Shown here piece after piece: positions 1 to 64,000 of a DNA stretch of 64,000 bases. The stretch spans positions 28,138,213-28,202,212 of the forward strand of contig OZ234493.1 in NCBI GenBank assembly GCA_965153455.1. The letters run 5' to 3'. Origin of the DNA: Sphagnum compactum (lineage: Eukaryota). The notes below the pieces were generated by a model, which worked only from the letters and a program-made list of their open reading frames with translations, did not search any database and had not been told where the DNA came from. The position numbers were made by a program, and so were the translations under genes. Position 1 is the stretch's first letter, and each line of letters starts with the position of its first letter.

Positions 1-1432
1 TCTCTGTTCACCAAGTTATATTGGTGCTGAGCTATTCATAATAATTGTTGCTTCTTCTTCTTCTTCTTCTTCTTGTTATTCCCTGGGATCATAAAACTCA
101 CCAAATTCCAGAGAATTTGCTTGCTTTGCCCACTGAAGACAAGTCATTTCTTTGTTACTTTTCAATGGTAAAATGACTTCAATCTGATCAAAGAGGTGGG
201 CACATTTCAACACAGTTTTAAATGGTAGTCTGAGGTTCAACCTGGTTGTGCCAATTCATATCTTATGGACCCAGAGACCCCTAGGTTTCCATAGGGGTTT
301 TCCATACCGTTAACAAATAACCAGTTCACCCAAGGGGGTGTGACCCAGCTCCTAGGTTGTCACAATTCATATAACCAGTTTTGGACACAGTCCAGAGCCA
401 CGATATTTGCAGCTGGGTTTACTATGATGGTGGGGTACAATCTACAGCATGCACTCTTCTAGCACAATCTGCATATGAGATATACAGATACATATCTTAT
501 GATGATGTGATGATGGTAAGACTTCCTTTCCTGCAGCTACCCAAAGGTTTGCAATCTTATTTCTGTTCCATTTTTCCTGGGTTGTTTTGTCTCTTCACTT
601 GCAAGCTTTGGTTGATGCTCTAGAAGTTTGATCTTCCTTCTGGGAAGTTGGTACGTCTCTCTCTATCCCCCTCCCAATCTATGTGCATTTGGTTGTACTA
701 TTGTATGATTTGTGTGGCTCTTTCTTCCGATCTGTGCTGATCTGGGTTCTCTAGAGATGCCTGTCACTCACTGTGCCCAGTTATGTCATGGATGAAGTGG
801 CTACTTGGGTGGTGTGTTTTACTTCCAGTTTATTTTGTTTTCATGGTCATTTTGATTTCTTCACCTTGAGTATATGATATTGGGCTCTCGAGGTTCCCCC
901 ACCAAAAAAAAACAAACAAACAAACAACAGAGCTCTTCGTGGTTCTCTTACTTCCACATTTTGTTTCTTCGCCTGCAGTGCCACTTACCTTTTTTCTTCG
1001 GTTCCAAGTGGCCTGACCCTGGGGTCTTGAAATCCATCTCTCTCATATGTGAATTGTGTGCTTGTCACAGGTAGCAAATCAGCCATAGGGGAATTCAGTC
1101 ACTTGTTACAGCAATATATCAACAACCTTTCTCCACATTGAGTTGTGGTTAGTATCTAAGGGAACCTTTGCTTGCACTCAAGACTTTACTGATTTAAGTT
1201 GGTTTTTTAGAATCAAGGTGTGGACAGTCAAGTCTAGTCTCTGTTTTAGCATTAAGACCATTTGGTGTTTTTTTTGTATTGGGTTTGTGTGGTCCTCAGC
1301 TGATGGTGATTTTGGACCTAATCTGTGGTCATTGTTGTCTTCTAGGTCAATTTTCCACTCCTTTGGTTTTGGGTTTTGGAATCAAATTGAGTTTTAAGGA
1401 GCAAAAGGGTTTGAGACAGAGGGAGATTCAAG

Positions 1433-4400
1433 ATGTCTCTCCGGTATGCAGAGAAGCTCTCATATAAGGCAGATGTGGGAACAGTGGGGATGCCGGAGCT
1501 CTTTGATTCTGCACTGGACCTCAAGTGCAAGGTACTCTAAACCCTTGCAAAAAGAGGAAGACAAAGGAAGCATTATCTTTGTGACTTTTGGACCCCTTCC
1601 AATATGTTGATGATTGTATACTCTGTATTAGTCCTGTGACAAAAAGATGTGAGACAGAGGAATCATCTGCATGTTTGAGTTTGAGTTTGAGATCTGTTTT
1701 GTTATGATAATCCACTTTTGACCTTTTGGCCATCCCCTGGGAAAGATGGTGGATGCCAATGACTGTATGTGTTGAAGTCCTCACACTAATGCAAACAATT
1801 GAATGTGGAAGTGTTTGGTCTGTAGTTGTGATTTTTTGACCTGTCTATGATTGTGTGAAGGATTGTTTCTAAGGGCCGAATGTGGCACAAAGTCCTTGGA
1901 CTCTTTTAGCATTCTTGTCCACAGATGCTTCTACCCTGGGTTATGATGAGAGCTAAGTGCGGAATGTGGCACAAAGTCCTTGGACTCTTTTAGCATTCTT
2001 GTCCACAGATGCTTCTACCCTGGGTTATGATGAGAGCTAAGTGCTTTGGGCATCTTTTTGGTTAGATACTTAACCAACATAGATTTCTGTACATGGGGGA
2101 TTTGCTTGTGCAGGTTGAGGCACTTTCACAGCTTATCAAGGAGGTAAGATAGCTGGCAATGGCCCTATGATATTTGTATTCTGTGCTTTTCAGGTCTGCA
2201 ATTTAGTGATCCCTTTTTTTCCTGATATGAGGAAAGAGGAATATATGTGAGTATGTACTTGTGTGCAGAGCCAACACTTAGTGGTGTTCACTGGGGCAGG
2301 CATTTCTACTTCATGTGGCATCCCCGATTTTCGAGGCCCAAAAGGCATTTGGACCCTACAGGTTCATTCTACTCTCAGAACTCCTGATCCTGCAGCCTCT
2401 GCATTGTAATTTTGCAAGTTGTCTATAAGCCCATTGGATCAACTAGTTCTGGTTTTGCTGGAACTGACATGATGATGACTTCTGAAGTGCTGTTGGAATT
2501 TTCTCTGCAATTTGTGGATATGTCTTTGTGGAGTTTTCTTTGCAATTGCATTAATATCTTCCCAGCACTACAGTAAGAAGCAAGGCATGTTGTCTGATTT
2601 GGCAGCACGAAGGCAAGCCGATGCCAAAGATAGAGACACCATTCCACCAAGCCCGCCCAGGTCTAACACACATGGCCCTTGTTCAGCTCCAGCGCGCTGG
2701 CATTCTGAAGTTTATCATCAGCCAGGTTCCTTTGAACCTTTTACTTGCATTACTATCTTGTACAGTGCTCAATTTCAGCTAAGAAAATCTGTTGCAATAC
2801 TGACCTTCTATCAGTTTGTAGCATTATTTTTCTCATATTCAGGGGATCTCATCAGGATTATAAATAGGATGACTTGACTTCCTGTCAATTGACTTTTCAA
2901 GATGTGAGAGTAAGTGGAGGTCTTTGACTGATTGTACTTCTCTGGGACAGAATATTGATGGGCTGCATTTGCGATCTGGTATTCCACGGTCACAGTTGGC
3001 TGAACTTCATGGCAACTGCTTCCGAGAGACATGCTCATCCTGTGGCAAAGAGTGTGTACCAACCAAAGCCGAGTCTGTCCAGTCATAAGTCCATCATACA
3101 TTGATTCCAAAAGAAGACTTAAGGCCACTACTGAGCATAGTGGCCAAGCATACTTATTCACTTTGTTCCTTCACTTTCCACGATTCTCCAGAAATGGATG
3201 TCAGATACATGTTATTGTATTCTGTCCTTACCTGTCAGGGGGACTAATTTCATGATTCTGTCACTGAATGGGTGCAGGTATTTTCGAGATTTTGAGGTAG
3301 AAACATTGGGCTGTAAGCCCACTGGACGCCGCTGTTCTGACCCTGAATGTGGGGCCAAGCTTATTGACACCATTGTTGACTGGGAGGTAATTTTCTCTTC
3401 ACAAAAACTCTCAATCAAGCACCAGCACCATCAGATGTTCGACAGCACTTGGTTTTTGCACAATTCATTAAAATTTGATGTATCGCTTGTAGGAAGTAAA
3501 GGCCATGATATACTTTCATTGACAGAGGACAGTTTAGAGATTGCATTTCATTGCGTGGAGCATTTTATGACATGGTTTGCTTGAAATGATTGCAGGAGGC
3601 ACTGCCACCTGCTGATTTGAAACTGGCAGAAAAACACTCAAAGAAAGCAGATCTAATACTTTGTCTGGGAACAAGGTAAGGGTGCTTTCTGGCTGGTCCA
3701 TTCTTTTACATACTTTAACATTCTTCCAGGGAACTTCTGGAACATTAACTCAGTTGAGAGGAACTGAAGGGTTCGGAGTGTGGCCCATCGTCTTAGCTTA
3801 TGTTACTTACCTATGGTTAAGGCAGTCTAGGCTTCGAAGGACTCATATTTTGATCATGCTGAGCAGCTTGCAGATCACACCAGCATGCAATTTGCCACTT
3901 AAAGCTGTCCGGGCAGGTGGCAAAATGGTGATTGTCAACCTCCAGGTTTGTTTCTTTGCCACCTCTTGTCCAAGTAGGATGACCAAGCAAAAGACACCAT
4001 GAATGGAGTACTGTAAGCTGTATAATCAAAGCTTCTTCCAAGCAATTGCAATTGTCAACAGTGATGTGATTGTGTTCTCTATGTCTCAATGTGACTCAAT
4101 GTTGGGATTCTGTTAGGTTTAGAGCATTCTTTGCATTAGTTGAGATTTGGGCTGTTTGGTGAACTTTCCTGAACTATATGCATGAGACTCTAGGCAACTC
4201 TCATATGTGTGTTTCTGATTTTTCTTGGACTTTGGGTTTAGTGGTGCAGTGCATCATTGTAGATCATGGATTGTGTAGGCAGCAAATGCAACAAGCATGA
4301 GATTAATCTGTTGTGCAGTATTTTGCACAGACAGTTGGATTTATAATGGCTTTCACATTGACCAATCCTTGTGTTTGTGTCCAGGCAACTCCCAAAGACA

Positions 4401-6641
4401 AGAAAGCTGAACTGCTTATTCGAGCCCGGGTTGATGAGGTTTGCCTTGCATATTCTACCACAGAACAGTATTTCCGTCACTTTATAATTTCACCAAAAGA
4501 TAGCGTTAGGTGTGTCTGTATATTTCCTGGTAAACTGTGAAACCCAAGATCCACCAGTTTTTGAGAACCATGAGATGTACTTTATCTAGATGTTGATGAA
4601 CACTTCTCTTTTTCATGTTCGTGAAAGTTTATGAGTTCTGATGGGCTTTTGAGACTTGTTACGTGAAATAAAATTCTGACACAGGTGATGTGGGAGGTGA
4701 TGAATAAGCTGAATCAAATCATTCCACCTTTTGTGCGGATTGACCGGATCAGAATGAGCTACTACTATTACTGGACCAGTAAGTCCATCTTCTCACAAAT
4801 AACAAGCTGACTCCTCCTTCCTCAGTCTCCAAATCCTTGTGATTGCTAAATAGTGTACAAAGTCGGTGGAATTATGGTGTTTTTGTGAATGAGGTTACAG
4901 GTTTTCATTTCATCAGCTCTCCCAAGAAGGAAGCCACTAACACTATAGATCGAGGTTCAGGGTTCAGGGGCCTAACTTAAGTGTTGTCATTGGGCGGTTT
5001 GTCACCATTGCAGAAAAGAAAAGTGTGAAGTGGTTGTTGCGGTTGGGGAGCAGTCATGGTGACCGAGCTCCTCTGCCATTTATCACATCAGTAGAGGTGA
5101 AGCTCGTGACCTTGAAACCTCTAATATCTTTTCTCTCAAGTATTACCATCAAATGAACCATTTCCAACAGTTCACTCCCTAAGTATTCGCTTCATGAACC
5201 AGACATTTTGTTGCTTAGGAATCTATCTATGAAGGAAGGTGGTTTGTTTGTTTTGTTTGTCATGTTGAGATCTCCCAAACCATGGTGCTTCTTGCCATGC
5301 TCTTGGTACCATTGGAAAGCCCTTGATGAGTAGGGGTGCCCTGAGTCGGTTTCATAATGTTTCAACCTACAGTGGAGAAGTTATTGAATATTGAACAATT
5401 TTCACTGAAAATTCATTTAAAACAAAACTAAAAATTACAGGGGAATTTGGGTGCACTCTTAGTATTGTTAGAAAGCCCTCATTGAGTAGGATTTAATGAA
5501 GGTGATTTGGAAATAAATAGATCTAAGGTGTGGGAGATTTTTGAGTTTTGAGTAGTTTTTGTCATTGGAAATTCAATTAAATTAAAGGAAAAATTAGTTC
5601 ACACCAGTTCACACTTGGGCCAATGGCATCACTAGTATATGTGACCATTGAGGTGCATGGGATGTAGGTTAATTATCCAAACAGGCCTGATCTGAAGCAG
5701 AAATTGTTGAAAAAACAGCCCTTTGTCCTACGCAGGTAACCTCTATCTCTTTGCAAGAGCTCCCAATGATTTTTTCTTAATGTGAGTTGGCAAGGTAGTG
5801 GGTAGACTCAGTACCCTAGGTACAACAAGTGGCAATAACTGTCTCTAATTACTTGGCGAGACATTGTACTTTGATTGTGGGCCATACTAGCTACCCTGGT
5901 GGTACTGGTGGATGGATGGTCTGAGGTGCACTTGATGAGGTCATGTCTTCCCAGCCCCATGTGACATATCATCTGGTCTATGCAACAATGGGTAATTAAT
6001 CTTTGATGCTACAGCAATGGATATAGCACATGTTTTGAACCTTAAAGGCAATACCTTGGGGATGTGGGAAACAGGGAGACGATGCATGTTAAGGAGTTGG
6101 ATGTGTCTCTGACACTTCACTTTGGGGAAGGTTGTATGTGTGTCACTGCCAACATTCTCCAATCCCTTCATTTTGAGGTCACTCAAACCTACTTCTCCAG
6201 ATGATCATTTGGTTTGTCTTGAGCGTTCTACATCCATCCTGTTGGATCTCATGAGTGTATATTATACTGCAAAATGAGATATGGCTAGCCATGAATTGGT
6301 ATCAGAAGATCTCAGTTTGAAATGAGCAATTTGTATATATTCCACAGGTTCCACCAGAGCAGAAGACTGAAAAGATAGACATGGAATGTGTCCTGGAGAC
6401 AGTGAGATCAAGGGCAGCTGCAGAGAAACAATGCGGGGAAATGACAGTGATTGATGTGCGGAGCTTACCTGACACCTTACAAGGCTCAGCTGTTGAGTTT
6501 GCAATTGTAACAAGTGTCGTGGCCTATACACCAATTCTTGTGCAGGTTCCTGATGAAATTGAAATTCCCCAGGAGATAATTAGAAAAGCACCAATCAAGA
6601 AGGCAAGTAACAGGGCACGAAAGCGGCCCCGGAGGTTTTGA
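1433..6641 (+). CDS. SRT1: NAD-dependent deacetylase sirtuin, class IV (SIRT6/7-like), about 14 exons
   Basis: Spliced exons give [120 protein letters not shown]. Junctions are GT-AG. The C-terminus is basic (RARKRPRRF*), NLS-like. Confidence 0.95.
1878..2044. repeat. Perfect 84-bp-period tandem duplication in SRT1 intron 1
   Basis: The 83-bp block gaatgtggcacaaag...gagagctaagtgc occurs at 1878-1960 and 1962-2044. Confidence 0.95.
5222..5635 (+). mobile_element. Non-autonomous Helitron-like element in an SRT1 intron
   Basis: Starts with TC after A (a|tctatctatgaagg) and ends with CTAG before T (gggccaatggcatcactag|t). No TSD. Internal repeated block ctctt(g/a)gta...gaaagccc...gagtagg. Confidence 0.6.
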
Positions 6642-9600
6642 GAAAACAATTTTTGTACTTGGCAAGGACAAAACTTTGTGGGTATCCTTTTTTACTGCAA
6701 TGGCAATCATTTTGGGTCAAAGATTAACGAATAGAGTGCGGGAGTAGTTAGAACTCGCAGAGAGTTGAGGGGACTTTTGCACATTGCAGGGTCTGCAAGA
6801 GGGCAATTCATTGGTTTGAAATATTTGGCCCTGGTGGATCTATGTCCAGCATCATACCACATGTTTTCAGTTAGTATTTGAGACATTTGGAGTACAATTG
6901 TGGCCAAAAACAATCTTTATGATGCCCAATTCAGTTTTCCACAAGTAAGTCCAATCCTAATTTTTTACACCTAGAGGTAGTTGATTGATTGTTAATGCTT
7001 TCAACTACAATAGGTGAATGTGTATAATATTGTACTGCAAGTTTTTTTTTTTCGGCTCACAATTGCCTATACCTGCACTTCTAAATTGCATAGAGAAAGG
7101 CCTCACAGTTCTCATTTGGAATGGTCACCATTGATATCTGTTTCAATGAGTCCATTGCCTGTGTATGCTGGATATTCCTATTGCTCCTGTTTTGAGTTCT
7201 TTTTCCTCTCGATCTGCAGAGTGAAAACATCAGACAGTTGGATTATGGATCATCACTACATGTTTTTATGCTTTGAAGTTATGGTCTATGTTTGATGACA
7301 TGTTATTTGCAGAGGAATGACACATGAACATCCTAAACTGTATGCAGAGTCCATGTTAAGACTGCACATGACATTGAAAAAAGTAATCTTAGCACCAAAG
7401 TTCCTGGCCATATGTGGTGTGCCAAAATTTGTAAGTTGTGGTTGTTGTGACTAAGAGCAGGTCTACTGGCCTGTGCATGGCACTTGATATAAAGTACAGT
7501 GACCTTCAAATTGGTGCTCCATAAAGTGCTCTCCAAAACCACCGTACATCATTAATAACTGCTTCTGATTGGCCAGCCATAGTGATTGGCCCAGGTGGCC
7601 TGACATTTAAAATAGTCTCTCAACTTGTACTGTCTAATCTTTAGAGTTTGTAGGTGGGGCTGGGGAAACGATTAACGCTCTATAGGATATGCAAAAAGGA
7701 AGGTAGAGACCCAAGTAGGGGGCATTGGTAGACCACTGTAATCAGTATTGTGAGAGATATATAGAAAGATTGCAAACACACATGATATTGTCACTTGTCA
7801 CCCAGTGCAACAACAAAAGATGCTTGAAGTAAAAAATCACCATGAAAGGGCCAGCCAGACAGATTTCCGGAGAGTTTGGGACCTCTGCACTCTGCACCTC
7901 TTGTTCAAAACACCTGAGAAAACCCATCATTTGCTAAAAGTGGTTGGAATGGATGAAGCACCAAGTAGCAAGGATTTTCTCACCTACTTTTAATTGGTGA
8001 CAATTCAGAGAATAACAGGAAGGTGTCCGATGTCCTCCCTACACATCCAAACGTATTGCCTTCATATAGAACAGCAGGAGAGCGTTTGCCACCTAAGATC
8101 TGAGGATTGAAAGAAATCCAGGGGAAAGCCACTGCAAAGTGTTGCCCCATAGCCTTGGTGTGGCTTATCACCTAATCAGCAGCTGTAACCAACCACTTAT
8201 TACACAGCATACTACACTAACCAAACATAAGCAAAATATTGTAGCACAAACTTGGTTTATGCAGTCCATCAGTATGTATGTGGGAGATCCAGACCAATAA
8301 ATCATTCTTATTTGGGTCTACCAAGTACCTATTGTCTTTCAAAAGAAAAGGGTTCATATATGTACATATATGTTCACAAGATATATTGGTGATTGCCCCT
8401 ATGTGTGTATGAACTATGTTCAATAGACACCATCAAGGGCAATCACCAAGTCGACTGGGAGAAACCACCCATGTACCTGCGGAGAATGAACAAGTGGATG
8501 ACATGGCATTACATGATAGTGTGACAAGTGTAAACTCAAAGGCATCATCATCATCAACTCATGAGTTTGACAAAGAACCTATTTGATGACCTATTAAGTA
8601 CTGATAGAACTATACATTGGGATTCAGCTAGTCCTCTCTATGTAGAAGCCAAAGAAAGGAGAGGTTACCAAGTATGAGGGCTCAGTGGATCATGAACATA
8701 TGATAATTAATAATATTTGCTACTTTTCCTGCCCAAATTTGCACAATGAAAACAATGTTCAGCAATTCTTAGTGTTGATATATTGTTGTTAGTCACTGTG
8801 GATGTTGCTATGGTAAAAGCCAACTCTCAAGTTGTTACAAGAGGAAGAAAATGAGTGATTTGAGCCACTCAAATTGGAGATTTTTCTTCTAGATTTAAAG
8901 AGGGCAGGCTTCCACCCACTATTTACTTTCCAACATGAACCTAGTATGTCCATGATTGAAGGTCCAAGTGATGGAACAAAGAAAGGCATACAGTGTTGGG
9001 TTGAGTTCCATTAGTGGAGTTACATTGTCATTTTCTTTCATTTCTTTAAAGCTAATCATGCCATCTATTCATGTAGGTGGATAGTTTTCATGACATGGAT
9101 TAGGTGTATTATGATGAAGATCCACACACATTTTTTCAACAGTTTGTAAGATTGCATAATAAAACTAATTCGCCACATTTTAATTGGATATTTTGTTCTG
9201 GAATTATATTTGTTGTGAGGCCACAAGAGGGATCGATATGTAACCATTAAAGTTACCCATAAAATAGTCTTCAGACCTCACTATGATCCTCACTGTCCCA
9301 CTCATCCTCACTTTTTGAGCTATTCATACAATGCTGCAAAGTGAGGACTAGGTGAGGACTAGTCCTCAAAACATAAGATAAAATCCTCAAATTTGATTAT
9401 CATAATCAATTTACTAACCACAATATAATCTACCTTCATGGCCACAGACTAAGAGACTATATAATAAGGAGCTATTTAGTAGGGGGCTAACTATGTTAGG
9501 CCTACTTACCTTTTTACTTATGAGTTACCCACTTGGAGGGTTACCTATCTAACTACCTACTAGCATTAAATATAATATGTTGTGAGATTTTCTTTTTTCA

Positions 9601-10149
9601 GATCTTCTTAAAAAAGAAAGGAAAGATTTTAAACATTGCAATTTCTCTTTTTGATATTGGTAGCAAACAAAGACAACTCAAAAACAATTTCAAAATCATC
9701 ATCAATCAAATTGACTTGGGTAGGTGAGTTTGTAACTTTTTTCTTGCATTTTAAGCACATGATAATGGCATATTGCAATGCATTAGACAATAATCAGTGG
9801 CTATTAGATTCGTTCAAAACACAAACACTTACAACATGAGAAAACTTCACAATTATTTGAAAAATGTGCCAAGTAAAAAAAAATGACAGTCTCCCACTAA
9901 TTCTAACAATATTTTGCCTATTGTAACAAAGGATAATAACATCTTTGAATTGCAAGGCCTCTTGGAACATAATTATTTTGTTAGAAAACTTGCAACAATA
10001 ATTACACATATAATGTTTATATATCCAACTAGCATAATTGAATAAAAAAAATTAAAAACCTTAAATTGGAAATGTTACTAACTTATAACCACTTAACACA
10101 ATTAGATAAGAAGGAAAAAACTAAAAATCCACCTTGTCTTTACTAGAGT

Positions 10150-10760
10150 ATTCAACTTTTTTGGGCAAATGTTTAAATTTAAACATGCCTTGTTCCATTA
10201 CTATTTGTCTTTCCCATACTTTTTAGGCCAAGTTATACATTTTACAAAGATAGCTAGGTAGACTTGATGGAAACAAATTTAAGATTTTTGCAAACCTTTT
10301 CATTGGTTGTAGTATATTGGTAAACTTTTTTAAAAACATTGCCAAAATAAGTACCTTGAAAACTTTCACCCAAACTTAGAACTTCACATTCCACAATTGA
10401 TCTCAAAACAGTTGTCATCACATTCAAATTTGACCCCTCATCTTTGACATATGCAATAATTTTTCTTTTCAATCCATATTGATTAAACAATTTTGTCAAA
10501 TTGTTGGCCAAGGTTTGACTAATAGTTTATATTTCCTCAAACAAACCAATGGTCACTTGTTTAGGTTATCAATTAGATCCCAAAAAATTAATGACAAGAG
10601 AGAATATATCATGTGCCCCCTTTGACATCCATAAGTCAAAACTTGTTGTTGCAATTATATAATCTATCAATTTTGGTAAAACATATACTTGTTTCATCTT
10701 TTCCATCAAGTTAGGCAATATTTCGTGAAACAATTATTTTTTGGAAAGGAAGATAGAAAT
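10150..10760 (-). mobile_element. Degenerate hAT-like DDE transposase remnant
   Basis: Minus strand reads ATTSFDLWMSKGAHDIFSLVINFL...QVTIGLFE, then LANNLTKLFNQYGLKRKIIAYVKDEGSNLNVM. These resemble the hAT catalytic D-x-W and D-x-G-x-N motifs. Stops and frameshifts present. Confidence 0.7.
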
Positions 10761-11705
10761 TGCTTCATTTTCCTTCTTTCACACATGTAGAAAAAGCAAT
10801 GGCACAACATACACATTGAAAAAATAAATAAACTAAAGAGAGATTTTTGTAAATGAAAACAAAGTTAGAGAAAACATAAAAAACAAAAAAAAAACTTAAA
10901 GTTGGGTTGGTAGTTGAAGAAGTTGTAAAAAGATCTTCCACACTTACATTAATTAAAGGGGTGGGGGGGGGGGGAAACAATTTGAAAAGGAATAAAATGA
11001 AGTTCAAGAGAACATCAAGAGTGTATAACAAAAAGGTGACAAAGAACACCATAAGGGGGTTAGAGTGGTACTTGAGAAGAGGTGCCAAAGAGTTCCACGA
11101 GCACATAACAAGGAGGTGACACAAAACAAAGGGGTAACGAAGCTCCTTGAGAGTGCATAGCAAGGAGGCAACACAACTTGTAGCAAGGAAGTGACACACA
11201 ACAAGGAGGCAATGAAGTTCACAACAAGAAGGCAATGAAACTCACTGGTAATGCACAACGAGGGGATGAAGCTCATTAGGAACACACAACAAAGGAGGCA
11301 ATGAAATTCACTAGGAGAGCACAAAATAAAGGAAACTTGAGTATATAGTTTTGATATGTATATTGTATGGAATAACATACTAGTCTGTTATCACAAGAAT
11401 GTTTTTTGAGTTATTCTCTTACATTACTCAAAGTAACTATAAATGTCATTTAAAAATCAATAAATGCACAAATCTTCTATAAGATCTTAGAGCATTTGTA
11501 GTTGTGCTTAGTATGTTACCTTGCAAAAATATTTCTGACATGCAAGTTTAGTTCATTTTTTTTTCAACCCCACCAATAAAACTAAAAAGGGGACTAAAAA
11601 TAGGTGAGAACACAACAAATAAACAATGAAACTTATAAGAACGCACATCAAGTATTAACCTATGATGAAGTTCAACAAATTAAATCAAATAATTAAGAGT
11701 GAAAG

Positions 11706-12491
11706 CACACTATAGTGACCCCCTTTGGGGTGTCACATTGTATTACTTTCTAGGGATGTGCATGTTTGAATGTATCCCACCTTAAACTTTCAAAATATTT
11801 TCACAATATTTTTCATATTATGCTAAAATATTACTTAGGCAAGAGATTAGAAAAACAACTATTTCATTTCATTTTGTACAGTGGGAGATTGGAGTATATT
11901 TGTGAAAACGAATGTAATGTACATGTGTATTAAAAAACAAAAATATACCCCAAAAACAATTTAAATGATTTTTAGTATTTATAGAAATTGAAGGTATATT
12001 GAACTGTGTCATTTCACATAATATGAACAATGTTTGGATACTATGTGAGTAATTTGTAAAATTTCATCTCAAAAAATGAATATTTTGAGCAAAAGAGGCG
12101 ATAAATGTGTGGTAAATTGAAATTTTAACAAGAAATCACATCCACATAGAAGATGACAAGCATAGCTAGATGGACCATTTTTATTTCATTAAAATTAATT
12201 ATTTTAATGACTAATGAAGCCCTAAAGTTAGTGTAGTTAAAACAAAACTATGACCGTATTATACCAATGTATATTATAAATATACTCATGGATCCTTCAA
12301 TATATATAATGAAAATTATTATTATTTTTAGAATAATAATACATAACATTAATTTTGTAAAAATAGTTGTTGTAAGGCCCAAAAACTAACATTGATGCCC
12401 AAAATTAAATGTACCATGCTTTTGGACAATTATATTGTATGTATTATAATATTAGATCCAAAAGTGCCGCAAAGGGGGTCATTGTAGTGTG
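11706..12491. mobile_element. 786-bp non-autonomous TIR transposon (CAC termini, 3-bp TSD; CMC/CACTA-like)
   Basis: Left TIR cacactatagtgaccccctttg matches the reverse complement of the right end, cacactacaatgaccccctttg (20/22). AAG flanks both ends (11703-11705, 12492-12494). Confidence 0.7.
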
Positions 12492-13149
12492 AAGATGCCA
12501 CAACAATTTTGTGGCACCTCTTCTAGTAAACATTTTTTTTTTCTTCTAAGTCTTACCTACCACCTTAAAACCTATTTCTCACTAATTAAAACCCTAACCC
12601 TATTATTTCTAATATTTTAATAGGGTATCAAATTTTTAAATAAATAAATAAAGGTTTCAAGCAAATGGTTTCCAACTCATTGAAATCCAAGAGGCAAGTT
12701 TCAAAAAGGGTATCACCCTTCAAAAAAATAGAAACATATGCAATCACAAAAAATCCTAAAATCAATGCAAATATGGATTTCCATTTAATGCACAACTAAA
12801 TTGATGATCTAAATTTACAAATTGCACAAATAGTTGGGAGTATTACCACCCAAGGCATGAACTACAATGCCATGATTCATGCCATACCATGCATCCTTGG
12901 CAACTCTTTTTATGGGGCATCCACTTGCACATCCATCACATTACCTCCTCACATTGCTCCTATCGTTTTCTAAAACACACCATGAAATGCGAATCACACT
13001 TATCATTAAATTTGAACAAAAAAAGTACAAAATGATTAGGGCTTGTACAAGATGGCTCAAAAGTGCAACTTCAATTGACATCCTCCTTTATTATCAATAA
13101 GCTTGTTTCTCATGCAAAAGTTGCACTCACATGTTTACAAAGATCAAAA

Positions 13150-13620
13150 TTAAAAAAAATAGTTTGTTAGAATACATTGACTCAAAACCTCCTCAAATGC
13201 ATACAAAGGTTTGTCACAAGATCAAGTTATGTTTATAATAATTGAACCCTCATTTCAAGAACATGACTTTCATTGTAAATGGTGTAAATACAGCAATCAC
13301 AACTGTAACTTTTGATCCCCAAAACAACATTACAACCATAGACATTCAAGTGAGAAACAATTGCACAAAAATGATCTTGAAAAAATGTACCTTTGATCAC
13401 AAATACATTTATGATTGATAATATTACAAAACATCACTTCCAATAGCATTGGCATACACTGACTAGCCACAAATCTTAGGGTGTAACAATTGCCACAAAA
13501 GTTCTTGTTGACACCAAAAAAGGTTTTTGCACTTGGTCTCACAAATGTTTTATTCTCTAGGGTCATAGACTGAAATAAACTTGAAAATAACTGGAACTCT
13601 TCTGTCAAATGACTTTACTC
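13150..13620 (+). pseudogene. PIF1-family (Helitron-type) helicase C-terminal remnant
   Basis: Frameshifted translation KTSLPIALAYT/TSHKS*GVTIATKVLVD.../VFALGLTNVLFSRV matches the PIF1 motifs FPLxLAxAxTIHKSQGxT and FxxGQxYVALSR. Confidence 0.7.
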
Positions 13621-14049
13621 GCAATTTCTTTGATGATTGAAACAAGCATAACACTGTCTGGAAACCCAAACTCCCATTCCAATTATTTCAAGATTCCATT
13701 AAATCCTTTTACATGGGTTATATATATGCAGGTGTGATCAATTAGTCAAGATGATGCTCATGAACACGTGTATAAACAATTATGAATTTTTGCACTTTGC
13801 CGGACTTTGAATTGGTTTTCAGCACAATTCCTTTCTGGTTATAATGCTTATTGACATGGTCTAATGTCTTTCTTATGGTCCCAAGTCATGGAGAAAGAAA
13901 CTGATTCACTTTTCTGATTGCATTATCAAAATACATACTTGCGTTTCCAATTGAGTTGTTCTTCAGAAGCCCCACTGTATTACCCAATACTTATTGCAGA
14001 AGAAGGTCCAGACTACAAATCAATATTCAACAATGTCTATAGAGACCTG

Positions 14050-14334
14050 TCATTGTGGTTTGCCATTCTATCTGGATGTTAGCTATAAACAAGCAGGGTA
14101 TGCAATTGCTGTGCTCTGGCTTTGTGATGCTGTCCTCACAGCTCCTAATTGGTAGTTTGTACCCATTTGGTAAAGTACCTGAAAGTCTGCATGGAAGGGT
14201 AAGCAGGGAGCAAGAAATGACAGCATTGACTTCAGAGCACCCTGAAAAGTTATGTTCCTTGATCCAGAAAAGTTGGGCTTGCCAACCACAGGACCATCCC
14301 AAAGTTCTTGGACATCTGCAAGACTCTAGGGGAG
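14050..14334 (+). pseudogene. Protein kinase C-lobe pseudogene fragment (TKL/Raf-like)
   Basis: FVMLSSQLLIGSLYPFGKVP...PEKLCSLIQKSWACQPQDHP, then after a frameshift KFLDICKTL. Corresponds to kinase subdomains IX-XI (W...P..RP.F..I...L), degenerate. Confidence 0.65.
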
Positions 14335-14474
14335 AATTGGATCTCACTATTTCTTCAAATCCCGATACAGAACGATTGCGTGTACCTGGGGTATAAGCTT
14401 TATACAAACGGATGGTCATAATAAGATGTTGTACTAGGATGAGAAAAATTTTATCTGTTCGGAAATAGCGGGAT
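14335..14474 (-). other. rpl2: NUPT: plastid rpl23 3' end, spacer and rpl2 5' end
   Basis: Minus strand has IPLFPNR* (stop 14453-14451; rpl23-type C-terminus), a 31-bp spacer, then ATG 14419 MTIRLYKAYTPGTRNRSVSGFEEIVRSN (plastid Rpl2 N-terminus). Confidence 0.85.
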
Positions 14475-16248
14475 TTTACAGTCAATCTCTTTGTACATGA
14501 TCTGATTGAAGATAGCTTGATGCATGTCCAGCATTCAATTCTGGAAATGTGACACACAAAGCCATAGGATGAACATATCTAGTGAGCTGTTGTTAGCTAG
14601 TGGAGCCAATGAAGTTCATTGTTGGTTGTACCAGCTTGTCACTGCTATTTGGGATGAAGGTCAGTCTGACATTTTGTGAGTGACTCTCCTAAGGTTATGA
14701 CTGCACTCGTTGTTATGTTATCTTCAAATTGTTGTTCTGGAGAATTCTATGCAATTTCATACATACATGTTCTCCTTTCAATTCATTCATATGCCTTCAT
14801 GCTGACCCTCATCTTATTCAGTTTTGACTTACTTGGTGGGGGGTTTCTGACTCTCTTGCTTGCTACGCATCAGATTAGATGTTCAGAACCTGCCAGCTTA
14901 TGATGAGCACACTAACTAGTTGAAACCTGACATCTGACGCATCCTCATGTTGCCAATGCTATGGCACACAGGGAACTTGTCAATGCACAGTTAAGTTAAC
15001 CTAGCAACTGGGCATGAAAGTGAGAACTGATGCAATAGTAAGATTGCTCCAACCTCTATTGTGAACAATCACACTATGCACAAGACCACTTTGATGGAAA
15101 AGGCCGAGTTTGCAACTATTGTCAAGCACATGCAGGTGTTACATGTCATATATATGTTGGGAACTCATCCAGTCTGTCAGTCTGATGGGTCCTATTGTGC
15201 ATTTCAATGTCTTTGAATACATATAAACTCAAGTATGATAGCATGGGACTAACCTGATGGTAGGTTCATGTGTTGCCATATAGGAGCACCACAAAGCATG
15301 GCCTTCAGCACATAAAAATGGAACTGAGAAAATTAGGAAGTCAGGACTGAGACCTGCACTTGCAACTTAAAGCCATATAGATCTCAACAGGCCCACAAGT
15401 CAAAAGTTCAGCTGTATCACAAGATGAAAATGAGTAAATAATAAAAAAGTTCTGTGCAATGAACTAAAGTTCTCGGCAATGAGATACTTGTCCAACATAA
15501 AAGATAGACCCATTAGAACCACCATCAACGAAGTACATTTCCACCAAACTGGGAAAATAGCAGCCTTGCTGTGCTATTTTGGAGTATGGCAATAGGTCAC
15601 ACTGATGACTTCTATGCCCACAACACTACCATTGCATGCCCAAAGGCATTGTCATGAATTACTTCAGAGTGAACTTTGTGACTGAATCTACCTAGCATGT
15701 CTTGTCATAATCAACATGCTCTAGAGGAAAAACTGCAAAACCTGGGCTATCAGCAATATTGTCAAAGCCTTGCAAAAGCTAGTGAGAAACTCCTTAGCAC
15801 AAAGAAACTTGAGTTGATGATGCCAAGCACTGCAGTAAATTTGAACCATATGTGAAGGACATCAAGATTCTAAATGAAGTGGTCTGACAAAGCCCTGTTA
15901 TTGGCACTAACTAGGACTTTCTATGTTGCTTTCAGTTACATGCCAGAAAGTAATGCAACTGCTGCTAATGCTGAACAATGCTGGGATATCTAAATATCAA
16001 GGTCCTTCAAGTGCTAGTGATGCAGAGGATGCCAGCAGGATAGGCTATTGATGTTCATGTCAGCACTAGGATCTTTACATATCACTCTGGCACATTCCCT
16101 GGGTCATTTGTCAACCCAGTCTTTCTTCATACTGGAATGCACAGTTTACCCAGTTGAAATGTTTGCCAACATCAGAAACGTAAGGTTTAAGGAAAAGATG
16201 GGTGGTCAGGTTTGTTTACAGAATGTAATTTCAGCCAATGTAGAAGGT

Positions 16249-19200
16249 TCAGAGATGCGACGGGGGAAAAGTTTTCTGGATGAATTTTTGGAAGCGCTTG
16301 GAGTATAGCTTGGGCTCAACAGCAGATATGGCAGTTGAATCAAAATGGAATGCCTTATATGCATGCTCAATACGCTTTGTAAGGCTGTAGTTTTGCAGAA
16401 TGTCAATGATGCCAAAATAGAGCACCACATCATGGGACTCTCCAAACAGCTCCCCCTCAAAATTCTGGCTGCCTCGCTCATCAGATCTCTTCTTTACTCG
16501 ATCAGCTCTTGCAGGCATGTTCACACCCAGCTGTATTCTCAACCTGTGTAGAAAAGTTCAATACCATTATTTTCAGACAACACCCTGACAATAAAATGAT
16601 ATCGTGAAGTATACTTTGGTTCAACTTATGAGGACTGAAAATGATACAAAATGGGACAAACCAAACAGAACAACTTATATGGAAAAGAGACTTTGCACAT
16701 AAACATTACCGAGCAGTCCCTGGAAGAAGCAAATCAACCTCAGGATCACCGGCTCCTGATGCACGTAAAGGGCTTCCACGCACATGGATCCCTGGAGTCC
16801 ACTGACTATCATGGCCACTTTCTCGGTTCACCAACATTAAACCTCCTTTTGGACTCCCCTCCTCTTCTGCTCCTGCAAGCCATCACAATTGACTGTGAAT
16901 TGGTAAAAGGGATTGACTTTGCTTGTAGGATAAATCCAAGGATAAATCACAATTCATTTGTGTAACTACTGGAACAGCAGGCTAAAGAAAACCTAGGAAA
17001 TCTGTATAGGAGTGTTCTCTCATAGACATGGCCCTCAATGGGTCTTTTCAGGCAGTACAATTTTGCAAGGGTTAATGGCACTTTTAGAGTAAATCAGGAA
17101 GGGCTCAGGAAAACCATACAGGAAAAGAAAAATAAGAAAGCAAGAGGTTACCATCATCAACTGTACTCATGAAAGATTCATTTGGAAGGAAATCTGGAGT
17201 GGATGAGGGGCCTGGTGACAAAAGAGCTGGATGTCGGGGGGCCCTGAAGTGAAGGCCCAGCAACAAACTGTAGTCCATGATACCCCAGGCCTCTAAAAAC
17301 TTGCAATCCTGCTCAATTTGCCTGTTCCAAAATAACAGCATTTTAGGGTTTGACAGTCTGCCACAGTGCATTAACAAGCTTCTTCTAGTCTCTACTCATT
17401 TCAGGGTGTGGATGACCCAGAAGCATACTCAAATACAGAAAACTTACTTTAGAAGTGACTCTCGCCATAAGGGGTCAAGAATGAATTCATATTCAAGGTC
17501 AAGATCCTTTAGTGTGGTTGTCTCATCAATTTCCACCTTGTCAGCAGAGCGTCCGAGAGAAGATCCTTTTAGGTCAAATCGGCGATGTATGCAGAGATCT
17601 GTACAGAACATGTTGCCCATCACTATAAACCGCACCTGCACCCCCCTACAAAGATCTCAAAACGTGCAAATAATGTGACCCTATACTTTTGCTTACTACA
17701 GCATTGTGGTGTTACACTCCATCCCACATAATGTCCAGGACACTAAGGGAAGAGAGAGAAAAGCCCTCAGTAAAACATATTGCCACCTTTAGCTATCTAG
17801 AAACCACCTGTTTCTTCAAGCCTCAAAATCTTCACAAATAACTTAAACTACAGTCAGGATAAGACCTTGAGCCCAGCAACTACCTTCTGGCCACCATGGG
17901 GTTTGATCCGATGGAGGCCAAAAAACTTGGTGATGAGAGTATTCTCATATGTTTTTACATGGTTGTAGTAGCCTTGCAGCATATCCAACAGCACCTACCA
18001 TCCAATGGCAACAGTCCCAGAATGCCAAAATCAGACATAGCAATGGTCCTGGTATATTATCCTTCAGATCTCTGATGCTACCAATATTATTCTCTGCCGC
18101 AGGTGGAGATTTGGAGAAAGAGAAAGGATGGGCTTGTTGATTTTTAAAATGCTAACAAGAGAAGAGAGGCAGCACATTGGTTCTTGAACAAGATTGATCT
18201 GACAGCCTGGTTAAGATGAGTACAGAGATGAAGCTGACAACAGGCTTACTCACTTGCACTTCAGACTTCTTCATTGTCTTAATCATGAAACGGTCATCGT
18301 GAGAGAGGTAAAATACACTGCCACTCTTTCCAGGAGACATGAGTTCTCTCAGGGCATCATCTCCACAAAGTGATATCATATAGTCTGCAGCATCAATTTT
18401 GAACATCTCCCTCAAGTGCCTGCAAATGAAAGGTCCATTCCCAAGGATTAGGAAAGGCCTCAATTTCAGTTCTTTCAGATGCTTTCAACTCAGTGATGCT
18501 TACTGTCCCAGAGATCAGTCCAAATAATCATTGATTTCTCAGTAGCACCTAGATGCCATACAACAAAGGGTTAGATAGAAGACCTGAAAACCATGGGGCA
18601 ATAGTCCTTCCACTTGAAGTCACATGAGTCATGAGTAGGAGTCAGAGGGGTTCCCCCTCGAGGGAAGTTCATGTGGATCCTAGCACGACCTCCAAAGTCA
18701 CTGGGGCCAATATCACGTTTTGGCTCTGGTGTTATCTTGCCAACAGTGTACCTGTTCATTGAACATTGCCATGAAGAACATAAAGACCTACACCCTATAA
18801 CAAGTTGCCATTGCTCACAAAGCACAAACTTACTGCAGAAAATACTGGATTGATTGATGGACATATGCAAAAGCCTGGATGTAGTAACATCTTTAAGTAA
18901 AAAGGAAAGTAAATTAACCTGATTCCAAGCTGCAAGTTGAGCATGAGGTCATAACTGCGATGGCCCTTAAAAATGGTTTCCCCAGGTCTCTTTATCTCCT
19001 TACTTGCCTTCCGTGCTCGCCTCTTCTTCTGACTAGTAGACCCTACATTTTCCTTCACCAACTCACTCATGAGCACACCCTCTGCATATTCTTGCACCAC
19101 TACAGTGGAGGGAAGGGGTCTGATACTGTCTGGTGGATGCCGGCCACCTGCCTTCTCTACTCCTTCCTGAATAGTTTCCACTGTCAATGGAGTGAATGCA

Positions 19201-20225
19201 TCCAACCCTGGTGCCCTCTCAATAGGAGACTCAATATTCCATTGGTGTTGTGAGAGTTCACTACTCTTTGACTGCTCACCCACCTGGAGAAGCTTCTCAG
19301 ATGACGAGGAGTGGCTTCTTGATTGGCGTGGAGCTCGCAGTTCCCTGCCATCATGGCCAATCCTGTGGAACTGACGTAATGTCCACAAATTGTCATCCCT
19401 AGGTGCAGCTCCCTCACTATTTTGCAGCAAGCTCATATCAGGGGGACGACTGCTTGCAGGATAAAACACTCCTTTCCCATCTTTCAATCCTCTACTCCAG
19501 GTTCCAATGTAGCAGCTCCCATCAACCCAGGTATAGATTCCATGGCCATGCTCAAGGCCACCCAGCCATTGCCCATCAAATTTGTCACCACTTGCCCATG
19601 TCAAAACCCCTTTCCCACACATTAAGCCACCTCTCCACTCACCTAGATACTCATTGCCACGTGCCCACACATACTTTGCAAAGCCTTCTTGGACCCCTTG
19701 CTTCCAATGCCCCTCATAGATATCACCATTGGCATAAGTTTTTCGGCCTAGTCCATGCTTCACATTCATGCTCCATTGACCCTTGTAAGTGGTGCCTCCA
19801 TTCCCAATGTATGTTCCCATCCCATGCATGTAACCCCCCATGAAATCACCCTCATATGTGGCTCCTGTAGGCCATGAAATCTTCCCCTTCCCTGTCTTCT
19901 TTCCTCTTCTCCATTCACCCTCATACATACACCCATCAGCCCACACATACTTGCCAGTTCCTTCAGGCAGGTTGCCCTGCCATGACCCAAAATAGAAATC
20001 ACCATTTGGTAGAGCTTTCTCACCAGTTAGATGTGGCTCCCTGACAGAGGCCCTCACAACAACTGCTTCTTCATCATCCCCCACACTGCAAGTATGGCTC
20101 TTTTGAGGCACCTGAATTTCATCCAACAGAATAGTAGTAGAATCAAAGGGGATTTGCTTGCTGATACCACCGATGAGAAACTCAACTTCCTTCTCAACAC
20201 CCACTTCAGGCAGAGAGCCAGACAT
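16249..20225 (-). CDS. PIP5K: Phosphatidylinositol 4-phosphate 5-kinase, subfamily B (MORN repeats), about 8 coding exons
   Basis: MORN repeats ([21 protein letters not shown]...), [82 protein letters not shown]. First in-frame ATG is at 20225; the ORF track starts at a GTG. Confidence 0.95.
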
Positions 20226-21573
20226 ACAATTGAGAACAGTTGGTGATGTCTTCTCTGGAGCCACTGCACACTTGCGGGCCCACCGCTGGAAATCAAACAA
20301 GCTGTTTCTTACTACTTGAGCTGGTTGATGGACCACATCACTGTCAGTGGCCCAGCCTGAGCCACCTTGAGTCGCCACTGTGCCCACGTTTCCCTTCGGC
20401 TGCCCTTGAGATCGTGCTGGGAGTGCAGAAGCTGCCTGCTATAAATGCAGTATAATCCTAAAAGTCAAACAAGGAACCGCACTGTGAGCACACTGAATGC
20501 TCTTCAACCACTAACACAGCTGCTGGTGTAAACATGCCAAGCAAGAAGAATCCATCTCACTATATCATTTTTGTCGTCTTGAAGTTTTATGTTCTTTCAG
20601 AAATGCACACTATTCTTATACAGTTTTGCAAATGACAGAAGCAGCACGAAACCATGGGCAAAAACTGACACATCCAAATCAAACCCTTACACAGATGTTG
20701 TGTGAGCGAACAAAGATCCAAATTCCAATCTGCCTGCACTCACAAAAAGCTCCCGTTGCAACCCAGGCCCTTGAGGCATCCACAGCTTCTTCGTTTTTTC
20801 TTCTTAGTAAAGCGATGTGTACTTCTTCTCAAAACCCTGTAGAAAATCTGCCGATGTCGCGCCTGGTAATCTACGCGGCGACTCTTAGAATTCCTGAAAA
20901 GAAATCTTGCTTGTGTATTGCATTCTTCTTCCCGCCCCTCGAAACTCTCTCTCTCTCTCTCGCTACTTGGGCAACTTGTTACACACCCCCCGTGCAGAGC
21001 TCCTTTCGAAAAACAAAAATGGAGTGAAGGAAATCGCACCTTTGCACATTAGACGCAACAGCAATTGTCACAACAGGATCCTCTTCGTTCTCATCTCCAC
21101 GCCACAGCTTGCTGTTGAGACTCGTGCTCGCAACGCTGCTGGTATCGGTTCCCCGTAAAGCCTTGCATTTGACGAGACGTGAGAGAGGGCGCAGCAGCAG
21201 GCGGTCCCCAAAACTGCAAACTTTGCAAAGACGGCAAAGACCCGATAGTTTACATGCGCTAATAACTTGGGCTGACGGTAATAATAATGAGACTGAGCGC
21301 GCGCACAGAAGCGATCGACAACAGCTCAGAACCAAAATCTCGCAACGATTATCAAAAGGTCGAAACCCTGATTTTCGTATCATTATTCTTTGTTTGCGAT
21401 TTTGGGATTCGAACCCTGTGTTTCGCCGGGTGAACAGTGTTCGACTTCTCATTTCGCGCTTACGCGGAGTGTCGTCCGCATTTTTTGAGCGCAACGCGCC
21501 CGTTCTTTCGTACAAGTGCAAAATCTGTCGGGGTCGTGTTTGTGGTCGGGTTTTGTTGGAGGTAGGAGGCAAG

Positions 21574-24500
21574 ATGGGCGGGGGAGTGGAGCTTGGGGAA
21601 GGGCTCAAGCTTGTGCCTTGCACGGCCATCGATCTGGCTTTCACCAGGGCGGATGTGACGGTCAAGGCGGTGGACGAGTGGCAGCTCAAGGAGGCGCTCA
21701 ACGTGCTGCTCAAGAAGCGGCTGGGCGTTGGGGTGGGTGACATGGCGGCGCTGGTGGTGCGTAGCGAGAGGAATTTATACAAGAAACGACGGGACGAGCC
21801 CATCGCCAGCGCCGAGCTGCGCTTGTGGGGCGAGGAAGGAGGAGGAGGAGGAGGTGGAGGAGGAGTAGGGGAGTTGCACAAGAAGGGGGGAGCACACGTT
21901 GACAACGTCGGCCGCTTGGTTGTGGATGCAGTGAATGGGCTGGAACTTAACGTTGGGGGATTGAAGGTCCGCTGCTCGGCTCGCATTCAAGAAGTCAATG
22001 ATTTTGAGGTTGTGAAACGGTCGTGGGAAGCTATCTTCGGGCCCAACCCCACAGGTCCGTGAAAGCAAAACAGAGACAGACAAAAGATTACTCTATATTT
22101 CCTGTCATCTCTTTGACTCTCTGTCTCTTCTTTTGCATCACTCAATGCTGAAGTTTTGGTGGAAGTCAAGGTAGAATTTTCAGGGGTTTGTAGGGCTCCA
22201 AGATACAAAGCCAGGTGACGTCCTGTAAAGACACAAGGAATTGATGCAGTCGCATCTTCACTGAGAAATTCTCGGAGGAACCCGTTTTCCCTAACCTTGG
22301 GAGCTGTAACCCTGACATCTGGGAGTTGCTGCATGTCCATGATTCTGCCTTGGTTCAGGAATGAGGCGCACAGGGCCGACTACATTGGTACTGAGAGGTG
22401 TTCCATCGCGGTGGTTTGCGGAACCGCGGGTGTCGTCCAAGCCTTCTGTTCTGGTTACGCACACAATTTTTTCCAAGTTCGGAGAGATTAGGTGAGAATC
22501 ACCCACATTATAGAGTCACTTCAGTTGGGGTATGGAGTTCCAGAGGATCAATCCTTGTATGCTGTTACTATTTTGAGAGAAGAGAGCTTCATGAAATGAG
22601 CTGCGTGCCCAGCTGCAGCCTATATGAAGCTAGATGCCCGGGGGAAGGTTTATCAGTCCTCTCTAAAACATTCTCAAAAAGAATGTAGGCGGTAGATTTC
22701 CCAGCAGCTCATGAATTTGGGGCAAATGGATTTTGTTTCTTGCATGGTACCATCAGGAATTTGGAGGTCATGAGCAATGGAGATGTGAGCAAGGTAGGGA
22801 AGGAGGTTGGAAGCATGGCTGCAACTCTGCAATGCATAGTGTGGGTGCAGTTTGAGAACCATGCAAGCTTCTGCAATGCTGTGCAGTCTCTGTGTGGCCA
22901 TGTGATGCAGAAGGTGGGTCAGAGGTTCCTACTTAAACTTGCTGTAGACTAATCTCACTTGTTTTTTTTCCTCACAGATCTAAACCATTTGCTCTCTTGC
23001 CTCACCTCATTGCCCAAAACAATTACTGATATCCATGATTGTGAACAGGAAGGCTCAAGCTTCAAAGCAACTTATGTAGTAGATTGGGACAGAGAAAACT
23101 ACTTCAGTGAAATCAATATCCGGCGAAGAAAGTTTGAGAAAGAAAGGCTAGAACAGCAAGAACGCAGGCTGCTTGTGGAAGCTGCTCGGAGACAATACAG
23201 TGAGGCACAGCAGGCAAGGTTTGCCCATCTCGAGCAAGAGAGGCTTGAGATTGAACAGAGGGCTAAGATTTTGAGGTGGAGTGCCTTACTTGTTTCTGGT
23301 CAACCTCAGACTTTACTCTATGAGATTGTATGAAAGACTTGGTACATATTCTGAAGGATTAGGGTGTGATGGGTTGCATATCTACAGAAGAGGTTGTGCA
23401 GAATCTAATGAGGAGGCAGAAGGTAGTAGTCTGATGAATGGTGTTGCATGAAGAATAGACCTAGCACTGTTATATGATGGAAGCAAGTTTACAACAAGTT
23501 TGTAGAAACTGGACTTGTGGATTTGGATGGGGACTTCAGGTTGATTGGTTGCTGCTTGACATGGCACAGTTTGTGTGCTGCATTATAATTTTAGGGACGA
23601 GGCAGAACATCACCAACGACTGCAACAGCAGCAACAGGAGGCAGATCAGGCCCGAATGCTCCAAGATGATGTTGACATTGCAGGATTGGAAGATGACTTA
23701 ATTGAGGTAGGCTTTTCTAGCAATCTCTTATCTTTTTTAGCAATTCTGATAATGGGTTTCTTGCTTGGTGGACCCTAGGTTATTCTTGCTGTGTTTCATC
23801 TATAGCATGAGGTATCTGACCAAAAGGCCACAGTTGTGCATAGTATTATGAAGACCGTTGTGTTGCTTCTTTCAATATTGTGGGACACCAGATTTTGGAT
23901 GCTTTTTGCTACTTCCTCATCAGTAATATGAGGATGGCAGGATGGAACTCAGGAGAGGGTTGAGAAATTGGTGAGGCAAGAACAATTGTTGCATGAGGAC
24001 TTGCCTGAGCAATCACTTGAGCGAGAGGAAGAGTCAGAAGAGCACGAGTACAGGGAAGGACATATGAGTCAACTGATTGATCCTTCAGAGGTTTGTCATG
24101 CTAACCCTTATGAGATAATGTGTTGAAGGAACTACTAGATTCTAAACTTGCACTAACGTCAGAGAGGAGGTTGATTGCAATTTGTGTGGTGGACAAGAGA
24201 GAGCGTTTGCACTTGTAAGACTCTGCTTTAATCTAGCATTGTGTCTGCATGTATTTTTCTGGCCAATACACCCTGTGCCTGGTTTGATGGAGCTAGAGGA
24301 GGTAGAGAAAGACCTGTGGTGGTTTGGGATGTGATAGGTTGGTAGACACTACCCTCATGGGCAGCTCATTTCAGTCATGCTCAGTTCATGGTTTTTGTGC
24401 TACTTTCCATATTTCCTCTAGAAAAACACTGTTGCTTGAGTGTTAGCCAACATCACAACTGAGTCTTCCTGTTGCTTCTGGAAACTGAGAATGCAGATGT

Positions 24501-26487
24501 GTTTATAACGGTTTGCCCAAAATATTGGGCTGATTATTATGTGCTTATCTACACTCACCATCAGGAGCTGATGAAGTCAGTGGGTCGTCACTGCTTTTTT
24601 GTGATGAAAGTGCTGGTTCAACCAACACTTTGTGCGTGACTCTCATAGTGTTATGATCACACTCATTACCATGATATTTTCAAAGTGTTGTTGTTGAGAT
24701 TTATCTGTAATGTCATAGATATATACTTCCTATATATTTCCTCTAGAAAACTCCCCATGCAAGAATTTATCTTGTGCATATTTTACCCAGAAAACAGACC
24801 CCAGAAAGCTAGCACTTAAAAGTTCAGTTTTGGGATAAGCAAAAGAGGCAAACAAGGGAGCATGAACCAGCTTTTCACTGTTTCAATTCCTTTGGACTGG
24901 TGGTGTCAGCCTTTGGCAGACTGGACTGCCTTCCCATGTTGCCTGGAGCAGTGGCCACTGTGCAGTGATAGAACTAAACCTTATATTTGACATTGAAAGT
25001 TGGGTTGCCTATTCTAGAGAAATTGGTTCTCAGTTATAGACTGGCATGTTACCTTTTACATTTGAGTAGCAGTATGATTAAGTATCTCTACAGGATTGTA
25101 GGTTCCTTTCTTTGGCACATCATCTATTCTTCTTTTATAAGCTCACTTGATAAGCCAGGGGTGTCTGGCTGGTGGATTGTCACTATGAAATACCAGCCTG
25201 TCCCTACAGCAGGTTAGCTCAATGCCAGGAGGGCTGCCGCAGGGCCTTCCATGTAAGATAAACTCTCAAGTGTCCTTAGGGCACTGCTTGGAGTCCACTT
25301 AACCCTGTTTAAAATGAACACTGTCCTCTCTGCAGATATGACATTGAGAGTAGACATGGTCCTCTTTGCTGTCATTTAGTGGTCAAAGCTAGGCAGGCAA
25401 TCCACCCTGAGGTAAAATCTCTGGTCTTCTGCCTTGGGTATGAAGGCTTGAAGCCCTCATCCTCATCCAAGTCTTTGAAAGCAGGGTTAGGGAAGTTAGC
25501 ACCAAATTGCATATTTCCTCCTTGGCCGTGGACACTTGGCTTTGTGAGGTCCTCTTCATCAATTGTGGTTTACAAAACAATCGACCTGTTGAATTTTCTC
25601 CAACCCTTATCTGTCAAGAGGTGCCCTGGTTTATCAGGATGAGCTTGTTTCCCAGCAATACAGTTTACAATTTATGATATGTGCTATCTGGTATGCTATT
25701 AAGCTCACCCATTTTCTCAGCATGAATACATCCCTCCATGAGCTTGATGTAGGCACCCATTTTCTCAGCATGAATACATCCCTCCATGAGCTTGATGTAG
25801 GCACCCAGATACTCAATGAATAGTTACATTTGTAGTTTTGGCATTGCTTATACATGCCACTTCTCTTAGAAATCTTTTTCTTGGATCAATGGGGAGAGTG
25901 AGACTGCCAAATGGAGAAAATCTTATTGTTAGTACTTGCATGAACTGAAGTGTGGTCTGGTCTGCAATAGAGGTGGCAACCAGAGGAGGACTTGCACAAT
26001 CTGCAGGAGTGGCCCCCCAGACATGATGAAGATGTCTACCATGGTGTTGCAGAAACAGGCCCCATAGAGGAAACAAGTCCTGTCCAGGAAACAAGTCCCA
26101 TTCAGGAAAGACATCCTATTAAGGCAACAAATTCCATCAGGGAAATTATGTAAGTCAAAAGCTCCCAGAAACTTGAATCCTTGCATGACCATATTGCTAG
26201 ATGGGGTTTTGAATTTGGATCAGCAATCCACATCTGTAAACAGAGACATGTTTTGAAGTGTGTGACCACACGTGTGCAGATCCATGGGGGAGCCATCTCA
26301 TTTTGAACAAGAAGATGCTTGTGAGGATGAGGGGCGTTGGGAGCTTGATGTGACCCACAGTCTGGCATCCCTGTCAGCCTCTGAGATGCTAGTGGAGGCA
26401 GGTTTGCAGATCTACTACAAAATTTCCCACAGTGGGAATTCAAGCCCAGAGAAGCGCTTACGGAGTGTGGTTCTGACTGCCAGTTAA
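21574..26487 (+). CDS. AKAP17A/XE7-like RRM splicing-related protein (ZCW7-like)
   Basis: VDEWQLKEAL, KKRRDEPIA, TLVLRGVPSRWFAEPRVSSKPSVLVTHTIFSKFGEIRNL, IVWVQFE, VDWDRENYFS and a Glu/Arg coiled coil. Late exons 23941-24090, 25971-26149 and 26280-26487 are phase-compatible. Confidence 0.85.
25706..25807. repeat. Perfect 48-bp tandem duplication (intronic)
   Basis: cacccattttctcagcatgaatacatccctccatgagcttgatgtagg x2, followed by caccca. Confidence 0.95.
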
Positions 26488-28172
26488 GCTTCAAAGTGAT
26501 TGAGGTGGGGATATCATTTCTCGTCAAATACAAATAGGCTCTCTCAAGTCCTTCTGATGGGATCAATATGTGGGACATGATTTCCAGCTCAGTTTTCATG
26601 TTTGTCAGAGTGCTATTGCTTCCTCACCAAAGATAAACATAAAATCTCAATAAGAAATGTCAGAGAATTCACTTGACACACATGTGCTTGTATCCCTCTC
26701 GCACCTGCTGGGAGTTTTTGGGCTCAGGATTTTGTGGCACAGCTTTCAATGGGATGGGATCTGCATTTCTCCATTGTTCATGTGCCCTATGGTCATTGGA
26801 GACAATAATCCCTTCTAAGAAGTTTTGCTGGTTATCCATTTCTCCATCTGCAAGCATTCTGTGACATAGTGAAACAATTGATTGAAAGGTGGATGCATTT
26901 TCTCTGACCATGTCAATTGAATGGTGTGTTCAACAATTGAAAGCTCATCCAATAGCATACCTCCAACAGACTAGGAGTTCCCCATGTCTTTGGTGTGTTC
27001 CCACATTTTAGGTGTAGAATGACCTTGTCTCCAAAGGCATCTGATCTAGTGCAGTGGATTGAATACAGAGGTTTCAGCTCTATAAGATGTTTGGATCTAA
27101 TGCACAAATTAGTTTTGGACTTGAAAAATCGTTTTTGATATTGAAAGAAAACATCCAGGAAATACTTAGTAGATTTGACACCAACTATATTGTTGTTGCT
27201 TCATTCTCCAAAAAGATGATCTTTGGGTGACAATCTTTTGACACTAGCAGACAGTTTTCCTGTAACGGCATATCAGTGGTTGACTGTATTGCTAGTGCAC
27301 AGTGCCATGGTGATTGTGCTACAGATGTGGATCCCAATTGAAAAGTTCTCAAACATCTTGGTCATTTATATGTTCAATATGTACCTATCAACAATTGTGG
27401 CCTTCAACTCATGAATATATGTACACTTCAAAACCAGGGTTTGAGAGTATATTCTTCCAAAGACAAGTGTCAGCTTCCACTTCTGATGGAGGAGGATAAA
27501 TCATTTCACTAAGGTAATTTTTCCGTAAGGATTGCAGTGAAAAGGAATCACAGAAAGTCAAATGTAGTGAGACCACTTGAATGGCACCTAGAAAGTGGTG
27601 TGGGTAGTGTGGTCTTCTGAAATTTCATAGTCTTCTTTGGGTTCCCACATAGGAGTTTTGATATATTATTGTATAGTCAAATTTGGCCCTCAATTCCAGG
27701 TTTCAGATAAGAATTACTGTCAAATGTATTAAATCATTACATGAAAACTGAATATTGGCAATATTCAATTTTCTTAACTCTTCACTAGGCACATCATTAC
27801 TTTCAAATCAGAGAGAAGTGCTGTGAGAAACAGCATTTGACAGATGGTGCCTAAGCATGTATATTATGAAGCTGAGAGAAAACACAATGACAGTGTTGAC
27901 CATTACTCTCATGTTGGATCAACATTCAAGGAAGGCTTTGTACAAGGACAGGTGTTGCTTTGTTTCCTTTAACTCTTTGTGTATTCAAACGAACTCATAT
28001 GAAAAACAGAGCTATAACTGAAATCAGGTACAGAATGCAAGCAGGCCTAAGGTGGTGGAAAAACATGGAGAAAGAAACCTGAACAAATCCAAAATCTGTT
28101 TTCACCCATCAACAAGAGCTTCAGAGGTTGGAGCAATCTGAACAAGTGTTAGATCTGTTTCTGGCCTATTGA

Positions 28173-31100
28173 TCAGAGCTTGATTTTGATTCGCTCTGAC
28201 CACTTGAGCAGGTCGGAATGAATTCTGTTACCACCAAGCTGATCACCAGTTTGTCCAGCTGCAACTCTCAATATATCTTCTATCAAAGCAAAGTTCCCCA
28301 TAATGTCAACATGGCTCCCACTTTCTGTGCCACGGCCCTCAAAGAAATTTGCAGGGGGAGAGTGGTTATATTCCTTCACGAAACTGGGGCTGCCAGCTGG
28401 ATTAAAGCGAGTCTTGCCATGCCATAGTTTGGCACACGCAAATCCAGAACTCAAAACTGGCACTGTTTCATCCCCATCCACAAACTGAACACCCCCTTTC
28501 AGGGACCCCTCAGAGTCTCCATTTGCTGTCCCATCAATACGGAATGGGATGTAGCAAGTATCAGTGGGGGGTGAGATTTTGTAGATGTACGACCTTTCTG
28601 TTGGAATGCCAACACCATAGAGGCAATACACCTCCATTTCTGGTGCATTAGGTAACCTGTTATGCATCAACAATAGAAAAAGAGGCAAGCCAACTCAATG
28701 GCTTTCTTGAAATACTATGATGAATTGCGCATAATCTACTTATAAATTTCTGCTACATATTGTGCATAATAATAATTATTTCTACTTATTATAAATCAGT
28801 AGTAATTACTTACTACTTATTAATTAATTAGTAGTAAATATTAAGTATTTAATAGGAGAAATAATACTTAAGTAATTATTTATTACTATTTATTATAGTA
28901 TAACTTGCACATAATAAGTAGCAATACTATGATGAATTGCACATTAGCCTCTAAAAATAGAATGCAGATCACTGATTGTGCTGAATGGAAGTGGGAGAAA
29001 AGATTGGCAATGTTTGTGAACTCACATTGTCTCCAAGGGATTTGACCAGTGCCGGAAATGTTGGTACTTGGGATCACTTAAGTCATCTGCAAGACCGAAA
29101 CCCCAATTCTCCTCACCACGGGCCATAAGCTTGGGAGCAACTCGCCTTAAAAGCTCAACCAATTCTCCAGCAGTATAGACCTCATGGCTGGCAATATCTC
29201 CAATGTTGTCCCACTCCATCTCTTGGTACTCCGTCCATACATCTCCACAGGATGCACTCGAGTTCATTGTCCTGTTGCTTGGTGGAGTCTGGAGCCACAA
29301 ATGGATGCTTCCTCTCTCAATTGTTTAATCATTACAACAATTTCTACCATTCCTTATCATTCATTGATGAGATTTTTCACTGTTTCTTTTAGCTATTTTC
29401 TGTGCATTTTGCTATGTGCTTTACAAAAACTTGTCTGAAATTTGGTTTACTTACTGGAAAGCAGAAATAAGCTACTTCCACATTATCAGACATCTGACCT
29501 TAGGAGGTGGTTCTTTCTTGAGAAGGGCAGAATGATCCAGCACTGCTGCTTCTTTGCCAAAGGCCACCATCCGACCATAGTGTGCAACAGGTTTTCCATG
29601 CACCCCTTTTACCACTGCAGAGTCATCATCTGCACATTCTTGAGGAACAGAATTTTCACTGGCAATGGTATCCTCTGTTATATTCTCGGGGATTGATCTT
29701 TTCTGTGAGCAGTCATAACCTTCCTCTGGAGACCATGAGGCATTCCCCCATATTGCATTACCACCTTTCGGAATCATGGACATGCAGGCGTCCCATGAGC
29801 GTGTCACTCGCATAATGTATTGCAAAGTTTGGAGACCAAATACATCACTACTTAAAATTTCTGGTGCAATTGCTCTGCATAATAATAAGCATGATTTAAA
29901 AACTTCTGGTGTGACTGCCCAGCACAATAAACATCAGTTTAGCAAGAGTATGTTTTATCTTAATTGCCAACTGTATGCAGCAAAGTACATGGCTAAACCC
30001 TTTTGTTTCTACTCTCAATTGAGAACATGTTCTTTTCACAGTCTGAAATACATTGAAATACATTGGAATAACAAGGGGGAATTTTCAGCTTTGATGACTC
30101 AAGTTGTCAATCTCAAACTGATAAAGCTGAACCTCATGCTTGCTTATTCAAAACAGGTGCTTACCTAGCAACAGCAATGTCTTTGGCTTCAGCAGAAAAG
30201 AGGCCTGGAAAGGCCTTGGGAACGCCAAGAAAGGTGCCAGCAATGTTCATCACAGCTCTTATATGGCGAGCACACCAATCAGGTCCACCACCACCACCCA
30301 TAGGTGGGGCTGTCTCCACCCACTTGAGAAAATGCAAGAAGAAGAGTGAGCCCATGGAGTGTGGAATGACAACCACTTTATTCCCATGGTTTGTTTGTAC
30401 CATGGACTCAATTGTGCTCTTTAACCTGCTCAAAGATGCATCCCGTACCTGATTATCATTACATTACACAACATGAGTCAAACTTATCTTGTATTCCTAA
30501 GAGTATACTGAAGTGCCATTAGGTGGGTGAGAAAGCCAATGTTGAAGCTCTATAGAAGTACAACCTTACTCATTTCTCAACATGAAAGGAATTTCTGATT
30601 AGTGGGACACTTAATCTTCTAGCATAGCACTTATATATACATGAGTAAGATCTGAATGCCAAATCTATATACTTTCAACCCTTGAGAAAGTTTTGCAAAG
30701 TTTGGGAATCCACGGTGAGCTTATTACACAGTACCTCAGTATTCTGGAATGTAAGGCGCCAATCATATGAAGTCATGTACATGTTCTTTTCCTCATAGCC
30801 TATGCTTGCAAGGTTCTCAATCAGAACAGCCCACACAAAATAGCCAGGTGCAAAATAGTCAGCTGCTACCAGTCCTGACACAGGTCGCACCCGAATTCCT
30901 TCGGGATCCAGTCCTGTCTCATTGTCCAGCATGATGTGTTCCATCCAACATCTGGGCCTGCACCAAAGCAATGAACAGTGCTGTGAGGAGATCTTGTAGT
31001 CACTCTGCAAAATTTGTCAGTAATCCATACATATACCTCTAGACACACAACTCTTGACTATTCAGTGAACCCTTGAGTGCTTTGAAAGGCTTTTTCTCTG

Positions 31101-31890
31101 ATAATCCCAAGATCGTACTGACATCTAGACAAGAGGTTTCTCCTATTCTGAATTCAGAGTTTGGAAGTTGATCAAAGAGCGATAGGTTATTTAACTGGGT
31201 ACTTGCAAGTAACAGACTGTTCAGAAGTGATCTATCAAAATGTAGCTTTAGAGACATTTTCAGTAGGGAAAAGGTAAGCTGAAGATGCAAGCTCCATAGA
31301 CGTTGTCCGGGTACTATTAGCTTCATAGAGACTGTCCAGACACTACTGATGAATAGCAAGTCCCGGCCCCTAAGCCGGGATGATGATGATGTGTGAAAGA
31401 AAAGTTAGAGGATTTGATCACGAACTACATACCTCGTGTAGATTTTGCCAAAATTGCCACCCCAGAGACGTTTCCGAAACAGCCCATGAGCACAGGGCTT
31501 CCCCTCCCACATTTCCAAGCCGCCTGTGACAATCCCAGGCACAAACACCACAGGATGCTTGGCTAAAAGTCCCTCCTTCCTAAGCATAGTCCCCGGTGGA
31601 TCAGGAAGCGGGCCGCTGATTTTCTCTGTCACAAACTGGGGTACTGACTCAGGTAATGCATGGTACAAAACAGCTAAGACAAAGGAGAGGACACAAACAC
31701 ACCCTATGAACCAACAGCATGTGTCTATGCAGCTCCATCTTGTGACCTTGGATTTCTTCCTCCGCTTCTTCTGTTGGTGATGGGGCTTCGATTCATGCTC
31801 ATCTGTGTCTGACGAGTTCTTGCTCCTGTCCGACAATTGTGGGTTTCCAAAATCTGCCCCTGAGTCCTTGCTCACTTTCCTTTGCTTCAT
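28173..31890 (-). CDS. PDAT: Phospholipid:diacylglycerol acyltransferase (LCAT family), about 6 exons
   Basis: WSCIDTCCWFIG TM region, HPVVFVPGIVTGGLEMWEG, AADYFAPGYFVWAVLIENLA, YDWRL, catalytic VIPHSMG, YCLYGVGIPTERSY, DGDETVP, SHVDIMGN. Confidence 0.95.
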
Positions 31891-32562
31891 CTCTCCTCAC
31901 CGAGAGAGAAGGCAGCTCGTTATGTCAGTTCAACATGATTGTTGGTACCTTTGAAGCTCCAAAGCAAACATTGCTGCACAAACCTATCCAAAAGCTTCTA
32001 TGTTTTGAGCTGCGAACAGTATCTGCAACAACGGTCCCCACAGCTCCTCTTATGGAAACGTCTACCTGGAAAAAGTCACAGTTTCATACAAACCACTGCT
32101 CAATCGCGTCTCTTGAAGAAAGCCCACCTCACGAAAGCGACAAATTTCCCAGCCCGCAAGCCTAACACATGTTCCCTTGAACTACTTTCATATTCTCAAT
32201 TTGATTGAACTCTAGAACCAACAATTCAGCTCAAACTTCTGCAAACCACCATGACAACTGTAGAGTCTAAGATGAGACGGTGATCAAAATCCCTGTTTCA
32301 TACGACACAATTCCTCAGACAGAGAGCAGGGTTTTACAAGAAGCAAAAGCAAACTAAAAAGCACCAGTCATGCTCACTCTCAGAAACTAGAGAACAAAAC
32401 AACATGGATATGTTATAGCTGGAAAGAGACGATTGAATTCACCACCTGCGATACCCGGCACTCCTTTCCTCTTCTCGACAGACACAATTTCTACTTTTTC
32501 AAGGTCAAATCTTCTTCGCCAAAATCAAACTGGATTGACTTTGCGACTCTGTGCTTACATTT

Positions 32563-32634
32563 TGGTGTGAAATGAAATGCTCTCGTAGTTTGTGAATGTG
32601 GTGTGAAATTAAATGCTCTCGTAGTTTGTGAATG
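32563..32634. repeat. 36-bp tandem duplication upstream of PDAT
   Basis: tggtgtgaaat(g/t)aaatgctctcgtagtttgtgaatg x2, one mismatch. Confidence 0.9.
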
Positions 32635-34384
32635 CGATTTATTTTGGGTAAGTACCTTTCGTTCTTAGTATCTATTAAAGAACTTAATCACAAGGAGCAG
32701 CCAGGGTTGAAAGATCCCAAACCTTGTGGTAGTGAGTTAAAGTGACAAGAATTTTCTTTTTCTAGTTCGGTTTCCTTCTACAGATTCTTCACACCTGGCA
32801 TTGAGGGTAGTGTTCCTGCTTTTCACTTCCTAAACCTCGATCATCGTCACCCTGTTAAAACCCTGTGATTGTGTCAAGTGCTTGTAGGTTTTCCCGTTTA
32901 CAAGATGCTCTCAGTTCACAGACTTTATGTGCTTTGGAAAATCACATAACATATGCAGTGGCATGTGATTGGGAAGAAGAAACTGGGGTGTCAAAAACTT
33001 CGACCAAAAATTACATGCACATTGCTGAGATCGACAGCAATCATCATCCTCTCTCATGAAATCAAAGAACCAACGGCTTGGAAACTGTTTCGTAAAGATG
33101 GGATGTCTGAGGAATGGGTTAGGACTACAAAGTACTACCTAGGCAGACACTATCCGGTGTAAAATTCTGCATACGTGAATTTGTGGGCGAGGTGTCGTTC
33201 ACTGCTTTGAACAGCACATCATCAGCTTTTGTATGCGCGTTGTCATTTTGTTAAAAGGATTTGGTATGCTCAGATAAATTCACAGCAGTGGACAAGTGTA
33301 CGTTGTTGCCCGTTTGCCTGCTGATTTGCTACATGGTTCGAAGAAAAGGGTCCATACAAAGCCAATCCAAAAGCAGCCTGTGCAGGTGTTTTCTTTCCCT
33401 TCCTGAAGGAAAACTCCCAAAAAAGCATCTGTGCAAATCTAATCAAAGTACAAATCTGTCCAAGCAGAATCATCCCCTTTCACTTCGGCATGGCACCTTC
33501 TAATTTAGTATACAGAACTTTATGCCCCAGGTTCCAAAGGTGGGTCTGTGTGTGATGAGTTCTTGTTATTGATGCCTGAGTTGGCTGCATAATAAGTTTG
33601 GGTTCATAGCTTGTAGGTTTCCAACCACCCTAACTATATGGAACAAGCATGGGGAAGAAACCTCATAGAAATTAGGAACATCATTCAACTTCCAGCCACT
33701 AACCACAAACACAAGATTTATGGACATGATAAGCTTCTATGTTTTAAACAATCTCAACTTTATGAAAATAAGAATGGGGAGAAAACCCACAGAAGGCAGG
33801 GAGCTCATTCAACTTGCTGACAGTAACCACATGCACAAGACTAAGTGAGAATATGATAATCATCTTTATGCATTTGTTTCATCACAAAAAACAACGGGTA
33901 AAACCACTCAGCTATAGAGACAAAATTAGGGCAAAGTTAGCCATGCTCATTGTGAAGGACAAATGACGTTTATTGTTTTGTTCTATTTGGAATTGCAGGC
34001 TTGACTAAAAGGCATTTGGCATTGCAGTACAAGCCACACACACACACACACACACACAGTATACATATACTTATACAGTAAGACCAAGATGAGTTTTGGC
34101 CATCCCCATTCACAAGTAGTGTTCCAAATGAATAGGGCCATTGCAAGCTTGGGGCTTGTCAATTAGATCCTTACTCAAATTATAGTGTATCAATAATGCC
34201 AAGCTGCTGGAAGATTTCTGCTACTGTGTCAAACAAAAGTATGAAATGTGCCCAATTTCTTTAGTGTAAGGTTTTCAGACTTCTCCTTTCCAAGAAATGG
34301 AAAGCCTGCTTGAGCAGCAAACTCAATAGAATTGGTGTGATTACACAAAAGATGAAAGAAAGTTGATCACACTGCTTTCTACTT

Positions 34385-37300
34385 TCAGTGAGCTTTGCCT
34401 GGGCTTGGACACTGATAGCATGCCTGAAAGAATCCAAAGCTGTCAATTTGCTGCACAAAGTTGGTGAAGCTTGCCCATCCCCCCAATCCAAAGCCAACCA
34501 CAAAAACAAAAGTGGCCACAAATCCGCTGATGCAGAACATATTGAACCAGTTTTGCAACAGCTTAGGTGGTTTCCACACTGAAGCCTGCAGAAAAGGAGT
34601 ATAACATTCAGAACTGTCAATCCATGTCTTATAGTACTCACATTGGACAGTTGTTTGGGGCTAAAGACCTTTTAAAGACTCTGATTGTCGCCATCACCAC
34701 AGTACCAAAAATAAATTCCTGCTAAAAATTATGAGGCTGCTCAAGAGAGCACGTTGTATTGAACATCTGCTTGTTGAATCTTCTCAGTAGGTTAAAAGAT
34801 TTTCAAGAGGAAAGGCTAAGAGGATGTCATACAAGACTGAGAGGTACTGCAGGGAGTTGTACCTCTTGTGCTGCTTTAGTGCGGTAGACATAGATAAAAG
34901 TTAGACTGGGGATGATGTAGACAGCGAAGGAGACAAGGAAGGCACCCATCATAGAGTTGATGGGTCCAAAAAATGGGATAGCCAGTGCCAAAAACCAGAT
35001 CACCAACACAACTGGAACACGGGCCAAGGACTTGACTGGATAGTTTGAAGACAAGTGGAGTCCGATTGTCTTCTCCCACATATGAAATATTGGTGTTATG
35101 TTGAGCATGAGTCCAACATACTGCAGAAGTCATTATACACAATGTGTCAGACTGTCTTACAATGTTAATCAACAAATCTCAGTCTTAGAAAGGACCTTGG
35201 ACTACAGCAGAAATGTGAAAACCATGCCAAATCATTCTTTTGAGGGCAGCTATAACCTGATGTGCTATCATGGCAACAATGGCAACATTGCGAGCTGCTG
35301 ATGGTGGCAAAACACTGAACGCATTTGAGTGGTGTAATAGAACATCACCATATGCCCAATATACAGAAACTGAGTTTGGAATGGTCAACAAATATGTGTA
35401 TAACACACAACAGACGTATGCATATTTGTAGTGTTTGGGCTTCCACATGGCCTCCATAATTTCACTGCAGAAGACAACCCAATTAGGCCTAGGTGTGGGC
35501 TACATGGTGTGCTACAAATGACATGTACATGTCAACAAGGCACAGTACAAGAAACCAAGAAGAAAAAAGGGAGCCTTGCCAGCTAGTGGATATGACAATC
35601 TATTGGTCTGTCTGGCTTTACAATAAACTGAAGAAAGCATAAGGAGGCTACTTACACACACAGACCATGGCTGCCAAAGGCAAAGAGTATATTTGTGAGA
35701 CCTGAAAAAAATTGCACCATGTTGTCAGGACCTGAATGCTTCACATTTGGTATCTGCAAAGGTTACACAAAGCTCACCAATCAAGCTTCTTTTTCATAGT
35801 TTCTTGCATCTCAGAGGTCAAGTAGTATGGAAATCAAGTAAGAATGCATGTTGTGAAGTGCTATGCACCTTAGTGCTCCAACATACTGTTGATGGATGAA
35901 TGTTACAGACTATATGATATAGCTGGCATAGGTAAGTACCTGGCCATGTTCCAGGGCAGCTGTGGTCATATAAGCAGAGGTGATGCTAGTGGTGACAATG
36001 CCAATGAATGACAGAAGTCGGAAGTTGTGCAAAGTTGGAATGAGGACACATGGTAAAGCAAGCCCTCCAAATAGATACAACCACTGTCGTTTATTCCAAT
36101 TTGAGTTCATGTAGTACACATCACTGAACAAACAAAAGAGTTCAAAAGTTCAGTTCATCACTGCTTTGTTGTAGTATCTACATTTTTCTTCTTTACCCCT
36201 TCTTCAACAGGCAAGAGTTATCCTTAAATTGATTATAAGCTTACTACTTACACTAGTTACATGCAGACAAGATTGGCACAGATCAGTTCAACTGTCATTA
36301 AGTAGGTCAACAACTTAGTAATTTGGAAGTGCTTGAAGTGGGATTAACATACCTTGAGCAGGCAATGAGTTGCAAAGTACAACCAAATGTCAAAGAGAGA
36401 AGTATGAAGGTTTTGGTGATGTAGTGGCCCCACTTCCCCACTAGGCCTCCAATCACTTCATGGTACTGTCATCCAGCTCCAATAGTTTAGCAAACAGAGA
36501 TGTGAGCTGTTTTGTCTCAAATCCGTGTAAGCCATCTGCTTTCAGTCGGGCTAAAGATTAGATGATCAGCACATTTTCTTGCCTGAAGCATCCCACTACT
36601 CTATGTAGTATAAATGTCAATGACCAATCTGCTTGATTAATAGAAAGTTGCAAGCTAACTTCTAGTTGAAAGCAATTTGGAGCAGCTGATTAAAATCTGC
36701 AGTAACCTCAACAATGAATGACTTTTGAGAACTTTTGGATGTGCTTTGCAGTCATTATGAAGCTGAAAGTATTTTTTACAGCAAACATAATACTGCAAGG
36801 CAAAAGGAATGTTTGTACTACAGGGGCTGAATGTGAGAAGTAGTACTTGGTCATCACAGCTAATGCACAGAGTAGAAAAATCAGGTGGGTTGCTCCTGAC
36901 ATCAATTCATGTGAGAAATAGTTACTTGATCATCACAGCTAACATGAGGAGTAGGAAACCAGGTGGATTGCTCCTGACATCAGTTCATGTGAGAAGTAGT
37001 TATTGGGTCATCATGGCTTTTGCGAGCAGTAGGAGATCAGGTGGATTCAGCCTGGTCTAAGTTCATAACGTTTGGACATTGGAATAAAGTGGTCATGCAA
37101 TTACCTGTAAGATGTGACCTTTCTGATAAGTGCCCGCGAGCATCTTCCTTTGTTTAAGCTCAGCATACATCCAGCTCAACAAAAACACAGTCCAACAGCC
37201 AAAAGCGCCATACACAAATTGGAACAGGATGCCATATTTATACCCCACTTGAGAAAATGTGTAAGGGAATGTGAGTATTACTGATCCCACCTGCAGTCAT

Positions 37301-37788
37301 CCAGTATGTATACCACATTCATTCTGTTATCAGTCTCAGTGTCGCAGAAATTGAACCTTAATTGAGGGAGCTAACTCATACAAACGCTTCGAAACTGGAC
37401 AAAAACTTCGAAGCTGAAATATTCATGGTTGAGAGAAGTATCCTAAGGTTTCTCTCAATCTTGCCCTGGAGCTTAAGAAGATAGTATAACTCAATTGAAG
37501 TGAGGAGAGGGCAGTTGCGATCAGAGCATGGTAGCCGACCTGGGCAGCAACAGCAGTGATCCAAGCATCGAACCAAGTACCGCCGTGCCATATGCTTGTC
37601 TTCAAAATCTGCTTCCATCCCAGAGAAGAGAAATTAAGTTTGGATTTCTGCGAAGCTGTACGAGTAACATCACCGATGGTACTAGCGGTGTAGTGTTCCT
37701 GTGGTTCGTGGGAGGTGAACTCGGTGGCGCAGAGATCTTGAACGTTTGTAACAGGCTCAACTTGCAGTGATGCAGCTTCCGCCGCCAT
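34385..37788 (-). CDS. LAX: AUX1/LAX-like (AAAP family) transporter, divergent, 8 exons
   Basis: WHGGTWFDAW, LTFPYTFSQVG, HILQYHEV, QLIACSSDVYY, IPTLHNFR, TNILFAFGSHG, EIMEAMWKP, ARVPVVLVIWFLALAIPFFGPINS, GFGLGGWASFTNFVQQIDSFGFFQACYQCP. Confidence 0.9.
36831..37047. repeat. Degenerate 78-bp tandem repeat (about 2.8 copies) in a LAX intron
   Basis: Units of the form atgtgagaa...tcatca...agtag...caggtgg start at 36831, 36909 and 36987. Confidence 0.85.
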
Positions 37789-40261
37789 TTTTTCCGCAGC
37801 CACTAAAGGAAGAAACCGCCCTCAAATCACTGGAAATTCTCCTCTCTTTCTTCCAAATGCCTTCTAGAAATCAAATCAGAAGACAGGAGCAAAGATCGAA
37901 TTAGTGAACAATCGGACGAGAAAAGAAGTTGTTTGATCTCATCGTGACGCGAAAACAATACTCGTCATAATATGATAAAGCATTGCATTTACCGACCGCA
38001 GAGAAGAATGTGAGCTCACAACGTCTTCAGGCTGTCTGAACATACTGTTTCCGTATCGCTCCTTTTGACAGGCAACTAAAAAGCTATTCTTTTTGGCAAG
38101 CTCCCATGACCACTACACAGCTGTCTTCAACAATGCACTTTAGCTCCTTGCTTGTCCTCTCTCTCTAGATCTCTCTCTAGCCATTTCTTATGTCGATCGG
38201 CGTCGTTTCCCCGTTTTCTCCTCTCTATCAGTTTACGTACTTACAACCAAGTCTCGTCACTGCAGCGAGGTCTGAAATTTTGGTGAGTAAGAATCCGATG
38301 AGAACAGAGGAGAAAACTGATTAAACCACGGAGGAACAGATAACATCGAACTTTTTTTTCTCAATAGAATCGGTGATGAATGAGTTAATGGAAGAACAAT
38401 ACCCAGTACAGCAATGACTGATGTACTTATGACGAGTGTGGCACCAAGTCAACACTCGTATACGCAAAGTCAGGTATGACACTATGACACTAGTGGTATG
38501 CAGCAGGTGGTGGAAGAAACTTCAGTGAGGATGAACGAAGATTATATTCCAGCATTCAGAAACAATCTTCGTTACAACCCGACAAAGCAAGTTGATGATT
38601 ATTGATGATTAATCAAGTTGCTGGAATTTGTATCAATAATGCAGTACACACAGCATGTCATGGGCATTTGTGCGTTGCCAAAACGTAAATGCAAGAAGTG
38701 TAACTCAACGATGATGATACAAGCAGGCCAGAGTGAACCAGCAGCCACCAATGCACCAGTTGGCCGTTCTGTCCACTGGATGGGTTGCGTTTTTTCATTC
38801 GGCACCGGATGGGGTTCATACAGTCCATTTCTTTTTGCTGCTGACAACTGTACCCCTTTTTTTTTTTTTGGTTCTTGGCCGTTTTTTCTGGACCTGACCT
38901 CACACATAGCTACTCTGCTCACTTTCCTACCCTCATGAGTATTGCACCAACCTTGGTACCTTAATTATTATCCCTTACTGACACAGCTACCCTAATAACT
39001 AGTTATCCTACTGACCTAGCTACTTATACTAACCACCTACCCTACTAACCTAGCTACCCTATTAATTACATACCCTACTAACTTAACCATTGTACTAAGT
39101 ACTTACCCTATTGACCTACCTACCCTACATACACAACCACCCTATTGACATAAGTATTTTACAAACCTAGTCACCTTGAGAAGGTAACTTTTTTTTTATG
39201 TACTAACTTGTTTATCTACCTATCTATCTATCTATCTATGTTTTTTACATAGCCAAATATTTAATTAATTATCTATTCACTTTTTCCACCCCTACCCCCC
39301 CTTCTCAATCCTACCTATCATTTTATTAAGATTCGACTATATGTAAGTATTACAAACAATTTATAGTGAAAACAATGCCATAATTGCATCCATTTTGGTT
39401 TAGTTAATGCATATTTTACTAAATTTTGTTTACCTAATTTATTATTGAATGGACATTACAACACATATTTTCATGTAATTATTATAAGTATGTACTATTG
39501 GATTATGGTTTAGGTTTAGGGTTGAGACGCATAAATTAATTAATAAAATTTTCACAAATGTATAGTAATTAATCTAAAGTAGGTTAAATTTGGGGGGAAA
39601 TTTTTAGGGTTTACACATATGTGAAGTAATACAATTGCATTTCATATCTTTTTCAAAAAGAGTGGAAAAATTAGGTTGGAAAGATCACACAAAGGTAAAA
39701 GACATATCTACTTTTTTGGTCTTGTACGAAATTTATTTGATTATTTTTAAGGATTAACGTATTTTCTTTCAGTTAATAAATATTTATAGTTTAAAACCTT
39801 TGAATTTTGGTTTCTAATTTTTTTCCTATGTTCTTTTAAATTTTTTTATTTTGCATTATATAATTTGTATAGTTTGTATAGTTTTTTGGGTTTAGGGCAT
39901 ACATCACTAATATTTTTTTTTGTTAGGGTTTGTATAGTTAGGGTTGTAACAAGGCTTATGGCAAAATATCATTTGGATTTGTAGGGTTATGTTTTATGAT
40001 TTAGTGTATAGGAATTTGGTTCATATATTTCAGAATTAAATAAATGCTTCAATTACTAATCAAGATTGTTGCCATTGGCACTAAATTTTTTGTTTTAGAA
40101 TCAATTTTGTATGGAAGAAACCATAGCCCAAATTCTTTGAACATCATGGATCCAACACACACATGAAGTCTAATATGGCACAAAGGTTATTATTGTTTCC
40201 AAGTAATAAGCACAAAAAATGTGAAATGCAAAAACACAAGGATAATGAGAATATTAGTGTT

Positions 40262-40438
40262 AAATGCAGGTGTTGTAACTAGGCCCCAAAATCCCAATTG
40301 GTAAAAGTAAGTACAAGTGCAAGTATTGCAATTATGCCCAAAAATTCCAGTTGGTAAAGGTAAGTACAGGTGTAGGTATTACAATGAAACCCCAAAATTC
40401 TAATTGGTAGAGGTAAGTATAAGTCTGGGTATTACAAG
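40262..40438. repeat. 53-bp tandem array (about 3.3 copies)
   Basis: ttggta recurs at 40298, 40351 and 40404. Core approximates tgcaggtattgca. Confidence 0.8.
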
Positions 40439-40574
40439 TTGAAATGAAAAAACAAGCCTAAATGCAATACCCACGTTTCAAAAAAACCCATCTAAATGGT
40501 TTGGATACCCTTAAATGAAGACCTAGCCCTAAACACATTATGCACATGTAAAGTCACTTTGAAATAACCCAACC

Positions 40575-41005
40575 TTAAATGCAATACCTGTAATTTGGGT
40601 CACTCTGAAAGTACGCATGTAGGGTTTAAGCCTTTCTTCAAATGAAGATCCTACCCTAAATGCAATACTTGCATTTTGGGTCACTCCGAAAGTACGCATG
40701 TGGGATTTAAGCCTCTTTATATGAAGATCCTACCCTAAATGCAATTCCTGCATTTTGGGTCATTCCGAAAGTACGCATGTGGGGTTTAAGCCTCTCTATA
40801 TATGAAGATCCTACCCTAAGTGCAATATTTGCATTTTGGGTCATTTCGAAAGTACGCATGTGAGGTTTAAGCTTATTTATATGAAGATCCTACCCTAAAT
40901 GCAATACCTGCATTTTGGGTCACTCTGAAAGTACGCATGTGAGGTTTAAGCCTCTTTATATGAAGATCCTATCTTAAATGCAATACCTACATTTTGGGTC
41001 ATTCT
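40575..41005. repeat. 79-81-bp tandem array (about 5.5 copies) with hairpin and CCCTAAA motif
   Basis: gtacgcatgt recurs at 40611, 40692, 40771, 40852 and 40931. Consensus contains accctaaatgcaatacctgcatttt. Confidence 0.95.
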
Positions 41006-41469
41006 AAAACATTAGTTAATTTCAAAATCATATGCTAACAAAGGTGTGTATAGAGGTTGGGGTTGTTGATTAGGAGTTCCATGATTCTTACTTTGTTTCA
41101 TGAATTTGAAAAGAGGTTGTATTGTTTGTGGAACAAATAATACAATGACAATTGTGATCAAGCTTATCTTGGTGTAGGAATTTTTCATGAAAAAGCTGAA
41201 CTTGCAATCTATAACATGGAATAATTATCTTAAATAGTGATTTCAATAACTTATTAAAAATTTGTCATATAATTAAATAATTAATAGACCATTATTTCAG
41301 ATAATTTAAATGATTAATTATCAAGAATTAGATAATCATTTATTTATTTAAAATAATTAACTAATCATTTGGCCTAACTTTATTTACTTGGATAATAAAA
41401 AGTTGGATCTAAACATCAGATAGATTAATTTGATATTTGATTGATTAACTTAAGTATATTTTTGTAGCC

Positions 41470-42085
41470 TTATTGTGTTCCATGTTGTGATATTATATGA
41501 CACATAAACTATTATCTAGGTATGGTTGTTTTGCATTGAAGAAACATAAACATCCCCTTTTCATGCTTGACCTCTTTGACCTTCTTGATGTTTGTGGAGG
41601 AAAAATCAAAGTTTCAACAACCTTTTTTTTTCTTTTTTCTCCTTTCATTTCTTTATGGTGGATTGTAATAGAAGTTTTAAGTCATCATGTATGGTAAGAG
41701 TGTTGTCTAATGGACTGTATGCACAATCAAAATCTGCATGATTGTTGGCATTAAAAAAAATTCAGTTACAACATTACTTTGGAAACTGGACATAACAATG
41801 GTGGAACATGACATTGATAATGGAGTTGATGGTACCTAAGGACAAGGCTATCACTATCGGCTCTTGGAACACTCAAAGATCCCGGCTTGCTTTTTCTCAC
41901 TATCTCTTTAGTGAATTCACATGGGAATTCTGGTCTTGATTACTTGCCCTCCACAAAATCCATCAAGCATTCCCAAGGAATAATAGCAACCTGGGTTTCA
42001 TCCACCACTCCTTTGCCTACTGTTCTATATGGAGTCCACACAATATTTGTCTTGTCAAACAATCCTTCATGAGGTACTTGCATTT
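41470..42085 (-). pseudogene. SWIM-zinc-finger/MULE-derived family N-terminal fragment with in-frame stop
   Basis: MQVPHEGLFDKTNIVW...QVAIIPWECLMDFVEGK*SRPEFPCEF...KPGSL, GT-AG intron, then FDCAYSP...SMKRGCLCFFNAKQPY...IIYHNMEH. Resembles the plant SWIM-family motifs VALIPY...F..GE...CP..F and RGC.CHF.VK.LY. Confidence 0.65.
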
Positions 42086-44928
42086 TGCTCCTAACTTCTG
42101 AATTGCAGTAATTTCTGCTCTTGGAGTAGACTTGGGGAAACTTGCAAGAAGGTTGACCACAAACCCATTACCTGCCTCCATTGCATGAAAAGAGTTTGTT
42201 TTCTGCTAGCAATGGAAGGAAAAATTATGAGTGAGAACTGACCTGCCTAGTAAACCAGCCGCTGTTCCTGTTCTGCTACTGAACAACTTACACCAATCAA
42301 CTTTTCTTCAATGTTTCCTAAATCTTGAAGAAACAATGCCAATCTCCAACTTGAAAGACGATGATGCCAATGTTCTTTCCAAGTTTGTTTGAGGTTCTTC
42401 ATGCAATCTGAACACCACACCAAGTCTAGATCTCTAAACTTACCTGACTCATACACATAGGAATCTGAAATCCCATTCCAAAACATCGGTAGATTTTGTG
42501 TACATGTTCGCAATATGTCCTGCAGCCACGTCCTGCTGAAATGTCTTCAGATCCTTTTTCACGGGGAGAGCACGGCAAAGAGCAAATGGTGATGGAAGAA
42601 AAAACAGCAAACGGCTATGGAGAAAAACTGTGCTAGGAAGAAAAGACAACGATCCTTAACTGCAGGAATTCAACCGGGTTTGGGAAGCCTGGACCCGGAG
42701 AATTTTTGCTGATTGAGGCGACGAGTCCACTGCTAGTGAGTTGGACGGGCCCTACTTATTGACACCCGCATAGTTCGTATGGGGGTGTATAACGTCCTCC
42801 GTTTCGCAATGTACAGCCAAGAAGAAAGAAAATTGGGACTCCAATGTAGGCAAGAGCCAAGAAAATTCAAGTAACAATAAGGATAGCCTATAATTTGCTG
42901 CAAATCTCCAAAATCTCATGATAGTGGTTGTTCTAAACAGATGACAGACAGCTATCATGGTTTGAAACCACTGTAGTAATTCCAAAGAGACAATGGCCAA
43001 TTACTCTGGCCAATGAAAACACGCTTTGGATTGCAAATGTTGGGGATTTTGAACTAATGGGTCCTGTAGATGGAAAATGGAAATATGAATGATCACAAAT
43101 TCATTGTATTTTCCTGTTACCCCCCAAACTCAGGGATTCTGAAATCCCAAGGGAAAGGTTTTGGTCTACCCTGGCATTTAAGGGTTAATAACAATCTGAA
43201 TTCAATTGCACAAGACTAGTAATAAGGGTTTGAATACCACTTACTCTAGTAGCTATGATTTAACCATCTATGCAAATGCAAGGTCTGATCAGAGGCATCA
43301 AGGACAAGGAATTGTGTGATTTGGATCAAGGCTGTCATACTACAATTCCATGCAAATTTGGCAATTTCTTGGGAAGAAAATTGAGAAAGAACATGAAGTT
43401 TATAAATGTGAATGATTTATAAGTTTGGCATTGCAAACATGGTTACATGAGCAATGGCATGATAATGAAACAGTGAAACTATGAAGGTGGTTGAAGGTTT
43501 GAAAATCTCATGGAATGCAGCTAAAAGAATTTCTTTTTGGTGAAGGTTATGTTCATGGAAAGTTGCATTATCTACCTTCCTGAGGTCAAGACAAATGTGG
43601 AAAAGCAAACAAGTCTAAATATTTTTCCATGTTGACATTTGTGGTTAGAGAAGTGTGAACTCTCCTGGGAAAATACTATTCAAGTATGATTAAAGTAGGT
43701 ACTGTTCCATTTATTATATATAGAGAAATCCTGGTGGCACCAACATGTTCTGAGAAATTTAAACACTACAAATGATAATGTATATCAATTTCTACCATTA
43801 AAGATATCTCAAAATAGTAGAAAATTACAATTATATGATTTTGAAAACTAGTGCAGTCAAACAATGTACCTTGATGCGAAGAACTATCATTTCATAAGAG
43901 AGCAACTTAGAAACAGAGGTGAATTACATGAGTGCTAAATGTTAGCTTGCAGATTTTCTTCTTACCAATGCTCATTTGACAATTTTGCATGGTTTCAAAA
44001 GATTGAGCACCATAGCAACTACCCAGAGATTAGTCTTAGTGGGAGTATAATAGTGAATGACTTGATTGTTAGCAATCTGTGCTGGTTCTACACTTTTTTG
44101 ATAGAAGACATATCTTTGTTGTCACCACATACAAATCCCCAAACCCTTTGGCATAACATAATAGAAGCAAGGGTGGCGGTAGAAACCACCTAAACCATCT
44201 CTATGGTAAAATGCTCAAACACCAACCAACCTGCACCAATGTTTTTCATGAGTTACAACTCTTACCAGGTTTACATTGAAGTTTGGACAAAAATACAATT
44301 ATTTGAGTGCATAAGCAAATCACTTGCAGATGCACAGAATTGGATTTCTCCACATCCCAGATTCATAACTTGGCAGATCTACATAATTGACACAACATTA
44401 GCTGAATCTTGATTTCCTCACAAGTATTCACAGAATCAACAATTGTGTTATACCGATCCAGTATGGTACCCAGAAAGCTGTAATACTGTTCACCAAATGC
44501 ACAAATGTTCACCCATTCTACAGGTTCATGTTAACTAAAGCTTGCAATACTACTGTGCATGAAGGTCTCCTGTCGAATACTAAACCACACTGGACAGAAG
44601 AGCATATTGGTTTGATAATGAATTGATAGGGTAATGAATAGAGACTGGCATCTGATGTCACCTCCTGACACTTTCTGTACTTGTTGACAAAGGAACAGCT
44701 CTTTGTCTCTGTCTCTGACAAAACAAACAAACTTCAAGGAATCAGGAAGAACAATTGAAGGTCTAGCTGGCCTGTAGCCCAACAGTTATATGCATTTCAT
44801 TACCCATACATACCATGACTTCAGAATGCTATGATCAAATCATTATGTACAGCAGTACTTTGATAGTTTTCTTCACACTTTTCCAAACCTCTTTTTGGGT
44901 AATCCTTGTGACTTTGCTTGGAAATTCA

Positions 44929-47900
44929 TTAGGGTGTGGGGTTGGGGAAGTGTTCATGAACTGCATCTATTTCTGCCAATATTTCGTCACCAATGTCAAC
45001 ACCAGTTGCCTTGATTATCTCCTGCAGTTGCCATGTCTTTGTTGCACCAATGACCACACTTGCAACAAGTGGCCTCCTGAGCACAAAACCTGCACCCACT
45101 GTCGTAAGTGCATCATTCAACAAAACAACGATCTTCTCCTAGAACCAATATGATAAGTTGGTACAACCACAGCATATTGGACTCAAAACCCTTGGTCCCA
45201 CAAAATGATTGCACAAACCATGATGAGAAAGTCACTTACCAATTGCCAGAGCTACGGGGCTTATCCCATGCCGCTGTGCAATCTCCATATATGCCTGTGA
45301 TGTCATTACCAAAACAAAATATTTTATATAATGTATTCTCTTCATGTGTGGCTTTGCAACTAAAGAGTTAACACAAAAAAAGGCTACATACTTCTTTATC
45401 TGATATAAGTAAAAGGGGTGAGACAATACAGAGATGGCTGGTATGACGTTTGGCTTTGATAATGAGTATCGACACTCTGCCTCAGCATAACACCCTGCCA
45501 CCAAGACAAACAGAAACCTCAAAATTCTGAGCCACACAGCAACCGTGACTAATGAACAAGTGCCCCAACATTGATTGGTAGCACTCCTTGGACATTGTGA
45601 CACCTCTTTGTAGAGATTGTGTGGAAAGGGGAGAAACACCAGAGTTGTACCTCGATAGAGGTTGAGACGAGCATCAGGTGGTCCACCATCAGGGGTGAGA
45701 TATTTGCCAGATAGAAGCCCCATTGCCAGAGGACTGTATGCCAGCAAGCTCACTCTGTTTGAATCAACAACCAGACAAACACTGGCGTTGAACATAGAAT
45801 TTAACTTGGAGCCTGTCCTGTGATCAGTGGGATTGACAGCTGTGTTCTCCTAATTTAGTCTAATTCTTGGTAACACATGCAAAACTTTGCTTTACTACCA
45901 TCAGACAGTAGAATGGGCAATAGAAAACAAGACTCCATAAAAGGGCCTCACAAGTGTTGAGATTTCATCATTTGATACACAAAATTTTGTCTCCAAATAT
46001 GCACAATGCAGAGTATTCAAACCTGTGATGGTGGCAACATTCGGCAAGCGTAGTGTCAAAAGTGCGGCACAGCAGATTATAGGCATTCTGTTCCAAGGAT
46101 CCAAAAATGTTTATAGGTCAAAGAAAAATTGATTATGCAGGAAAATCAAGAGATGTCATGCTGTAAGGAGTTGTGAACTATCCTAAACAGATCTGGAGTT
46201 CCCAAAATTCTATGGATCTATGAACACTCATGAGAACATGAATGGAATGGTATCAACCCTTCACATGAATAACACAAACCTGACCTTCACAGGAGTCAAG
46301 ACCAAGGAAAGGGGACTCTCTTAGAAAGGAAAATAGTCAATCTCAACAGTTGTGCCCTAAAAAGCACTCTTGTTCAAGTTCCAGTTTTGAGCAGTCTCTA
46401 CATCTCTATCATAGACTCCATGAAGAGTCTGACTCATGTCAGAGAAAAAGTATGTCAAAAAATTGACCTGAATAGAGACAATTTGAGGCAGTTGCTTATC
46501 ATACTTGGCAAGACGACAAAACTCCATTATGCCAAATGCTGTCTCATTGCTCACACCCACATGCCTGATCTACAACACCATGGCTTAAAAACAATCAGCA
46601 ACATGATGATTAGACTCAAAATTGTGAATTCCAAAATAGACATAAAACAATACAACTTTGTGTACAAGCAGATAGAAAACATCAAAACTGTATAAAATGA
46701 TACCATGACTACATGGTTGTAAACCTGGCAACCAGTTGTGCTGCAAAAGAGCATAGGGTGCAAAAAGAAGAGCAACCTTGCCTGCATCTATAGCAGCAGC
46801 AAGAACTTGAAGTTGCTCCTCAATTGGGACAGATTTGTAGCTGCTAGAAGGATTGTAATCAACGTCCCCAAACATTGGTACATATCTTCCATGAACAATC
46901 CCCAACAGCCACCAAATAAGCTTCCAGTAAAACTGAGTAGGGTTTTGAAAGATGCAATGCAATCTTTTTGAATAAAGAAGGGTGGATAATCTTCAAAACA
47001 AACATCAGCAGAGGCAAACCTGTCAGGCCAATGCAGCTGGTATATATCAATGTAGTCAGTACCCAACCGCTTTAAGCTGCAGTGATAGAAACAATCAATT
47101 TGAGAATTGGTGAGAATGGCACACAATTGAAATAGAATAGAAAACACCACAGCATTGGACATCCAAAACAATGTTTGAAAATTGGTTTTAACTAAAAGGG
47201 AATGTTCTCTCATGAGGAAAGCAATGCTAGAAATGAGTCAATATTCTATATCCTGGTATGACCTGCTGTCAAGGGCATCTCGAATGTTCCAAGCATCTAA
47301 CGACGGTGGTCCCCCACGTATCCAAGTCATTTGCCCTGATGGTCCAGTAACCTATACAATGGCAGCATCAGGTTAACTGGTAGTAATTCTTTGTGGAGAG
47401 ATTTTTAACACCTACAAGTGAACCCAGGAAAGTCTTTGAGAAATGGCTAAAGAATACCACAGTTGCCATCTTTAATCTAAAACATCCAGGCATCATCATG
47501 GTTTCAACATCAAACTAGACCTTTGCTTCAATAGTATATCTCTCCTAAGAATTGAGAAATCTTCATTCTCATGATTAAGAAACAGCGAAGCAAGGTTAAC
47601 ACTTCTTCAACAAGCCACAGAGAATTCCAAAGAAGGAAGGACAAGACAGAGAACAAAGGACCAAGAAACAAAAACCAAAAAAGAACAAAAATAATAAAAG
47701 ATGAAAGCAGTCCCACACCTGTTCAGGGACCATCAACAGTAGCATGTATGATAGTGACTTCTCTATCACAACTTACCCACTGACTTTATCAGCTCCCTAC
47801 AGTGGGTAAAGGCCAGTGAAAACACTAAACCTGCATACCAAGTTTCTGCTGCAAATCTGGAAGCAACAGGAAGACTCAGCCATGCTACTGGCTAGCAACA

Positions 47901-49387
47901 AACAACAACACAAGGAGATAACAAAAAACAGAAAGACACAACAGAATAGACAAAACACATAGAAAAGGACAGCAGGGAAGAACAAAGATCAAGTGGGCTT
48001 ACAAGAAGCTCCTCACTTACAAGACTATACAGAATAATTCAGAAAACTCCAAATGCTGAAATTCCAAAAAGGAATTTTTCTTTATTGAGCAACCCTCTAG
48101 TCCTCTTTAACAGAATCTTTAGAGGGTAGCCTTTATTCTTCAGAAGGACAATAAGACTGATCATCTGAGACACAACAACTCTTTACAACTACGAAGCCTC
48201 AAAAACCTGTAAAATTGACTATTGATAACTCCCAACTTAGCAGTAATTGAGATACTGGAATGAACATGAGGCTTATAATCATTTCAATATCTGCATACTC
48301 TGGTTGAGAATGTTTGTCAAAGAAATCACAGGATAAACCTTGAGGACTTTGTTTCACAGCTAGATCCAAGAAGCTACAAGAGAAGCCTTTAGCACAATTC
48401 AACTCACTGAAGCTGCAACAAGTCTAACTTTGCAGGCCATGGATCATCTCCTGTTGCAACAAAAAGGGATAAAAAATACATTAACATTCTAACCTTCAGT
48501 GACATCAGTTTCTGCTTCAAAATATGTCACATGCATACCTAAAGAAAGAAAATTTCTGCTATCAACTAGAAGTGGTACCTTGGTGGCCAGCACAACATGG
48601 TCACGAGAATACTTTGATTGCTTCAGCCATCGCCCCACATACTCTTCAGTCCTTCCTTGTGTCTCTGCCCGCTGTGGTACAGGATACCTGCACAGCACAC
48701 CCCATTGCTTCTTGATTAAGCTCAAAACCAACACTAATGGCTCAACAGTTAGTGAAGAGGAAAACTGTTAAGCCTCCAGCTAAGATCTGGAGTGCAAGGA
48801 ACAGTAGATTTATGGAAACCTTTCTACATCATATGAATCTCCAATCCCCCATGAGGATGGAAAATTGAGGAAATACCCATAGAACATGTGCTGTCATTGC
48901 TTTGGTTATGAATTGAGATCGCAGGACACAAGAATCTGAACAATGTAGATAGCAAGCTCGCAAAATTTCTTCGAAATATATACCAAAGAATACCATCTGG
49001 TTTTGAGAAACGGCCACTTTAAACGTCTTCATCTTTTGTATTTGGAGGAACAGAACCTCAGAGCGAACGTAGTTCACTTACATTTCGGCAGTGTCGAAGA
49101 AGTTAATCCCTGTCTCGGTGGCCATGTTCAGCTGGTCGCAGGCATCCTCAAACGTGTTCTGCTCCCCGTACGTCATTGTTCCTGCGGAAAATTAAGAAGA
49201 TAACAGTCATGCAAACATGTAGTGCGCCCTTCGCAACAAGGGCTATTCTTCACAGCACGAGGCGCTCGCAATGTGTAACGAAGACAAATTAGGAGAAACG
49301 AAGACGGAGGAAATGTACAAACTACAGACCGAGGCAGAGTCTGGAGACTTGCAAACCAGGTGCTAGCGCGACACACGGCATGGCCAT
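44929..49387 (-). CDS. Tas-like NADP(H)-dependent aldo-keto reductase, about 12 exons
   Basis: VSRLCLGTMTYGEQN, GINFFDTAEMYPVPQRAETQGRTEEYVG, VLATKV, SLKRLGTDYIDIYQLHWPDRYVPMFG, GVSNET, LLAYSPLAMGLLSGKY, SVVIGATK, HEHFPNPTP*. Confidence 0.95.
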
Positions 49388-50259
49388 TTTTCCTCCCTTT
49401 TCGTGTGCAGACAGCGATAAATTAGACTTCAGCGACTAAGATTGGAGAGGGCGTCGCTTAAGACAACGTCGCATCCTATCAAACAGCGCTGAGGAGAACA
49501 AAGCGTCAAACCCTAGCCCTAAGGTACGTCCTCGTGTTTCTTCGACAGCCGAGGTCGACGAAGTCGATACAGGAAGGGACCGACTCAACGACGCTCGCAT
49601 TTCCTCTAGTTGCTGTTCACCGTTGCTTGGCAGCTCATCGGACAAAGTCGTGGACAGCAAGACAAGAAAAATCGTGGTGAGAGGACAAATCGGTGGAGGA
49701 GACGAGGAGACACAGCACTTGCCACTCAACGAAGAGGCCTTGAATGCCCTGTGAGGAAGAGAAGGAAGAAGAAAAAATGGCAAAGGTGGACAGAATCACA
49801 AGGATTCTGTCCACCTTTTCCTTAAGAATGAGTTCGTTGCTTTCTTTCCGTGTATATATGTCCAGTAGCTTCTTGTCAGTTAATTTGTTGAGGGTTGGGA
49901 TACAGAGCTTGTTAGTTGGGACAGAGGCACACTATCCGCACCTTGTGCAGCTTTCACTTGTTGGTTGAGCTGCAAGATTGCAGAATTGTGACCACAGAAT
50001 TTTATGACCTTCAATTCATGGTCAAGTGTATGAGTGTGAGCCGTCTCACCTATCCTCACAAGATTGACAGTAGAACTGTCTTCATTCTTCTCCAGATGCT
50101 TGGATGAGCTGAATGTGGCAACCACTGCATGTAGTGCCTGGGTTTGTGAAGATCGTGTAGCAGCGCTGTTTTACCATCAGTGGAAGACTTGACTTGAGGA
50201 AATTTGATTGGTAATCTAGATATATTCTTACATCACACAATCAGAATTGAATTCGCAGG

Positions 50260-53200
50260 ACAAGAAAAATGTCAAGTTCCTCTTGAAAAATCTTCAAGTC
50301 AGTCTGAGAATTATTTCCGCATTACAGTGGTACCATGTAAAGGGCAAAAGGCCTAAATCAGGAGTGTGCCAACCATATCCTGTGGATCAAGCTCATTTGA
50401 GCATTCCAAAGAATCAAAAGCTGCTCCTTTAGGTACTTCCAATATAAATTGATTCATCATATTTTTCTTCGCTCTCTGTGCCAGACAAGAATGATTCATC
50501 ATGCCTGTGATCATGGCTTCACATTCACAAAACAATGACCAAGAAAAAAGTCATCTGACAATATGCGGAAACAGCTATGGAAATGAACATTTTGATAAAA
50601 CTCTGAAGGGGTTGCTCAAGTGAGGAGAAATTTAACTGCTCTCATACACTTTGAAATGCTTTGAGAGGTCAGAAAAATGGTAACATTTCCTCACCATGTT
50701 GTCAAGTTAAAAAATTCATATACTGTAGATGCAAACAGTTTTTGCTTTAATCATGCAATACTACTGCTGGAGGGCAACAGGATTTCAAACAAGTTACACA
50801 GTTCCAATAAACTATACCTATCTGTAATTCAATCACAAGATTAAAATGAAAAAGGAGTTGGTGTGGAACCTCAAGAAGTTTGTCACTTGACCAAGCAAGT
50901 GATGGAACATTGTAAGAACGAAGCACAGGCCAAATCATAAGCAATGAATTGTTGAATGCTCTGATATATTTTTTGAAGTTCCTCTCCTTCATGCACTGCA
51001 CTCCTCATTTCCACTGACCAACCAAATCAAACTTCTGGTGCTCGGCATCAATGACAAGAGCATGCAACAGTGGCCTCAAGCTCTTGTGGGCAGCCACAGA
51101 AATTGCCTGGGTTTGCACCTTGTTTCAGGTGTTCCACATCACAGTGAACAAGAACACAGTCTCTGAGTTCTGATGGCTTAGGTTGAGATTACTAACTTTA
51201 TCATATGCAAAACTTCACACATTCAGGCACACACAAGACTCTGGTTTTAAAATGAGGCCTACCCTGATATCAGGGGGCCACTCTAACTTCTTTGCAAGCC
51301 ATCTTTCTTTGAATGCCCCCTGTACATGTCTGCTTCGGTCATTCAGCATCCATGGATATAATTTTAGCAGCGGTGAAAATAATGCACCTTCAAATAACAA
51401 GCTTTTCTCATTTTGAAGTGTTTCTAACAGGGTCCTCTGATATAGAACTAGAAATGGGACTTCCTCATTGGACATGAGTATTATTCTTGGAAGCAGCCTG
51501 CAGTTTGTGAGAATATGTGAGACAGATTTTATCCTCCATCTGCAGTAAGATTGTGGTCTCATTGTTCAATCGATGAAGCAGGTCATTTCTGCAAGTCTCT
51601 GAAGGAGCTGAAGACTCTGGATTCTAGATTCAAATTTGAGTTGACATTTAGACTCTGGCCCAGAAGATAAGAGGATGGTGAAGAGATGTAAGCTAAAAAT
51701 GGGGGCATTTTTTTCTTGTGCAAAAGTATATAAGCTTCATGGCATGAGACTCTATGGCTGAGGGTCAAGGTCTATGAGGCCCCAAAAGCTTCTCTGTTTG
51801 CAAAATTTCACATGCTGCATTTCCTTTTTCAGTTCCGTTCATTGGAAAATGTGGAACATTCTTCATAGCCATATATAACCAGTTTTAAGAGGACTTCCAG
51901 AGCAAGTCTCACTAACCTGGAATACCTTCTCTGAAATTCTGGAAGGTTATAAAAGTGAAGCTGTAACAAACATGCATCCTGTCCTTTTGGCTTTGCTGAC
52001 CCTTGAGAAACCCCTGCAATTACCACTTCTTAAGGTCAATGCTAGAATCTTGAAACTTCATCTTTTATTCAAAAATGATGCTATTAGCTTGCAACCAAAG
52101 AAAACTCTGTTTTTTCCCTGGAGCTGGAGAACATGAATATTCTGTTGCATCAAGGTAGAGAGATCGGAGTAGCAAGGTCAAACTATCAGAACAAGAAGGA
52201 CGCAGTCTCTGGGTTCAAGGATCTGGGTTGGGGCTCAGGGTTGAAGGTCAGATTTTATGGTTTGACTTTCAGATTTCACTTTATGGTCTACAAATACAGA
52301 ATTTCAGTTTGAGAAAATTAGCGAAAGAGAAGGGTCAACCTGGGACCATATGCAAGTCTGCAAGTTCTAGGGGACCTCCAATATAGCCAACATAGAGGGG
52401 CAAGTCAATGCTTCTTTGCTCCAGAAGCTCCTCCAATTCTTGTGCTGTATTAGGAAGGTCAAGCATTGCCCATGCACATGTAATCTCCCTCACCTCATTC
52501 CACTCATAAGAAGAGGCCACAGATCCACTCTCTGCCATGTTTAAATAGCAAGAATGAAGTTATATGGCTTTTTGGTCATGTCGTTGATCAATACATCAGT
52601 AACTTTCTGTGCCCATAAATTGAATTCATTTTCCCATGCAGTTATGACACTCTAATGGGTATGAACCTACAAAGGGTAAAAGAAACCCCGAATTTTGAAT
52701 ATTGGTCTTTGATAGGATATAAGTCTTGAATCCAAATCTGATCAAGTCTAAACGTTCTATACTCGCTTCTCTAATGTTCATCTCTGTTGAGTTGGGTCTG
52801 GAGTCTTTGAGTTTTCCTTCTGCTTTCTTTGCTATCGAGTGAGAGTTCAAGAGAACAAAATTTCCTACCAGAAAAAGTGTCAAATGCAGTGTTGACTTCA
52901 AAATAAAGGCAGAGTCCAATCTGGTTATACTGTAATAAGCATCGACTTCCTCCCTGGAGAAGACAAACCACCATGCATTAGTATTTCCTCGAATACTATA
53001 TATCTTGCTAATCCACTAGTGGCAAAATCAAGGACATTTTCAGTTGTGTGCAAAGTAGCCCACTAAAACCAGTGATCACAAAGTAACAGTACCCAAGAAC
53101 ATGTGTATGAAAGTCTTAAGGCCAGATTTAGTTTTGATATGACCACATTAGGTTGGTCGGCTTTAGACACATAAACAAACAATGGGAGAGGTCCTACGTA

Positions 53201-54826
53201 CAAGTGAGGTCAGTTCAGATAGGTGATAATGAGGAGAACATCTTCTTGAAGCTACAAAACCATAGTTCAGTGCCCAGTGAGGAAACCTTGTGAACAAACA
53301 CCCAGGGGTCTTCCTCATTGATGGCCTTGGCTCCCAAAAATGCATGTGCATTGCCCACAAAGTTCAGTCCATCAAATAAACACACACAGACAATTCTACT
53401 GAATGGAGAACACTTCTTCAACCCTGCAATAACATTCATACATAATTGTTGTTGTAAGTTTTTGCACATCTTGTTCCTTCACATCTTAAAAATGGGTTGA
53501 AGATGACTCTAAAAACAACTGGGTATGTGGACATACCAGTAACAGGAACATTCCAGACAGCAGTAACAGCAACATCAAAACTCATGACCAACTCCTGCAA
53601 GTGAATGTATGCCACCTTAGAATACTATCCTGTTGGTTAATGAGTGGATTAACTTGTAATCTCAAAATTATTGCAATGTATCTCTGACTTTTATTTCCAA
53701 AAACTGGCCCACCCAAAGCTGAAACACTAAATTGCACAAACACCATCCCTTGTCCTCTTCATGTGGTCTTGTCTCCTTTACTCCACTAAAGCCCTTAGGA
53801 AGGACTTTTCCCTTAATATTCCTTCCTAACACCCACTTTCACAAGTTCCAGACAGTAGTTTTAGGATTAATGTGAAAAAGGTAAAGGATTCAGAGGGTGG
53901 AATAAGAGTGAAGTTGACCTGTAGAGGTGCATTTTGAGAATCACCAGGTTTTGAGTTGGACACTAAATCCTTGAAGCCTGGATCATTGAGTGTGGGGTCT
54001 GGTTGTAGAGATGAAGATAGTAGTAGGTCCCCTACTTCCCAAATGCCCCTAATCATACTATGAATGGTTCACTATGTATGACACATCAAGAATTGTTCAA
54101 ATAGACCATGACGAGTCACAGACACATTTAGTGTAAATTGCAGCATAAACAGGAAATGAGAACTTCATAATGACCATAATCTTTATGACCTAATAATTTG
54201 GGTATAATTTCAAACATGCTGTTTCTGCCACTAGTGTTAAACATTAACAAAGTGCAGATTAGCAAACAGAATAGAAGGACGTATGTTTCCTGTAACCTAA
54301 GGACACAGAAAAAACTGAACATCTAATATTGGCTTTAATGAGAAGTTAACATGATCAATGCTCCGTAACCTAAAAAAACTAAAAATGATATCACCCACAA
54401 AGGAATATATGATTTGTGAGATAGACCTTTCACAATAAGGAGCTCCAGCACAGAGGGCCGGCAGGTGGGTGACATGCCACCCAGGCTGTGAAAGAACCTC
54501 ATTGCTGCTGTCTCACAGTTGATTTCCACACACGTTTGAGATTGTGGTCTCTTCCTATGCAAGCCTGTACACATAATTGTCAATAGTTTATCAACCCACA
54601 GACACAGAAACTTAAACACATCCAGATACAACATTCCATGAACTAAAAGCCTGCCAACTAAACAGATTGTCCTTTAAGGTTTAGTAAAAAATATTATGGA
54701 ATTATAACTGTCATTGTTCTATCACTTCTCTTACTTTCTAATTGAAGTCTCTCCAGCAATAATTTGATGTGTCAGGAACCAAAACAACTGAGGCTTGAGA
54801 AACAAATTACTTGAATGTTTGGACAT
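50260..54826 (-). CDS. NPHP1: Nephrocystin-1-like protein (nephrocystin homology domain); 3' end and start uncertain
   Basis: Ten phase-consistent GT-AG exons (54826-54811, 54564-54427, 54031-53919, 53594-53537, 53423-53287, 52953-52869, 52531-52340, 52013-51917, 51497-51263, 50995-50870) give 399 open codons. Motifs LGGMSPTCRPSVL, LQPDPTLNDPGFKDL, SRIVCVCLFDGLNFVGNAH, LYFEV, EITCAWAML, LLPRIIL...LVLYQRTL, PLLKLYPWML and WPVLRSYNVPSLAW are colinear with human NPHP1 as recalled. Confidence 0.8.
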
Positions 54827-57800
54827 CCTTGAGCTTCCACAACAAGATCCAATGTGCAAAAAGTCTAACAGCCTTGGTGAATTCTACTTTCTTGCTCACC
54901 CCATTCAACCTTTCACTTGGTGTCAATTGGCTTTGACTTGGCCAGTTGTCTTTACTAAAACTCTGGCACTGTGTTCTTGGCTTTTGCCAGATGTTGCTCA
55001 AATTTCAGAGTAGCATTGGGTCCTGGTCTGCCTGTTGAATTTCTTCCATTTTCATGCTGAAAACATCCTGTTGGGATGTTGTCATCGCCCACCAGAGAAG
55101 GTGTCGCTGTTTCCCTCTTGCTTTTAGAACTACCAATTTCAAAGGCCTACCTGTACATGAAAAGCATCCTCATCTGGTTATGTCAAATTGGTTATTGACA
55201 TGGCACAAGCTTCAACTGTGTATATCTTGTGTAATTCTGATCATGGGTTGAGGATTTTTCACAAGGAGTGGCACTTGGCTGCTCTTTCTCCATGATCATT
55301 TCTTGTTCCCCCTTTACTCCTGTTACCTCATTACGAATGAGGTAAAATTTCCTGGTTGCCTCACTTGAACATCCTTATGATCAGAATATTTGCCAGGAGA
55401 TAAGGTACACTGAGCAATCGGTTGACATGATTTGTAACAAAGATTGGAATGTACATTGCAGCCATCATTCATTGAAAGAGATTTAGGTTTTTGGGCTATG
55501 CAGAAACATCATCTGTCTGACTGAACAACATGTGGAAGTGATATTTGATACTAGATAATCTTCTATTACCAGTTGTTTGACAGTGTTCTTCATTGGCAGA
55601 CCTGAAAAATCTGGAGTGAACAATATTCTCTTTACAACATCTAATATTTTTCCCATTTTTCCATCTTCTCATTGTTCTAAACAACCATCAACACGACAGA
55701 CCCTAAAAGTTAGGGTGATACCATACCAGAGAATTGAAAAACAAATGGACTCAGTATCCATGCTACAGAAACCTCCACAATCAGGCAGACATATTTTTCT
55801 TCAGACTCCCCAATACAGAGACCTGAAATGGAATACTTTAAGCCACATAATTTCTGCTCTTTCCCACAAATCAGTCAGAGAAACATAAAGTAGTGATGGC
55901 CACAACCTTCAATTTTCCAACATGACAATTTTTTTCAAAATCAAAATATGGTTATGGTGCAATGTAAGAACAGAGTGTAAAGACCAAATTTTTGAAGTAA
56001 AAGACTTTGAAAAACACATTGATTGACATCTTCTTGGCAAAATGGATCCCAGACCTGTGATAGCAAATCATTTAATCAAACCAACGATTTTTGAACATCC
56101 AACCAAGAGCTTAAAGATGCATGCAATGAGGTAAAAAGCCAGGTTGAGTTTTTAAGAAAGAAGGTGGAAAACTGGACAGAAAAAGAAACCTGTCAACCTG
56201 AAGATCTGACACACTCTGGCAAAACTGGCCCACCTGGGATAAAAGAAAACCTGCAGAAAGCCACCAGAAGACAGAAGGCTTGAACAAAAGATCACCTAAG
56301 GACAATTCCAAGGGCAACCCCCAACAAAAGACCCAAGGAATGGTGCTGAGAAGAAGGCCTTAGTCTTCTTCTGCTGCACAACATTGGACATGGGTCCCTA
56401 GGAGGAATTAAAATCCTGTGTTTTGCAGCGTCTTCTGTTCTTGCAACACTCTATCTAGAGAGAGTTCTTGCCTTCCTCTCCACTGATTTCTGACCTCTGC
56501 TAAACCATCTGCTAATCTTCCTTGGAGGTGGCATAAGTATTCATTCCAGGTTTTCTATGCTGAAGCCGAATTTGATTTCCAGTAAACCATGTGTGGGGAT
56601 AGTAAAAAATCTGTCATGACTTCAAATGAGGAGGTTGGAACCATGCTCTGCTGAGAGGCCTACCCCTGAGACAGTTCTGCTGGCTGTTGATTGCTCCATG
56701 ATGTACATTGCTGCAAATAACTAGTGTTCCCTACAGCCAGCCCAGGGCTTTGTCCTTTCTTTTGGTAATTGGTCATTGGAGCAGGTTCTAACAATATTTA
56801 CAGAGACAGATTGGATTATGGCTTCCCTTCCTCTTGTTGCTCTTTCTGCCGCCCCCCCATCGTTCCCAATGACCGTGTATCTATGCATTGCTTCCCATCC
56901 CAAATATCAGCTTATCAGCTGGGAGTCTGTAAATGCCAAGTCCTTCCTATGTTGCCCACTTCTATTTTTTGCCTCTCTTGAATAGTCACAGGTCCTGATA
57001 GTGTTATAAATGTGAAAACACAGAACTTCTGCTTGGTTGTAGGCTTTTCAAATGGAATACTTCAACTTGGAATCTGCACCAAGCTGCCCAAATTGATGCT
57101 GATACCACTGATTCAATTGCTATATTGTCGGCACCATGAATGATCCATCTCTTTTGTTGCCTTCATTGTGTTGCTGAATGCAGGTATGAGTTTTTTATGT
57201 CTCATGATCAAGTACTTCCCCCATCTGTTGTGAGGTTAAAAGTCATGAGGGAAAATTTGGCTAGGAGAGTTCTTACTTGGAGGTTGATGTTGATGTTCCT
57301 GGTCCTCCTTCAGTTTTTGATTTGGTGACTATCTCACATGCTGAACTGGGTCCCTTGCCTCTTGTGTACTTGATTGGAACCACCACAAGAAGTTTCTTAC
57401 CAGGTTCTTTACTTGTTTCAGGATATTACTTCATGGTCCCCACACTGGTGCCACATATAACCAGCAGGAAGCTAGTTGTTGAGGTTTGCTACTAATGCTC
57501 TGCAAGTTAAAGAGAGTTTCTTGAAGCTTTGGTGTTTCAGTTTTCTATCTAGGATTGACATTGTATCCAAAGGGATACCCTGATGGAGTTGTGACTTCTC
57601 CTTCTTTGAGCCAATCAAGGCCCAAAGTGTCACCCCAAGATGGATTGCTGCCCCGATCTAAGGTACTGTTCCAAGGATATCACATCCATTGTCTCCGAAC
57701 CAGTTTCCAATCCAGAAGCAATGCAGAAAGTGTTCAGTGCCTGAATTCCTTCATCCATATTTCTTTGGCATGCTTGCAGGATCATGCACATGTTATCAAT

Positions 57801-58653
57801 TCTAAGTTTTTGGAGCGTATCATTTCTAAGCTTACTTAAGAAAATCTGAAAACATTGAATTCAAGTGCGAAGTTTTTGGATCGCTTCTAAGTTTTTTGAG
57901 GCTTATATTAGATCTAAAAACATGGCAGATGGGTGATCTCATTGGGCTAAGTCTGCCAGGTGCTCAGACTTGCCTAGTCACTGCTTGTCTGGCAGAATCA
58001 GCCAGGAGGCCATTCTCTCAGTACATAAAGGTCAATGTACCTCCAATTTGACAGGTTTTCAGGTACTCTTAAATAGCAGATGGTGAGATTCAGGTTCAGA
58101 TTCAACACAGAATTGTTATCTCTTTAAATTTTCATCGTCAGGAAGATGTAGAGATAATTAATGCAAACAGAGACAATCATGTAAAAACCAAGCAAACATT
58201 GCAAAGCAACTGCTTCCAATCGGACAATCTGAATCTCCAAAAAAAACTGCAAACCAAAGGCAGTGAAGTTTGAAGCTTGATCTGTGAAAAAGGATTATGC
58301 CAAACATACTGTCTTTCAACAAAATAAAGCTGAAGATTAAGCTGTGAAGAAATATTCTACAGGTCTTTGTGTGATTCCATCCCATCTGTTACCATGAGGA
58401 CACCATCTGAGAAGAGAGTGTGTCCACCCAGATAGAATGTGTATGAAAGCACACATTTAAAGAACCTTCAGACTAAGGCCATAGTTTCATCCCTTTGCTG
58501 GCACACTTAAGTGTGTCTTCAGAGATAAAAGGCTTGTCGTCCAGTTCAGGGACCTCCTGTCTGGTGCAAGTTTTACTCCTGCTAATCCAGATTATAAGAC
58601 CGAAGGCAGGCTGTGCTGCACCATGGCCGCCATTGGAATCTGTCGTAGAGATC

Positions 58654-59795
58654 TCAGTTTCCACCACCAAAAAGATAGCCCAAGGATGAACCTCCACCAG
58701 GAGCAGCGTGCACCTTAGTTGATGGACGATCCTGCGGCAAGGAAACACAAAAATTGCAATAGGCGCATTTAGAACCATGCACAGAGGACCAATCTCGGCG
58801 TTCAAACCAGGCACAGCTAGTGTCTACCCGCGCAGTTTCACTACACGAAATGTATATCCTGCAGGCCGTTCATCTATCAAATGTGTGATATTCTGGTCTG
58901 CACTTAGTAATATCAGTCTCATGCCACTGAGGAAATCTCTTGAGGAAGACGTTCTCGATCGACATCAGGACCTAGAATGCAAGTGTTTTCAGAGTTGCAA
59001 ACAACCTGACAGCGCTGAGAATTACGAAAAGTAGAGTTTGTTACTAGTGAGATCCACTGAACGCGAGAACTGCCTCGCATCCTGGCATAGCCTGCACCTA
59101 TTGGTCTCCGGCACGTAAACTTCGAAACTTAGGCATTGCACAGAGGTTTCTTCAGAATCGATCACGATAGAATTCCTAAACTCTGCGAACAACCCTTTCT
59201 GGACGTGGATTATAAGAACTATGTGCGTACATCTGAGGTGCTCCACCATTAGGCGCTTGTAAGTGCAAGCTTTCAAGGAGAATATCCTCCAAAAGATGGA
59301 TACATACTTCACGATTCAACGTAATTTGAAACTCCATAATCTCCAAGAGGTGGATATGCATCCGCACACATGACGATGGACGACAACAGAAAATTTGCAA
59401 AGTTTTGTTAAAAGTGTAAAGAAGATCCCCGTATTGTTCCCAGAGGAGTTGGTCGAGACACTGCTGACCGTGATGAAATTGCCGGTGTTTTGGCCATCTG
59501 CGCGATGGTAGTTGTTGAAGTTCCGTCCTAACTTGTGTGTCAAAGCAGCTGCGTTCTCCTCAGCCTTCCCATTCTGACGCGACACAGAAGCCGCTGTCAC
59601 GACTGCCGGCCCCGCTTTCTCCGCATGCGCATTCTTCACCAACCCGGCAGGTGACTGCAATTCCGGCTGCAACGGCCGTGGAGCCGCCACCGCGGATCTG
59701 TTGCCGCTCGCTTTGGGCCACGGCGGATTCTCGGATCCGAACAGATATCCCAACTGGCTCTCCCCTCCTCCGCTGCTTCTCACTCCTCTCCCCAT
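58654..59795 (-). CDS. SPR1: SPIRAL1-like microtubule-associated protein, 2 exons (59795-59469, 58731-58654)
   Basis: MGRGVRSSGGGESQLGYLFG...NNYHRADGQNTGNFIT|DRPSTKVHAAPGGGSSLGYLFGGGN*. Confidence 0.95.
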
Positions 59796-62700
59796 TTCTC
59801 TGCGAATTTGTGCTGGCCACCAGAGACACAGTTTGGCTTCATTTCTCTTCAGACGAAGTGAATGCTATATATACTGGGTGTGGACATATTTCATCTATCT
59901 TTTACTAAGATGAGATCGTGTGTTGAATCTAATTGGATGATCATGGACGACGATAAGAAGCTATCGATGATGTCTATGAGAACTTAGAAGGATGTTGTTC
60001 AATTGTTGTGCAGGCAATTGCTGGTCCGTGGCTATTGTATGGATGGATGAATTACTGGGTGAAGCCCCCACCCCTTATCTTTTAGTGTGATGATTGCTTT
60101 TGGTTGTTTAGATGGAGAAAGCTACCAACACATGAATTTGACAGTATTTCTTTCAGCCTTTAGCGGGTTCTTGGATGTACAAATGATGAGAGACCTTTTA
60201 AGTAATAAGTGCACCTACTTTTCATACTATACACGAGTATTGAAGGGCCCATGTACCTAAAGTGTCAGAATTTCTATCATTGCATCACACCATGATGTGA
60301 GCCCTTGATCTTGCCGGTACTAGTTAGGAGTGGCAGTGACCTTACACCTAGGTATAGCCCAGGGACCTTACGCCTAGAAGTAGGCATAAAGCACTCGAAG
60401 AAAATTTCTAGTGTATTTGGAAGGCACCTTATATGCATGAATATCCTCCTAGAAAAGACGAGGGATATTACAATCACTCCTTAAGAGTGGGACGGATCTC
60501 ACACCTATGAGGTGTAAGAGGGAATCCATTTAGGCATAAGATCACTCTCTCTTAAAGAGTTGGTGGAAAAACTCCCCCCCCCCCCCCTCCTATGCCCCTT
60601 GACCTACCTAATTTTAGGCTAATGATAACCTTTCCCTTGTGCTTTATGATGGATAAAGCCTGAAGTGGGAAACATTTTCAAAATGTGAGGCCAAAGTGGG
60701 CTACCTGCTCATCCTAGGTCCCTTATTTTGAGAATGCCTCCACCATGGGGCCTTTACTTTACACGTAACTTCCCTCCCCATCCTAAATAGTAGTTGAAAG
60801 GTCGCGCTCCTATGGCCTTGTGATTTACATATGTTTAAGACCTATGGTAAGGTTTGCCTTGTGTTTATGATATGGTAAGCGTTCCCAAATGCAGAGTTGG
60901 ACTTGACTACGGCCTTGTCCTAGGCCCCATATTTTGGGAATGTTCCCACCCCAACCCACGGCTTTACCCTACATGAACTATCCAGATGCATGTACCTACA
61001 TTATAGTGACCAAGTGCTAAACCTACATACACAATCATCATGCACAATCCAAGGGATGTTCATCAATCCATCTTTTGCATACATACCCAAATGAAATGAT
61101 GATGAAACCCTGCCAATCATAAATAAACCAAAGCACCCAAAAAAGGGGAATACAAGGAACAAAATGGAAGGACCCACATCTGAGAAGACAAAAGAACCAC
61201 CTAAGAAGGTGAATCACAAAGGGAACATCAAATTCCTAAACCCCTTTGGCCGAGAGAGAATAACAAATAAGAAAAGAGGAGGACCTCCTGAAAGGACACC
61301 TAGCTTAGAAGAACCCTCACTTACAGCAAGTCTCAAAATAGAGACTATCTTTGCACACTGTAACACCAGTGACACCCTTTGTTTATAAAAATGTGTGTTA
61401 AACTGAGAGAAGAGGGCATGAAATGATGAGTTAGTTTTTCATAAGGAAACACATGACCTAATTTTTCTTTGTATTTTGATATACCTTACAAAGCATAATC
61501 TAAGACCTTGTGCACTCTGGAGGCACATTGAAAATTTAAAAGGTGCCTCCAAGGGTGCAAATTCAAATTAGGTCAGGTTTGTACATGGGGGAAGGTCAGG
61601 TCACATTAGGTTTATATTGTTCTCAGGCTTGGGAACTTGGGCTACAATCGTCATTGCCATGCACTGAACCTCTGCACTCTCAACCTTCCCTTTCACTTGC
61701 ACATAGGCAACCAACCAAAATACACTAAATAAATAAATAATACACCATAAATAATACCAACCAAAATACACCATTGACATTACATTAAAGTCAGAGGAAA
61801 TCAATTAGGGCTTTTTCCAGATCTACTAATTGTGCCAAATCTCCCTAAATGGCAGATTCAGCCTATTAAAAGCCATTTTTTGTCATTTCCCCCCAAAAAA
61901 AGAACCGATTCAAGCTTCATATTTCATGTTTGTACTTTTACTTTTTTGTGCTTTTAGATGCACTTTTGGTTGCAGCCATGTAAAATTGCACCCAAGGAGA
62001 AGTACCCCAATGGCAAGAACAAAATCAAATATATAATTGGATGATATCCTCCCAGACTCCTTCCATACTTCCAAACCTTTTTGATGATCATATATTTTGC
62101 TACAATACTTCAAACCATAGTCCCATATACACAACCATAGCTTCAAGCATCCTTCTCCTTGTAACTGTTCAAATAGGTATCCATCTAGACCTTCTCTCTT
62201 TAGTGCCAATTTTCATCAAAATGCTATTAAAAAAAACTTGGGGCTGCAACCCCTACAAGGTTTTTTTGGGGGAAATTTTTGAAATTTTTCAGTCATTGGT
62301 AAACGAGTGCATTAATGCTTTCAAGACCTTTATATCAGGGCACACACCCCCTTTATGAAGTCCAATCCAATGATATAGTTCCTTGCATGGATCTACTTAC
62401 CTACTCGGAACTTGAAACTTGAATCTGCACAAAATATCCATTGATGATATCGGATGTAGGAAACACATCTTGCACATTAAAATTCGGTAGTTGTTGGGCA
62501 CATAGATGAACCCTTGTCAAAATTGCGCCGTAAAATGTTAGTGAATTATAAGTATTATTATTATTATTATTATTGCAAATGCATTGGAACAATATATGAA
62601 TGTCCTGGGAAAGGAATGGTACGATCATTGAAAACTAATATGAACATGTGCAAGATCCTTTTGAACAGTCCCTTCACACTCCCACTTTTTAGAAATAATT

Positions 62701-64000
62701 TGCAACCCACATGGAAAAGGAAAGTCGTCTTGCAAGCCTTTTGGAAAGATATTCTCAATTACAATGCATCTATAACGAGCGCATCTTGCCAATAATAGAT
62801 AGATGAAAGGGCAATCTCACCTCATGATTCATGACCTACGCTTAGATATATATACACCCAAACAATGAATCATGGGACATGTGCATTGAAATGGTAGTTG
62901 CCATCATTTTTTTAAAGGCATCTCATCCAATCCATCATAGCATTGAACTTTTCAATAATTTATCTTAGCTGATATGACATGGTTTAGGGTTCGTATTTTA
63001 CGATGCACATTGTAACGTAGTTTTATTACTCATGTTTAAGTGTTTAAACATCCAATATTATCACCAAGCTTTGAAACTTTACATGTGAAAGGTATTTGAA
63101 ACTTGTTGAATTGAATGTATATTGAGTTTTGAAGCTCAACCTCAATATACCTTTGATTAATAAATCACAGATTTCTCTACTTGTCACTTGATATGCCAAA
63201 TTGTTTTAACCAATTTCTTTACTATTTGTTCAACAAATTTTGCAATCTTCACTTGAATTCCAAATTATGTAATATTTTAGTTATAGGTGAAAGAATTGCA
63301 ATGCTAGAATGTAGGAAAAAAGACTTCCCATGACAACGACCATTTCAAGGCTTGTGTTGCTACTCCAACATTGTCTTTATAACATCAGTGTAAAGATCAC
63401 ATAAACATGTCACATCATCAATAATATAGGGCAAAAACCAAAAAAAAAAATTTGTTTATTCAAATATGATAAATTATTTTGTGTAAACATTTTAGTGTAC
63501 AGTCTTGTTGCAAGTTTGGCAACATCAATGTGAGAGTTGATCTTTGTTTATGAAAAATTTGTATTTCAAAACTATAAAATTGGTGTTCACATGATGTTTT
63601 GAAAATATTAGTTACCCCTATGAAAAACATGGATTGATTTATGTTTTGAACAAATATGTCAAGTAGTGTAACTAAATTGTTGTCATTGACAAATAAACTC
63701 CCCAAAATTTGAGGATAAGGGCCATGAACACTATTCAACTAAGAAGCATTCTTTATATTGTTTTCAGCATGAATGCTTCCAAGGCTTTCACAGTCTCAAA
63801 TTATTGTATCCAAACAAATGTGAATAATGACTAATAGTGAGAGCTTTTGAACATTGGTAGCTATTGGTGAGTCCACATGTGGTAGTAATTAGGTGTCTAA
63901 ACAATGAGTTTATTTTATCATGCTTCCAAAACATGAATAAAATAGTAAATTAAAATCAAACAAAGAAGTAATGCACCCTAAAATTTGGATTTTTCTTATT

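What the first reader, a model, noticed from the sequence alone, without database searches (positions are those of the whole stretch)
50260..54826. Hidden nephrocystin-1-like ciliary transition-zone gene in a land plant
Seen: ten small exons splice with consistent phases into 399 open codons, which no single ORF reveals. Recalled human NPHP1 motifs align in order: MGAIPAGFRPSTL~LGGMSPTCRPSVL; LQPELMPSQLAFRDL~LQPDPTLNDPGFKDL; SRHVRLCLFDGNKVLSNIH~SRIVCVCLFDGLNFVGNAH; ELSCGWVFL~EITCAWAML; LLPETL..LIFYRQIL~LLPRIIL..LVLYQRTL; LPLLHSTRLPPFRW~WPVLRSYNVPSLAW. Established: NPHP1 is part of the NPHP1-4-8 module, and bryophytes have flagellated sperm. My recollection, which needs verifying, is that the model moss Physcomitrium lacks most transition-zone genes. 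Inference: this lineage keeps an NPHP module in its sperm flagella.
Basis: partly seen in the sequence, partly recalled or inferred. Interest (0 to 1): 0.8.

Follow-up and report, generated by a model that had tools for sequence, protein, structure and literature searches.

The report
Moss nephrocystin-1 gene, partners not found
Mosses carry an intact, unnamed gene for nephrocystin-1, a protein of the gate at the base of cilia that such plants were reported to lack, yet its usual gate partners could not be found in this genome, so it may work in moss sperm flagella largely on its own.

Summary
Ten GT-AG exons on the minus strand (54826-50870) give 399 open codons. They match unnamed Ceratodon moss proteins (50% identity, E 7e-115) and are intact in two close relatives: no stop, no indel where 7.4 were expected, omega 0.5-0.6. 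By eye the protein matches the published NPHP1-C2 alignment, best its green-algal rows, not NPHP4's C2 domains; language-model neighbours agree. No E-value against a real NPHP1 could be obtained; folds failed. It lacks SH3; both ends are unresolved; no RNA junction was seen. Best reading: a vertically inherited NPHP1 acting at the sperm flagellar base in a stripped transition zone. It contradicts the published claim that non-seed land plants lack all such proteins. The scan noted NPHP1 in Perkinsus before, not in plants.

The parts
54811..54826 (-). Exon 1, putative: ATG plus 13 nt, phase-1 donor; start not established
   Evidence: Keeps the frame; ATG and GT kept in L005 and L006; no homology or RNA support
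54427..54564 (-). Exon 2 (aa 6-51); conserved core starts near aa 36
   Evidence: tblastn with P0014 E 0.004 within the window; 15 of 46 identical
53919..54031 (-). Exon 3 (aa 52-89), pre-C2 segment
   Evidence: tblastn hit begins at 54032; 15 of 38 identical to P0014; an earlier acceptor at 54048 gave stops
53537..53594 (-). Exon 4 (aa 90-108), first strand of the C2 domain
   Evidence: 9 of 19 identical to P0014
53287..53423 (-). Exon 5 (aa 109-154), C2 core with the C-L-F-D-G, G-N-x-H and W-x-F signature; carries R121C relative to relatives
   Evidence: 28 of 46 identical to P0014; single copy in G000; same donor position in other plant contigs
52869..52953 (-). Exon 6 (aa 155-182), C2 strands
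   Evidence: 13 of 28 identical; exon 5-6 join present in Ceratodon models P0009, P0012, P0013
52340..52531 (-). Exon 7 (aa 183-246), C2 strand with E-I-T-C-A-W and the following G-x-x-x-x-P loop
   Evidence: 24 of 64 identical to P0014, 30 to P0012
51917..52013 (-). Exon 8 (aa 247-278), last C2 strand
   Evidence: 11 of 32 identical
51263..51497 (-). Exon 9 (aa 279-357), helical domain, best conserved exon
   Evidence: 50 of 79 identical to P0014; E 3e-26 genome-wide
50870..50995 (-). Exon 10 (aa 358-399), helical domain; homology ends near aa 392
   Evidence: 22 of 42 identical to P0014, which has the same exon 9-10 join
50260..50869 (-). Unresolved 3' end: stop-bearing exon not determined; candidate 50475-50353 (41 codons, TAG) or read-through to a stop at about 50747
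   Evidence: Candidate open in window and L006, frameshifted in L005; read-through differs in all three
50323..50324 (.). Site of a 352-base deletion in the window's genome relative to relatives, inside the unresolved 3' region
   Evidence: Extra 351-352 bases in L005 and L006 and about 350 in the contig of run X18

Best explanation
A functional, single-copy moss orthologue of nephrocystin-1 (NPHP1): an NPHP1-type C2 domain followed by a helical domain, without the SH3 domain of animals, inherited vertically from flagellated green algae and kept since early in moss evolution. Shown: gene structure, intact frame under purifying selection, moss-wide relatives, family resemblance. Inferred: it is switched on only in antheridia; the C2 domain binds the membrane and the helical domain a partner at the base of the sperm flagellum, giving a minimal membrane contact (docking or gating) in a transition zone that has lost the MKS module, RPGRIP1L, CEP290 and visible Y-links. 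Whether NPHP4 is still its partner is open.
For: Frame and exon order. Two relatives, L005 and L006: 1197 coding bases with 0 stops, 0 indels against 7.4 expected from 17 intron indels (P 6e-4), all splice dinucleotides kept, 30 amino-acid-changing against 49-52 expected at the intron rate (P 0.002-0.0007). Family: window exon 5 matches the human NPHP1-C2 strand 2-3 block at 9 of 18 positions without a gap, Ceratodon P0012 at 11 of 18 (my count); the G-N, W-x-F, E-I-T-x-x-W-A-M and post-strand G-S-x-x-x-P features follow the Volvox, Chlorella and Micromonas rows; a rodent row that runs into the helical part matches exons 9-10 over 32 positions without a gap, 4 identical and about 8 similar (my count). 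Language-model neighbours of P0013: chordate 'SH3 domain-containing protein (fragment)' 0.95, 'putative nephrocystin 4' 0.93, 'nephrocystin-1-like' 0.90. Low-confidence model still shows 7 strands then helices. Flagellar machinery is present: IFT46, 3 exons, E 3e-22. Silent in a polyA run in which the neighbour is spliced, as expected of a sperm gene. Moss sperm has a transition zone with stellate pattern (10.1101/2020.12.21.423647, passages).
Against: No E-value or reciprocal hit against a real NPHP1: three homologue searches returned only Ceratodon proteins, Pfam and PDB gave nothing, both folds had pLDDT 30-33. No spliced read. Selection is weak: omega 0.51-0.63, the test against synonymous sites P 0.02-0.09; 10 of 26 changes fall on sites shared with Ceratodon, not significantly fewer than chance (P 0.13), among them R121C in the window and W149R in L005. 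In mouse and worm NPHP1 needs NPHP4 to reach the transition zone (PMC4635004, passages), so an orphan NPHP1 there is unexpected. Localisation and tissue are wholly inferred.
Confidence: 0.58

Rival explanations
1. One reading: mosses keep a working NPHP module (NPHP1 with NPHP4, perhaps a diverged RPGRIP1L), and the partners were missed because they are diverged and split into small exons.
For: NPHP1 depends on NPHP4 for localisation in mouse and worm. The genome search is insensitive: even the 50%-identical Ceratodon protein recovered only 3 of 9 homologous exons. NPHP1 itself was missed outside opisthokonts by PMC4092220 and called metazoan-specific by PMC5850483. No NPHP4 profile was available.
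Against: RPGRIP1L C2-C2_1 not found. NPHP4 second-C2 motif D-V-W-D-x-D-S-L-L: 0 matches with 1 mismatch; F-x-F-Q-F-Y motif: 47 matches against 32 for the control, 17 of 47 read, none exon-like. No Y-links seen in non-seed plants (PMC4092220).
Confidence: 0.22
2. A relic under relaxed selection: NPHP1 lost its module and is decaying in this moss genus.
For: Omega 0.51-0.63 against about 0.15-0.18 for 88 codons of the neighbouring reductase (2 changing, 4 silent; tiny counts); changes at family-conserved R121 and W149; 352-base deletion and no conserved last exon; no RNA.
Against: No stop, indel or splice loss in 3 of 3 sequences; 50% identity to Ceratodon, which keeps two copies: that cannot survive long without selection.
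Confidence: 0.08
3. NPHP1 by descent, but re-used outside the flagellum, for instance as a membrane-cytoskeleton adaptor in spermatid remodelling or vegetative cells.
For: Partners and Y-links appear absent; Ceratodon P0013/P0014 carry a 176-residue basic N-terminal extension with no match in this window.
Against: No read in the polyA run; no relative from a non-flagellated plant appeared (named hits are all Ceratodon; these searches are insensitive).
Confidence: 0.07
4. Not NPHP1 but another ciliary C2 protein (NPHP4 N-terminal C2, AHI1) or a moss-specific C2 family.
For: Atlas ranks 2 and 4 are labelled nephrocystin-4 (0.93, 0.89); NPHP4N-C2 has a similar strand pattern; no formal E-value.
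Against: NPHP4N rows have F-x-G-x-T and end in G-S-P-R-x-L, NPHP4C rows F-x-F-Q-F-Y and D-V-W-D; the moss proteins have neither but have the NPHP1 G-N-x-H and W-x-F; about 440 aa with one C2 and a helical tail fits NPHP1. AHI1 rows were seen only in one passage.
Confidence: 0.05

Closest known systems
Ceratodon purpureus hypothetical proteins M758_4G219900 (P0012), KC19_1G194500 (P0013), M758_1G225200 (P0014), KC19_4G214700 (P0009)
   Same: Orthologous: 50% identity over aa 36-402, same exon joins where checked
   Different: Deposited without a name; two paralogues there, one copy here; P0013/P0014 have a long N-terminal extension not found here; their C-termini differ from each other
Green-algal NPHP1-C2 proteins of Volvox, Chlamydomonas, Chlorella, Micromonas (PMC3495828 supplement)
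   Same: Same C2 signature and spacing, closest by eye
   Different: Chlamydomonas has accessions for MKS1, TMEM67, CEP290, RPGRIP1L, CC2D2A, B9 and more in PMC4092220's table; none of 7 such families was found here. Only the C2 block could be compared
Animal nephrocystin-1 (NPHP1) of the NPHP1-4-8 module
   Same: C2 plus helical core (PMC3495828 Table 1; alignment)
   Different: No SH3 domain: no open frame over 82 codons in the 2.7 kb upstream and no Pfam SH3 hit on the Ceratodon proteins; partners not found

Membership tests
NPHP1 (nephrocystin-1) | NPHP1-type C2 sequence signature | tested here: met
   By-eye match to the published alignment: 9 of 18 (window) and 11 of 18 (P0012) identities to human in the strand 2-3 block, algal-type downstream motifs; no statistic
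NPHP1 (nephrocystin-1) | Alpha-helical domain after the C2 domain | tested here: met
   Exons 9-10 best conserved, helical in the low-confidence model, gap-free match to the one rodent row that covers this part; weak but consistent
NPHP1 (nephrocystin-1) | Significant or reciprocal profile hit to NPHP1 | tested here: inconclusive
   No NPHP1 sequence came back; no Pfam family; Atlas neighbours at 0.95 and 0.90 fit NPHP1, 0.93 is labelled NPHP4
NPHP1 (nephrocystin-1) | C2 beta-sandwich fold | tested here: inconclusive
   pLDDT 30 and 33; Foldseek no match at E 0.001
NPHP1 (nephrocystin-1) | N-terminal SH3 or EF-hand accessory domain (variable between lineages, PMC3495828) | tested here: not met
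   None in P0012/P0013 by Pfam; none upstream. Not defining outside animals
NPHP1 (nephrocystin-1) | Localises to the ciliary transition zone | not testable with these tools
   Needs tagging in sperm
NPHP1-4-8 module | NPHP4 gene in the same genome | tested here: inconclusive
   No profile available; motif patterns negative but weak
NPHP1-4-8 module | RPGRIP1L (NPHP8) gene in the same genome | tested here: not met
   PF11618 no match at E 0.05; exon-wise search, limited sensitivity
MKS module of the transition zone | B9 proteins, TMEM67, CC2D2A, TMEM216/17, TMEM231, CEP290 | tested here: not met
   0 of 6 families found; control IFT46 found; tectonic and AHI1 not searched
NPHP4 C2 domains (N and C) | F-x-G-x-T and G-S-P-R-x-L (N); F-x-F-Q-F-Y and D-V-W-D (C) | tested here: not met
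   Absent from the window model and P0012-P0014 by eye

The most novel reading that the evidence does not exclude
Mosses have kept NPHP1 as the only, or nearly only, known transition-zone protein, without NPHP4, RPGRIP1L, the MKS module or Y-links. NPHP1 would then have a module-independent job at the flagellar base, and a moss knockout would isolate that job from the Y-link gate.
Probability: 0.33. Interest if true: 0.75.

Novelty: new member of a known kind. Interest (0 to 1): 0.55.

Why it matters
[quoted passage not shown] A conserved moss NPHP1 breaks the 'all lost' statement and shows NPHP1 can persist where Y-links are not seen. Ceratodon is a transformable moss (recalled), so the role of a human kidney-disease gene without its usual module becomes directly testable. 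If NPHP4 turns up, the finding shrinks to a corrected gene inventory.

Tried and rejected
Exon 3 from 54048 to 53945: stops, replaced. Last exon 50475-50353: not conserved. Pfam on 9 single frames of the gene and on P0012/P0013: nothing relevant. PDB by sequence: 2 weak hits to the N-terminal extension only. Atlas with the 75-residue fragment: no usable hit. Representative search with exon 5: 11 hits, 7 true relatives, 4 unrelated repeats dropped (P0003, P0008, P0010, P0011). Two folds, pLDDT 30 and 33, and a Foldseek search: uninformative. Alignment A4 misplaced short exons and was not used. NPHP4 look-alike L025 is a chance match behind another gene on the opposite strand. Algal contamination rejected: the gene lies at 28 Mb on contig C1 among land-plant-type genes, with the same flanks in L005 and L006. 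Columns of the PMC4092220 supplement table could not be read reliably, so no E-value is taken from it. No complex prediction was sent: no partner in hand.
Full report
Setting. The window is G000:C1:28138213-28202212 of a 382-Mb genome in 702 contigs. It holds intron-rich genes of land-plant type: a MORN-repeat kinase, an LCAT-family acyltransferase and an aldo-keto reductase by Pfam. Runs that share words with the locus are labelled moss or plant metagenome and the named relatives are from the moss Ceratodon, so it is a moss; an earlier scan note calls it a peat moss (not tested here).

Observation. Six-frame reading and splice-site scoring gave ten minus-strand exons that join into 399 codons with no stop, all introns GT-AG. 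The frame is still open after exon 10. My candidate exon 11 is frameshifted in L005, read-through differs in all three sequences, and the window lacks 352 bases at 50324 that L005, L006 and run X18 have. Exon 1 rests on frame alone. Both ends are therefore unresolved.

Is it a gene? Exon 5 found 7 true relatives among 11 hits; their profile found two Ceratodon proteins, and the cluster look-up a third. P0014 hits 9 of 10 exons in order and aligns to the model at 187 of 371, E 7e-115. Unnamed contig proteins P0004-P0007 and P0016, 52-67% identical in the alignment, run into unrelated sequence at the exon 5 donor, so that intron is shared. Two close relatives (L005, L006) keep all ten exons with 0 stops and 0 indels in 1197 bases against 7.4 expected (P 6e-4); 30 changing and 17 silent substitutions give omega 0.51-0.63, fewer changing ones than the intron rate predicts (P 0.002 or less) but only marginally fewer than silent sites predict (P 0.02-0.09). 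Changes do not clearly avoid conserved sites (10 of 26, P 0.13). So the frame is protected and the protein only loosely. The gene is single-copy here.

RNA. Four runs were laid. The raw polyA run X22 (about 12% read, 11.9 million records, mostly 90-95% alike, so probably a congener) has depth 0 in 19 of 19 bins from 50224 to 57500, while the neighbouring reductase shows 8 and 10 junction reads. Metatranscriptome contigs over the gene are sparse and unspliced. Junctions are thus unsupported by RNA; silence is what a sperm-specific gene would give, and also what a dead one would give.

Family. No tool returned a real NPHP1, so there is no E-value (the last scored all 576 candidates of 328-1045 residues and found only Ceratodon; no Physcomitrium or Marchantia protein appeared, which may mean loss, lack of annotation or low sensitivity). 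Two lines point to NPHP1. First, the NPHP1-C2 alignment in the supplement of PMC3495828 (parts 55, 57, 58, 59 read; part 56 not): the strand 2-3 block matches human at 9 of 18 positions without a gap (P0012: 11 of 18), and the later motifs follow the Volvox, Chlorella and Micromonas rows; one rodent row extends into the helical part and matches exons 9-10 over 32 positions without a gap. These are my counts by eye. The NPHP4 N and C blocks carry other signatures. Second, the Atlas neighbours of P0013 score 0.95, 0.93 and 0.90 (SH3-bearing chordate fragment, putative nephrocystin 4, nephrocystin-1-like; automatic names). Folds failed. I put NPHP1 orthology at about 0.9. The closeness to green algae argues for vertical descent.

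Partners. In G000, 0 of 7 transition-zone families matched (B9-C2, Meckelin, C2-C2_1, CC2D2AN-C2, Transmemb_17, CEP209_CC5, TM231) while IFT46 gave three exons. The search works exon by exon and recovered only 3 of 9 exons with a 50%-identical query, so these are weak negatives, least weak for the short conserved B9 proteins (my judgement). NPHP4 had no profile; one motif gave 0 matches, the other 47 against 32 for the control, of which 17 were read and none looked like an exon. Tectonic and AHI1 were not searched.

Mechanism. Shown: intact gene, C2-plus-helical protein, flagellar transport gene in the genome. From established work: NPHP1 sits at the transition zone and needs NPHP4 to get there in mouse and worm (PMC4635004, passages); its C2 is predicted to bind membrane (PMC3495828, passages); moss sperm has a stellate transition zone (10.1101/2020.12.21.423647, passages) but no Y-links were seen in non-seed plants (PMC4092220, passages). 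Inferred: antheridial expression and a minimal membrane contact at the flagellar base. I give this 0.58; a full NPHP module missed by the search 0.22; decay 0.08; re-use elsewhere 0.07; another C2 family 0.05.

Literature. PMC4092220 (passages, methods section, supplement passages and part 4) searched predicted proteomes and found no transition-zone protein in Physcomitrella v1.1 or Selaginella. PMC3495828's supplement names Physcomitrella twice and Selaginella once, all outside the NPHP1 block. PMC5850483 calls NPHP1 metazoan-specific (passages). A screen for plant sperm genes does not mention NPHP in its main text (10.1101/2021.07.25.453666, passages; its supplements could not be seen and may bear on this). 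PMC7093003 and PMC6215392 (passages) add nothing on plants. Nine searches (listings only) showed no paper on a moss NPHP1; subscription papers are not covered, and automatic database labels were not checked.

Verdict. A real, probably functional NPHP1 gene, widespread in mosses and unnamed in the records seen. New member of a known family in a group reported to lack it; interest 0.55, rising to 0.75 if it proves to act without NPHP4.

Noticed in passing
window 47536-48687: High-copy repeat inside an intron of the aldo-keto reductase gene: contig depth in the thousands and abundant polyA reads; it crowded the read tables.
   Followed up: no
window 45232-49387, minus strand: Expressed aldo-keto reductase gene directly downstream, spliced at 49180-49329, 48684-49079 and 46885-47020; used as control.
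   Followed up: partly
window 49072-50223: A few polyA read pairs in the opposite orientation (depth 1-2) suggest a plus-strand RNA between the reductase start and the unresolved 3' end of the NPHP1-like gene.
   Followed up: no
window about 58654-59795, minus strand: Upstream neighbour with two G-G-G-x-S-x-L-G-Y-L-F-G ends, which I recall as the SPIRAL1 microtubule-protein pattern; no Pfam hit.
   Followed up: no
window 49896-49900: Runs X1, X2 and X18 and locus L005 have about 40 extra bases here: a second deletion in the window's genome.
   Followed up: no
window 50870-54826: CpG is strongly depleted in the gene (observed/expected 0.10 in exons, 0.17 in introns, 1.02 at the reductase 5' end), as in a long-methylated gene body.
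   Followed up: no
G000:C3:16178069-16179639 (L007-L009): IFT46 gene, three exons matched.
   Followed up: no
P0009, P0012, P0013, P0014: The Ceratodon gene models disagree at both ends and one stops in an intron, so the family is probably mis-annotated in public moss proteomes.
   Followed up: partly
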